Shown one piece after another: positions 1 through 38,078 of a stretch of 38,078 nt of DNA. A program made the position numbers and the translations under genes. Within the stretch, counting starts at the first letter, position 1, and the number at the start of each line of letters is the position of its first letter. The stretch is from Candidatus Giovannonibacteria bacterium RIFCSPHIGHO2_02_FULL_44_11 (GTDB taxonomy: Bacteria > Patescibacteriota > Minisyncoccia > UBA11713 > 2-01-FULL-45-33). The notes under the pieces were generated by a model that saw only the letters and a program-made list of their open reading frames with translations, had not been told where the DNA came from and searched no databases. The DNA lies in the NCBI GenBank assembly GCA_001778595.1, contig MFHL01000005.1:1-38078 (forward strand), in the 5' to 3' direction.

Positions 1-35
1 CAACCGCATCGGAGGTTCGAATCCTCCCGCTTCCG
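1..35 (+). tRNA. tRNA 3' fragment truncated by window edge, probably tRNA-Ser
   Basis: T-arm ggagg/ttcgaat/cctcc at 11-27, 3' acceptor strand cgcttcc 28-34, discriminator G35, no encoded CCA. This acceptor strand plus G73 is the pattern of bacterial tRNA-Ser. The anticodon lies outside the window. Confidence 0.6.
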
Positions 36-62
36 GTTTGTTCCAGAGTATAAAATAAGGTT

Positions 63-154
63 GGCGCGGATCCTCGGTTTTGTAAACAAAATCGGGAAAA
101 ACCGTCAGAGGAACAATCCTCTCGTGAGTTCGAATCTCACCCCATCCTCCGCCA
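63..154 (+). ncRNA. tRNA-like element: canonical T-arm plus GCCA end, but no foldable cloverleaf
   Basis: gtgag/ttcgaat/ctcac at 125-141. A variable-arm-like hairpin gagga-acaa-tcctc lies upstream. The element ends ...cccatcctccgcca at 154. Ten nt (not 7) separate the T-stem from the discriminator, and no complementary 5' acceptor strand (ggaggatggg) exists upstream. Confidence 0.25.
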
Positions 155-240
155 ATTAAAATTTTGCGTCTCTTGCGCGCTATTTTAATTTCAAACGGCA
201 AATGCGCTATACTTAATATCAGTGCTTTGCGCGGATTTGA

Positions 241-277
241 GCGGGCGGGAGAAATGAAAGGCGAAGCCGAGAGCATT
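241..277. repeat. Left 37-bp inverted repeat (pairs with 1104-1140)
   Basis: gcgggcgggagaaatgaaaggcgaagccgagagcatt. The reverse complement of 1104-1140 is gcgggcgggcaaaatgaaagacgaagccgagagcatt (34/37 identical). Confidence 0.85.
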
Positions 278-416
278 CCAAACTGCCAAAGAACCTGAAA
301 ACAAATCGGCTCGAACCATATTTGGAAGGGCAAAAGAATTTTTTTCATAAGAATATAGTTTACACTAGTGGTTAAAATAACGGCGGCAAAGATATTAACT
401 AAATAAGATAAAAACC

Positions 417-923
417 ATGAGAATATTAAACGAAGTCTTCACTGTAAACGACCTATTTAAAGTGGTGGCTATGTCTGTGACCATTCTCGTCCTAGAATTA
501 TTCACAGCATGGTATATCGGCACACAAATCCTCCCAGTCTATTTGCCGCAGGGATTCGGAGCTCTTTTCTTTTTCTATACGCTACCCGGACAATTATTCA
601 TGATTTTAGATTCCTTGCTATTTAATGGGGCTAAGTTTTTATCTTCTTTTCTTTCTGTTAAATTTACTCGGGTTACTCTTTCTGCCTTGATTGCTGGCTT
701 TATTTTTGATATAGGAACAACACTCTTCCAGTCTCAATTTACAGGATTAAATCTTGCTAGATTTTTACCTCTCATCGCAGGTACAATTATTATGGCGTTC
801 TTCCTCCGTAAAGCATATAATAATCTAGCTAGAAAACGTCTCTTCTACTTTCTTGCAATTATTTTTCCGATAATTATGCAGATTTCTTACAATTATTTAA
901 TTCTATATCGCGCAGCTTTTTGA
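417..923 (+). CDS. Hypothetical polytopic membrane protein (168 aa, about 5 hydrophobic segments)
   Basis: ATG-initiated ORF. Repeated 20-residue hydrophobic stretches. No motif recognised. Confidence 0.6.
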   Translation: MRILNEVFTVNDLFKVVAMSVTILVLELFTAWYIGTQILPVYLPQGFGALFFFYTLPGQLFMILDSLLFNGAKFLSSFLSVKFTRVTLSALIAGFIFDIGTTLFQSQFTGLNLARFLPLIAGTIIMAFFLRKAYNNLARKRLFYFLAIIFPIIMQISYNYLILYRAAF

Positions 924-1103
924 GGTTCAAGCAATCCAACAAATTGCGAGAACAATACAAAATAGATATTTGCTATATATTTGCTGACAAGTTTATTTTG
1001 CGATAGAGTACCATAGGCAAGAATTGATAAATTGGTAGGTCGGAAAGAAAAAGAATTCACTGAATTGAGTTGTACTTAACTCAATTAAAAACTTGAAATT
1101 GTT

Positions 1104-1140
1104 AATGCTCTCGGCTTCGTCTTTCATTTTGCCCGCCCGC
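1104..1140. repeat. Right 37-bp inverted repeat (pairs with 241-277)
   Basis: aatgctctcggcttcgtctttcattttgcccgcccgc, the reverse complement of the left repeat with 3 mismatches. Confidence 0.85.
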
Positions 1141-1227
1141 CCATTCCGAGTCCCGATTGCAAAGCAATCGCGGACGAGGACAGAATTCCGTTCGAGCTAT
1201 TTGTAGAATACACCGCCAAAAAAATTC

Positions 1228-2373
1228 TTACTGCTCCGGCGGGGATTTTATTATGGTAAATTGCAAAGTTCGAGGGGAGATTTTAATTATAGAAAGAGAG
1301 CCGGGAACATTGATGATATCGTTGTTGATTATATCGTATTTTTGCCTGCCATCCGCCTTGTCCGAAAGGTCAATACTGACTTTGAGGCGCTCCTCGTTTA
1401 AGAAACTGAAATCCTGATTCTGTCCCGACAGAGAAACGCTGACCTCGTTGAAATTCGCATTTTCTATTGTGTACCCGGGCAATGAACGGAATTCAATCGG
1501 TATATCATAAATCCGCGTAATAGTTCCGGCGCCAAGCTGGACAACAAACGCGTACCATAAAAATCCGGACGCGCAGAGCGCCACAGCTTTTTCCTTCCAA
1601 TTCACAAAGGGAGTCCATCTCTTGGATTCTGCGCCGTCTTCAAGCAAATGCGTCCGCAAAAAATCATGGAGCCGTGCGGTCAGCTCATCAATATCGGTTA
1701 TAATCTTTACTTCTCCGTCCTCAGCGACGGAAATCGTCCCTTTCTCCTCGGAGACTATTATAATGAAGGCGTCAGTCCGTTCGGAAAGTCCAAGAGCAGC
1801 GCGGTGGCGCGTGCCGAAATTTTTAATTCCATGATGCGCGAGCGGCAGATGTGCTCCGAACGCGCGCACGCGATCCCCTTGTATGAATACTGCGCCGTCA
1901 TGACCCGGAGACGAGGTATCAAAAATACTCAAAAGCAGGGGCACCGAAACCCTGCCTCCCAAAGCAATTCCTCCTCCGGTGACATTGTCCAGCGGCTCCT
2001 CGCCCTGAAAAACTATCAGCGCGCCGGTTTTTGACAAAGCCAGCCGTTCCACCGCGTCTATTACCTGAAGCGACACGGTCTCCGGTATCAGCTCGCGCTT
2101 TGAATAAGAAAATCTGCGCCACAGCGACAGCCATTCAAAAAACCTTCTCAACTCGCGCTGAAAAACAACTATAAAAATTATCACGAAAAAACCGAAAAAG
2201 AAGCTGAAAAGATAGCTTGTAAGATACAGGTTAAAATAGCGCGCGGCAATATATATCAAAACCAGAACGCCGATGCCGTTGAACAAAAAAAGCGAATGAG
2301 TTTTTTTCAAAAGCAAAATTACCGCGTAGATAAGCACGGCCACCACCAAAATATCCGCCATATCCCTCAACAT
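1228..2373 (-). CDS. cdaA: Diadenylate cyclase CdaA (3 N-terminal TM helices + DisA_N domain) fused to an extra TM helix and one YbbR/CdaR-like domain
   Basis: DisA_N signatures GALIVF, HDGAV (DGA) and GTRHRAALG (RHR), plus SEEKGTISV. The C-terminal ~130 aa have the YbbR-repeat pattern (IPIEFRSLPGYTI...VSVSLSG...KVSIDLSD...INVPGSLSIIKISPRTLQFTI). Confidence 0.9.
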   Translation of the reverse strand: MLRDMADILVVAVLIYAVILLLKKTHSLFLFNGIGVLVLIYIAARYFNLYLTSYLFSFFFGFFVIIFIVVFQRELRRFFEWLSLWRRFSYSKRELIPETVSLQVIDAVERLALSKTGALIVFQGEEPLDNVTGGGIALGGRVSVPLLLSIFDTSSPGHDGAVFIQGDRVRAFGAHLPLAHHGIKNFGTRHRAALGLSERTDAFIIIVSEEKGTISVAEDGEVKIITDIDELTARLHDFLRTHLLEDGAESKRWTPFVNWKEKAVALCASGFLWYAFVVQLGAGTITRIYDIPIEFRSLPGYTIENANFNEVSVSLSGQNQDFSFLNEERLKVSIDLSDKADGRQKYDIINNDIINVPGSLSIIKISPRTLQFTIIKSPPEQ

Positions 2374-2433
2374 GATATCTTTATATTAATGAACATTTTC
2401 ATTTTTGTCACGCGTGGAGTATAATATCGGTAT

Positions 2434-2961
2434 ATGGACCAACAAAAAAATATCATGGACCGGCAGCAGGATTATATGATAGGCAAAGAGATCTTTTCGT
2501 GGGAAGCTCCTGAATACTTCCAGCATCAGCGCGGCACCGACTGGTATTGGTGGGTGGGGCTTGTGGCCATAATTCTCTTAGGGATTGCTCTATGGCAGGG
2601 CTCTTTCCTTTTCGGAATTTTAGTGCTGGTCGGGTGGTTCACCGTAATCCTTTACGCACTGCGCCCGCCGAGGACATTTACATTTACCATCACCGAAAAA
2701 GGAATTTTGGTAAAAAATCCTAGCTCGGACGGGATAAAAATATATCCGTGGTCTGAACTCAAATCGTTCTGGATATTCTACAAACCACCGATTCAGGAAG
2801 AGCTTTCCGTGGTGTCAAAAAAAAGCATGATGCCGTATATCAAAATGCCTTTAGGCGGGGCGGACCCGGAACAGATAGAAAATATCGTTAAGAAATATAT
2901 CCCAAAAGCGGAGCAAAAAGAATCGCTAATTGACAGCGTCGCCCATTTTGCTAAGTTTTAA
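2434..2961 (+). CDS. Hypothetical membrane protein (two TM helices followed by a small soluble domain)
   Basis: ATG ORF. TM hairpin WYWWVGLVAIILLGIALWQGSFLFGILVLVGWFTVILYAL. A possible promoter (ttttca N18 tataat) lies just upstream. Confidence 0.65.
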   Translation: MDQQKNIMDRQQDYMIGKEIFSWEAPEYFQHQRGTDWYWWVGLVAIILLGIALWQGSFLFGILVLVGWFTVILYALRPPRTFTFTITEKGILVKNPSSDGIKIYPWSELKSFWIFYKPPIQEELSVVSKKSMMPYIKMPLGGADPEQIENIVKKYIPKAEQKESLIDSVAHFAKF

Positions 2962-2971
2962 TAAGTTTTTA

Positions 2972-3046
2972 GCGCCCATAGTTCAATGGATAGAATGCAA
3001 GCTTGCGGAGCTTGATATCGAGGTCCGATTCCTCGTGGGCGCACCA
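2972..3046 (+). tRNA. tRNA-Arg (anticodon GCG), CCA encoded
   Basis: Hand-folded cloverleaf: acceptor gcgccca/tgggcgc, D-stem gttc/gaat, anticodon stem caagc/gcttg with loop ttGCGga, T-stem cgagg/cctcg, discriminator A, CCA 3044-3046. The T-loop reads tccgatt (C at position 55). Confidence 0.85.
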
Positions 3047-3618
3047 TGCAAAAAAAGGTTTTCATAATCCACGGCTGGGACGGCTCGCCGCAAAACTGTT
3101 GGTTTCCGTGGCTGAAAAACGAGCTTTCAAAAAATGGTTTTGACGTCACTGTTCCGTCAATGCCCGACCCCGAAAATCCGAAAATCGAGGATTGGGTCAG
3201 ACATCTTTCAACCGTTGCCGGAAAACCAGATGTAAATACGTATTTCGTCGGGCACAGCATCGGATGCCAAACTATATTGCGCTATATTGAAGGACTCAAA
3301 AAACCCGTTGGCGGAGTTGTCTGCATCGCGGGATTTTTTAGATTATTACATCTTACTACCAACGAAGAAAAAGAAATTGCAAAGCCCTGGCTTGAAACAC
3401 CGATGAATTACGAAAAAATAAGACTGAATGCGAATAAAATAACCGCTGTTTTTTCGGACAATGACCCGGACGTTGATTTGGGAGACAAAGAATTATTTGA
3501 AAAAAAATTAGGCGCAAAGACAATCGTGGAACACAATATGGGACATTTCGACGATGACGCGGGCATTAAAAAATTGCCGTCCGCACTTGACGCAATACTT
3601 GAAATTGCGGGGGACTAA
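3046..3618 (+). CDS. Alpha/beta serine hydrolase, YdeN/RBBP9-like family
   Basis: N-terminal VFIIHGWDGSP and nucleophile elbow GHSIG. The ~190 aa size is typical of the family. The ATG shares its A with the tRNA CCA. Confidence 0.75.
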   Translation: MQKKVFIIHGWDGSPQNCWFPWLKNELSKNGFDVTVPSMPDPENPKIEDWVRHLSTVAGKPDVNTYFVGHSIGCQTILRYIEGLKKPVGGVVCIAGFFRLLHLTTNEEKEIAKPWLETPMNYEKIRLNANKITAVFSDNDPDVDLGDKELFEKKLGAKTIVEHNMGHFDDDAGIKKLPSALDAILEIAGD

Positions 3619-3628
3619 TTTAGAAAAT

Positions 3629-3660
3629 AAAAACGTCCAGATGAGCCGCGGACGTTTTTT
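3629..3660. terminator. Bidirectional rho-independent terminator
   Basis: aaaaacgtcc ... ggacgttttt stem with an A-run on one side and a T-run on the other. It lies between convergent stops at 3618 and 3665. Confidence 0.7.
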
Positions 3661-3664
3661 ATGT

Positions 3665-4000
3665 TTAACTGTTTTTCAAAGACACTATTGCTTCGGAATT
3701 CCTGTATTTGCGTGTCGCAAGGCCGATCTCTTCCAAAAACTTAACGGCATGGTCCCAGTCTGCGAGCGTAAAAACTATCGAACCGAACCGGTAAGATTCC
3801 TCATATCGCACGGAGACACTTGTCTCGCCCAAAACTACGCACGATTCCAGTTTATTCAGCACGAATGAGGCGAACGATCCGAAAAATTCACAGGCACCAC
3901 AGTTTGATACCTGAACTGATTCAGCCCGCGCACTCACATCGTCCCTATGTCTTTTTTCCAGTCTGGAAACTCTCGCTTCCAGAGTTTCTTTTTCAGCCAT
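3665..4000 (-). CDS. Hypothetical protein (111 aa), N-terminal coiled-coil-like segment
   Basis: ATG ORF bracketed by a terminator downstream. No recognisable motif. Confidence 0.5.
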   Translation of the reverse strand: MAEKETLEARVSRLEKRHRDDVSARAESVQVSNCGACEFFGSFASFVLNKLESCVVLGETSVSVRYEESYRFGSIVFTLADWDHAVKFLEEIGLATRKYRNSEAIVSLKNS

Positions 4001-4062
4001 AATATATCGATCCTTCCCTTCAAATCTGGCTCAAATCTAACAAATCCAGTAAGATTTGCAAT

Positions 4063-6186
4063 ATGGACCTAAGTACTCCACTCGAGCAAATTTTCAGGCA
4101 ATTATCGCCGAAGCAAAAGTCCGGGCTGAAAAATTTAGGTTTAAAAACCGCCGAAGATTTACTCGGGCATTTCCCGTACCGCTATGAAAATCCTGCCGAT
4201 TTAAAAAAAATAGCGGAAGTTATAACAGGAGAAAAAGTCCGCATATGGGGCAGAGTCCAAAAAATAGACTTTGAGAAAACATGGAAGAAAAAAATGAATA
4301 TCGCCTACGCCACGGTGGAAGATCCAACGGGGCGCATCAAAATGGTCTGGTTCAGGCAGCCTTATATCGCGCGAATGCTGCCAGCCGGCTCATGCGCGAT
4401 ATTTTCGGGGACAGTTGCATCTCGTAAAGACGGATATTATATAGCAAACCCGCTCTATGAGCGAGTTGCCTGCAGTGTTGTACCCGAATTTACCAAAGAA
4501 GATTCCTCAAGGCTCCAGCCTCTTTATCCTTCAACCGCGGGTCTATCGTCGCTTTGGATATCAAAAGCGGTTGTCAAAGTCCTCGCGCTCGTAAAAGCGG
4601 ATGAATTTTTGCCGGAAAAAATAATAGAAAAATATCATCTCCCGACTCTGCAAACGGCGCTCCGCTGGGCGCATATTCCGAAAACAGAAGAACACTCAAG
4701 CGCCGCAAAAAAAAGATTTGCTTTTGAAGGGGTGTTTCTGATGCAATTAATGCGCGCTTCGCAAAAAGAAGAGATAAAAAAAACCGCGGGAATAAAACTT
4801 TCCAATATTGAAGCATTAAGGGATGAATTTATAAAACTTCTGCCTTTCGGCCTTACGGACGCGCAAAAAAAATCCATAGAAGACATATTGTCTGACCTCA
4901 AATCTGGCCACCCGATGAACAGGCTTCTGGAGGGCGATGTGGGTTCTGGTAAAACCGCCGTTGCCGCGTGCGCCGCCTATATCGTGGCAAAAAACGGGAT
5001 GCAGGCGGCGTATATGGCCCCAACCGAAATTTTGGCGCGCCAACATTTTGAAACTTTTTCAAAAGTACTGGGAAAAGCAAACATCAAAGTAGGCCTTCTT
5101 ACTTCGGGCTTTTCAGAAAAATTTCCGTCAAAAATAGCAAGGGAAAAATCAACGCATGTTTCCCGCTCACAGCTCTTAAAATGGGTCCGTGAAGGCGAAT
5201 TTCCGATTTTGATAGGAACGCATTCTTTAATCGAAAAAAAGGTGGAATTCAAAAACCTGGCTTTGGCGATGGTAGATGAACAGCACAGATTCGGAGTGTC
5301 CCAGCGCGGAAAACTTTCGCACAAGGAATCGGGCATGCCAATGCCGCATTTCCTTTCAATGACCGCGACCCCCATTCCGCGCACGCTGGCGCTCACAATC
5401 TACGCGGACCTCGACCTTTCGGTTATCAGCGAAATGCCGCTGGGAAGAGTGCCTATTGATACAAAAATAGTGCCCCCGAAAGACAGAAACTTGGCATATG
5501 AATTTATCAGACAAAAATTGAATCAAGGCGAGCAGGCATTCGTTATCTGTCCTCGGATAGAGCCTGCGGAGCCATCGTCCGAGGGCTTTATGCAAGCCGA
5601 GATGAAATCGGTAAAAGAAGAATACAAAAAACTGAACGAAAAAATATTTCCTGAATTTGAAATAGCGCTGATGCACGGCAAGCTTACGCCGAAAGAAAAA
5701 GATGAAACAATGCGCGTCTTCCGTGAAAATAAAATCCAAGTATTAGTTTCTACGTCCGTAGTTGAAGTTGGGGTGGATGTCCCAAACGCGACAATAATGA
5801 TGATAGAGGGCGCGGAGCGCTTCGGTCTGGCGCAGCTTCACCAATTCCGAGGGCGCGTGGGCAGGGGCGAGAAAAAATCGCATTGCTTTGTTTTGCCGTC
5901 GTCATACTCCGCGGACATTTTCAGGCGCTTAAAAGCGCTCACGGAAGCCAAAACCGGATTTGAGCTTGCGGAATACGATTTGGAATTCAGGGGTGCGGGT
6001 GAACTTTCAGGGCGCAAACAATCCGGTCTCTCCGACATCGGCATGGAAGCGTTAAAAAATTTGAAAATGGTGGAAGCCGCACGCTTTGAAGCGCGCGAAA
6101 TAATTGAGCAAAAAATTTTGGGAAAATATCCTCTGCTTGAGACAAAAATAAAAGAGCTCCGGATGGAGCCCCTGCATTTTGAGTAA
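4063..6186 (+). CDS. recG: ATP-dependent DNA helicase RecG
   Basis: OB/wedge N-terminus, Walker A GDVGSGKT, DEQHRFG box, TATPIPRTLA, QLHQFRGRVGRG motif VI. 707 aa. Confidence 0.95.
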   Translation: MDLSTPLEQIFRQLSPKQKSGLKNLGLKTAEDLLGHFPYRYENPADLKKIAEVITGEKVRIWGRVQKIDFEKTWKKKMNIAYATVEDPTGRIKMVWFRQPYIARMLPAGSCAIFSGTVASRKDGYYIANPLYERVACSVVPEFTKEDSSRLQPLYPSTAGLSSLWISKAVVKVLALVKADEFLPEKIIEKYHLPTLQTALRWAHIPKTEEHSSAAKKRFAFEGVFLMQLMRASQKEEIKKTAGIKLSNIEALRDEFIKLLPFGLTDAQKKSIEDILSDLKSGHPMNRLLEGDVGSGKTAVAACAAYIVAKNGMQAAYMAPTEILARQHFETFSKVLGKANIKVGLLTSGFSEKFPSKIAREKSTHVSRSQLLKWVREGEFPILIGTHSLIEKKVEFKNLALAMVDEQHRFGVSQRGKLSHKESGMPMPHFLSMTATPIPRTLALTIYADLDLSVISEMPLGRVPIDTKIVPPKDRNLAYEFIRQKLNQGEQAFVICPRIEPAEPSSEGFMQAEMKSVKEEYKKLNEKIFPEFEIALMHGKLTPKEKDETMRVFRENKIQVLVSTSVVEVGVDVPNATIMMIEGAERFGLAQLHQFRGRVGRGEKKSHCFVLPSSYSADIFRRLKALTEAKTGFELAEYDLEFRGAGELSGRKQSGLSDIGMEALKNLKMVEAARFEAREIIEQKILGKYPLLETKIKELRMEPLHFE
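6143..6186 (+). repeat. recG 3'-terminal sequence, copy 1 (the genuine gene end)
   Basis: caaaaataaaagagctccggatggagcccctgcattttgagtaa, which encodes ...KIKELRMEPLHFE*. Confidence 0.9.
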
Positions 6187-6522
6187 TTATTTTAAAAACC
6201 TTTTTGTGGCACGCTTGGAATAGCCGCTCGCCCTGCATATGACCGTTGAAATCTCATATAAATCCGTCGGCAATCCTCCGGCATTATAAATTTTACCCCA
6301 TGCTTTTTTTTGTTTTTTATCCAGTTTTACGTGTTTTTTAACATCAAGTTCCGGTCTCCAGAAATAAGAAAATGCCTCCGGCACAGAAAGTAAAATTTCT
6401 TTCAACCTTTCTTCTCTTACAAAAACAGGCATATCAAGGCTAGATGACCCGCCGGGCAACTTTCTAATTTCATGAAAAATTTCTTTCCAGTTCTTTCTCC
6501 GACGCAATTCATGATAAAGCAT
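6187..6522 (-). CDS. Hypothetical small protein (111 aa), possible C-terminal helix-turn-helix
   Basis: ATG ORF. Its stop abuts the recG stop. The C-terminal LYEISTVICRASGYSKRATKRF has an HTH-like pattern (weak). Confidence 0.5.
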   Translation of the reverse strand: MLYHELRRRKNWKEIFHEIRKLPGGSSSLDMPVFVREERLKEILLSVPEAFSYFWRPELDVKKHVKLDKKQKKAWGKIYNAGGLPTDLYEISTVICRASGYSKRATKRFLK

Positions 6523-6566
6523 AAATCCTCAAAATCAATCTAGAGATAGCATAACATGCCGTGAAT

Positions 6567-6609
6567 AAAATTAAAAGAGCTCCGAATGGAGCCCCTGCAT
6601 TTTGAATAA
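6567..6609 (+). repeat. recG 3'-terminal sequence, copy 2
   Basis: aaaattaaaagagctccgaatggagcccctgcattttgaataa. It still reads KELRMEPLHFE*. The two substitutions relative to copy 1 (cgg>cga, gag>gaa) are synonymous. Confidence 0.85.
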
Positions 6610-6621
6610 ACATTCGATTTT

Positions 6622-7053
6622 CTACAATCTTTCGATTAGCTCAATTTCCGCGCTCAACTTGGTCAATCGACAAATTTCTCGATTAATTGCTAACTGTATA
6701 TTCTTCTTGAACACCTGAGACCATAACCCACCTTTACAGACATAGTCGCCAAATGCGACGCCTATCGTTTCATGTACCAAATCCCTATAAAAATGCTTCT
6801 CGTCCTCAATATGATTGCATTCTTCTTCTTTTATCGGAAAAATTTGAGCGAAGTATATGCCCGAGTACATATATTCGGCCCGCTGCTCAGGATATGCTAA
6901 TTTTAAGCTTATCTTGCCGGCGATGTTGTGTAGTTTCCTCGCCCATTCCATACTTTCGTTTACAAATTCACATATTTTCATTGAATTTAAAACGAAATTC
7001 GGATCAAACAGAATCGTCGGTCCGTCTTTTTTACCCGTAAAATCCTCCTTCAT
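6622..7053 (-). CDS. Hypothetical protein (143 aa)
   Basis: ATG ORF with no clear SD sequence and no motif recognised. Confidence 0.45.
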   Translation of the reverse strand: MKEDFTGKKDGPTILFDPNFVLNSMKICEFVNESMEWARKLHNIAGKISLKLAYPEQRAEYMYSGIYFAQIFPIKEEECNHIEDEKHFYRDLVHETIGVAFGDYVCKGGLWSQVFKKNIQLAINREICRLTKLSAEIELIERL

Positions 7054-7165
7054 GCCGCTCAGGCGAACCCTGCGGCTCTGTTAAAGAACTGCCTTTGCCG
7101 CGCCGTTGCCAAAAATTCAACACAAATCTTCGGTCAGCTTGATTGAATATATAGCATTTCTAAAT

Positions 7166-7190
7166 CAAAAATAAAAGCCTTCTCACGATA
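7166..7190 (+). repeat. Degenerate partial copy of the recG-tail repeat (left half only)
   Basis: caaaaataaaagccttctcacgata. The first 12 nt are identical to copy 1. The remainder resembles copy 4 (ccctctcgcgaga). The ...gcccctgcattttga half is missing. Confidence 0.4.
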
Positions 7191-7205
7191 ACTATAAACG
7201 ACTAA

Positions 7206-7241
7206 GCAAGTATCTCACTACGACCGTGGTCAAACACTTGC
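7206..7241. repeat. 36-bp imperfect palindrome, copy 1 (downstream of the PaaX-like gene)
   Basis: gcaagtatctcactacgaccgtggtcaaacacttgc. The arms gcaagt.../...acttgc flank a cgaccgt core. It is related to 7875-7910. Confidence 0.7.
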
Positions 7242-7258
7242 TTATGCTTTTAGATATT

Positions 7259-7843
7259 TTACAATAAATCAAAATATTTAAGCAGGTTTGCCTCGTTTGT
7301 TACGCTCTCTAATATTCCGTAACGTACGTGACGCCTGATATCAAACACTTCAATGACAAAATCGATTTCATCTTTGCATTCGTATGGAAAAACAAAAACG
7401 CTTTTTTGAAGTTCGTAAAATCCGAGTTCGCGCAATTTACTCCTTAAAGCATCTCTTGCTTGGCGATTTTTCTCCGGGATATCAAACATGACAACTCGCC
7501 ACTTTTTGTCCCATCTGGGAGGCAGTTTAATTTTCAAATCGTCTATACTAAACTCCATTGCCCTTAACTTCCCTTTCTCTGTGAGCACTATCCTTGTTTG
7601 ACCATCAGAAACATCTACCATGTCGACCAACCTGTCTCTATAAAATTCTGTGATGAGCTGCCTTAAATATTCCTTGTTAATTTTGCGAAATTCTTTAGGA
7701 ATAGATGTAAAAAATCTTGATATCCCGCGTTTCGAACCCATAGCCCCTACGGCGATGCCGCCGAGAAATAAAAGCAATAATTTTTTCTTCCAAGGACTAT
7801 AAATGCGCTTTCTTTTATAGTGCGCTTTTCTAATTTTTAACAT
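7259..7843 (-). CDS. PaaX-like (Cas2-fold C-terminal domain) putative regulator with an N-terminal TM helix
   Basis: WRVVMFDIPEKNRQARDALRSKLRELGFYELQKSVFVFP matches the PaaX C-terminal pattern W..v.FsiPe..R..R..LR..L...GF..L..s.w..P. The start was moved from TTG 7861 to ATG 7843, which is preceded by aagga. Confidence 0.55.
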   Translation of the reverse strand: MLKIRKAHYKRKRIYSPWKKKLLLLFLGGIAVGAMGSKRGISRFFTSIPKEFRKINKEYLRQLITEFYRDRLVDMVDVSDGQTRIVLTEKGKLRAMEFSIDDLKIKLPPRWDKKWRVVMFDIPEKNRQARDALRSKLRELGFYELQKSVFVFPYECKDEIDFVIEVFDIRRHVRYGILESVTNEANLLKYFDLL

Positions 7844-7874
7844 AACGCCATCCTTGCACAAATAATTATTACAT

Positions 7875-7910
7875 ACAAGCGTTTCAACACGACCGTATTC
7901 AGATACTTGT
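7875..7910. repeat. 36-bp imperfect palindrome, copy 2 (upstream of the PaaX-like gene)
   Basis: acaagcgtttcaacacgaccgtattcagatacttgt. It has the same acgaccgt core and caag/cttg ends as 7206-7241 (about 24/36 identical). Confidence 0.7.
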
Positions 7911-7928
7911 TTGTTAAATAAAAAATTG

Positions 7929-7972
7929 AAAAATTAAAAGCCCTCTCGCGAGAGCCCCTGCATTTTGAATAA
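7929..7972 (+). repeat. recG 3'-terminal sequence, copy 4 (divergent)
   Basis: aaaaattaaaagccctctcgcgagagcccctgcattttgaataa, which reads LKALSREPLHFE*. Its central hairpin ctctcg/cgagag replaces the gctcc/ggagc hairpin of copies 1-2. Confidence 0.8.
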
Positions 7973-7974
7973 GA

Positions 7975-9528
7975 TTATTTCCTATGCTTCGGAGTAATCC
8001 AAAAGCCCATATATTTTCCGAGCATCAGGCGCGTCTGGGCTTCAAGGGCGGGAATTGAACCGAAAATGGTTATTGTGAACGGAACTAAAAGCCACTGAAG
8101 CGCCATGTATGTATGGCGTCTTTTTCCGTAGTGCGCGGGACGCGGAGGAAGAAGCTTCATGGAAATTATCGCCGAAGTAATAAGCCCTATCATGGAAAAA
8201 GTCATGATTACGCGGGTAATGTTGGGCAAATTGTAGGCGAGCACCAAATTATTAAATTCCCTCCCCCCCAAAAGCACGGGGAGCCAGCCCAGCGCGAATA
8301 TCATTATCGCGTTAGTGGACCAGGACCAATAGCCCTCTATCATATTGAACGTATAGTATAGTTTTGTTCTAAGCGGTATTTTTTTTCCGCCAAAGGCGGA
8401 TCCGCCTTGGGCGGAATTTTTTATAAACCCGAAAACTACATACGGAAAATTTTCCACACCCCACGCCCAGCGCCTTTGCTGTTTGTAAACGTTTTTTACC
8501 GTTCCCCAAAATGTCGGAGCGAGGTTTGCATCCATTGAAACCGGAAAAGACAGCGGCAATGATTCATAATCGCCGTCATAATACAGAAGGGCATTCCAAA
8601 AAATACGAGAGTCTTCAGACACCATATTTGTCTGCCAAAAATCAAGACCTACCAAAGTTTTAAAACTCATTGAATGAGAAGAAAAAGTCGTAAGGCGCTC
8701 CGGGCGCTCCTGCTGCATCATCTGCCAAAAAGTGCCGGACGTGGCGACCACGCGCGAGAGCGCGGGAGCATCCCAGATATTGTTGTTAAAAATAGGCACC
8801 GGCTGGTAAGAGGAGCGGACAGGGTCTTTGGCGGTAAGAAAATGCCAGGTCAATATCTCAAAATATTGCTTCGGTATCTGCGTATCTATATCAAAAGAAG
8901 AAACAATAATGTCTTCATAGGGAATTTTCATCGTGTCTATAAAAATTTTTTTTGCCTCGCGCGCCGCCCATGATTCGTTGCTGCCTTTTCCGGGGATCTC
9001 GCCCTTAATATCTTTTGGATGCATTGTAACAAAAAAATACGGGAATTTTTCCGCCATCCGGCTGAGCGCGCGCGCCACCGTTTCTCCGTGCGGACGGTAC
9101 CTTTCTTCATATGTGAGCACGACTATCATTTTTTCTTTAGGCCACGCGCTTTTGGCTATCGCTTCCAATGAATGTTCAACCACTATCTCTGACTCCTGTG
9201 ACATCGGCAAGATAACGACCTGCCACAAATGCCCCCAATTGAGCCGTGAAAGCCTCTCGGACCAGTCGGTACGCAAATGTTCCTGCATCCGTTTCCAATT
9301 TGCGCGCAGATGAAAAGACAAAAAAACTGTTTTTACCAGCCAATAAATATCAAATATTATTATAAAAAAAGCCGCGCCGACCGGATAAAAATAAGAGCCC
9401 AGTATCATTCCTCCGAGCGTAAGCCACGCCAGAAAACCCGGAAAAATTTCCAGCATCCGGTAGATTAGCTTATCTTTGCCGCTGAGATCGGGAGAGAACC
9501 CGATTTTCAGGTAATTTTTTTTATCCAT
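7975..9528 (-). CDS. Membrane-bound family-2 glycosyltransferase (processive, cellulose-synthase-like topology)
   Basis: N- and C-terminal TM bundles around a GT-A domain. Acidic motifs (FDID) and the QQRRWAWG (QxxRW) signature. Confidence 0.8.
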   Translation of the reverse strand: MDKKNYLKIGFSPDLSGKDKLIYRMLEIFPGFLAWLTLGGMILGSYFYPVGAAFFIIIFDIYWLVKTVFLSFHLRANWKRMQEHLRTDWSERLSRLNWGHLWQVVILPMSQESEIVVEHSLEAIAKSAWPKEKMIVVLTYEERYRPHGETVARALSRMAEKFPYFFVTMHPKDIKGEIPGKGSNESWAAREAKKIFIDTMKIPYEDIIVSSFDIDTQIPKQYFEILTWHFLTAKDPVRSSYQPVPIFNNNIWDAPALSRVVATSGTFWQMMQQERPERLTTFSSHSMSFKTLVGLDFWQTNMVSEDSRIFWNALLYYDGDYESLPLSFPVSMDANLAPTFWGTVKNVYKQQRRWAWGVENFPYVVFGFIKNSAQGGSAFGGKKIPLRTKLYYTFNMIEGYWSWSTNAIMIFALGWLPVLLGGREFNNLVLAYNLPNITRVIMTFSMIGLITSAIISMKLLPPRPAHYGKRRHTYMALQWLLVPFTITIFGSIPALEAQTRLMLGKYMGFWITPKHRK

Positions 9529-9583
9529 TCAACACTGATATTAGAACATTTTTTTATAAAAAACAAAACCCCGCACTGCGAGG

Positions 9584-10111
9584 TCAATTTATAATAACTA
9601 GAGGCAATTCAATATCTCCGTTTTTAATTCCTTCCGGCAGCCCGATAGGTTCGCGGAACAATACTTTATCCTCACGAACAACTTCCAGGATAGAAATCTC
9701 CGACAATTTCAGTTTTGTGCGGACCATTGCATCACATTTAAACCGGTATTCCATCAGCTCTATCATAGACGCGGGGTCGTGGCGGTCTGTCGTATAGGTC
9801 ATGTCAATGCGGTCATGGCCCGACCTTATTATACCGTTCCATCCGGCGGCACTTTCAGACTGTTCGCGCCTGATAAATTTTTCCAAATGAGGATAAAGCA
9901 AGTCAAGATGGAATTCCAAACCCTGGACCACGATATTTGGCCACGCCTTGTGGCCTTCAAAAGGCGACGTTAAAGTTACGTTGCTTCCGGGGAATATTCC
10001 ATATAGTGTTATGCGCTGTACATCCGTATTCCCGAAAAATTTCCGGATAGTCTCTCCTCTGCTTTTTTGCCATTTTTCAAGCAGTTTATTAAGATCTTCT
10101 TTGGAATACAT
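9584..10111 (-). CDS. Hypothetical protein (175 aa)
   Basis: ATG ORF, soluble, no motif recognised. Confidence 0.5.
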   Translation of the reverse strand: MYSKEDLNKLLEKWQKSRGETIRKFFGNTDVQRITLYGIFPGSNVTLTSPFEGHKAWPNIVVQGLEFHLDLLYPHLEKFIRREQSESAAGWNGIIRSGHDRIDMTYTTDRHDPASMIELMEYRFKCDAMVRTKLKLSEISILEVVREDKVLFREPIGLPEGIKNGDIELPLVIIN

Positions 10112-10185
10112 AAAAACCCATCCTTGAAATTCTAAAGCCAGAATATCAGAAACATGCTAAAATAGCAAAAGATACGGTTGTTTTT

Positions 10186-10707
10186 ATGGCTACAACACCC
10201 GGCGAGAGCGTATATGTTATTTTGATAGACATACTCAGAAATAATACTTTAGCAGGAACGATACAAATTCCTCCGAACAGATCACTTTGTACGATTGCTG
10301 AAATTTTGAATTTCTTTAATGTAACACTGGACTACAATGTTAAAATTTGGATAAAACGCGAAAAACAGAACACCTGCAGAGACCAAAATTACGACCGCTA
10401 CGCCTCACTCCCTTGGGAACATTTTAACAATTGTGTGATAGCGCTTGCGTATTACCGCCCGAATCCGGAAGTATTCGAAAATTACATCCAAAGTCTGCGC
10501 GAGAAAAAATTTGCCGACGCACTAAAAGAGCAGGAGAAGATATGGGAAGAAAAAAAACGGAAAAAAGAAGAGCGCGCCGGCAAAGCGCCGATATATGTCG
10601 CGTTAAAGAATAAAGCTATTCAAGCTTTAAAAAAAAGGAAGATCAAAGCACGCATTGAAGCCGAGCTGGCGGAAAAAGAAAAAACGGAAAACAAAGAGAA
10701 AAAATAA
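10186..10707 (+). CDS. Hypothetical protein with a Lys/Glu-rich C-terminal tail (173 aa)
   Basis: ATG ORF followed directly by a terminator. The C-terminal ~70 aa are highly charged and low in complexity. Confidence 0.5.
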   Translation: MATTPGESVYVILIDILRNNTLAGTIQIPPNRSLCTIAEILNFFNVTLDYNVKIWIKREKQNTCRDQNYDRYASLPWEHFNNCVIALAYYRPNPEVFENYIQSLREKKFADALKEQEKIWEEKKRKKEERAGKAPIYVALKNKAIQALKKRKIKARIEAELAEKEKTENKEKK

Positions 10708-10759
10708 ACCCCGCATTCGCCTCCGTCAGTTGACGGATGGCAAAGCGGGGTTATTTTTT
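10707..10759. terminator. Bidirectional rho-independent terminator
   Basis: aaccccgc ... gcggggtt stem enclosing an inner hairpin ccgtcagttgacgg, then atttttt. It lies between convergent stops at 10707 and 10763. Confidence 0.7.
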
Positions 10760-10762
10760 AAA

Positions 10763-12226
10763 CTAAATACCTGAGATTTCCAATTTATTGCTATCACCTA
10801 CGGAACAAAGCGTAGCCTTTCCATTGACAATGGTCTCCAGGCAAACGCCCCTGCCCCAAAGCTGTTTTATGTAGCCGAGTGTTTTTTCGGCGTATTCCAG
10901 CTGAAGATCACGACCGTCGTGGCTGTGCTTCAAAAACAAGATTCTGTTATTATTGTAATTTGCGTCTTCCACTTTGATTACCGGGGTTTGGCCCATGCCG
11001 ACATTTTGTACCAGGGTTTTTTTGACTTTGCGCCAGCCGTCTTCCGAAGCAACTTCGCTTACAACCATATCGTTGCCTCTGTGCTGATACTCAAAAAGAT
11101 TGAATTCTCTGACAAGTTCTTCGGTCAAAAAATTGTCCAGAAAGGACGAATCTCTTGCCCATTCCCTGACTTCAAAAATCTTCTGAAGCCCGGTTTTCTT
11201 TTTTAGGTCACCGGCACCTCCGTTGCGCTCGTACATTTCCTCGTGCTTTTCGCAAATCTTGCCGATGTAAGCCTCGTCATACCGGTGCACAATGTCGTGC
11301 CATGTGCCAAACCCCACAAAATAAGGATTCAGCCCGCCGGGCGTCGGACAAAGGACTTGAGTATGCCGGACAAGAAATTCCATATGTATGTCTTGCGGCA
11401 AATTTAACGTATTGAGAATTGTCTTGTGCCAGAAACTGGCCCAGCCTTCGTTCATGATTTTCGTGTCAATTTGCGGAATAAAATACTGGGCCTGCTCGTG
11501 CACTATCGTAAAACAATCCCGTTCCCAATCCTGCAAATCACGGTTATAGTCACGGATAAAAATCAAAAGATTTTCGGTCGGTACCAAAGGAACCCTGGTC
11601 AGATCCGGAGCAATATACTCCTGTCTTCTATGGGCATTCTGAAAACTGTCTTCTCTGGGCAAAGCATTGTCCAATGCCCTCTGCTCCTGTTCTTTTCGCG
11701 ACATCTCTTTTATTGCGAGGTTCCGCCTGCATTGCAAGGAAACGGCGTGAGCCGCGTCCAGTACCGCTTCAACCTTATCAAGACCGATGCTGGAGTCCGC
11801 GATATAACTTCGGATACGGTTCGCATGGCTTTTGAACCTTTCGATGGTCATATTTGCATGGGTAGTTGCTAATGTATCATTATTCCTGAAAAAATCATTG
11901 TGCGCGTACACATGGGCCATCGTAAGAATCTGCAAAGCCAGACTATTTTCACGCATGAGATATGCCAAACACGGGTCTGAGTTAATTACCATCTCGTAAG
12001 GCAGACCGCTCAAACCGTAGTCGTAAAGGGTCTTGAGCTTCTCAAATCCCTTGCCGTATGACCAATGAGGATAATGCGAAGGCATGCCGGAGTAGGTCAT
12101 ATAAGAGAGCATTTCTTCGGAATCGCAGATTTCAAACTCCTGCTTAAACGTTTTGAGTCCGTAATTTCTTGCAAGCCGTTCAATCGGCACGTTCCATTTT
12201 TTGATTTCTTCCAAATTTACGTCCAT
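10763..12226 (-). CDS. spoVR: SpoVR/YcgB family protein
   Basis: Typical N-terminus and length (487 aa), with conserved blocks (AHVYAHNDFF, MNEGWASFWH). SD aaggag 5 nt upstream. Third gene of the prkA operon. Confidence 0.88.
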   Translation of the reverse strand: MDVNLEEIKKWNVPIERLARNYGLKTFKQEFEICDSEEMLSYMTYSGMPSHYPHWSYGKGFEKLKTLYDYGLSGLPYEMVINSDPCLAYLMRENSLALQILTMAHVYAHNDFFRNNDTLATTHANMTIERFKSHANRIRSYIADSSIGLDKVEAVLDAAHAVSLQCRRNLAIKEMSRKEQEQRALDNALPREDSFQNAHRRQEYIAPDLTRVPLVPTENLLIFIRDYNRDLQDWERDCFTIVHEQAQYFIPQIDTKIMNEGWASFWHKTILNTLNLPQDIHMEFLVRHTQVLCPTPGGLNPYFVGFGTWHDIVHRYDEAYIGKICEKHEEMYERNGGAGDLKKKTGLQKIFEVREWARDSSFLDNFLTEELVREFNLFEYQHRGNDMVVSEVASEDGWRKVKKTLVQNVGMGQTPVIKVEDANYNNNRILFLKHSHDGRDLQLEYAEKTLGYIKQLWGRGVCLETIVNGKATLCSVGDSNKLEISGI

Positions 12227-12230
12227 AGTG

Positions 12231-13541
12231 TTACTCCTTTATCTTGTCTTTCTCAAGAAAACTTTTGAAAGCCGACCAGACATCCTCTTTTCTCTGTATC
12301 TGGATCGTCTGAAAATTTGGTCTGTCCACCTGAGATAAATATTGGATCATGCTTCCGCCGTAATATCCCGCACCCAGGGGTTTGATCTCTCCGTAACCGA
12401 AAAGGTTGGAAGCGTCGGCAAGTTCCTGCGCTGCTTTTAGCGCGGCAGGATTGTCGGATTCAAAATTGTCCCCGTCCGAACAATGGAACGCATAAACATT
12501 CCAAAGGGAAAGCGGGAATTTCTCGCGAATTACTTCCAGCGCCTTATTGTATCCGGAAGAAATAAATGTTCCGCCGGACTCGCCCTTGTGAAAAAATTCC
12601 TCTTCCGTGACAACGCGCGCTTCGGTGTGATGCGCGATAAACACGATTCTCACATTCTCGTAGCGCGTGCACAAAAAACGGTAAAGAAGAAAGAAAAAAC
12701 TGCGCGCAAGATACTTTTTCATCGTGTCCATTGAACCCGACGTATCCATGATACAGAGCACCACGGCATTGGAGTCCTTGCGGACTTCCAAAACGGTGCG
12801 CCCAAAGCGCTTATTCCGGTTCCTCATCGGAATCCAATTTTTGCGCCTTTCTATCGCGCTTCCTTTACTGCTAAGCTTTGCCCTCAGCAAATCCTGCTCC
12901 GTCTGCCACGCACGCAAATTGTCCTCAAGCACCTTGGCCTCTGCTGTTCTGCCTGCGGCTTGAAGTTTTTTGATTTCTTCTTTTACCGCATCCGTTGATC
13001 TGGCGTTTCCCTGCATATCTTTAATGTGCTCTATCTGCGTTCTCTTTCTGTTCAAACGCGCCTGAATACCTTTTTTCTTGAACCCTTTTTGTTTGAATTT
13101 TTTTTCAACTTCCATCTCGCGGAATTTTTTTCTTTCCATGAACGGAAGCTCCAGATCCTCAAACATGATCTCAATCAGCTCATCAAGGTTTATTTCGGTC
13201 TCATAGTAATCAACTCCGGGCTGGTCGCCGGCTTGCTGTCCCTGTGCTCCCTTTTTGCCTTGTCCGATGGTCTGTCCCGGCTGAACATCTCCATCCCCGC
13301 CCTGACCTACGCCGGGAGCGTTTTCCCCATAAACAAAACGGTATTCTTTTACTCCGCGGATAGGAACTTTGATAACGCGTCCTTTGTCTTTGCCGATGAT
13401 AGACTCTTCGGCAATAATATTGCCGATATCCCCTCGGATAGCATCACGCACTTTTTGCCTGTGCCTCAGCCTGTCGCCGGCGGTTCTGTCGCTATGCCTC
13501 GCCCCGCCGGTTCCTTCTTTCGGATCATTGAAAATTGCCAT
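12231..13541 (-). CDS. yeaH: YeaH/YhbH family protein (DUF444, vWA-like)
   Basis: N-terminal R/D-rich DUF444 pattern, Gly/Gln-rich linker, C-terminal vWA-like block (CIMDTSGSM). The start was set to ATG 13541 (the track's TTG is one codon upstream), preceded by aaggag. Confidence 0.88.
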   Translation of the reverse strand: MAIFNDPKEGTGGARHSDRTAGDRLRHRQKVRDAIRGDIGNIIAEESIIGKDKGRVIKVPIRGVKEYRFVYGENAPGVGQGGDGDVQPGQTIGQGKKGAQGQQAGDQPGVDYYETEINLDELIEIMFEDLELPFMERKKFREMEVEKKFKQKGFKKKGIQARLNRKRTQIEHIKDMQGNARSTDAVKEEIKKLQAAGRTAEAKVLEDNLRAWQTEQDLLRAKLSSKGSAIERRKNWIPMRNRNKRFGRTVLEVRKDSNAVVLCIMDTSGSMDTMKKYLARSFFFLLYRFLCTRYENVRIVFIAHHTEARVVTEEEFFHKGESGGTFISSGYNKALEVIREKFPLSLWNVYAFHCSDGDNFESDNPAALKAAQELADASNLFGYGEIKPLGAGYYGGSMIQYLSQVDRPNFQTIQIQRKEDVWSAFKSFLEKDKIKE

Positions 13542-13632
13542 CAAAATCTCCTTTTTTCAAATATCTTCCTGACTCAAGTCGTAACATAAAAAAATCCCCG
13601 AGGCAAGCCCGGGGCAACATCGATAATAACTA

Positions 13633-15609
13633 TTAGTCTTTCCAGAGGTTGTTTGCGGCGTACTTGAGAATCACGTCCACACAGCTCTCGCAATACTCGC
13701 ATTTATCCAACAGCTGCTGGACCATCATATCATATTTTTCTCCCTGTTCCTTGTCGCGTAAGCGCGACTTGGTAATCACCCGGCTCAAATCGCGTACCGA
13801 AGCGATGAGCTTTTTCTCAATCGCCTCCTTGAGCGGTTCGTAGCTACGGAAGTCAATCTTCTCACCCCGGCGGTTTGCCGCCCAGAGATAAGCAATCACC
13901 TCCTGACGGAACCCGTCGGCAGCCGAGCCGATGATGGCGATTTGCTCCTCGATAGATTTCATTAACTCTTCGTCGGGCGCCAATTCTTCTTTGGTGTTGT
14001 GGTCCTTCACCTTGCTCTTGTTGACATAGGCTTCTGCGTGATCAAGATAATTCTGGAAAAGCGACTCGGCCTGCTCTTGGTAAGAGTGGACGAAAGCCCT
14101 TGTTACTTCCTTGTCCAGAATAGCGAGGTACTCCTTGTGCAGCGTATCCTGCAGAAATTCCAATCTTTGCTTTTTGACATCCTCACTGGCCTTATCATCT
14201 TCCTTAACCATGTTGATCAGCGCTTCCCGCACATTAATCGGATTCACGCATTTCCCGCTTGCGTTGTCGGAAAGGGCGTTGTCCAGCGCTTTCATAATGA
14301 AACGCGTTGAGATACCGTCCATGCCCTCACGCTTTGCGGCCTCGCGCAATTCCTGAATGTCAACTTTTTTCGTGCGTCCCTTTTCAATGACTTCATCGCC
14401 GTTGTAGAGTTTCAGTTTGGTCATGAGGTCGCACTTATTGGTCGGCTCAAGACGCGACAGAATCGCGAACATTGAAGCGATTTCCAGCGTATGCGGCGCC
14501 ACGTGTGCGCGGAAGTCCGTCTCGCGGATGATTTTTTGATAAATCTTGATCTCTTCGGAGAGACGCAGATTGTAAGGCACTCTCACCACCACGATGCGGT
14601 CCAAGATCGCCTCGTTGGTATGGTCGCCTTTGAATTTCTGCCACTCGGCTTCGTTGGAATGGGCTACGATTACCGTGTCAACATAAACCAATCCGTGCCG
14701 GCCCGGCGCAGGAACGACTTTTTCCTGTGTCGCCGTAATCATCGCGTGCAGGTATTCGATCTCGTTCTTAAAAACCTCGATGAATTCCACAACTCCGCGG
14801 TTTCCGATATTGAGCGCGCCGTTGAGCTCCAAAACTCTCGGATCGCCTTCGGAATAAAGATCCAGCTTGGAAATATCCTCAGAACCAATCAGTACGGAAG
14901 TGTCCTGATTGTTTGGATCCACGGGCGGAACGACGCCGATGCCGACTCGCGCACGTTTGGAAAATTCGTATGTCCGCACGGGCATATTTTCCCATTTCCC
15001 GCCGAAATCTTCTTTCAGTCTGTAGCGGCATACGGGGCAGATATCCCATTCCTGCTTAAAAAACTTTGCCGGAAGTCCGAGCATCGTGAATATTTCTTCC
15101 CGCAAATGCTTGGGAACCAGAAGCAGCGGCTCATTGAACATTGGACAGCCGTCCATCGCATAGAACGGCTCGCTGGATTCCAAGCCTCTGTGTAAATGCT
15201 CGGCAAGCGAGCTTTTTCCGGAACCGACCGGCCCCATCAGGTACAACACCTGCCTGGATTCTTCGCCTCTTTGGGCAGCCGAGTAAAAATACCGCGCAAT
15301 CTGCGCGACTGTCTTCTCGATGCCGAAAAAATCATTGGAAAAAAAATCATAAACCTTTAACGGCTCGCCCTTAAAAAGTCTTTTGATCCTGTTATCCTCG
15401 ATTTCCGTAATTGGTTTCTCGCCGGCTCTTACAATGATGTCGTTTAGGCGGGCGTGGGCCAATTTAGCAACCAATGGGTCTGCCTTAACCTTTTCCATAT
15501 ACTGCAGTACGGTTCCGCTCCAGGAACGATCCAGCTTGTCTTTCCGGTCTGATTGAATCTTGCCTTGAACAAATTCTTGAAATTCGCTTCTCTCTGTTTC
15601 TTCTCCCAT
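13633..15609 (-). CDS. prkA: PrkA-family serine protein kinase / AAA+ protein
   Basis: Walker A LMGPVGSGKSS. 658 aa with the PrkA layout. SD aaggagg upstream. Followed by yeaH and spoVR. Confidence 0.92.
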   Translation of the reverse strand: MGEETERSEFQEFVQGKIQSDRKDKLDRSWSGTVLQYMEKVKADPLVAKLAHARLNDIIVRAGEKPITEIEDNRIKRLFKGEPLKVYDFFSNDFFGIEKTVAQIARYFYSAAQRGEESRQVLYLMGPVGSGKSSLAEHLHRGLESSEPFYAMDGCPMFNEPLLLVPKHLREEIFTMLGLPAKFFKQEWDICPVCRYRLKEDFGGKWENMPVRTYEFSKRARVGIGVVPPVDPNNQDTSVLIGSEDISKLDLYSEGDPRVLELNGALNIGNRGVVEFIEVFKNEIEYLHAMITATQEKVVPAPGRHGLVYVDTVIVAHSNEAEWQKFKGDHTNEAILDRIVVVRVPYNLRLSEEIKIYQKIIRETDFRAHVAPHTLEIASMFAILSRLEPTNKCDLMTKLKLYNGDEVIEKGRTKKVDIQELREAAKREGMDGISTRFIMKALDNALSDNASGKCVNPINVREALINMVKEDDKASEDVKKQRLEFLQDTLHKEYLAILDKEVTRAFVHSYQEQAESLFQNYLDHAEAYVNKSKVKDHNTKEELAPDEELMKSIEEQIAIIGSAADGFRQEVIAYLWAANRRGEKIDFRSYEPLKEAIEKKLIASVRDLSRVITKSRLRDKEQGEKYDMMVQQLLDKCEYCESCVDVILKYAANNLWKD

Positions 15610-15679
15610 AACCTTCCTCCTTATGTCAAATAGCTGACGATATTAAAACCTACGTTAGGTGTAGCAAACGCCAAAAAAC

Positions 15680-15709
15680 TTGTCAATGGGTCCAAAAAAG
15701 TGGTATAAA
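15680..15709 (+). promoter_or_regulatory. Sigma70-like promoter for tRNA-Ile
   Basis: ttgtca (15680-15685), an 18-nt spacer ending in tgg (extended -10), then tataaa (15704-15709). The tRNA 5' end lies 10 nt downstream. Confidence 0.5.
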
Positions 15710-15718
15710 TGAAAAAGC

Positions 15719-15790
15719 GCGAGCGTAGCTCAACGGCAGAGCATCGAGCTTATACCTCGAGGGTTGAGGGTTCGAATCCTTCCGCTCGCA
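15719..15790 (+). tRNA. tRNA-Ile (anticodon UAU), no encoded CCA
   Basis: Cloverleaf: acceptor gcgagcg/cgctcgc, D-stem gctc/gagc, anticodon stem tcgag/ctcga with loop ctTATac, T-arm gaggg/ttcgaat/ccttc, discriminator A. Confidence 0.85.
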
Positions 15791-15886
15791 CAAAAATTTC
15801 AGCTTACTCATCCATGATATTTGTTTGACAAATTTCAAGCAATTTGTTATCATGTAAAAAGTTACGAATTTACTAGGAGGTGTTAT

Positions 15887-16291
15887 ATGCGGAGTATTTT
15901 GATAGCGTTAGCAATTTTCGTTTCCACCGCAGTGTGTGCGGCAGAAATTGCGGAATATCCGGAAAGCAGGATAACAGACTTAACCTTTGGATCATGGGCC
16001 GGATCGGTATACCTTGAACACCCGGGCCGCAAAGAAACCCTTTTCAAATGCAACGGCCGGCTAACGAGCATTAAACTGGCCAAAAATGAATATGCGGTTA
16101 TACTTTGTCCGCCGCCGGAGGAGAAACCAGACAAATTGACGGTTCAAATCTATAAACAAAACGAGATTACCAGTGCGATTGTAATTTATAATTACATGAG
16201 CCAATTAGACCGCCTACATAGCCAATTTTTTTTCGCCGAAAAAATCTCTAACAAAATTTTAAAACGCTTTAGCAATACTCGAGAACCATAA
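15887..16291 (+). CDS. Secreted hypothetical protein (signal peptide)
   Basis: ATG 15887 is preceded by aggagg at optimal spacing. The track's TTG 15821 start was rejected. N-terminal MRSILIALAIFVSTAVCAA is a signal peptide. Confidence 0.65.
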   Translation: MRSILIALAIFVSTAVCAAEIAEYPESRITDLTFGSWAGSVYLEHPGRKETLFKCNGRLTSIKLAKNEYAVILCPPPEEKPDKLTVQIYKQNEITSAIVIYNYMSQLDRLHSQFFFAEKISNKILKRFSNTREP

Positions 16292-16310
16292 AACTATGGT
16301 TCTTTTTTTT
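16283..16310. terminator. Bidirectional rho-independent terminator
   Basis: gaaccata/tatggttc stem followed by an 8-T run. It overlaps the stops of both convergent genes. Confidence 0.7.
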
Positions 16311-18138
16311 AAACCAATCCGTAAGATTTTATGAAGTTTGCAAATTCATCGCGTTCCACGGTTTCTTCCGTTATTAATTTTTGGGCCAGCGCGTCCAGAA
16401 CATCGCGATGCTTTGTAAGAACTTCTTTGGCTGTTTTGAAGGCATTTTTCATAAAATTAGAAACTTCAGAATCAATGAGTGACGCAACCGTTTCCGAATA
16501 ATCTTTGGACGAACCAAAATCGCGTCCCAGGAAAACATTTTCCTCATGGCCGGAAAACGCCATCGGTCCGAACTTTTCCGACATGCCGTATTTTGTAACC
16601 AGAGCCCGCGCGAGGTCGGTGGCCTTTTTCAGATCGTCCGACGCACCTGTGGTAAATTCTTTAAAAACAACTTCTTCAGACGCATATCCGCCCAAAGAGA
16701 CCGCGAGCTCGGATATAAAATGGGTTTTTGTATAAAAATGTCTGTCCTCCAAAGGAAGCTTCAAAGTAAACCCTGCCGCGCGGCCACGCGAAATTATTGA
16801 AATTTTATGCACCGGGTCGGTATCGGGCATCAAGGCCGCAACAAGGGCGTGCCCGGCTTCGTGGTAAGCGGCGATTTTCTTTTCTTTGTCCGAAAGAATA
16901 TGGCTTTTCCTTTCGGGCCCAAGCATGACTTTTTCAATTGAATTAATGATATCCAGCTGTGTTACCTCTTTCCTTGCGTTGCGCGCGGTCAAAATCGCCG
17001 CCTCATTCACCAAATTTGCGAGGTCCGCACCTGAAAATCCCGGTGTCCGCTCGGCGATTCTTTTGAAATCAACATCTTTAGCCAGCGGTTTTTTCAGAGA
17101 ATGTATCTTTAAAATCGCCTCGCGGTCGTTGATATCGGGAAGATCTATGATTACGCGCCGGTCAAACCTTCCGGGGCGCAAAAGTGCAGGATCCAAAACA
17201 TCTGGCCGGTTGGTGGCTGCCATAACGATTACCGCCTCGTTGGTTTCAAATCCGTCCAACTCAACCAAAATCTGGTTCAATGTCTGCTCTCTTTCGTCGT
17301 GTCCTCCGCCCATGCCAGCTCCCCTATGGCGTCCGATTGCGTCTACTTCATCAATAAAAATAATGGAAGGCGCCGCTTTTTTGGCCATTTTAAATAAATC
17401 GCGTACGCGCGACGCGCCGACTCCGACGAACATTTCAACAAATTCCGACGCGGACATATGGAAAAACGGCACACCTGCTTCTCCCGCGACTGCTTTTGCT
17501 ATTAAAGTTTTTCCCGTACCGGGCGCGCCCATCAACAATACCCCTTTCGGTATTTTCGCACCGATATCCAGAAATTTCTTCGGCGATTTCAAAAAGTCTA
17601 CTATCTCTACAAGTTCTTCTTTGGCTTCTTTGGCTCCTGCAACATCCTTAAACATCACCCGTTCTTTTTTATTGTCGGGGTAAATTACCCGCGCGCGCGA
17701 TTGTCCGAAAGTAAAAGCTTGGATGTTCGCACGCTGGACCTGGCGCGCGGTCAGCCAGAAAAACGCCACTACCAGAAGCAGAGGCAATAAAAACGGCAAA
17801 AGCACCGCCAGCCAATACCAGACTCCTGAAGGGTTTTGTATGTCTATTACAATCTTTGCCAGCTTTTCATCCGTGAGTCCGTAATTTTTGAATGTTTCCG
17901 AAAGCGCGGCCTCATTTTCTTTTTTGGATAAAAATTCCGCGCCGTCCTTCATTGTAATAGTCAGGTCTGAATCCATTACGGTTATCTTAACAACCTGATC
18001 TGCGTTTATTTTTCCGACAAGTTCCGAAATAGAAATTGTTTTTACTTCTTTAAAGCTTCCCGAGAGCGCCGTGTACATGAACGCCAATGCCAGAAGTATC
18101 AGCAGAGCGCTAAACGCATTTTTTGAGAGCATTTTCAT
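16309..18138 (-). CDS. ftsH: ATP-dependent zinc metalloprotease FtsH
   Basis: Two TM helices, Walker A GAPGTGKT, Walker [12 protein letters not shown] region, zinc site HEAGHA. Confidence 0.97.
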
Positions 18139-18153
18139 ATTAAAGTAATTATA

Positions 18154-19155
18154 TTACACAGTGCGGCTTTCTCCAAATCCCGTATCCTGAACGGGGCTCC
18201 AAATCTTCTCTCCAAGCCCGACCTCAAAAAGCTGCGGCATTTTGTCCCAGGATATCGCGGTCGCTTCAACATTTTTCGGATTCACTCCGCCGTTCTGGAT
18301 TGTATTCGTCGCGCGGTCATAATACCATTCGGGCACTTCTTTCAGCCTGGCCGTTCTGGAAAGCTCCTGTGCGCCGAGCTCAACTTCCCTGTTCCTCGCC
18401 GTCAGCTCTTCAAGCCTCAAAACAACCGCCATTGCCCGAAGGTCTATATGCTTTGCCTGCCTGGTTAAAATATTCACGTGCCCCGAAGAAAGACGCTGGG
18501 CAACAACGTCAAACTTGCCTCCGTTCTGCGACCTTAAATAGCCGGCCATACTGGTATTGTCCGAATCCATAAAAACAACTTTCAATTTTTTTCCGCGCTG
18601 ACGCGCTTCCATTATACGCACTCCTCCTTCGTCGTTTTTTTTCTTAAATTCCGCCGGCAATTCCTCCGTGCGCTTAAGCTCTTCGTTGTGGTGGGAGATT
18701 AAAATCGGCATGATAATATCCAGAACTTTTTGTGAATTTTTCGGCAAATTTTTATTTAAAGTATAAATTATCGCGGAAAGCCCGAACGTGCGGTCTATCG
18801 GGTCTTCTGAAATTGTGCCTTTGCCGAACATATCGTCGCGTCTCGCGTATTCCAGCATTTTTGCCAAAGACGCGTCCTCGGCAATACCCAAAAATTCCGC
18901 GGCCATTTGCGAAGCGGTTGTTTTGCCACGGAATTCATGGTGGTCAAATCTGCCTCCGCCCATATCCATCAAAATATATCCTTCTTTTTCCAAATCTTCC
19001 GACGTCTTCCCTTCGGGCATCGTTTGCCATACCTCCAAGCCCGCTTCTTCAATGCCAGGAAACGTGGTTTTTCCGAATCTTTTCAAAAGAAAAATAGCCA
19101 CAAGCGTGTCGGGCTGAGGGCGTACAGGCAAAACAATAGCTTTTATCTTATCCAT
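18154..19155 (-). CDS. Hypothetical protein with MYG1/UPF0160-like metal-dependent phosphoesterase motifs (tentative)
   Basis: PDTLVAIFLL and ILMDMGGGRFDHHEF resemble the MYG1 blocks DEALAxxLL and VDVGGxYDxxxxRYDHHQ. The first His-rich MYG1 motif is absent. Confidence 0.35.
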   Translation of the reverse strand: MDKIKAIVLPVRPQPDTLVAIFLLKRFGKTTFPGIEEAGLEVWQTMPEGKTSEDLEKEGYILMDMGGGRFDHHEFRGKTTASQMAAEFLGIAEDASLAKMLEYARRDDMFGKGTISEDPIDRTFGLSAIIYTLNKNLPKNSQKVLDIIMPILISHHNEELKRTEELPAEFKKKNDEGGVRIMEARQRGKKLKVVFMDSDNTSMAGYLRSQNGGKFDVVAQRLSSGHVNILTRQAKHIDLRAMAVVLRLEELTARNREVELGAQELSRTARLKEVPEWYYDRATNTIQNGGVNPKNVEATAISWDKMPQLFEVGLGEKIWSPVQDTGFGESRTV

Positions 19156-19187
19156 TTTATTATGCCTAGTGTACCATATTATTATAT

Positions 19188-19222
19188 AAAAGTCAAACCC
19201 CCATGCATGGATTGCATGGGGG
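19188..19222 (-). terminator. Rho-independent terminator of the 19255-20079 gene
   Basis: 10-bp stem cccccatgca/tgcatggggg, followed on the minus strand by tttgacttt. Confidence 0.65.
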
Positions 19223-19254
19223 CATAGAAAGCTCGTTGGCTTTCCGGTGTTTAG

Positions 19255-20079
19255 TTATTCTTGTTGAGGTGCGGGAGCGTCAGCGGGAGCCTCCGAAGGC
19301 GTATCAGGCTGATTTGCCTTTTTGAGGCGGAACAGCAGCGTGTCCAGATCGGCATAGAAACGCCTCATAGCTTTGGCAACTGCCATGCTCTCTATGTTCC
19401 CCTTGATTCCCCAGCACCAAATTTTCTTCCCCTTGGGATTTTTCGCCGAGAATGCGTAGTCGGAGAAAGAAACATGCTTCCTCTTCCACTCGTCCACGAT
19501 CTCGTCGGGAACTTCCTGGATGTGCCTGTTTTTCCACAGCTTCTCAAAAAAGCCGCGGTACTTATCGACAAGCCCGTCAACCTCCGCGTCCGCCTCTTCT
19601 TTCGTCGACTTCAGGAGACTTCTTACTTTGTCGGCCGAATCCTGCACCTCAGTGTAAAAATTCCTGAAATTCACAACCTCAAGCGCAGCCTCATCAACCT
19701 CTTCTCCGACCCGGAACTCTTTGGCCGCATCAATCTGAGCCTTTAGGTCTTTGATAGGCTGGGTATCAGCGAACACGCCTTTTGAGCAATTAGCCTCGAT
19801 CATTTTCCTAAGCAATGCCTCGTACTGCGGGATGTTTTTCTTGATCTTTATCAGGACCTCAGCTTTTTCAATTTCGGCCGAAATGAAATTGGCAAAGGAC
19901 TCGTTGTCCTTCAACAACTCCTCCACGTCCAGATTGGCCAACGCAAGCACATCCACAAGCTCATTTCCCTTCAGAGCATCGCCTGTCATCGCCTCTACAT
20001 CCACCTCGCTAATCTCCTGCGGACGGTTATCCGCCTCCTTCTCAATCACCGCCTTTTGCAAATCTTTCATGTCTTTCAT
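19255..20079 (-). CDS. Hypothetical acidic, coiled-coil-rich protein (274 aa)
   Basis: ATG preceded by ggagaa. Glu/Asp/Lys-rich with an Ala/Pro-rich C-terminal tail. Confidence 0.55.
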   Translation of the reverse strand: MKDMKDLQKAVIEKEADNRPQEISEVDVEAMTGDALKGNELVDVLALANLDVEELLKDNESFANFISAEIEKAEVLIKIKKNIPQYEALLRKMIEANCSKGVFADTQPIKDLKAQIDAAKEFRVGEEVDEAALEVVNFRNFYTEVQDSADKVRSLLKSTKEEADAEVDGLVDKYRGFFEKLWKNRHIQEVPDEIVDEWKRKHVSFSDYAFSAKNPKGKKIWCWGIKGNIESMAVAKAMRRFYADLDTLLFRLKKANQPDTPSEAPADAPAPQQE

Positions 20080-20151
20080 AACAAATTCTCCTTTTCGGCC
20101 TACGGCCGGTTTGTTAGTTGGTCAAAAACGCCTGGCACCCTACTTACACAC

Positions 20152-21549
20152 TTACACAAAAACAAATTCCAAAGTCTCTCCGTTTTTTGCGGTGAAAAAC
20201 TCGATGTCTTTCTTCAATCTTTGCGTCCTTTCTTTCAGCCCCTCGTGAGCCTCCGGCTCTCCATGGACCGTCACAACCTTTTTGGGGTTGATCCGGCAGA
20301 TCCACTTCGCCATCTTGTCGCCTCCGGAGTGCCCCGACAGTTTGAACGGGATAACATCGGCGTTGATTTGCCTGGTTACTTCATATTCTTTTAACTCGGG
20401 CTGCTGTCCTTCAACTTTCTTCACATACTGATGAAAAAAAGTTATCTTCTCGCCTTTCTGCAGTTGAGTAAGCTTTCTGCCCTGCGTATCTTTGGCCTGG
20501 TATCCGGGAAGAATTACTGCGTTTTTTGAATCTTCCAAAAGCTCCTCAACATATCCTACTGACGGTCCCGCCTCAAGCATTCCCGAAGAACTTACAATGA
20601 CCACCGGTTCCGGCTGTCTAACAAGATCCCGCCGGTAAAACCTGTCCTCTTCCTTGCACCCTCCGTCCACTAAGAACAGCGAACCGAAATCAGAAAGCTT
20701 AAACGGCTTGTCCTGTTCGCACCATGGCGCGCTGTTTGCGTAAAGATGCGTAAAATCTCTGCCCATGCCGTCAACATGAACCGGAAATCCGGCTTCTGCC
20801 AAAGGCAACGCCTCTTCAATTAGCGTGGAAGCAAAATGCGGAATAACGGCTTTACCGCCGCGCGCAAAAACTTTCCGGATAACCTCCTTTAATCTGGCCT
20901 TTTCTTTGGCTCTGTCCGGAAGTTCTCGATTGCCGTACGTGGATTCAACCACCATCACATCCGGGTTGAGAAAATCTTGCGGTATGCCGGCGCCCCTAAC
21001 TAAAGCCCTTTCATCCACAGAAACATCGCAGGCGTGCAAAACTCGCGTGCCGTCAGGAAAAACCATCAGAAACATCGCCGCTCCCGGTTTGTGTCCGGCG
21101 GAACGAAAAGAAATCTTATGCCCCGCGATCGGCGAGAACCATGAAGTGTCGCCGATAAAATCCACCCGGTCAACGAGACTCTCAACCTCTCTTAAGCTAA
21201 ATAGCGGCGGCTCCGGTTTCCGTCCTTGCAACAAATCTATCTCCGCGCGGGATTCGGCTATCTTAACCGAATCCTTTAAGAGAAAATTCATCCCTTCAAA
21301 CGATGTTTTCGTCATCATCACTTTTGACTCGGGGTGTTCTCTTAAAAAAACCGGCACTCCTCCGCAATGGTCCAGATGATCATGTGATAAGAGAAAAAGT
21401 TCGATGTCTCCGCGCGTCATTTCAGGATACTTTATCCTTTTTTCCGATTGTATCGCACCGTGGTCTACTTGAATATTGCCGTTGTGTACATAAGAAGAAC
21501 CTCCGATGGAGTCTCCTCCCGCATTCGCCTCAAACGTCCATTTTTTCAT
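20152..21549 (-). CDS. Metallo-beta-lactamase / beta-CASP family ribonuclease
   Basis: HxHxDH motif LLSHDHLDHCGG, a beta-CASP insertion, and a C-terminal SGHSG motif. 465 aa. Confidence 0.8.
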   Translation of the reverse strand: MKKWTFEANAGGDSIGGSSYVHNGNIQVDHGAIQSEKRIKYPEMTRGDIELFLLSHDHLDHCGGVPVFLREHPESKVMMTKTSFEGMNFLLKDSVKIAESRAEIDLLQGRKPEPPLFSLREVESLVDRVDFIGDTSWFSPIAGHKISFRSAGHKPGAAMFLMVFPDGTRVLHACDVSVDERALVRGAGIPQDFLNPDVMVVESTYGNRELPDRAKEKARLKEVIRKVFARGGKAVIPHFASTLIEEALPLAEAGFPVHVDGMGRDFTHLYANSAPWCEQDKPFKLSDFGSLFLVDGGCKEEDRFYRRDLVRQPEPVVIVSSSGMLEAGPSVGYVEELLEDSKNAVILPGYQAKDTQGRKLTQLQKGEKITFFHQYVKKVEGQQPELKEYEVTRQINADVIPFKLSGHSGGDKMAKWICRINPKKVVTVHGEPEAHEGLKERTQRLKKDIEFFTAKNGETLEFVFV

Positions 21550-21669
21550 TTGCCGCCTTCCTACCTTTCTAAATTTGTTTAATGTGTTTTTTGATTTCAG
21601 AGAGCTTTTTTACTGGTTAAAGTATATCATAATCTATACCAAAAGTCAACCCGCCCACCCGCGCAACAA

Positions 21670-21699
21670 AAAAACTAATGGTCTTATCCATTAGTTTTT
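21670..21699. terminator. Rho-independent terminator (12-bp stem) overlapping the stop of 21691-21915
   Basis: aaaaactaatgg/ccattagttttt stem with A/T runs on both sides. Confidence 0.6.
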
Positions 21700-21915
21700 G
21701 GGTTTAAAAATCGGACATCTGGTAATCGCCATCGAAACATTTTCAATAACGCAAATCTTGTAAAGCGCTGAAGCAACATGACAATGATCTGCCTGGCCTG
21801 GCTTCATGTTTCCGCAATTCAAGCAAAGACATTCGGTTTTGCGCAACATATCCATTTCTTTGTTGACCAGAACTTCTTTGCCGTAATGAGTTTCTTTAAC
21901 TGCCGGATTTTTCAT
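21691..21915 (-). CDS. Small Cys-rich hypothetical protein (74 aa)
   Basis: CLCLNCGNMKPGQADHCH ... C ... C suggests metal binding. ATG start with a terminator at the stop. Confidence 0.5.
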   Translation of the reverse strand: MKNPAVKETHYGKEVLVNKEMDMLRKTECLCLNCGNMKPGQADHCHVASALYKICVIENVSMAITRCPIFKPKN

Positions 21916-21993
21916 TTGCTTACCGCTTTCCGATATCTACGTTAAATATTTACAAATAATAGAAAAACTTGCAAGCCGTGCTTTTGTGCTATT

Positions 21994-22338
21994 ATGAAAA
22001 AAGAAGAAAGAAAGAACAATTTTATGGATAGAAATACTTTCGGCGGGCTTTTGGTCTTGGCGTTGATTGCGGCAGGGCTGAAAATGATAATCTATAAAAA
22101 ACATTCTTCAGCCAAAAAACCCGCAAAGTTCTTACCGATGGCAATGCTGCGATTACAATGCCCTAAATGCAAAGAATCCCTGGAAGAGTTTGCCTGCGCT
22201 GATTTCCAGGAAAACGGGATGTTCCAAAAAGTTTATAAATGCCCGCGATGTGTCGCCGAACCCGAGAAAGAAATTCTTTACCGTTCCGACGGACAGCCAT
22301 TCCGTAAGGAAAACACTTCCGTGCACCGCCTCCAATAG
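21994..22338 (+). CDS. Membrane-anchored zinc-ribbon hypothetical protein (114 aa)
   Basis: One TM helix (FGGLLVLALIAAGLKMII) followed by CPKC ... CPRC. Confidence 0.5.
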   Translation: MKKEERKNNFMDRNTFGGLLVLALIAAGLKMIIYKKHSSAKKPAKFLPMAMLRLQCPKCKESLEEFACADFQENGMFQKVYKCPRCVAEPEKEILYRSDGQPFRKENTSVHRLQ

Positions 22339-22386
22339 GCGGTTTTATTTTAATAGCGGACTACATCCGTGTCGATTGGAACCAAG

Positions 22387-22704
22387 TTATTTCGGAGATT
22401 CAGATTTGACAATCCTCATTTTGCGTTCAAGCGTAAACCAAGGACTTCCGCTACCACCATAAAGTTTTTCAATGATAACAGGTACCGCGTCTTCCCGATA
22501 CTGTGTAAATTTATCCGCTTCATTGCTTAAAAAGATTTTCGCGGAATACGCGTCGCCATCTCGAAGCCTTTTTATAAGCTTTTGCATCACAACATCGCTT
22601 TGTCCGTTGGTTTTCTGCACATGGATGACTTCTAATTCTCTCGCAAGCTCCGCCAATCTTTCTTTTTCGGAATTATTAAGATTTTGCTCTTTTTCGGCAG
22701 ACAT
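22387..22704 (-). CDS. Hypothetical protein (105 aa)
   Basis: ATG ORF, charged and helical, no motif recognised. Confidence 0.45.
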   Translation of the reverse strand: MSAEKEQNLNNSEKERLAELARELEVIHVQKTNGQSDVVMQKLIKRLRDGDAYSAKIFLSNEADKFTQYREDAVPVIIEKLYGGSGSPWFTLERKMRIVKSESPK

Positions 22705-22872
22705 TGTTATTCAAAGTTATTACAAATTATTACTTATTATAACGGTGGTGTCATTATATCATTTACTCAAACTTATTTTGAGTGGGACTCCTGACCGCGC
22801 CCCGCCTCTTTTTTCTGGGGGAATGATGGCGGGTTAATTATTAAAATTTGATTATTATGCATAAAAATATTT

Positions 22873-22943
22873 TGGACCTACAGGGAATCGAACCCTGACC
22901 TGATCCATGCCATGGATCCGTTCTGCCACTGAACTATAGGCCC
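22873..22943 (-). tRNA. tRNA-Ala (anticodon GGC), no encoded CCA
   Basis: The reverse complement folds as acceptor gggccta/taggtcc with the G3:U70 alanine identity pair, anticodon stem gatcc/ggatc with loop atGGCat, T-arm caggg/ttcgatt/ccctg, discriminator A. Confidence 0.88.
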
Positions 22944-22946
22944 TTG

Positions 22947-23231
22947 TTAATTTTGTTTTGTCTCAACAGGCTCCGCTTTCGGCAAAGATTTTTTGCTGAA
23001 GCGGAAAATGTATAAAATTTCCAAAATGCCGGCTGTGTTTATCAGAAGCAGTGCAATAAACCAATAAAGATCTCCTTTTCTGGCGGCGTGCCACAAAGCC
23101 CTGCCTTTCCAATATATAGTCCATACGATAAGCGCCAAAACAAACAATCCGATAACGGGCATAAAAGCAAAACCCCAAAAAGGCACATTCCAGTGCGTAT
23201 TCCAGTTATTGTAATACGATCCCCATTGCAT
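22947..23231 (-). CDS. Small membrane protein (94 aa, Trp/Tyr-rich N-terminus, two to three TM helices)
   Basis: ATG ORF. Its stop is 3 nt from the tRNA-Ala 5' end. Contains YWFIALLLINTAGILEILYIF. Confidence 0.6.
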   Translation of the reverse strand: MQWGSYYNNWNTHWNVPFWGFAFMPVIGLFVLALIVWTIYWKGRALWHAARKGDLYWFIALLLINTAGILEILYIFRFSKKSLPKAEPVETKQN

Positions 23232-23258
23232 AAAAGTATTTTAGCAAATTTTGATAAA

Positions 23259-23690
23259 TTAAACCAGACCCGTAGACCCAAACCCTCCACGGGAGGTATT
23301 GCCCAAATCCTCAACCTCCTCCCATTCGGCGCGGTCGTATTTACGGAAAAATCCCTGCGTTATCCTTTCGCCTTTTTCAATTGAAACCGGCTTGTCCAAA
23401 AAATTATAAACTGCGGCGTGGTATTCGTCGGCGTTTCCCGAAAAATCCGTGTCTCCAATCGCCACGTTATTCGCAAGCATCAGTCCTTTTTTGTGGAGCG
23501 AGCTACGTGCGGCCATTATCAGCATATGGTTTTCGGGGTGCTCTATCGCGACATTCAACGGTATGTATTTTATTTCCTTCGGTAAAATTTCCGCGGTAAT
23601 ACGCGCCGTAAAATCAAAACACGCCGCGCCCTTGGTCTTGTACTGGGGCAGCGGCAAGAATTTATCGAATCTTTTAATGCGGACCTTCAT
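23259..23690 (-). CDS. dut: dUTP diphosphatase (dUTPase)
   Basis: GAACFDF, IGDTDFSG and the C-terminal RGGFGSTG motif. The start was set to ATG 23690 (MKVRIK). The longer track ORF would overlap the upstream gene and its terminator. Confidence 0.88.
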   Translation of the reverse strand: MKVRIKRFDKFLPLPQYKTKGAACFDFTARITAEILPKEIKYIPLNVAIEHPENHMLIMAARSSLHKKGLMLANNVAIGDTDFSGNADEYHAAVYNFLDKPVSIEKGERITQGFFRKYDRAEWEEVEDLGNTSRGGFGSTGLV

Positions 23691-23720
23691 TAGATTAAAT
23701 TTAACATGAATTATACGAAA

Positions 23721-23754
23721 ATAAAAAAACGTCCGACTATGCGTCGCGGACGTT
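23721..23754 (-). terminator. Rho-independent terminator of the PLP-enzyme gene
   Basis: aacgtccg/cggacgtt stem, followed on the minus strand by a 7-T run. It overlaps the stop at 23753. Confidence 0.6.
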
Positions 23755-24961
23755 AAATTTTCTGAAATGCCTGATGGCAATCGAAAACCTGGTTTTGCCA
23801 GGCTTCGCGCCCCATAGAGAACCTTATTGTCGCCTCCGAAATGCCGACTTTTAGGAGCTCTTCCGAGTCCATTTGGTTGTGGGTCGTAACCCAGGGCCGG
23901 AGCATCAAAGATCTCGGCTCACCGATATTCGGCGCGAGCCAAAAAAGTTTTAGCGAGTCCACGAAAATTTTGGCCGCTTCTCCTCCGCCTTCCACCTCAA
24001 AAGCCAAAAGTCCGCCAAACCCGTTTGGCATCAGCTTCTTATTCGCTTCGGCTCTCGGACCGACAGTGGGATAAAAAACCTTTTTTACTTTTGGATGTTG
24101 TGAAAGATATTTGACCATCATTTCCGCGTTGAAACAATGAGCTTCTATGCGCGGTCCCAAAGATTCGGTATTGGCACGGATTGTGTCTGCCGTGTCCGTA
24201 GACATGCTGGAGCGCACGTCCCGATACCAATCAGTACGAAAACGGTCCATCCATTCTTTGGACCGCGAAAGAATGTCTCCTCCCCAAACCTCTCCGTCTG
24301 AAAAATATTTTGACAGCGATTCGCCGACAAAATCAAAACCAAGGTCAAACGGCCGTATCAAAAACGGCGTGCCCAAAGTAGTATCGGCCACGGCAACAAT
24401 TCCGCGCTTATGGGCAAGCTCCGCAATACGCTTCCCGTCAAAAACATCTATCAAAGGATTGGAAGGGATCTCAACATGAAACGCCGCCGTATTTTTTCTT
24501 ATGGCCTCATCCCACTCTCTTAAATCGTACGGATTTTCAACAAAAGTAGTTTCAATGCCAAAGGCCGGCAGAATCTTTTTGAATAAATCATAGACTCCGC
24601 CATACAGTTTGCTCGAGGACACAATATGTCCGCCGTTTCTGCCTAAATATTCAAACAGTGTTTTTATGGCCGTCATACCGCTGGCAAGGGTCAAAGCGGC
24701 TCCCGCGCCGTGAAGCGAAGCAAGCCGTCTCTCCAAACATTCTTCGGTTTTATTGCTTATCGGGCCATAAAAATGACCTGCTTCCTTACCTGAAAAAAGC
24801 CTTCTTGATCTGTCATCTGTCAGCATTGGCATGGCGGTAGAACGCTGAATCCCCGGATTCATTTCCGTATCGGTAAGCAAACCGCCTCCGTGTATCGCCA
24901 AAGTTTCAAGCCGAAAATTTCCCCATTCTTCAGGAACAATAAACAAATCACTCTTCTTCAT
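23753..24961 (-). CDS. Cys/Met-metabolism PLP-dependent enzyme (O-acetylhomoserine sulfhydrylase / cystathionine gamma-synthase or lyase-like)
   Basis: ETLAIHGG N-terminal block and SLSKY with a candidate PLP lysine. The size fits the family. The start was set to ATG 24961, preceded by aaggag (the track start is TTG 24979). Confidence 0.75.
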   Translation of the reverse strand: MKKSDLFIVPEEWGNFRLETLAIHGGGLLTDTEMNPGIQRSTAMPMLTDDRSRRLFSGKEAGHFYGPISNKTEECLERRLASLHGAGAALTLASGMTAIKTLFEYLGRNGGHIVSSSKLYGGVYDLFKKILPAFGIETTFVENPYDLREWDEAIRKNTAAFHVEIPSNPLIDVFDGKRIAELAHKRGIVAVADTTLGTPFLIRPFDLGFDFVGESLSKYFSDGEVWGGDILSRSKEWMDRFRTDWYRDVRSSMSTDTADTIRANTESLGPRIEAHCFNAEMMVKYLSQHPKVKKVFYPTVGPRAEANKKLMPNGFGGLLAFEVEGGGEAAKIFVDSLKLFWLAPNIGEPRSLMLRPWVTTHNQMDSEELLKVGISEATIRFSMGREAWQNQVFDCHQAFQKI

Positions 24962-25023
24962 CGCAAGCTCCTTTTTCAAGTATAATTTCCTCTCCCACCC
25001 TAGCTCCGAACGGGTTTTTTAGC

Positions 25024-25054
25024 AAGAAAAAAAGCCCTCTCATTATTAGGGCTT
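25024..25054 (-). terminator. Rho-independent terminator of 25066-25563
   Basis: aagccct/agggctt stem, followed on the minus strand by tttttttctt. Confidence 0.6.
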
Positions 25055-25065
25055 CTATAAAAAAA

Positions 25066-25563
25066 TTAATACACCTCGTTCGTGTAACCAACAACGCCAT
25101 GTGGCGGATTTTTATCAAGCACCATTTTAAATCTACCGAGCAATACAATGTCGATTAATTGATATTTATCACCTCCGAACAGCGGTTTTTCTTTGATCTG
25201 TAAAACAGGACTCCACCATTTATATTTGCCGAAATGAGGGCTCAATTCGTGTAAAAATAAAGTCATTTCAAATGAGGGCAGCTCCACCTCAACCCTTACT
25301 AATTCGTCGTCACCGGTTACAAGAGTTAAGGTTACACATTCCCCTCCGGCATATTCAGGCGGCGTGGCACACCCCCTGCCAAAACCGACATAAGTTGCGT
25401 ATTTGTAATTCAAATATTGCGTGAGCGGAAACTGCTGAAGGCCTTTTACAATATGATCGTGGCCGCTTCCTTTTTTGACCACATGCCAGGCTTCTTTGGC
25501 TTCAGCGTGAACAGTAACAAGCAATGTCAATATAACCGCGGCCCCGATTAAAAATCTTTTCAT
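25066..25563 (-). CDS. Secreted hypothetical protein (signal peptide)
   Basis: ATG 25563 is preceded by gggggag. N-terminal MKRFLIGAAVILTLLVTVHA is a signal peptide. The track's GTG 25590 start was rejected. Confidence 0.6.
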   Translation of the reverse strand: MKRFLIGAAVILTLLVTVHAEAKEAWHVVKKGSGHDHIVKGLQQFPLTQYLNYKYATYVGFGRGCATPPEYAGGECVTLTLVTGDDELVRVEVELPSFEMTLFLHELSPHFGKYKWWSPVLQIKEKPLFGGDKYQLIDIVLLGRFKMVLDKNPPHGVVGYTNEVY

Positions 25564-25613
25564 TCTCTGCTCCCCCAAATCTTCTGCCACTTTAACGCTG
25601 TTCTATGTTTTTG

Positions 25614-25644
25614 TAAAGAAAAAAGCCTGGCTATCCGGCTTTTT
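25614..25644 (-). terminator. Rho-independent terminator of 25657-26130
   Basis: aaaagcc/ggctttt stem, followed on the minus strand by a T-run. Confidence 0.55.
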
Positions 25645-25656
25645 GAGTACGCAATT

Positions 25657-26130
25657 TTATTTAGAGATTTTTTTAAGATATCTCAACTTACAATCGTCAT
25701 GCACATTTACTTCTTTAATTGATTTTGATTTATGATCGTAAACTTCCATTCTGATTCTTCCCACTCCCCACGTTGCTTCTTCGCATAAATAGCAAGCATA
25801 ACGCGGAACCGGAGTGGAATACTTTCCGTTTTTTGCGTCGTACTCCAACATAGCCACAGCAAATTTTTGGTCTTCCCTATACTGATTCCCTAAACCGTCA
25901 ACTTTTGCCATGCGCTTTCGACCGTCGGTCATGTTTAGAGTAATGCGCTCCGGATCAATTTTCACGCCGTATGTGTAGAAAACAAGATCTTCCGCGTTTC
26001 CGTCAAAAACTTGCGATAACAAATCATTGAACCGCTTAAAAAATGCCTTACCTGTCCTGTCCTTGCCTTTAAACAAATCCAAAACAAAAGTCGCCCCGCA
26101 ACCGCGAATCTCTTTTAGGATAATTTTCAT
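25657..26130 (-). CDS. Hypothetical protein (157 aa)
   Basis: ATG ORF, soluble, no motif recognised. Confidence 0.5.
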   Translation of the reverse strand: MKIILKEIRGCGATFVLDLFKGKDRTGKAFFKRFNDLLSQVFDGNAEDLVFYTYGVKIDPERITLNMTDGRKRMAKVDGLGNQYREDQKFAVAMLEYDAKNGKYSTPVPRYACYLCEEATWGVGRIRMEVYDHKSKSIKEVNVHDDCKLRYLKKISK

Positions 26131-26210
26131 GCGTGCTAACTAAAATCTCCCATTACCATAGCGTGAAGATAGAATTTTTGCAAGAAAAATGCTATAAATA
26201 ACCAAGTCTC

Positions 26211-26282
26211 CCCCTCGTAGTTCAACGGACAGAACATCCCCGTCCTAAGGGGTCGATAGAGGTTCAATTCCTCTCGAGGGGA
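26211..26282 (+). tRNA. tRNA-Arg (anticodon CCU), no encoded CCA
   Basis: Acceptor cccctcg/cgagggg (C1:G72), D-stem gttc/gaac, anticodon loop gtCCTaa on a cccc/gggg stem (U27-U43 mismatch), T-arm agagg/ttcaatt/cctct, discriminator A. Confidence 0.75.
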
Positions 26283-26314
26283 CACAAATATTAAAAAGTG
26301 TTATATTAAATAAA

Positions 26315-27361
26315 ATGGAATATCAGGAAAAAATAATGCTGGCAATAGAAAAGGCCCTCCCGGGAGTGGTAAGCATTGCCGCGTCCAAATCCGCGGAGCT
26401 CGTCGCCGAAGACCTTCGAAAAATGGGCGTACCTCCGGAACAATTTTCGGAGAAGCTCAACGACGAAACGGTGGACGGCAAAGTGTCCGTATCCGGAGGC
26501 TCAGGTTTTATTGTTGACCCTTCGGGAATAATTTTGACGAATAAACACGTTGTGCAGGATAAAAAAGCAACTTACAAAGCGGTGATTGCCGGCGAATCTT
26601 ACGATTTGCAGATACTAGGCGTTGACCCTCTTGCCGATATCGCAATATTAAAAATACTCAATCCTCCTTCAAGCCTTCCCAGTATTTCACTTTCCAAAAC
26701 CAAGCAGGTAAAGCTCGGCATGGCCGTGATTGCCATAGGCAACGCTCTTGGAGAATTTTCAAATACTGTTTCCACGGGTATAGTCTCGGGACTCTCCAGA
26801 TTTCTCTCCGCCATTACCGATATTGAAGGCCATCAGGAGCGCCTCCGCGGGCTTATTCAGACCGACGCCGCGATAAACCCCGGCAACTCGGGCGGACCTT
26901 TAATAAATCTGGACGGCGAGGCCATAGGCATTAACTCCGCAATAGTTTTCGGCGCGCAAAACATCGGCTTCGCAATTCCAATTGACCGCGCGAGGAACGA
27001 CCTTGAAGAAGTAAAAAAATACGGCCACATCCGCTCGCCGTTTTTGGGCATACGCTACGTTCTTTTGAATAAAAATATCAGAAAGCATTTCAAAATACCC
27101 GCTGAACACGGGGCTTTAATAGTAAAAGAGGGTGTAGGGGAAGAATTCGCGGTGCTTCCGGGAAGCTCAGCGTATGAAGCGGGCTTAAGAGAACACGACA
27201 TTATTGTAGCCGCCAACGGAAAAAATATTACCGAAAAAGAAACTTTGGAAGATGTTTTGGCCAACTGTAAAGTCGGCGACAAACTGGTTTTAAAATATCT
27301 GCGCAAAGACAAAGAAATGTCCTGCGAAGTTCTTTTGGAAGATCGCGCGAAGTTTAGTTAA
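26315..27361 (+). CDS. HtrA/DegP-family serine protease (trypsin-like domain + PDZ)
   Basis: GSGFIV...TNKHV (His), DIAILK (Asp), GNSGGPL (Ser). The C-terminal PDZ-like segment contains GSSAYEAGLREHDII. Confidence 0.88.
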   Translation: MEYQEKIMLAIEKALPGVVSIAASKSAELVAEDLRKMGVPPEQFSEKLNDETVDGKVSVSGGSGFIVDPSGIILTNKHVVQDKKATYKAVIAGESYDLQILGVDPLADIAILKILNPPSSLPSISLSKTKQVKLGMAVIAIGNALGEFSNTVSTGIVSGLSRFLSAITDIEGHQERLRGLIQTDAAINPGNSGGPLINLDGEAIGINSAIVFGAQNIGFAIPIDRARNDLEEVKKYGHIRSPFLGIRYVLLNKNIRKHFKIPAEHGALIVKEGVGEEFAVLPGSSAYEAGLREHDIIVAANGKNITEKETLEDVLANCKVGDKLVLKYLRKDKEMSCEVLLEDRAKFS

Positions 27362-27594
27362 AGCCCCAAAAGAGCTTTGAGACGCATTTGATCAAAGCCT
27401 ATAGTGAGCTCGCCGTCTATATCAATTACCGGTACGCCCATCTGACCGGTTTTTTTGACCATTTCATCTCTTGCCTTTATATCCTCGGCGACATCGTGCT
27501 CGGTGTATTCTATTTTATTATCCGCAAAATACTTCTTGGCCATCTTGCAATAGACGCACCAAGGAGTTGAATAGATAGCAACTTTCTTTGCCAT
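27358..27594 (-). CDS. Glutaredoxin/NrdH-like small redoxin
   Basis: 78 aa, CVYC active-site motif, GVPVIDIDGE glutaredoxin-fold block. Confidence 0.8.
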   Translation of the reverse strand: MAKKVAIYSTPWCVYCKMAKKYFADNKIEYTEHDVAEDIKARDEMVKKTGQMGVPVIDIDGELTIGFDQMRLKALLGL

Positions 27595-27619
27595 GTTTTA
27601 AATTATAACATAACCTTCA

Positions 27620-27660
27620 AAAAAACAAAAAACGGGGTCAATAACCCCGGTTTTACTTTT
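27620..27660. terminator. Rho-independent terminator (bidirectional A-run/T-run)
   Basis: cgggg/ccccg stem flanked by aaaaaaacaaaaaa and ttttactttttt. It lies just after the trxA stop on the minus strand. Confidence 0.5.
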
Positions 27661-27994
27661 TTACGTAATTTGCGTTTACGAAATTTTCGATCATTTTAAT
27701 ACCTTCCGTACCGCCGACCCCCCGGTCCAATTCGCTTCCGTTTCTGAACAATATCAGTGTTGGTATGCTTTGGATACCATGAAGACTTGCAAGGCCGGGC
27801 TCTTCATCAATATTAACTTTGACAAACTTCATTATGCCTGAAAACGGCTTTGCCAAATTATCCTCCAATATCGGTGCCAAAACCCTGCATGGTCCGCACC
27901 AAGGCGCCCAAAAATCCACTACTACCGGCAAATCGCTTTTCACTACCTCCGCGTTAAAATCCCGCGAGGAAACTTCCTTAACGTGTTCACTCAT
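27653..27994 (-). CDS. trxA: Thioredoxin
   Basis: WAPWCGPC active site, 113 aa, SD ggggagg upstream. Confidence 0.92.
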   Translation of the reverse strand: MSEHVKEVSSRDFNAEVVKSDLPVVVDFWAPWCGPCRVLAPILEDNLAKPFSGIMKFVKVNIDEEPGLASLHGIQSIPTLILFRNGSELDRGVGGTEGIKMIENFVNANYVKK

Positions 27995-28044
27995 TTTTAT
28001 TTACCTCCCCCTTGAAAAAAGTTTAAATCAAAAACAGCATTAAA

Positions 28045-28713
28045 TCAATGAGGCGTAAGCAGAAACCTATAAGGTTTCTTTGCCCACGCTCCCGCGTAGT
28101 CCACACCTATCCTAGGCGCGGCTTTTATCTTTGAAGATTTTATTTTAATTCCTCGGTCTTCTATCCATAATTTGTTTTTTTTAGACGCCGTCTGACCGTT
28201 GAATTTTTTATCTATTTTTAAAGATTTTGTAAGCTTAGCAGGACCATCAAGGCTTCTCGGCGCAACATTTTTCAAGACACGGATATTTTCCTGCTGAAAA
28301 ATTCCTCGTGCTTGCGCCGTCGCGCTCGCAAGGTCTTGAAAAATATTCGCCTTCAAAGCCTTAAATTTAAGGTTTTGCTGCGGCAAAAAATCGGAAACAC
28401 CTCTTATCAATACCGCCGCGGGATAATCTTTGGGGCCGGTCACAATATTCAGCATCCAGTGCATGCCGTAAGTAAAATAAACATACCACCGACCCGCTTC
28501 TCCGAACATCGGCTCATTGCGGAGCGTTCTTCCGCGCGAAGCGTGCGACGCTTTGTCTTTTGGTCCATCATAAGCCTCGACTTCGGTTATCATAAAACAC
28601 TTAGACGTCCGACGTCTAAGTGAGCTAGATACACATAAATATTTACCCAAAAGCTCCGGCGCAACCTTCAGCGCGCTCCTTTCAAAAAATTTTTTGGTCA
28701 GAACCTTTTTCAC
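28045..28713 (-). CDS. DNA-3-methyladenine glycosylase, Mpg/AAG family
   Basis: Blocks LLGKYL, ITEVEAYDG, SHASRGRT, YVYFTYGMHWMLNIV and AVLIRG. The GTG start overlaps the HAD gene stop (GTGA). Confidence 0.82.
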   Translation of the reverse strand: MKKVLTKKFFERSALKVAPELLGKYLCVSSSLRRRTSKCFMITEVEAYDGPKDKASHASRGRTLRNEPMFGEAGRWYVYFTYGMHWMLNIVTGPKDYPAAVLIRGVSDFLPQQNLKFKALKANIFQDLASATAQARGIFQQENIRVLKNVAPRSLDGPAKLTKSLKIDKKFNGQTASKKNKLWIEDRGIKIKSSKIKAAPRIGVDYAGAWAKKPYRFLLTPH

Positions 28714-29315
28714 CCCAAAAAATATTTAGCAAGCTCTTCGTGCGAAGCAATTTTAATGTAATTGTCCGATGCCGGGAATACGTTCAAATGGTCAAATAAA
28801 AATTTGTTCGGCACGTCCGCAAGAACGGATAAAATTTTCGTTTCATCGTCCACATAATGAGTAACTCCCAATTCTTTCGCCTTAATATTTTTCTCTATAG
28901 GCTCAACAACAAAAAAAGCGTTTGACTCATTGAAATATTTCGGCCAGATACCTCTTTTCTTCAGCAAATCTATCGCTATAGACGGCTCGAGTCTCCTTGA
29001 AATAAGGAGGTACGGTATTTTTGCCGAATTAATATCGTCCAAAAGCTTTACGATTCCGGGCATAAGCGGAGCCTCTATGGAAATCATGGGATTACAGTAG
29101 ATAGCGAGCTGAAGCCTGCGCAACAAATCAGAAGGAACTATTTTTTTTATTATTTCCGCGGGCGTTTGCATAGGCGACAAATTAATTCCGAGACTTTTGG
29201 CGACTCTCAATTTCAGTTCAGCATTATCAATCACAACTCCGTCCATGTCAAACCCCAAAATTTTTTTACCCCGACCAAGATCGCGGGCGTTGTCCACATG
29301 ACTTTTCATCTGCAT
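28710..29315 (-). CDS. HAD-superfamily hydrolase (nucleotidase/phosphatase-like)
   Basis: Motif I FDMDGVVID. C-terminal YVDDE acidic motif. Translationally coupled to the glycosylase gene. Confidence 0.7.
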   Translation of the reverse strand: MQMKSHVDNARDLGRGKKILGFDMDGVVIDNAELKLRVAKSLGINLSPMQTPAEIIKKIVPSDLLRRLQLAIYCNPMISIEAPLMPGIVKLLDDINSAKIPYLLISRRLEPSIAIDLLKKRGIWPKYFNESNAFFVVEPIEKNIKAKELGVTHYVDDETKILSVLADVPNKFLFDHLNVFPASDNYIKIASHEELAKYFLG

Positions 29316-29360
29316 TCTTCTATATTAACTTAAGATTTGAAATTTTGGAAATAAAATTAT

Positions 29361-30056
29361 ATGCAAACACCGGAATGGGAAATTGGCAAGGAAGAATTTT
29401 TAAAAAGACTCGGACTCTCCGGCGGCGATCTTGTAAGACGGATGAATCTTCCAGACCTGGACACGGCTGAACACATTATTCCTTTAAGATACATGAAAAA
29501 TGTCGGCGAACTATCTCCGATAAGCTGGGATCTTGCGAAATATCTCATGTCCAAAATGCGGACGATGAACGGACACTATCCTTTCAGCGAAGCGCAGATA
29601 AGCCTGCGGAAATTTGACCCGAACGGCCTTAAAGTAGGCCAGAAATTCGCGTACGAGGAAAATTTGTCTGGCGTCTTAAAAGAACTGCCTTCGTTCTTCA
29701 GAAATTACATGATACCGAGCGGGATAAGCGAACTCGGAGCATGGTTCGTTTTCGGGCGTGACCTGGAAGATGTCCCCGCTTTTTCGTGTTATCTGCCTCC
29801 GATAGTGGAAAGGCACGGCAAAAATTTCGTTATCATGGACGGCATACACCGGAATTATATCGCCAAACAAGTCGGCGTATCGCTCAACGCGATATTGGCG
29901 GAAAATATCTCCGTACCTTTTCCCTGCGGAATGAAAAACTGGGAAGAACTTTCCGTGATTTCGCTAAAAGATAAACCCGCCGACATCAACGAGAGGTATT
30001 TCACTCTGACCAAAGAACTTTTCCGCGACCTCAAATATCTCGGAATAGACGGATGA
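29361..30056 (+). CDS. ParB/sulfiredoxin-fold (DGxHR motif) domain protein, function unknown
   Basis: ISLRKFDPNGLKVGQ followed by FVIMDGIHRNYIA (DGIHR at nt 29838-29852), the two signature blocks of ParB-N/Srx/DGQHR-type domains. 231 aa. Confidence 0.5.
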   Translation: MQTPEWEIGKEEFLKRLGLSGGDLVRRMNLPDLDTAEHIIPLRYMKNVGELSPISWDLAKYLMSKMRTMNGHYPFSEAQISLRKFDPNGLKVGQKFAYEENLSGVLKELPSFFRNYMIPSGISELGAWFVFGRDLEDVPAFSCYLPPIVERHGKNFVIMDGIHRNYIAKQVGVSLNAILAENISVPFPCGMKNWEELSVISLKDKPADINERYFTLTKELFRDLKYLGIDG

Positions 30057-30064
30057 GGTGAAAT

Positions 30065-30781
30065 ATGAACAAAGAAAAGATGTTTGAACAAAAAGCGCAG
30101 GAAATACTCAAATATCTCAAAAGCAATATTCGCTACGGCAATTATATTCCGAGGCCGTTCTTTCTGGAGTTTACCGGCTCTCCTTCGGCGGGGAAATCGA
30201 CCACTATCACCGAACTGGATAAATTTCTGCGCCGCGAAGGTTTCAGAGTCCTGCCTCCGCAAGAAGGCGCCGAGCAGGTACGGCATATTGAGAGAGATAC
30301 TCCTCTCTACAACATCGCAACCTGCGACTATGCCCGGAAGATCCTTATTGATGAAAGCCACGGCCACAAATACGATGTCGTCATCTTCGATCGCGGTATT
30401 TTCGACGGATATTGCTGGATGGAATATTGGCAAGAAAAAAACAAGCTCACCGTTCAGGACAAAGAAATATATCAAAAGTTTTTTCTTTCCGAGTTCTGGG
30501 TAAACAATATTGATGCCGCCTATTTCATGGTCTGCGACCCGAAAATCGCAATAGAACGCGAACAGCGCATCGCGCTTACCAAAAAACTCGGTGAGACGAC
30601 CAATCCTAAAAACGTAGAAATTTTGGTAAACCGGTACAAAAAAGCTTATGATGTCTTGTCACCCACCCACAAACAGCTCCGCCTGCTGGATACGACCAAA
30701 ATGGAAGAGAAAAAAATGGTTGAAATGATAGCCGAGCAAGTATTGAACGTCCTTCAGGAAAAAGCAAAAAGCGGCCGCTAA
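30065..30781 (+). CDS. P-loop nucleoside/nucleotide-kinase-like protein (dNK/TMPK fold)
   Basis: Walker A GSPSAGKST, downstream VVIFDRGIFDG (DR motif), LID-like EREQRIALTKK. SD gaggtg. 8 nt after the ParB-like gene. Confidence 0.6.
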   Translation: MNKEKMFEQKAQEILKYLKSNIRYGNYIPRPFFLEFTGSPSAGKSTTITELDKFLRREGFRVLPPQEGAEQVRHIERDTPLYNIATCDYARKILIDESHGHKYDVVIFDRGIFDGYCWMEYWQEKNKLTVQDKEIYQKFFLSEFWVNNIDAAYFMVCDPKIAIEREQRIALTKKLGETTNPKNVEILVNRYKKAYDVLSPTHKQLRLLDTTKMEEKKMVEMIAEQVLNVLQEKAKSGR

Positions 30782-31377
30782 GGCCGTTTTTTATTTTTCT
30801 CTTCAAACCGCCTTATCTCGCCATCCAATAAAAATGCCGCGGAATTTACCAATGAGACAAGCTCCTCGGCTGTTTTTTTGAATTTTTTAAATTTTGTTTT
30901 GGTAACAGCTAAACGCATCGGAGTAACAATGGGCAAAAAATACGAATGCGTCCATTTTAGGCCCAGAATATGCAGGTTATAAACAACGCTGATGTGGTTG
31001 TCATAAAGATCGGAAAGCTTTACAAGCCTTACCGCCTCTTCAGAACCCGCAACCTGTTTAACATAAGGCATCACATTCTTGTCCCCCCATTTATTAGTCA
31101 TGCTTTTAATAATTTCTGATCCTCGAGGCCCAAAAACCGCCATAACTTCTTTTTCAGTGACTTTTGTGTCTTCCAAAACATCGTGCCCCAAAGCCGCAGT
31201 GACAATTATGGACCTTTCTTGTCCTCCGCATTCCCCGTGTTTTTCCAATACAAAACTCAAAAGACCGGAAACTCTGGCCAAATGATGCCAGGCGGGCACA
31301 TTTCCTGCTCTTACCTGACCTTTGTGCTTTTCTTTTACAAATTCGAGCGCATCTTTAAAAAATTTATCTCGGTCCAT
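30778..31377 (-). CDS. HD-domain hydrolase of the RelA/SpoT (small alarmone hydrolase, Mesh1-like) type
   Basis: HKGQVRAGNVPAWHHLARV, AALGHDVLEDT and VKLSDLYDNH match the SpoT hydrolase blocks (H..., HD..ED, K.aDrl.N). 199 aa, with no synthetase domain. Confidence 0.75.
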   Translation of the reverse strand: MDRDKFFKDALEFVKEKHKGQVRAGNVPAWHHLARVSGLLSFVLEKHGECGGQERSIIVTAALGHDVLEDTKVTEKEVMAVFGPRGSEIIKSMTNKWGDKNVMPYVKQVAGSEEAVRLVKLSDLYDNHISVVYNLHILGLKWTHSYFLPIVTPMRLAVTKTKFKKFKKTAEELVSLVNSAAFLLDGEIRRFEEKNKKRP

Positions 31378-31423
31378 AATTTTAAGTATAACAAAAAGCG
31401 GGACCTATGTCCCACTTATTTTT

Positions 31424-32161
31424 TTACTTTCCCGACAAACAACATTCATAATACTTCGTATGCTCCGTTAAGTCATGGATGGCTGCGTAGTGTTCGCTCC
31501 TTTCGCCGAAGACCGGAAAAACAAAATCCGGAGAGAGCAGCGAAAGCCACATCACGGCTGCAGTGGCGCTTCTTCCGCATCCGTCCGCCCACGGATGTAT
31601 CTCGCCGTCTATCATATGGTCGGCATAAGCCAAAAGCTCCGCCTGGGAAATTTGCTTATTTACGGCAAGTTCTATTTTTGAAACAAGCTCCCCGTAAAAA
31701 AAGTCCATTGCTGATTCCAACTGTAAAGGGTCCAGATTAGCTTTAGTGTAGGATACCCTCCACGTCCGGTAACGCTTGTTTACCCGGTAATTAAATCCTG
31801 CGGTCTTTTTAAGTTCCTTGGCCGAAGCGCAAAGTTTAAGATAATCATCCAGATAAGCGCCTTCTTCCTGCAGACCGGAATTGATGACCGAATCCCAGCT
31901 CTCCATCAAAGCTCTTATCGTGACGCTTTTTAGAAAAGGCTGCTTAATGGAAGAATAAAATATTGAGTCAATTGCGACGGATTTAACCAAGCATTCAGTG
32001 TTTTCGGCAACCTGCTCTTTTAAAGCAGTTTTTTCTTTTAAGAGTTTTTTCTTTTTGGAACTCGTGCTTGTATCAGACACACCTTTTGCCGTACGGCTTC
32101 TTTTTTCGATATTTTCTTTGAAAACCGCGGCGAAATCATCACAGCTCAGGCCGTTTATCAT
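31424..32161 (-). CDS. Fic/Fido-domain protein with a divergent active-site motif
   Basis: HPWADGCGRSAT at nt 31571-31597, compared with the canonical HPFx(D/E)GNGRxxR. The start ATG overlaps the stop of the upstream kinase-like gene (ATGA). Confidence 0.7.
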   Translation of the reverse strand: MINGLSCDDFAAVFKENIEKRSRTAKGVSDTSTSSKKKKLLKEKTALKEQVAENTECLVKSVAIDSIFYSSIKQPFLKSVTIRALMESWDSVINSGLQEEGAYLDDYLKLCASAKELKKTAGFNYRVNKRYRTWRVSYTKANLDPLQLESAMDFFYGELVSKIELAVNKQISQAELLAYADHMIDGEIHPWADGCGRSATAAVMWLSLLSPDFVFPVFGERSEHYAAIHDLTEHTKYYECCLSGK

Positions 32162-32832
32162 ATCTTTATCCCCTTTCTTTTCATAGTAGTTATCATTTTA
32201 TCCGCCGCCTTTGCAATCTTCCTCGCAACCGCGTCTTTATCATCAGTGAATTTGCCGCCGTTGCGGACGATAACAACATTCATCTTGCCGTCAAAAACTT
32301 CAGGCAGTTTCAAAAATAATTCTCTTATTTTTACCCTATTGCCGCGTCCCCCGGACATTTTTCCGCCAAGCCCTTTGTCTGCCTGTTTGCGCAGCGACTC
32401 CCTTTCCATCGCCGTATCCACATCACAATCGGTTATGACCGCGATGTCAGGAACGCGCAAACCCATGTGATTTATGAAAAGGTCCCAAATCTGGTACTGG
32501 TCTAGATCCCCGGGAGAGGCTCTATATGCCAAAGAACTCACAAATGACCTGTCCCGCAGGACAAAATCGTTCAAGCACAACGCTTCGTCCACAACCTGCT
32601 CGGTCATCCTGAAACCTGCAACGAACAGCGGGAATACAAAAGCACTTTTTACTATATCATTCTTCCCGCACCACGGCAGCATCAAAGCGCCGTGGTCTCT
32701 CAAAGGCGCTATTTCATTGTCCCGTAAAATTTTGACTTTTTTCCCGAGGCCGGTCAAATAATTTTCGAATTCTTTAATTACAGTGCCTTTTCCCGTACCG
32801 CTTCCTCCGTCGAAAGTTATATAGTATCCCAC
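32158..32832 (-). CDS. Thymidylate-kinase-family P-loop kinase (divergent)
   Basis: ITFDGGSGTGKGT P-loop at the extreme N-terminus, LRDRSFVSSLAYRA (the TMPK DRY..S..AY block), and a Gly/Arg-rich LID (GGKMSGGRGNR). GTG start without an obvious SD. Confidence 0.6.
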   Translation of the reverse strand: MGYYITFDGGSGTGKGTVIKEFENYLTGLGKKVKILRDNEIAPLRDHGALMLPWCGKNDIVKSAFVFPLFVAGFRMTEQVVDEALCLNDFVLRDRSFVSSLAYRASPGDLDQYQIWDLFINHMGLRVPDIAVITDCDVDTAMERESLRKQADKGLGGKMSGGRGNRVKIRELFLKLPEVFDGKMNVVIVRNGGKFTDDKDAVARKIAKAADKMITTMKRKGIKI

Positions 32833-32871
32833 CGGTCAATACCCGAATAATCTGTTTCTGTTATAGCACGA

Positions 32872-33735
32872 TTAATTTCCGGCACAAAGATTAAACGCCT
32901 GCACTTCAGCATTATACTTGATTACCATGGTCTTTATTTCATCTATAAGCGAGTTGATCTGCCTTACAAGCGAATTGTATTCGTCCACTTTTTGGTTGTA
33001 TTCGCCGAATTCTTTGCGTGTTTTCGGTTCGTTTGCTTCCAGTTCCGCTTTCAAATTTTCCGCCTCCGCTTTGAGGATGTTTAATCCGGCTTCGCCGCCG
33101 TAGATATCAGTCTGAAGCATTTTATCAGGCGACGGGCAGGCCGAAAGCGGCAGACCGAATTCCTGCACGGCAAGCCATGTCTCGTGCCCTTCATATATTC
33201 CTTTTCCTACCGCGACCCCGATTTCCCGGTATCTGTTATTTAAAATATTCGCGCGGTGTCCGGGAGAATTCATCCATGCCGTGACCAAATCTTTATCTCC
33301 CGCAAAATTGCCGAGCGCGAGATTTTCTCCGGCAAGAATATAATCATACCCTTGCGCCTCCACCAGGTCTCCCGGCCCGATGCCCAAGGGAGAAACATGC
33401 TCAAAATATTGCTTTGCGAACATATCTTTCAGTTTCACCTGCGCCGCGGCGTTTAATTTGGTGTTTTCTTTCAGCACAGGGAGACCGCCGTTATTTTGAC
33501 GCTCTATGTTCGTGCGTTCAATTACCCCGGCCTTTGTAAGCACAACGGCCGGCGCAGTACTGGAAGAACGCAGCGGCGCAGGCGCCGAAATTTCTTTCTT
33601 GATGTCGTTTACAATATTCGGAATATTGTTGGATATCTCGGGCAGTGCCTTATAAACCTTAAGCAGGTCGGCCCGGAAATAAAACAATACCGCGAACACC
33701 GCGCCAAGTACCGATATAGATAAGATTTTTTTCAT
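32872..33735 (-). CDS. Secreted/anchored CAP (SCP/PR-1, YkwD-like) domain protein with a C-terminal coiled coil
   Basis: N-terminal TM/signal sequence. CAP blocks GENLALGNF and WMNSPGHRANIL...YREIGV. Confidence 0.75.
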   Translation of the reverse strand: MKKILSISVLGAVFAVLFYFRADLLKVYKALPEISNNIPNIVNDIKKEISAPAPLRSSSTAPAVVLTKAGVIERTNIERQNNGGLPVLKENTKLNAAAQVKLKDMFAKQYFEHVSPLGIGPGDLVEAQGYDYILAGENLALGNFAGDKDLVTAWMNSPGHRANILNNRYREIGVAVGKGIYEGHETWLAVQEFGLPLSACPSPDKMLQTDIYGGEAGLNILKAEAENLKAELEANEPKTRKEFGEYNQKVDEYNSLVRQINSLIDEIKTMVIKYNAEVQAFNLCAGN

Positions 33736-33754
33736 AATGTACTATAATTGTATA

Positions 33755-34297
33755 ATGAAATTTTATTCAGGGAAAGGCGACGGCGGAACCACAACTTTGT
33801 TCGGCTCCGGCAAACGCATCAAAAAAAATAATAAAATTTTCCATGCGCTGGGAAATTTGGACGAGCTAAATTCTTATCTGGGTATTTGTGTGTCTTTATC
33901 GCAGGATAAAAAAATCAAAAACATCGTAAAAAACATACAGGAAACTTTATTTATTTTACAGGCGGAGCTTGGCGGAAGCAAAAATCTAAAATTAGAAGAA
34001 AAAAAGTTAAAAGAACTTGAAAAAACCGCTGATAAATTCGGCGGCGAGCTCGGTGTTATCACAAAATTCACAATCTCCGGAGGAAGCGTGTTGTCCGCGC
34101 ATTTGGATTATGCGAGAGCTCTCGCACGGCGTGCAGAACGCCAAATTTGTGATTTGGAAGCTCGGCTTCCAAGTGGAAGCCGAGCTTCCAAATTTAGCCT
34201 ATCCTACATGAACCGTCTCTCCAGTCTGCTTTTTGTCCTCGCGCGCTACGCAAACAAAAAAGCGGGTGCAAAAGAAAACAATCCGAAATATAAATAA
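33755..34297 (+). CDS. PduO-type ATP:cob(I)alamin adenosyltransferase family protein
   Basis: MKFYSGKGDGGTT N-terminus (family pattern YTKTGDKGTT), LQ.ELG block, ARALARRAERQ. Start set to ATG 33755. Confidence 0.75.
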   Translation: MKFYSGKGDGGTTTLFGSGKRIKKNNKIFHALGNLDELNSYLGICVSLSQDKKIKNIVKNIQETLFILQAELGGSKNLKLEEKKLKELEKTADKFGGELGVITKFTISGGSVLSAHLDYARALARRAERQICDLEARLPSGSRASKFSLSYMNRLSSLLFVLARYANKKAGAKENNPKYK

Positions 34298-34301
34298 AAA
34301 A

Positions 34302-34341
34302 CCGTCCACGACGTTTACGTCGGGACGGGATTATTTTTTTT
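34302..34341. terminator. Rho-independent terminator between convergent genes
   Basis: ccgtcc ... ggacgg stem with an inner acgacg/cgtcg pairing, followed by a T-run that also encodes the terminal Lys codons of the minus-strand gene. Confidence 0.6.
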
Positions 34342-35551
34342 GGCATTTTGGACAAAATGGCAACAACGGAAGTTCTTTGTATCTTTCCGCTTTCAAATCG
34401 CCCCAACCGGAAACTGAATTCTGTAATCTGCCGCAATGGTAACATTGACCAATGAAACTGGCGTTCAATTCTTGCAGTCTCAAACTTTCAAGTTCTAATG
34501 ACGGATTAAGTAACATCAGAATGACGGCCATACGGACGAATTTGCCGTTTCTTATCTGCTTCCAATACCAGGCCCTGTCATCGTCATCCAGACTTAAATC
34601 TCCGGCAGTATTTCTTGAAGGCAATTCATTGCCCCGTTCAAAACGCGGAAAAGCATGCATTACGCCGGCATAACCGAATTCGTCCGCCGTCCGCCTAGTT
34701 ATGGAGCAACTTTGGCCTGACCTTAAAATTTCTTCGGTTCGCTCTTTGCCAAGCCAATCTTCCGGAATCCTGGATATACTCGCCACACTTGCAGGCTGAA
34801 GATTGTAATGGATTGAAAACCTTACTCCGGCCGACTTTAATTCGTTTTGGAGAAGTTCGTCCGGTTCAAGCCCCGGCACACAGCAATATTTCAACTCCAT
34901 TCCCAGTGCCTTGCCCATCAAAAGCGAGTCAGATCTCACAACCCTGTTCCTGCAGTCATTTATGAAAGCCACGGAATATTGAGGTAGTCTTTTCCAGTCT
35001 TTTTCGATGTCAATTCCGAACCCTCCGAAAAAGGTATAAATGTTTGTTGCGGCCTGAGTCGGATGTTCGCCCTCGCCTTTTTCTCCGTCGGCGGAATTGA
35101 TTACGTGGCCGTTATATCCGCGCCTGTCAATTTCCCTGGCAATTTCTTCAGCCATGCCGACTTTGTGCGCGCGAATATTAATCAGATCAAAATACGCGGC
35201 GTACGTCATCATCTCATCCAAAAAAGCGGCGCCCTTGGAGTACAACGAAGTATAAGCAAGCTTGTATTCGCCGTCTACTTTGGTTCCAAGAATATTTTCC
35301 ACGAACATGCCGAGGCTCGCGGCGGCAGAGCTGCTGGAACTGCGCGTACGCGTAGAATCCTGAAAAAAAACATTGACCATTTGCTTCCCTGCGCAGGCGC
35401 GGAGAAGAAGTTCAGGGCCTTTAGGCTTCCTGATAAAATTCTTAATCTCAAGAGTTTTCCTCATCAGATTAATTAAACTGCTCACGGAGAAATCTCTTAC
35501 CGAAAGAAAATGATTGAGTTTTCCTAGCGCACGGTCCGGATTTGTTTCCAT
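34331..35551 (-). CDS. Aspartate/ornithine carbamoyltransferase-family protein (ATCase-like) with a fused C-terminal CxxC...CxxC zinc ribbon
   Basis: STRTR (nt 35342-35356), EHPTQ, MHAFPR (HPxP-type) and a RNGKFVRMAVI tail align with PyrB blocks. The last ~39 aa (CYHC...CPKC) resemble the PyrI zinc domain. SD gaggggg. Confidence 0.7.
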   Translation of the reverse strand: METNPDRALGKLNHFLSVRDFSVSSLINLMRKTLEIKNFIRKPKGPELLLRACAGKQMVNVFFQDSTRTRSSSSSAAASLGMFVENILGTKVDGEYKLAYTSLYSKGAAFLDEMMTYAAYFDLINIRAHKVGMAEEIAREIDRRGYNGHVINSADGEKGEGEHPTQAATNIYTFFGGFGIDIEKDWKRLPQYSVAFINDCRNRVVRSDSLLMGKALGMELKYCCVPGLEPDELLQNELKSAGVRFSIHYNLQPASVASISRIPEDWLGKERTEEILRSGQSCSITRRTADEFGYAGVMHAFPRFERGNELPSRNTAGDLSLDDDDRAWYWKQIRNGKFVRMAVILMLLNPSLELESLRLQELNASFIGQCYHCGRLQNSVSGWGDLKAERYKELPLLPFCPKCQKK

Positions 35552-35630
35552 TTTTCCCCCTCAAATTTAAAGTACTTAAACTAAAACACATTTAAGCACG
35601 CAAGTAAGCTCTTTGTCAACGAGCTTAATA

Positions 35631-36125
35631 TTAAATTTTGGTTGAGATAAAAATTACAAACACGGCTATGGCAAGTTGAGCCGGTATTCCCCGCTTCCAG
35701 CTTTCAATCTTTGTATCGGCATGTATCCACTGGTGGAATTTTTGGAGGCTTACAAGCGGTTCCCGGCGAAATTTAAAATACACAAACTGCAAAGCGTCAG
35801 GCGAAACACCCCCCACAGCCCCGCAAAGTACTATCAGCGACTGCGAAATTTCGTTTGAGCTGAATATCAACAAAGGGAGAAAAAGCGCGAGAAAAAAATC
35901 AAAACCGATATCCAAAAGGTCCAGAATAAAACTTCTGCCGAAAACAATGTCGTTGTTTAAAGGGTTTTGTTCGTCTTTTTTCATTGAACTAAGCGTATAA
36001 TCCCAGTGAGGAATGGCGTCAATGAAAAAATGTGAAATAAACCCCGCAAAAAAAGCGAGTATATAATGCTGGGGAAATAATTTCGCCGCCGCCGCCCCCA
36101 CTATAGCGTGAGTTGTTAAAGTCAT
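35631..36125 (-). CDS. YdjM-like membrane-bound metal-dependent hydrolase family protein
   Basis: THAIVGAAAA near the N-terminus and HFFIDAIPHWDY, with multiple TM helices. Start set to ATG 36125 (the track start is GTG 36161). Confidence 0.6.
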   Translation of the reverse strand: MTLTTHAIVGAAAAKLFPQHYILAFFAGFISHFFIDAIPHWDYTLSSMKKDEQNPLNNDIVFGRSFILDLLDIGFDFFLALFLPLLIFSSNEISQSLIVLCGAVGGVSPDALQFVYFKFRREPLVSLQKFHQWIHADTKIESWKRGIPAQLAIAVFVIFISTKI

Positions 36126-36147
36126 ATATATAGTATATATTATCTTT

Positions 36148-36561
36148 ATGCGTGAAAACACCGAAGAAAAAACACCGTACCAAAAATATCAGGAATCCGG
36201 CGGGATATTCAACGAGGGAGATTATGAAAATAGCCTCGAGAAAAGCTTCGTCATGCTGCCTCCCGAAAGAAGCTTAAACAAACAAGCCGAACTCCAAGCA
36301 CAAGAGATGGCCAACTTTGCCGGCCTTAATGGCCCTATCGACAGAGCCATCAGACTATATGGGATATTACGCACTGATACAAACCCCGATAAAAAAGAAT
36401 ATCATCATACAAAAATGTCCGACCAAAGCTTATTTGCCGAATCATTGAGAATGACAAACAACGCTTTATCGCTGAATAAGTTTATTGAGGCGTATCACAA
36501 ACCCGGAATTCATTGTCCGATTTGCCTAAAAGTGCCCACGTCAGGCGAAGAATGCCGTTAA
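36148..36561 (+). CDS. Hypothetical protein (137 aa)
   Basis: ATG ORF divergent from 36125. C-terminal CPIC. No motif recognised. Confidence 0.45.
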   Translation: MRENTEEKTPYQKYQESGGIFNEGDYENSLEKSFVMLPPERSLNKQAELQAQEMANFAGLNGPIDRAIRLYGILRTDTNPDKKEYHHTKMSDQSLFAESLRMTNNALSLNKFIEAYHKPGIHCPICLKVPTSGEECR

Positions 36562-36601
36562 TTCCCGCAGTATCGCAACATCGTATGTAAATACGGTGTT
36601 T

Positions 36602-37093
36602 TTATATTTTGCCGTTCAGCATGTCCTCCGCCCTGCCCGCCAATTTTACCAGAAAAGCTATGTCTTCCTTGGACATGGTGCGTGGTTGCGTGTCCTTTAT
36701 GCAAAAAACTCCTATGGGTTGTCCGCTTTCCTTTTCATGTATCGCAACACCTGCATAAAAGCGGACATACGGAGGCCCGATAACCATGGGGTTATCAGCG
36801 AACCTTTCGTCTTTTAATGTGTTTTCAACTATGAAAATATCAGCCGAAAACATGGCATGTCCGCAAAAAGAGATATCTCTTAACTCTGAAGAAGAGTGCG
36901 TGCCCTGACAGGACTTGTACCATTCTCTGTCTTCGTCTATTACCGTAATCGTAGAAATTGCAACATTAAAACGCTTGATGGCGGTATTTGTCAGCTCATC
37001 AAACCGCGCTTCTGGTGCCGTATTAAGAATCTTCAGTTTCCTTACGGCTTCGAGTCTTTTATTTTCATCCGCCGGTATCGGAGCTTTTAACAT
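36602..37093 (-). CDS. Stand-alone GAF-domain protein
   Basis: ENKRLEAVRKLKILNT.PE.RFDELT...R..SFCGHA...DERFADNP...PYVRFYAG follows the common free-standing GAF pattern. Confidence 0.8.
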   Translation of the reverse strand: MLKAPIPADENKRLEAVRKLKILNTAPEARFDELTNTAIKRFNVAISTITVIDEDREWYKSCQGTHSSSELRDISFCGHAMFSADIFIVENTLKDERFADNPMVIGPPYVRFYAGVAIHEKESGQPIGVFCIKDTQPRTMSKEDIAFLVKLAGRAEDMLNGKI

Positions 37094-37225
37094 TTATTAA
37101 GTATACATCAATAAAGCAAAAGCTGCAAAACAGCGCCGCTATTATCGGCGCAAGCTCTTCGTGCACAATACGTTGACCGGCACAATACGGCGTGCTAATT
37201 TATTAAACAGAAACAGTGCGGCAAA

Positions 37226-37378
37226 ATGCTTTTCACGTTCGGCGTTTTAATTACTTTGTTCGGGTCGCTCGCAATGACCCTTCATAAAATAGAATTCAAA
37301 CCCGTAGCGCCCGAAATAGTCTGCTGGACCATAACACTTGCCTTGTTCCTCATATTTGAAGTCTTATTGCACAAATAA
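37226..37378 (+). CDS. Candidate small two-TM membrane protein (50 aa), not in the ORF track
   Basis: atg...taa reads MLFTFGVLITLFGSLAMTLHKIEFKPVAPEIVCWTITLALFLIFEVLLHK. A terminator lies 20 nt downstream. No clear SD. Confidence 0.3.
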   Translation: MLFTFGVLITLFGSLAMTLHKIEFKPVAPEIVCWTITLALFLIFEVLLHK

Positions 37379-37398
37379 AAATTTCTGCATTTACTCAA

Positions 37399-37425
37399 CA
37401 AGCCCGACCGGGCTTTTTCTTTTTC
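37399..37425 (+). terminator. Rho-independent terminator
   Basis: agccc-gacc-gggct hairpin followed by tttttctttttc. Confidence 0.6.
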
Positions 37426-37673
37426 AAATGGGTGCACCCATGCGGGCACACGCCATTTTTCAAAACACAAAATCCCGGCATACTCCGGGATTTATATGTG
37501 AAAAATGGGTCAGGCACTGTCCGGTCTTATAACAGTGCTTGAGGATAAAGAGTATATGGTTACTTTACGCGAAAAAATGAATAATATCAAGAAAGTTGCC
37601 AAGTTTTACAACTACGACCTCCTCCTAGCTAAAAAGTAAAACGTTGTTGCCCCTTGTCTGCCCTTGGGGCGAG

Positions 37674-37700
37674 CCTGCCTGCCGGCAGGCAGGTTTGTAT
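37674..37700 (+). terminator. Perfect 20-nt GC-rich palindrome followed by a short T-tract (terminator-like)
   Basis: cctgcctgccggcaggcagg followed by tttgtat. Confidence 0.4.
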
Positions 37701-37792
37701 CCCGGATAGACCTTTGACACCCCTTGCGAACATAGCCCACCAGTTTGACGAAATTTGCAGAGCTTAGAACGATTTGCTTAACTTCGGAAAAG

Positions 37793-38078
37793 TTAAGCAA
37801 ATTTTATCTGAGCTTTCAATTTTTTATAGTACCGTTCTCGTTGCTTAAACTGCTTCTCCAAAAATGGAATCATTACATCACGATAATCAACGACTATTTT
37901 TTGTTCGCCAACATCTCTGAGTCGTCCCATATATTGGACTAGTTTACCTTCAAACGAAAAAGGGAATGCCAATATGAGGCAAGAAATATTGCGAATATCC
38001 AATCCTTCACCAAAAAACTGACCAGTAGAAAGAATAACCTGATAATGACCACCCTCAATCTGTTTCAATTTAGATTTT
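37793..38078 (-). CDS. C-terminal part of an SF2 (DEAD/DEAH, type III restriction Res-like) helicase; the gene continues beyond the window
   Basis: Helicase motif V-like STGQFFGEGLDI and motif VI-like QYMGRLR. The frame is open to the window edge, and the track's M is an internal TTG. Confidence 0.7.
   Translation of the reverse strand, partial: KSKLKQIEGGHYQVILSTGQFFGEGLDIRNISCLILAFPFSFEGKLVQYMGRLRDVGEQKIVVDYRDVMIPFLEKQFKQRERYYKKLKAQIKFA

Follow-up and report, generated by a model that had tools for sequence, protein, structure and literature searches.

Why should the end of recG recur downstream of the gene, each time with a single small gene between one copy and the next? The window, a 38-kb stretch of DNA from an ultrasmall CPR bacterium of the Giovannonibacteria, raises this question. 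The original prediction held that the recG stop region is repeated here with one minus-strand ORF per interval, marking a cassette or insertion hotspot, and we recovered both its coordinates and its readings: three copies of about 45 nt and one half copy lie at 6143–7972, with one minus-strand ORF in each interval between them. The features of the locus are as follows.

4063–6186, plus strand: recG, 707 aa; its last 15 codons include copy 1
6143–6186, minus strand: copy 1, the true recG 3′ end on the plus strand, with a terminator-like hairpin on the minus strand; repeat family D1
6187–6522, minus strand: ORF111, 111 aa, an ORFan cassette gene
6566–6609, minus strand: copy 2, a terminator-like hairpin 12 nt past the ORF143 stop; right junction of the ORF111 unit
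6622–7053, minus strand: ORF143, 143 aa, a rare-family cassette gene
7166–7188, minus strand: half copy, degenerate, with an A-run and decayed hairpin, the 3′ core lost; repeat family D2
7204–7240, no strand: left palindrome, about 34 nt, forming inverted repeat I1 with 7876–7912; flanks the PaaX-like gene
7259–7861, minus strand: PaaX-like gene with a Cas2-like middle domain
7876–7912, no strand: right palindrome, lying upstream of the PaaX-like gene and part of its module
7926–7972, minus strand: copy 3, a terminator-like hairpin 2 nt past the GT2 stop; KALSREPLHFE* allele
7975–9528, minus strand: GT2, a family-2-like glycosyltransferase gene, 517 aa; right border of the hotspot

The recG 3′ end recurs between small genes

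The recG product has Pfam matches to RecG_wedge, DEAD, Helicase_C and RecG_dom3_C, and its C terminus, K(I/V)KxLxxEP(L/V)HFE*, which is native, is conserved across >50 homologues. GT2 has a weak Glyco_trans_2_3 match (22.1 bits; cut-off 27 bits). Its convergent pairing with recG is conserved, and in many Parcubacteria loci gaps of 1 to approximately 3,800 nt separate the two genes. In the window, G+C content is 0.35–0.40 across 6150–7950, compared with about 0.42–0.51 in recG and GT2.

Copy 1 ends the recG coding sequence, reading ...KIKELRMEPLHFE*, and lies directly 3′ of the ORF111 stop on the minus strand. Copy 2 is 90% identical to it over 48 nt; the two synonymous changes reported in its KELRMEPLHFE* reading are there, and the A-run differs by a single A>T. 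Copy 3 (73% identical) has the different central hairpin described for it, yet this centre is still self-complementary. It sits where relatives with an empty site have their native recG end, and in L005, L008, L104, P0003 and P0032 recG itself ends in this ALSRE allele. The half copy is indeed a degenerate left half, 86% identical to that of copy 3 but not significant by itself (nhmmer E = 41); L005 (E = 0.02) and, with a weaker match, L006 (E = 0.77) have half copies of a similar kind. The 17-mer GAGCCCCTGCATTTTGA occurs three times against 0.16 expected even with three mismatches, a count reached in none of 100 shuffles, and the recG-end repeats are the only direct-repeat family of such kind in the window.

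The copies resemble intrinsic terminators

On the minus strand, the full copies have a 9–10-bp G+C-rich stem, a 4–5-nt loop and a U-run, and they lie 0–12 nt after a minus-strand stop codon. With hairpin and U-run they look like intrinsic terminators, a prediction that the earlier reading of the locus had missed. For copy 1, a terminator scan placed the stem at 6152–6173 (9 bp with 5 GC pairs) followed by TTATTTTT, and the minus-strand RNA folds at −16.4 kcal/mol (z = −3.65). The stems of copy 2 (6575–6596) and copy 3 (7936–7959) fold at −15.2 and −13.2 kcal/mol, respectively; the half copy no longer folds.

Twenty-odd copies in relatives adopt the same fold with about five different stem sequences, and a non-coding copy in L104 carries a 13-nt insertion that lengthens the stem (−29.7 kcal/mol). 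In the stem alignment, 85% of cells pair in the proposed register compared with at most 70% in slid registers, and ten cells show double changes, a value reached in 1 of 500 shuffles. The recG-end alleles ELRME, ALSRE, ELSSS and RLQTE differ by hairpin-compensating codon changes. On these folding predictions, an apparent bidirectional intrinsic terminator makes up the final ~45 nt of recG, with an A-run, a G+C-rich hairpin and CATTTTGARTAA. As the recG and GT2 stops lie 0–7 nt apart in the empty state, the predicted GT2 terminator would there be embedded in the last 15 codons of recG, an arrangement that the original prediction had not seen.

Empty sites and variable cargo mark a hotspot

Neither of the two tests that could have refuted the original prediction did so. 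Empty sites, with the two stops 1–7 nt apart, are present in L098, L013/L101, L004, L018, L023 and L120, and the cargo of occupied gaps differs widely, comprising a PaaX/Cas2-like gene, HicAB, a reverse transcriptase and ORFans. HicAB addiction modules are found in L008 and L047, and larger cargos of 2.4–3.8 kb in L001, L069, L056, L025 and L071. Cassette order varies between lineages, and the cargo always begins at, or a few nucleotides from, the recG stop codon, giving a constant right edge. Lineages with only ~50% RecG identity use the hotspot as well and have the terminal HFE* codons in common. The duplicated length varies by lineage (18, 21, 32, ~44–47, 46–65, 69, 99, 107 nt and more), with copies of uniform size, about 43–47 nt, in Giovannonibacteria. 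Fragments of the GT2 end are duplicated as well, in L001, and junctions also contain further long direct repeats.

A generic REP or terminator element had been named as the alternative. However, when 1.26 Mb of related loci were scanned with a profile built from the copies, the only significant matches lay downstream of recG and on the same strand; the copies are not dispersed. The notion that each insertion pushes an older recG terminus downstream fits one case: the downstream copy of L003 carries the ELSSS allele, with which recG natively ends in L098, an empty-site relative. In L110, the downstream copy differs from the genome's own recG end and hence is no duplicate of it, which counts against a fixed-site mechanism, as do the varying duplicated length and the GT2-end fragments.

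Among the cassette genes, ORF111, which with the left part of copy 2 makes up a 423-bp unit, has only three homologues that we could find. The ORF143 family has only nine representatives among 1.84 billion proteins; a homologue with 38% amino acid identity lies in the same gap of L002, and ORF143 matched no Pfam, PADLOC or NCBIfam family. The PaaX-like gene (PaaX_M, E = 2e-23; CRISPR_Cas2, E = 2e-5) is the commonest resident of the gap, with 15 tblastn matches at 13 loci, all within the gap and in both orientations. In L001 and L002, too, the gene is bracketed by its palindrome motif; the left palindrome is either an operator or a module end.

A single unit varies among strains and moves between lineages

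The presence/absence polymorphism sought by the original prediction was found among strains with identical RecG, which differ by exactly one 423-bp unit of repeat plus ORF111. The unit is present in the window, L090 and L094 and absent from L091–L093 and L095–L097, and strains that differ by this repeat-to-repeat indel have only 5–8 SNPs in 12.6 kb. Where ORF111 is missing, the one site present is a hybrid, with its left part from copy 1 and its right part from copy 2. Three SNPs just outside the repeat (6611, 6647 and 6657) are linked to the indel; thus, exchange of a homologous tract fits, rather than a clean site-specific event.

Between the window and L178, the ORF111 cassette is 97.4% identical in nucleotides, copy 2 is 93% and ORF143 92.8% identical, compared with 78–81% for recG and 73% for GT2. 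This homology begins inside the 3′ core of a copy and stops at the half copy. L003 and L178 likewise share an ORF70 cassette at 95.7% identity, compared with 82.5% for recG. When arrays are compared, homology and synteny break off inside the copies or next to them, and in both the window and L178 the gaGtaa at the left end of the ORF111 unit travels together with the A-run and loop variants of the right-hand copy. Some junctions, such as c-ELSSS/ORF111 in L178, imply exchange within 14–21 nt of identity. Conservation of this 14–21-nt core between lineages with flanks ~75–80% identical suggests that the copies act as portable homology. The data consist entirely of metagenome assemblies, but independent samples and different assemblers gave the same arrays (identical arrays in 4 to 23 contigs), and some contigs break near the recG–GT2 site.

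Judged from sequence comparison, the recG–GT2 gap is a conserved hotspot in Giovannonibacteria and related Parcubacteria, where small accessory genes are gained, lost and swapped between lineages and copies of the recG 3′ end form the borders. The hotspot originally proposed is thus upheld by empty sites, differing cargo and the one-unit polymorphism.

A model for the array and its alternatives

We lean, by a modest degree, towards a cassette-array hotspot in which the terminator copies would insulate the cassettes and also provide short, portable stretches of homology for recombination once DNA has been taken up. The ancestral state is the empty one, with recG and GT2 converging and their stops 0–7 nt apart. 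DNA that has entered the gap has a copy of the recG-end element on each side; the recG C terminus and the predicted GT2 terminator are kept, and every cassette gene is insulated by predicted termination. The first duplications may have been insertions with long target duplication. Cassettes would then be added, deleted and exchanged at the copies by host recombination after uptake from relatives; RecA-type exchange, homology-facilitated illegitimate joining and Campbell-type insertion are candidate routes, and an array-encoded recombinase would not be required. Against this reading, 14–21 nt of identity is short for RecA-type recombination and a better match for a site-specific enzyme; the constant right edge of the cargo at the recG stop and the uniform Giovannonibacteria copies also count against it.

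Such an enzyme might act in trans from another genomic location. It could be an Xer-like or integron-like tyrosine recombinase, or a recombinase of another type, that would recognize the imperfect palindrome and the conserved CATTTTGARTAA core of the recG end and there insert and excise circular one-gene cassettes, as at attI/attC or dif. We regard this as rather unlikely, although the layout recalls integrons or CALINs (clusters of attC sites lacking an integrase), with single ORFs, mostly in one orientation, between ~45-nt imperfect palindromes that have conserved flanks and a variable, compensating stem. In the window and L178, the ORF111 unit acts like a circular permutation, junctions map to a core of at most 21 nt even where the hairpins of the copies differ, and the shared HFE* codons of the distant lineages would also suit such a system. 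However, as the original prediction had said of the array, no recombinase is encoded inside it, and no integrase was found in the 38-kb window or in 41 cargo ORFs from relatives. The attC R″/R′ core sites expected of the integron-like array also proposed there are absent from the copies. Neither a dif-like ATAA-N6-TTAT core nor a recognizable 11-6-11 XerC/D-type site is present at the copies; the absence of a GC-skew sign switch at the site and the mixed orientation of upstream genes give no indication of a replication terminus, and a scan of viral contigs for the copy core yielded chance matches only. Repeat lengths from 18 to >100 nt, the persistence of half copies without a core, the GT2-end fragments and other long direct repeats at junctions, and the three indel-linked SNPs all speak against a dedicated enzyme; the range of lengths, the SNPs and the missing integrase likewise count against the site-specific serial integration first envisaged.

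Direct repeats of a gene 3′ end around foreign DNA of lower G+C content are also the classical footprint of integrase islands or prophages. Such elements, once in tandem in the recG 3′ end with an attP mimicking the gene end, could have decayed to short cargo between attL/attR scars, and the 2.4–3.8-kb cargos would agree with this. We nevertheless find it improbable: none of ~25 occupied loci inspected holds an integrase or phage gene, units of 345–423 bp have been exchanged intact and recently (96–97% identity), the population polymorphism is a single tiny unit, and decay would not be predicted to pair every gene neatly with a terminator hairpin. Least probable of all, and largely refuted by the contrast between cassettes (93–97% identical) and flanking core genes (73–82%), is an old vertical array that arose by one-time local duplication and differential loss without horizontal transfer. 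A deletion between copies 1 and 2 would yield the observed hybrid site, and the widespread PaaX-like gene with its adjacent copy could be ancestral, but simple deletion does not explain the three linked SNPs, cassette order is shuffled, and in some pairs the PaaX-like genes are only 32–48% identical in amino acids where recG is 69–80%. In a variant of this explanation, the array is an assembly artefact at a shared repeat, as the contig breaks near the site might suggest; the identical arrays, however, were assembled independently from different samples with different pipelines.

Comparison with known systems

Bidirectional intrinsic terminators share with the copies an A-tract, a G+C-rich hairpin and a T-tract common to two convergent genes. 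Here, however, the element lies within the last 15 codons of one gene, shows hairpin-compensating codon changes and is copied as a unit. Integron arrays and CALINs have comparable promoterless-looking single-ORF cassettes, mostly in one orientation, ORF stops adjoining the repeats, and imperfect palindromes in which the outer parts are conserved and the centre varies in a compensating way; CALINs also have no nearby integrase. The repeats described here differ in being recG-derived, ~45 nt long, variable in length between lineages and similar to Rho-independent terminators, at one conserved chromosomal junction, with neither R″/R′ core sites nor an IntI found. Xer-dependent integrating elements (IMEX) and the pdif modules of Acinetobacter plasmids are likewise small and recombinase-less, often encode toxin–antitoxin systems, are bounded by short repeated sites that a host recombinase would use and stack in tandem at one chromosomal site. 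Unlike at those sites, all repeats here are direct, with no XerC/D-type site, terminus-marking skew switch or upstream orientation bias.

Neisseria minimal mobile elements (Saunders and Snyder 2002; PMC1797815) also place alternative small cassettes without mobility genes between two conserved genes, and their movement is attributed to transformation and homologous recombination in the flanks. They are not defined by internal junction repeats, whereas the cassettes here are delimited by the terminus of one flank, several stand in tandem, and it is the repeats, not the flanking genes, that contain the breakpoints.

Of the patterns described so far, the nearest, by analogy, is insertion with long target duplication (Nobusato et al. 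2000; Furuta, Abe and Kobayashi 2010, PMC2853133). Its units also lack a mobility gene and are flanked by direct repeats of >30 bp and variable length; a genome with an empty site has the repeated sequence only once, the target frequently overlaps a gene 3′ end, and the cargo is often an addiction module, as with HicAB in L008 and L047. In our locus, by contrast, the same target was hit repeatedly to give an array of 3–4 units, the target is a predicted terminator embedded in coding sequence, the repeats are reused as exchange junctions between lineages, and the cargo is not restriction–modification genes. Direct-repeat insertions without mobility genes (repeats >30 bp of a unique target) come mostly from naturally competent species, including two H. 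influenzae cases with 46-bp repeats overlapping a gene's 3′ end (PMC2853133). The hosts here differ in being CPR bacteria, across which com genes are conserved; in Saccharibacteria, transformation with homologous recombination has been demonstrated (PMC10633639).

Copies of the recG end in the window

The gap between two convergent genes, recG and the glycosyltransferase gene GT2, holds repeated copies of the recG 3′ end. The original prediction had described these copies, with one minus-strand ORF in each interval, and both descriptions were borne out when coordinates and readings were rechecked.

Features of the recG–GT2 gap
4063–6186, plus strand: recG, whose end (copy 1) terminates ...KIKELRMEPLHFE and stop
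6187–6522, minus strand: ORF111
6566–6609: copy 2, the last ~44 nt of recG; 90% identity across 48 nt
6622–7053, minus strand: ORF143
7166–7188: left half copy
7259–7861, minus strand: PaaX-like gene; product PaaX_M/Cas2-like by domain search
7926–7972: copy 3, 73% identity; encodes KALSREPLHFE and stop
7975–9528, minus strand: GT2

Read along the minus strand, GT2 comes first, then copy 3 and the PaaX-like gene, next the half copy, ORF143 with copy 2 after it, and finally ORF111 followed by copy 1. Inside KELRMEPLHFE and its stop, copy 2 differs from the recG end by two changes only, both synonymous; copy 3 has a different self-complementary centre and the same GAGCCCCTGCATTTTGAATAA end as recG. 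Repeats in this lineage are 39–48 nt long. Their 17-mer core occurs three times in the window, against 0.16 expected, even allowing three mismatches, and they are the sole repeat family of such a kind in the 38 kb. The G+C content of the 1.8-kb interval is 0.35–0.40, compared with ~0.42–0.51 in recG and GT2. ORF111 and ORF143 had no match in Pfam, PADLOC or NCBIfam, and their homologues are very few.

Just past the gap lies a SpoVR/DUF444/PrkA trio (10763–15609, minus strand), which is kept in relatives, followed by a tRNA-Ile gene with anticodon TAT (UAU) at 15719–15791 (ARAGORN). A tRNA-Ile with this anticodon is believed to be uncommon in bacteria.

The recG–GT2 gap is an insertion hotspot

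The convergent pair is kept across Parcubacteria down to ~50% RecG identity, with a gap of 1 nt to ~3.8 kb. As expected from the original prediction, the gap is empty in some relatives (L098, L013/L101, L004, L018, L023 and L120, with stop codons 1–7 nt apart), and its contents vary between lineages. The cargo comprises PaaX-like genes (14 ORFs), HicAB (twice independently, in L008 and L047), alpha/beta hydrolases and one ClpP-like gene, DsbA-like and FolB-like genes, a reverse transcriptase, a large MBG-repeat protein, P-type ATPase and exchanger genes, and numerous ORFans.

REP, MITE or dispersed terminator repeats have many copies at unrelated intergenic sites, and such a generic element was what the original prediction named as its refutation. 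That refutation failed: the three matches in the 38-kb window all lie at the recG–GT2 locus, and a profile of the copies run over 1.26 Mb of relatives gave no significant match except on the recG strand downstream of that gene. We therefore rejected a dispersed repeat family. The search for copies and recombinases covered the 38 kb of this genome and ±8–10 kb around recG in relatives, all metagenome-derived sequences.

Extra copies occur in at least eleven lineages: the window, L001 (three), L003/L099/L116, L008/L108, L104, L110, L178 (three), L179, L030, L151, L056, L069, the L047 group and L059; L005 and L006 have half copies only. The duplicated length differs by lineage (18, 21, 32, about 43–47, 46–65, 69, 99 and 107 nt or more), and the right edge lies at the recG stop in all cases.

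Some of these insertions are informative in themselves. HicB/HicA pairs follow recG at L008 10805–11219 and L047 10783–11255, in lineages whose RecG is 75% and 48% identical to that of the window, respectively. They are flanked by direct repeats of their own recG end (about 33–43 nt; 32 nt perfect), and in L047 the place of GT2 on the right is taken by a tRNA gene. A 2.8-kb insert in L056 (863–3844) encodes a reverse transcriptase (RVT_1, E = 1.6e-20) along with two unknown ORFs; the recG 3′ end is repeated directly on its two sides over 99 nt, at 84% identity.

The PaaX-like gene with its Cas2-like domain is the commonest resident of the gap. A tblastn search gave 15 matches at 13 loci, all within the gap and none elsewhere in ~1.9 Mb of flanks. 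The genes occur in both orientations and as at least two divergent types. The module spans 7204–7912 in the window, 8240–8945 in L001 and 7769–8473 in L002, and is also found in L104, L100, L110, L006 and L025. A ~34-nt palindrome (CAAGcATcTCAcCACGAcCGTGgTcAGATgCTTG and variants) lies on both sides of the gene, even where there is no downstream gene to regulate; they may serve as operators or mark where a mobile module ends.

A predicted terminator within the recG coding end

By its RecG homologues the window belongs to Candidatus Giovannonibacteria, a lineage of Parcubacteria (CPR). The RecG C-terminus, K(I/V)KxLxxEP(L/V)HFE and stop, is native and kept in >50 RecG proteins, so the downstream elements are copies of the recG end and not a mobile motif borrowed by recG. 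Intrinsic (Rho-independent) terminators consist of a G+C-rich stem-loop and then a U-run, directly downstream of a gene. On the minus strand, terminator scan and folding gave each full copy a 9–10-bp G+C-rich stem, a ~4-nt loop and a U-run, with a predicted folding energy of −13 to −16 kcal/mol. Full copies begin 0–12 nt past a minus-strand stop, copy 3 following GT2, copy 2 ORF143 and copy 1 ORF111. In predicted architecture they are textbook intrinsic terminators, and given an A-tract upstream of the hairpin the element looks bidirectional. Since the two stop codons lie only 1–7 nt apart at empty sites, the predicted GT2 terminator there falls within the last 15 recG codons.

This architecture is common to ~20 copies of relatives, with roughly five stem sequences: those of the recG-end alleles ELRME, ALSRE, ELSSS and RLQTE/QLQSE, and that of a non-coding downstream copy in L104 (3722–3778). 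In the latter, a 13-nt loop insertion lengthens the hairpin (−29.7 kcal/mol, z = −6.1), and it appears to have evolved into a stronger predicted terminator after release from coding constraint. Across copies, 85% of cells are paired, compared with ≤70% in slid registers; the 10 double-change cells were reached by 1 in 500 shuffles. Covariation support on one fixed register is only modest, because the pairing register of ALSRE-type stems is offset by 2.

Over the last 15 recG codons (window 6142–6186, L003, L005 and L009), 9–12 of 10–12 comparable codons are identical; codon identity in the recG body of the same loci is 0.40–0.58. This indicates either nucleotide-level constraint or exchange of the terminal segment. 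Codon changes at recG ends (ELRME, ALSRE, ELSSS) leave the hairpin intact, and the recG end would be a coding sequence shaped by an embedded predicted terminator. Empty-site L098 also has a recG end with a G+C hairpin, so we rejected the notion that such ends are limited to occupied sites.

Strain polymorphism and exchange between lineages

Contigs whose RecG is identical to that of the window fall into two classes. ORF111 is present in the window, L090 and L094; L091–L093 and L095–L097 lack exactly 423 bp, one repeat period. Otherwise, 5–8 SNPs per 12.6 kb separate these strains. The single site of the short allele combines the left part of copy 1 with the right part of copy 2, so the exchange fell within an identical core of 20–21 nt. 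The converse junction, copy-2 left part with copy-1 right part, as in a hypothetical circular ORF111 unit, would read ...AAAATTAAAAGAGCTCCGAATGGAGCCCCTGCATTTTGAGTAATTATTTT.... The indel is linked to three SNPs immediately right of copy 2 (6611, 6647 and 6657). Tract replacement by homologous recombination with a slightly diverged relative explains this link, which a clean site-specific event or a simple deletion leaves unexplained. L094, L095 and L096, independent assemblies of the strain group, end 190–240 nt after recG, which is consistent with strain heterogeneity at the array. No such polymorphism was seen in lineages P0004 (23 contigs) or P0002 (4 contigs).

Cassettes are also exchanged between species-level lineages, as with L178.

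Nucleotide identity, window versus L178
recG: 78–81%
GT2: 73%
ORF111 cassette: 97.4%
copy 2: 93%
ORF143: 92.8%

The high-identity tract runs from the 3′ core of the copy left of ORF111 to the half copy at 7166–7188. Similarly, L003 and L178 share the ORF70 cassette at 95.7% identity, compared with 82.5% for their recG. Cassette order is shuffled between loci.

Cassette order from recG to GT2 (c, copy of the recG end)
Window: ORF111, c, ORF143, half c, PaaX-like, c
L178: ORF70, c, ORF111, c, ORF143
L003: ORF70, c
L006: PaaX-like, half c, ORF111-like
L110: PaaX-like, c, ORF64

The proposal that each insertion pushes the older terminus downstream fits L003, in which the downstream copy is ELSSS, the native recG end of empty-site L098. 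In L110, the recG end is VLQKE-type with a weak hairpin and the downstream copy is ALSRE-type; therefore, copies also travel with cassettes.

Other duplications lie at these junctions. Inside the L001 gap are two duplicated fragments of the GT2 3′ end (TTATTTCCTATGTTTCGG...; 8215–8240 and 9248–9275, the true GT2 end being at 9323), so cassette borders can carry copies of either convergent gene end. Around the ORF111–copy–ORF143 block of L178 (locus coordinates 313–366 and 1401–1454) lies a 54-nt direct repeat with 89% identity; it is distinct from the recG-end copies and forms a second long duplication at a junction in the hotspot. In L110, an 18-nt tandem duplication (TCGAATAATAATTACACA, twice) at about 655–700 spans the recG stop and the start of the PaaX-like cassette.

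How the array may be built

The copies are homologous recG-end fragments with terminator-like hairpins directly after gene stops, and they border units that are present, absent or exchanged between genomes. We consider it the likeliest reading, slightly more probable than not, that they are joined by host recombination after DNA uptake, with the copies as short portable homology; their putative roles in termination and recombination are both read from sequence. DNA would be taken up from relatives and joined at the copies, which are the best-conserved stretches where flanking genes are only ~75–80% identical between exchanging lineages. The recG gene depends on its C-terminus, and a terminator would be required by GT2 as well as by every cassette, so that selection would retain a copy on each side. 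The founding duplications would belong to the class known as insertion with long target duplication.

The main rival is a recombinase that works in trans on the conserved core, which would account for the narrow junctions (14–21 nt), the constant right edge and the likeness of the ORF111 unit to a circular permutation. We nevertheless regard it as unlikely, as the repeats differ in length, some half copies have survived with no core, junctions also hold long duplications of other kinds and SNPs are linked to the 423-bp indel; moreover, the copies lack attC cores, and no dif-like site could be recognised, nor any terminus-like skew switch or nearby recombinase. A bolder form, which we hold to be improbable, is an undescribed CPR cassette system in which the recG hairpin serves as attI/attC and one-gene circles are inserted recG-proximally by a trans factor. 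Candidates for this factor would be an Xer-type enzyme or the PaaX-like/Cas2-like protein, whose gene turned up in this gap alone and is bordered by palindromes. The most recently exchanged cassettes are indeed recG-proximal (ORF111 in the window, ORF70 in L178), which under such a system would reflect polarised acquisition. Integrative islands of tyrosine or serine integrases share the 3′-end direct repeats around the insert and the single copy in the empty site, but carry the integrase inside the element; here no integrase turned up among 41 cargo ORFs of relatives or within the intervals of the window, and decayed islands fit poorly and are very improbable. Explanations by vertical descent only or by artefact also fit poorly and we give them hardly any credence; separate samples and pipelines yielded the same arrays in 4 to 23 independently assembled contigs, and this speaks against an artefact of assembly.

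Tyrosine or serine recombinases and DDE transposases were found neither in the gap cargo nor in the 36 window ORFs scanned. The sole related matches were the L056 reverse transcriptase and a sub-threshold Y1_Tnp (IS200-like) match in L010 (17.5 bits against a cut-off of 23 bits), where a recG-adjacent 227-aa protein (6011–6694) has an HUH-like HFHLLV motif. Other candidates were also considered. For a phage or plasmid attP, a 17-mer scan of viral contigs gave 9 matches, about the number expected by chance, none with the hairpin or stop context. A transposase that makes target-site duplications of fixed length was rejected, since lengths vary by lineage, the L110 copy does not resemble its own recG end, and copies 1 and 2 would need three mutations relative to the empty-site allele, in strains that differ by ~1 SNP per 2 kb. 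A replication terminus or dif site was suggested by the convergent pair and the downstream minus-strand bias; upstream gene orientation is mixed, and 40 loci showed no GC-skew sign change.

Significance of the locus

CPR/Patescibacteria genomes are tiny and tightly packed, and to our knowledge the ways in which they gain accessory genes are poorly understood. The locus offers a concrete route, with ~45-nt copies as predicted insulators and as the junctions where small genes accumulate in series and pass between lineages ~20% diverged; these genes include toxin–antitoxins, regulators, ORFans and a reverse transcriptase, with no mobility gene among them. Packing is so tight that the predicted terminator of one gene sits inside the coding end of the other, a probable example of synonymous-site constraint by a terminator hairpin. 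To long target duplication it would add a case that was hit repeatedly and varies within a population, where one can look for intermediates. The gap may also provide a natural neutral insertion site with built-in predicted terminators for future genetics in CPR.

Comparison with known systems

Integron attC sites carry R″ (RYYYAAC) and R′ (GTTRRRY) core sites around an imperfect palindrome of about 55–140 bp. The copies are shorter (~45 nt), neither core lies in or beside any copy, and no RYYYAAC...GTTRRRY pair 40–150 nt apart exists on either strand of 6100–8000. As for IntI, no Phage_integrase or other recombinase domain was found in the 36 window ORFs; an adjacent IntI is not required for CALIN. 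The integron-like array of the original prediction thus holds for the layout, tandem co-oriented single-ORF cassettes each followed by a repeat as in an integron array or CALIN, and fails for attC core sites and IntI. Xer/dif modules (IMEX, pdif) use a 28–31-bp site with two ~11-bp arms and a 6–8-bp centre at the replication terminus; no ATAA-N6-TTAT or TTATGTNAA motif lies at the copies, although the CPR dif consensus may differ.

Insertion with long target duplication involves no mobility genes and leaves direct repeats >30 bp that are single-copy in the empty-site genome; it is known mostly from competent bacteria, its mechanism is unresolved, and in two H. influenzae cases 46-bp repeats overlap the 3′ end of a gene (PMC2853133). 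The window has repeats of 39–48 nt, no mobility genes were found, and its lineage has empty-site alleles in L091–L093 and L095–L097 (same strain group) and in L098. In minimal mobile elements of Neisseria, alternative cassettes lie between two conserved genes (PMC1797815); likewise, the recG–GT2 gap holds different cassettes or nothing. com genes are conserved across CPR, and among these bacteria Saccharibacteria alone have been shown to undergo transformation with homologous recombination (PMC10633639). The SNP–indel link and the mosaic identity may be indirect signs of such movement by natural transformation and homologous recombination here. The locus resembles a minimal mobile element crossed with long target duplication, and what it shares with an integron array or CALIN is the layout alone. 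New are the repeatedly used target, a predicted bidirectional terminator embedded in coding sequence; the stacking of its copies into an array whose members act as junctions for exchange between lineages; and the finding of such an array in CPR bacteria.

Follow-up and report, generated by a model that had tools for sequence, protein, structure and literature searches.

A Fic-fold and Mesh1/SpoT-type gene pair at the core of a Patescibacteria-centred cluster, tentatively linked to nucleotide phosphate metabolism

Five adjacent genes (29361..32832) on contig MFHL01000005.1 of Candidatus Giovannonibacteria bacterium RIFCSPHIGHO2_02_FULL_44_11 raise the question of whether they form a functional unit and which process such a unit would serve. 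The stretch analysed, hereafter the window, comprises 38,078 nt. The source of the cluster is a tiny groundwater bacterium. A first-pass annotation had preferred a toxin–antitoxin, abortive-infection or defence module, with a nucleotide-salvage gene neighbourhood in a reduced genome as its fallback. No published description of this cluster was found. Coordinates and junctions were re-read from the sequence, and the five open reading frames, their gaps and their overlaps were as annotated. Together with their surroundings they are arranged as follows:

28045-28713, Mpg glycosylase gene, its start overlapped by the stop of H
28710..29315, minus strand, H: HAD-superfamily phosphatase, NT5C-like, i.e., 5'(3')-deoxyribonucleotidase-like
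29361..30056, plus strand, A: ParB/Srx-fold protein of 231 aa
30065..30781, plus strand, B: P-loop kinase of 238 aa, dNK/TMPK fold (AAA_28)
30766..30792, no strand assigned, hairpin at the stops of B and C, T-runs on both sides
30778..31377, minus strand, C: stand-alone RelA/SpoT-type HD hydrolase of 199 aa, Mesh1/SAH-like
31396..31417, minus strand, D–C spacer hairpin: GC-rich with a T-run, intrinsic-terminator-like
31424..32161, minus strand, D: divergent Fic/Doc-fold (Fido) protein of 245 aa
32158..32832, minus strand, E: thymidylate-kinase-family protein of 224 aa, probable paralogue

H and A are divergently oriented, and the 8 nt spacer between A and B contains GAGGTG. B and C share 4 nt at their stop codons (30778-30781), within a hairpin flanked by T-runs on both strands, which looks like a bidirectional terminator. 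As read directly from the sequence, the stop of E and the start of D share ATGA, an overlap through which both genes are predicted to be translationally coupled. The spacer between D and C, by comparison, measures 46 nt, with a TATACT box that follows its hairpin and precedes the ATG of C by about 7 nt. The GC content is uniform across the window.

D itself is matched by neither Pfam nor NCBIfam. The 21 best Foldseek matches of its AF2 model (pLDDT 94) are all Fic proteins, and the catalytic loop is placed at the helix–helix junction. The non-canonical active site noticed in the first pass is confirmed: the loop, IHPWADGCGRSAT, has C in place of the canonical N and T in place of the second R, and the motif IHPWxDGCGRxxT retains H, D, G, G and R of HxFx(D/E)GNGRxxR. 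An N-terminal arm, N-x3-RSRTAKGxSDTSxS-KKK-L, is invariant in D, which also contains an RYRxW segment. No Fic inhibitory helix motif was found in it. The family comprises 30 homologues; more distant relatives retrieved by its profile exceed the Pfam Fic threshold and are large multidomain proteins with Zeta-toxin kinases, one with a Csx3 ring-nuclease domain, a company which hints at conflict functions in the wider family. D itself is predicted to be an undescribed Fic-like enzyme with a new motif set.

The annotation of C as an SAH-like, SpoT-type HD hydrolase also stands. C matches HD_4 (E 2e-5) and the N-terminal part of TIGR00691 (1.6e-8). Its family profile matches Mesh1 (3nqw, E 4e-16), with both the Drosophila and the human protein retrieved, and then SpoT, SAH and a (p)ppApp hydrolase; Lmo0812 is also among the matches. 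The catalytic H, HD, ED and N motifs are invariant (H32, H65-D66, E69-D70, D123, N127), and catalytic residues are kept in every protein of the cluster.

For A, the proposed ParB/Srx relationship survives. Pfam Parb-CE stays below threshold for the protein of the window (E 0.019) and matches 21 of 43 family members, at best with an E-value of 7.8e-7. The 17 best Foldseek matches of its AF2 model (pLDDT 88) are ParB (ParB-CDP, 6sdk), Noc, Atu1540 and sulfiredoxin, and its core, spanning roughly residues 70-180, can be superposed on the domains of ParB-CDP, Noc, Atu1540 and Srx. The family is marked by the motifs GQKFxYREN, YxPPIVExH, IMDGIHRN and PFPC and by an invariant C-terminus, LFRDLKYLGIDG. 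It has at least 175 homologues, from Patescibacteria in every case that carries a name.

Both kinase assignments were borne out. B scores 36.2 bits against AAA_28 (cutoff 27) and matches PHROG 'thymidylate kinase'; its family profile retrieves Drosophila dNK (E 3.6e-5) as well as TMPK, and in locus L003 B is fused to a CYTH domain. E scores 44.9 bits against Thymidylate_kin, above threshold, and the PDB matches of its family profile are TMPKs only. It contains the Walker A motif FDGGSGTGKGT, an RDRSF motif and an unusual GLGGKMSG lid. With 13 homologues, E scores under the cutoff of TIGR00041, the Tmk equivalog, and in the related genome L001 a second TMPK gene lies within the same locus. Because E is rare and is accompanied there by another TMPK gene, it is probably a TMPK-family paralogue and not the housekeeping, orthologous tmk; orthology to tmk was part of an outcome that, according to the first-pass annotation, would speak against its proposal.

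The HAD gene H belongs to the conserved gene set as its sixth member, a point missed in the first pass. Its orthologues divergently adjoin A in L017, L018 and L019 (phmmer E 1e-35 to 1e-56), and H adjoins D–C in L007, L011, L020, L031 and L038. NT5C matches of the orthologues in L017 and L019 are weak or faint; the family profile matches PDB 3bwv, a putative 5'(3')-deoxyribonucleotidase, over its full length (E 7e-4).

The functional linkage suspected from gene order is supported by co-conservation. In about 20 of 25 informative distinct loci, C is the next gene downstream of D, and A, B, E or H stands beside the pair in 17 of the 20 D–C loci, in varying orders and orientations (B>D>C in L021; A>D>C in L031 and L011; D>C>A in L009, L013 and L015). 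As the same families recur jointly in more than 20 independent loci, their clustering is not due to chance. D–C adjacency persists at 32-65% protein identity and at a locus GC of 0.36 to 0.56, and the pairwise identities of D and C co-vary (r = 0.68). The D–C pair, not singled out in the first pass, is the real invariant core of the cluster. Most loci lack E and some lack A or B, and the triad of H divergent from A–B is kept without D–C in L017-L019. D also occurs fused to NMP-kinase folds, namely to an E-type domain in P0165 (phmmer E 2e-67 to E; motifs intact), to a guanylate-kinase-like domain in P0180 and to another P-loop domain in P0199. That the NMP-kinase-fold partner can be exchanged suggests that the substrate is a nucleotide. 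The flanks are of housekeeping type, with thymidylate kinase, ThyX, DnaE, NusG, DNA glycosylases and ribosomal, replication and repair genes, and synteny is conserved in three lineages. A second TMPK and ThyX follow D–C in L001, L009 and L022 and lie nearby in L013 and L015; NUDIX, Ham1, NTPase_I-T, Fpg, Mpg, MGMT, DnaE and CYTH are further neighbours, and the overall setting is that of DNA-precursor and DNA-repair metabolism.

An equivalent of the D–C hairpin was detected in 13 of 18 loci with a strict detector and in 16 of 18 on reading the RNAfold output, compared with 20 of 75 other co-directional gaps (p = 6e-4). Judging by this conserved, terminator-like element, D and C may not be co-expressed, unlike a co-transcribed toxin–antitoxin pair.

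We tentatively favour a chromosomal, vertically inherited, Patescibacteria-centred cluster that serves nucleotide phosphate metabolism or regulation. A tie to dNTP-precursor supply is plausible, given that several lineages encode thymidylate kinase and ThyX next to the cluster. The cluster is built from two modules. Module 1, the NT5C-like HAD gene divergent from A and B, is widespread in Parcubacteria, and we interpret it as a set that adds phosphate to, and removes it from, (deoxy)nucleosides and nucleotides. Module 2, an accessory present in some of the Module 1 lineages, consists of an NMP-kinase-fold protein (E here; elsewhere B, a guanylate-kinase-like or another P-loop domain), D and C. 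The kinase would supply or recycle a nucleoside mono- or diphosphate. With its His-Asp-Gly-Cys-Gly-Arg loop and basic N-terminal RSR arm, D might move a phosphoryl-containing group, i.e., phosphate, pyrophosphate or NMP, to or from a nucleotide, and C would remove the ribose-linked (pyro)phosphate. Between them, these three proteins would control how much of a phosphorylated nucleotide is present, and this nucleotide would feed or tune dNTP-precursor supply; A takes no part in the proposed steps. We infer this chemistry, including the substrate, the group transferred and the product as metabolite or signal. Mesh1-type enzymes also accept NADPH as a substrate, which counts against this model, as do the terminator-like hairpin between D and C and the multidomain company of the distant D relatives. 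To our knowledge, all characterised Fic/Doc enzymes modify proteins and not small molecules; a D that acts on a nucleotide would be without precedent.

That same precedent would suit a switch at the protein level, in which D places AMP or phosphate on a partner, the simplest candidate being the NMP-kinase-fold protein next to it or fused with it (E, B or TMPK), and C or the HAD phosphatase reverses the modification. The Fic-loop His, Asp and Arg are kept in D, kinase–D fusions would also be expected from a cis-regulatory enzyme–target pair, and the HD domain of GlnD is reported to deuridylylate PII, i.e., to remove UMP. We consider this unlikely: the full SpoT/Mesh1 motif set of C suits ribose-3'(2')-(pyro)phosphate esters and not protein-AMP phosphodiesters, and D lacks the conserved inhibitory helix motif. 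Moreover, its kinase partner is swapped among unrelated families (TMPK-like, guanylate-kinase-like, AAA_28), an exchange that fits a small-molecule chemistry common to them better than it fits a co-evolving protein target. An alarmone system independent of RSH enzymes is distinctly unlikely. Here, by analogy with AnkX acting on CDP-choline, D would be a Fic-fold pyrophosphokinase attacking the ATP beta-phosphate to yield a 3'-pyrophosphorylated nucleotide, C would be the cognate hydrolase, and the kinase-fold partner would supply the NDP acceptor or recycle the released NMP. The frequent pairing of D with an SAH/Mesh1-type hydrolase and its guanylate-kinase-like fusion agree with this, and the loss of the second motif Arg together with the gain of the invariant basic arm is as expected for a nucleotide bound in a different register. 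The Pfam lists of the loci contain no RSH synthetase domain, although a synthetase could be encoded elsewhere in the genomes. The proposal is purely inferential, with no Fic enzyme known to act in this way; the neighbourhood concerns deoxynucleotide and thymidylate metabolism, not translation or the stringent response, and the D–C terminator is left unexplained.

Fic/Doc proteins are frequent toxins and SAHs are antitoxins of toxSAS, so that D could be a toxin, C (or E or B) its antidote and A a DndB-like sensor. The Zeta-toxin and Csx3 fusions of wider D relatives and weak PADLOC matches of D (PDC-S04, E 0.0067) and E (PDC-M51B, E 0.0015) lend themselves to this reading, which we nonetheless judge very unlikely. 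PADLOC gave no significant match for the window genes, no relatives were found in 2.9 million viral contigs and no integrase or transposase genes among the annotated window ORFs; together with the housekeeping flanks and the stable synteny, this argues against a toxin–antitoxin or defence module, as do the flat GC content, the terminator kept between putative toxin and antitoxin, the order of D before C, and the missing RSH toxin and Fic inhibitory motif. A further argument against it is that in L008 D is split over two frames with C, B and A intact. Least plausible by far is a packing of unrelated nucleotide enzymes by genome compaction. Patescibacterial genomes are dense and the gene set is incomplete in many loci, but the fusions, the D–C adjacency across divergent loci and the D/C co-variation largely refute it, and the same families remain together despite reshuffled order. 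The earlier interpretation is therefore partly supported, in that folds and linkage hold and the preference for toxin or defence does not; its nucleotide-salvage fallback fits the context better, and its second-messenger idea may yet apply. The cluster appears to belong to DNA-precursor metabolism and not to be a toxin or defence module.

Comparison with known systems places the favoured nucleotide cluster near several of them. D shares the Fic fold and catalytic loop position with FicT/FicA, Doc/Phd and AnkX/Lem3, and D–C resembles the AnkX/Lem3 writer–eraser pair in joining a transferase and a hydrolase. D differs from these in its loop substitutions (N to C, last R to T), the added RSRTAKGxSDTSxS arm and RYRxW segment, the lack of the inhibitory helix motif, its NMP-kinase-fold and SpoT-type partners, and its chromosomal, housekeeping context. 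C, like SAH/Mesh1 enzymes including toxSAS antitoxins, is a single domain of roughly 200 aa with the H/HD/ED/N motifs; however, its fixed partner is a Fic-fold protein instead of an RSH synthetase, in a locus without a synthetase domain and among dNTP-precursor genes. A is closest to ParB/Noc CTPases, sulfiredoxin, SerK/SbnI serine kinases and DndB/Atu1540-type proteins, its PPIVE...IMDGIHRN pair being the counterpart of ParB boxes I and II. In contrast to these NTP-using proteins, A has neither an HTH nor a dimerisation domain nor a Pfam ParBc match, possesses its own invariant motifs (GQKFxYREN, PFPC, C-terminal GIDG) and always has genes for a dNK-like kinase and a HAD phosphatase alongside. 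The dNK-like B and NT5C-like H recall the substrate cycles of dNK or TK2 with NT5C or NT5M, to which the cluster adds ParB/Srx-fold, Fic-fold and SpoT-type proteins foreign to the textbook cycle. E, the second TMPK and ThyX recur in this neighbourhood as in thymidylate kinase–ThyX operons, from which the cluster differs in that E falls under the Tmk equivalog cutoff.

The cluster is formed by two converging arms, with A and B on the plus strand facing E, D and C on the minus strand. A gene for a HAD phosphatase (H) and the 3-methyladenine glycosylase gene (Mpg) lie beside A.

28045-28713 (-), Mpg, 3-methyladenine glycosylase gene
28710-29315 (-), H, NT5C-like HAD phosphatase
29361-30056 (+), A, probable ParB/Srx-fold protein, 231 aa
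30065-30781 (+), B, putative dNK/TMPK-fold kinase (AAA_28), 238 aa
30778-31377 (-), C, predicted Mesh1/SpoT-type hydrolase, 199 aa
31424-32161 (-), D, predicted divergent Fic-fold protein, 245 aa
32158-32832 (-), E, putative kinase, thymidylate-kinase-family paralogue, 224 aa

The five reading frames A to E, their spacers and their overlaps, as proposed in the first-pass annotation, are borne out by the ORF table and by the junctions read in the sequence. The stop of E and the start of D share an ATGA overlap (...AAGATATGATAAAC...), D and C are separated by 46 nt, and the spacer between A and B measures 8 nt and is preceded by GAGGTG. B and C have overlapping stop codons (30778-30781), which sit in a hairpin that has flanking T-runs on the two strands. 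GC content is flat over the cluster region. The stop of H overlaps the start of Mpg by 4 nt, and in the close relative L020 the HAD gene, an MGMT-like gene and Mpg stay side by side, a link between the cluster and the repair of base damage. The fold calls of the same annotation, namely a ParB/Srx protein (A), a dNK/TMPK-fold kinase (B), a stand-alone RelA/SpoT-type, SAH-like hydrolase (C), a Fic protein with a non-canonical active site (D) and a thymidylate-kinase-family protein (E), all stand after profile and structure searches, the first of them with moderate support.

C belongs to the SAH/Mesh1 family and is a predicted hydrolase. It consists of a single HD_4-type hydrolase domain with HD, ED and N catalytic motifs, without a synthetase. 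In the PDB, the family profile matches Mesh1 (E 4e-16), Lmo0812, SpoT, SAH and a (p)ppApp hydrolase, and the catalytic motifs belong to an invariant set comprising H18, R23, H32, H65-D66, E69-D70, D123 and N127. Against Pfam HD_4 the window protein scores 24.8 bits, slightly under the cutoff of 27.2, and its orthologue in L020 is listed with an unmarked HD_4.

D shares 100% identity with an NCBI protein of Candidatus Giovannonibacteria (RIFCSPLOWO2_01_FULL...), by which the window was matched to a contig of that organism. It has no Pfam match at E <= 0.1, and the NCBIfam search is likewise empty. The AF2 model, built on a 29-sequence alignment, has a pLDDT of 94 and predicts the all-alpha core of a Fic fold, in which the catalytic loop sits between two of the core helices. 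Its top 21 Foldseek matches in the PDB are all Fic proteins, such as IbpA Fic2, BT_2513 and FICD, with a probability of 1.0 for the best matches, a TM of about 0.5 and E from 4e-3. The family consensus loop IHPWxDGCGRxxT departs from the canonical HxFx(D/E)GNGRxxR: it retains H, D, G, G and R but has C for N (V in some relatives) and T for the last R (K in the wider family). For this reason, D is assigned to a new Fido-fold subfamily and is not predicted to be a canonical Fic AMPylase. Three signatures define the family, specifically an N-terminal arm (N-x3-(R)SRTxxGxSDTSxS-x2-K-x2-L), an RYRxW segment and the catalytic loop IHP(W/F)xDG(C/V)GRxx(T/K). In the subfamily of D itself, the second motif arginine is changed to Thr and the arm carries an additional Arg (RSR). 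The inhibitory helix (S/T)xxxE(G/N) of Fic classes I-III has no conserved occurrence in 29 D homologues, and the motif is absent from the neighbours A, B, C, E and H (regex searches).

A profile search of 1.84 billion representatives returned 379 relatives of D, 62 of them with E <= 1e-30. The Pfam Fic (PF02661) cutoff of 24 is exceeded by the relatives P0258 (29.9 bits), P0224 (28.5 bits) and P0255 (24.3 bits). D itself lies below the gathering score, so the link to Pfam Fic is transitive only, via distant relatives. Distant D-like domains (P0238, P0239, P0248, P0255, P0273, P0285) belong to a wider DGCGR Fic-like family and reside in proteins of 740-1280 aa, beside Zeta-toxin kinases, Pyr_redox_2 oxidoreductases or Csx3. 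Several of these proteins carry HPRDxxGRF-like linker motifs, reminiscent of phage/conjugative polyvalent proteins. Given this multidomain company, the biochemical activity of the D type may also be used in conflict systems elsewhere.

Related loci were gathered by exact-protein look-ups and pattern scans, and the families were mapped with phmmer and jackhmmer. C lies directly downstream of D in about 20 of the 25 distinct loci whose downstream sequence is long enough. Those that deviate are the most divergent relatives; L027, L028, L032 and L033, four of the five, are high-GC (0.59-0.66). The pairwise identities of D co-vary with those of C (r = 0.68, 136 locus pairs). One or more of A, B, E and H stand beside the D-C pair in 17 of these 20 loci, in shuffled orders, which answers in the affirmative the earlier question of whether the neighbours are co-conserved.

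Gene orders at related loci (> and <, gene direction)
L020: the window's own order
L021: A< B> D> C>
L031: B< H< A> D> C>
L009: AAA_18< B< D> C> A> TMPK> ThyX>
L001: AAA_18< B< E> D> C> TMPK> ThyX>
L022: B< D> C> ... TMPK> ThyX>

D is also found fused to different kinases: P0165 is an intact E-D fusion (phmmer E 2e-67 to E), P0180 joins a guanylate-kinase-like domain to D, and P0199 joins another P-loop domain to D. H, A and B occur as a conserved triad without D-C in L017-L019, and the family sizes within one database are nested, with at least 175 homologues of A, 30 of D and 13 of E. The D-C pairing, the shuffled neighbours, the fusions, the separate triad and the nested sizes thus define two modules: H divergent from A-B is a widespread core, and (kinase)-D-C is an accessory arm beside it. 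H, which had been taken as a mere adjacent HAD gene, belongs to the conserved set.

Several loci show individual deviations. In L008, the closest relative in the genome collection, D (4382-5097) is split over two reading frames, either by an assembly error or through decay of D, while CAP, C, B and A are intact; E is missing from this locus and is thus dispensable. In the kinase-D fusions P0190 and P0199, the Fic loop no longer has its catalytic His (IRPW and LRPW, respectively), and P0190 also lacks most of the N-terminal arm; the two forms may be regulatory derivatives devoid of activity. On a 347-kb contig with a GC of 0.48 (L012), labelled 'uncultured Gammaproteobacteria', lies a B< D> C> locus; this is either a mislabelled bin or a rare case outside Patescibacteria.

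By sequence, B and E belong to the TMPK/dNK-fold kinases. B scores 36.2 bits against AAA_28 (cutoff 27), and its family profile matches Drosophila dNK (E 3.6e-5, residues 31-180) as well as TMPKs. In L003, B is fused to a CYTH triphosphate-tunnel domain. The place of B after A is held in L017 (6711-7394) by a 227-aa protein matching Pfam 'AEP-like' (PF24387), and in L018 a NUDIX gene lies between A and B. E scores 44.9 bits against Pfam Thymidylate_kin PF02223 (cutoff 27), and its family profile matches only TMPKs in the PDB, with a best E of 7.5e-13. The motifs FDGGSGTGKGT and RDRSF are invariant. Of the 13 homologues of E found, several are on the same contigs as D homologues, and the single source-given name among those listed is 'hypothetical protein'. 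The possibility that E is the orthologous, housekeeping tmk was considered and rejected, as the family is rare, the protein reaches 49.3 bits against the Tmk equivalog model TIGR00041 (cutoff 83.25), and the E orthologue in L001 shares its locus with a separate 274-aa TMPK adjoining ThyX. Within the window, no further tmk is present besides E.

The fold of A is moderately supported, by Parb-CE matches within the family and by structure comparison. The window protein matches only Parb-CE in Pfam, below threshold (E 0.019), and Parb-CE is matched by 21 of 43 family members, with a best E of 7.8e-7. The AF2 model (pLDDT 88) has ParB-CDP/CTP (ParB-CDP, ParB-CTPgS), Noc, Atu1540 and sulfiredoxins as its top 17 PDB matches, with a Foldseek probability of up to 0.97, but an E of 0.035 over about 105 residues. 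By sequence, neither the single protein nor the family profile matches the PDB. The family comprises at least 175 homologues, and every named one is from Patescibacteria. Its invariant motifs are GQKFxYREN, YxPPIVExH, IMDGIHRN, PFPC and the C-terminal LFRDLKYLGIDG, of which PPIVE and IMDGIHRN form a predicted nucleotide-binding motif resembling box I/box II. A thus probably represents an uncharacterised ParB/Srx-fold family. It is unlikely to be a DNA-binding regulator of the ParB/KorB type, as no HTH follows the ParB/Srx domain and many polar residues are invariant.

The spacer between D and C contains a terminator-like element.

31396-31417 (-), GC-rich hairpin followed by a T-run

An equivalent hairpin was found in 13 of 18 distinct loci with a strict detector and in 16 of 18 by eye on RNAfold output. 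The background rate in other co-directional gaps of the same loci is 20 of 75 (Fisher p = 6e-4). In the window, L001, L003, L005, L007, L008, L011-L015, L020-L022, L024 and L035, its position is kept, the stem sequence is not. In the window and closer relatives, a -10-like TAnnnT box precedes the ATG of C by about 7 nt and points to a C mRNA that is leaderless and has its own promoter, or to an attenuator. Given the conserved hairpin and the box, D and C may be transcriptionally insulated, or linked by attenuation, despite being inseparable neighbours. Such an arrangement is atypical for a toxin-antitoxin pair.

The genomic surroundings are those of housekeeping genes. The rest of the window encodes CdaA, RecG, a PrkA-DUF444-SpoVR triad, FtsH, an RNase J-like protein, HtrA, thioredoxin, ATCase and similar proteins, and the related loci are flanked by SecE-NusG-L11, GyrB, DnaE, RecA, FtsK and NusA. 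Synteny is stable within lineages (window/L008/L020 and L001/L009/L022). Recurring neighbours are TMPK, ThyX, extra AAA_18 kinases, NUDIX, Ham1, NTPase_I-T, Mpg, Fpg and MGMT, i.e., enzymes that supply and sanitise DNA precursors or repair DNA. The cluster-adjacent ThyX proteins of L001 (8567-10264) and L009 (11106-12845) are unusually long (565-579 aa compared with 261 aa in L022) and may be tandem-duplicated or fused.

Other features of the window are the following.

1228-2373 (-), CdaA-type diadenylate cyclase (DAC + CdaA_N)
7259-7861 (-), 200-aa protein with a PaaX central/Cas2-like domain
10763-15609 (-), PrkA, DUF444 and SpoVR genes
15719-15791 (+), tRNA-Ile, TAT anticodon
34331-35551 (-), aspartate/ornithine carbamoyltransferase-family protein, 406 aa, with a Cys-rich C-terminal tail (CYHCG...CPKC)

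The cyclase indicates at least one classical second-messenger system based on a nucleotide in this organism. No CRISPR context was seen in the window around the PaaX/Cas2-like protein. The PrkA-DUF444-SpoVR set, linked to stress or starvation responses, is complete here in a Patescibacteria genome. A tRNA-Ile with a TAT anticodon is uncommon in bacteria. The carbamoyltransferase-family gene is also near the cluster in L020.

The first-pass annotation had offered a toxin-antitoxin or abortive-infection module and a place in defence islands, and neither proposal found backing. PADLOC gave sub-threshold matches only, none significant, IMG/VR holds no relatives of D, a BFVD fold search with D yielded nothing significant, and no integrase or transposase was detected among the annotated window ORFs. 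PHROGs confirm the kinase and phosphohydrolase families and nothing more. A RelA_SpoT synthetase domain is absent from the window cluster and from every annotated neighbour list; a toxSAS-SAH module is therefore rejected. The null PADLOC result, the D-C hairpin, the syntenic housekeeping context and the lack of viral relatives also speak against a type II toxin-antitoxin or defence system, leaving a toxin-antitoxin or defence module as a distinctly improbable reading. The role of the cluster is most likely metabolic or regulatory rather than defensive.

What the analysis establishes is the fold of each protein, the integrity of the catalytic motifs, the linkage of D with C, the kinase-D fusions and a housekeeping context; the mode of action is inferred from these. 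The kinase partner of D is swapped among unrelated NMP-kinase folds and its fixed neighbour C is of a hydrolase type specialised for ribose-linked (pyro)phosphates, so a phosphorylated nucleotide is the simplest common denominator. The best explanation, which is put forward tentatively, is that such a nucleotide is handled by the kinase, D and C: the kinase would supply or recycle it, D would modify it, and C would trim the modified form, with the pool tied to dNTP-precursor flux. With its altered Fic loop and its invariant, basic arm at the N-terminus, D could be suited to binding the nucleotide in another register.

A conventional protein-AMPylation switch, with D acting on the kinases, would also involve both partners of the fusions, and is considered unlikely. 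Still somewhat less probable is a non-RSH alarmone synthetase-hydrolase pair, which would be chemically plausible by analogy with AnkX, an enzyme that attacks the beta-phosphate of CDP-choline. Coincidental packing of genes, set against the D-C adjacency and the co-varying identities, is very hard to credit. The role of A is unexplained by the nucleotide-handling reading and by every rival. The boldest reading is speculative and has a low probability: D would found a family of Fic-fold enzymes whose substrates are nucleotides instead of proteins. As a non-RSH pyrophosphokinase or phosphotransferase, together with an NMP-kinase-fold partner, it would make a 3'-(pyro)phosphorylated (deoxy)nucleotide, and the invariably adjacent C would degrade it.

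A literature search turned up no account of D's family, of its pairing with C or of the H/A/B triad; the cluster is real, conserved and undescribed, and made of known folds. Read conservatively, it defines an undescribed Fic-like family of about 380 representative clusters with three signature motifs and no Pfam-A or NCBIfam entry as searched, as well as a Parcubacteria-wide HAD/ParB-Srx/dNK triad. Both bear on DNA-precursor management in genome-reduced symbionts, which are believed to lack de novo nucleotide synthesis. The repeated fusion of D to interchangeable NMP kinases provides a directly testable biochemical hypothesis. If D and C were a make-and-break pair for a phosphorylated nucleotide, D would be the first enzyme of the Fic fold to act on a small molecule, and stand-alone SpoT/Mesh1-type hydrolases without a neighbouring RSH synthetase would gain a function. 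On the boldest reading, ultrasmall bacteria would possess an alarmone-like circuit that is wired to dNTP supply and operates without a RelA/SpoT synthetase.
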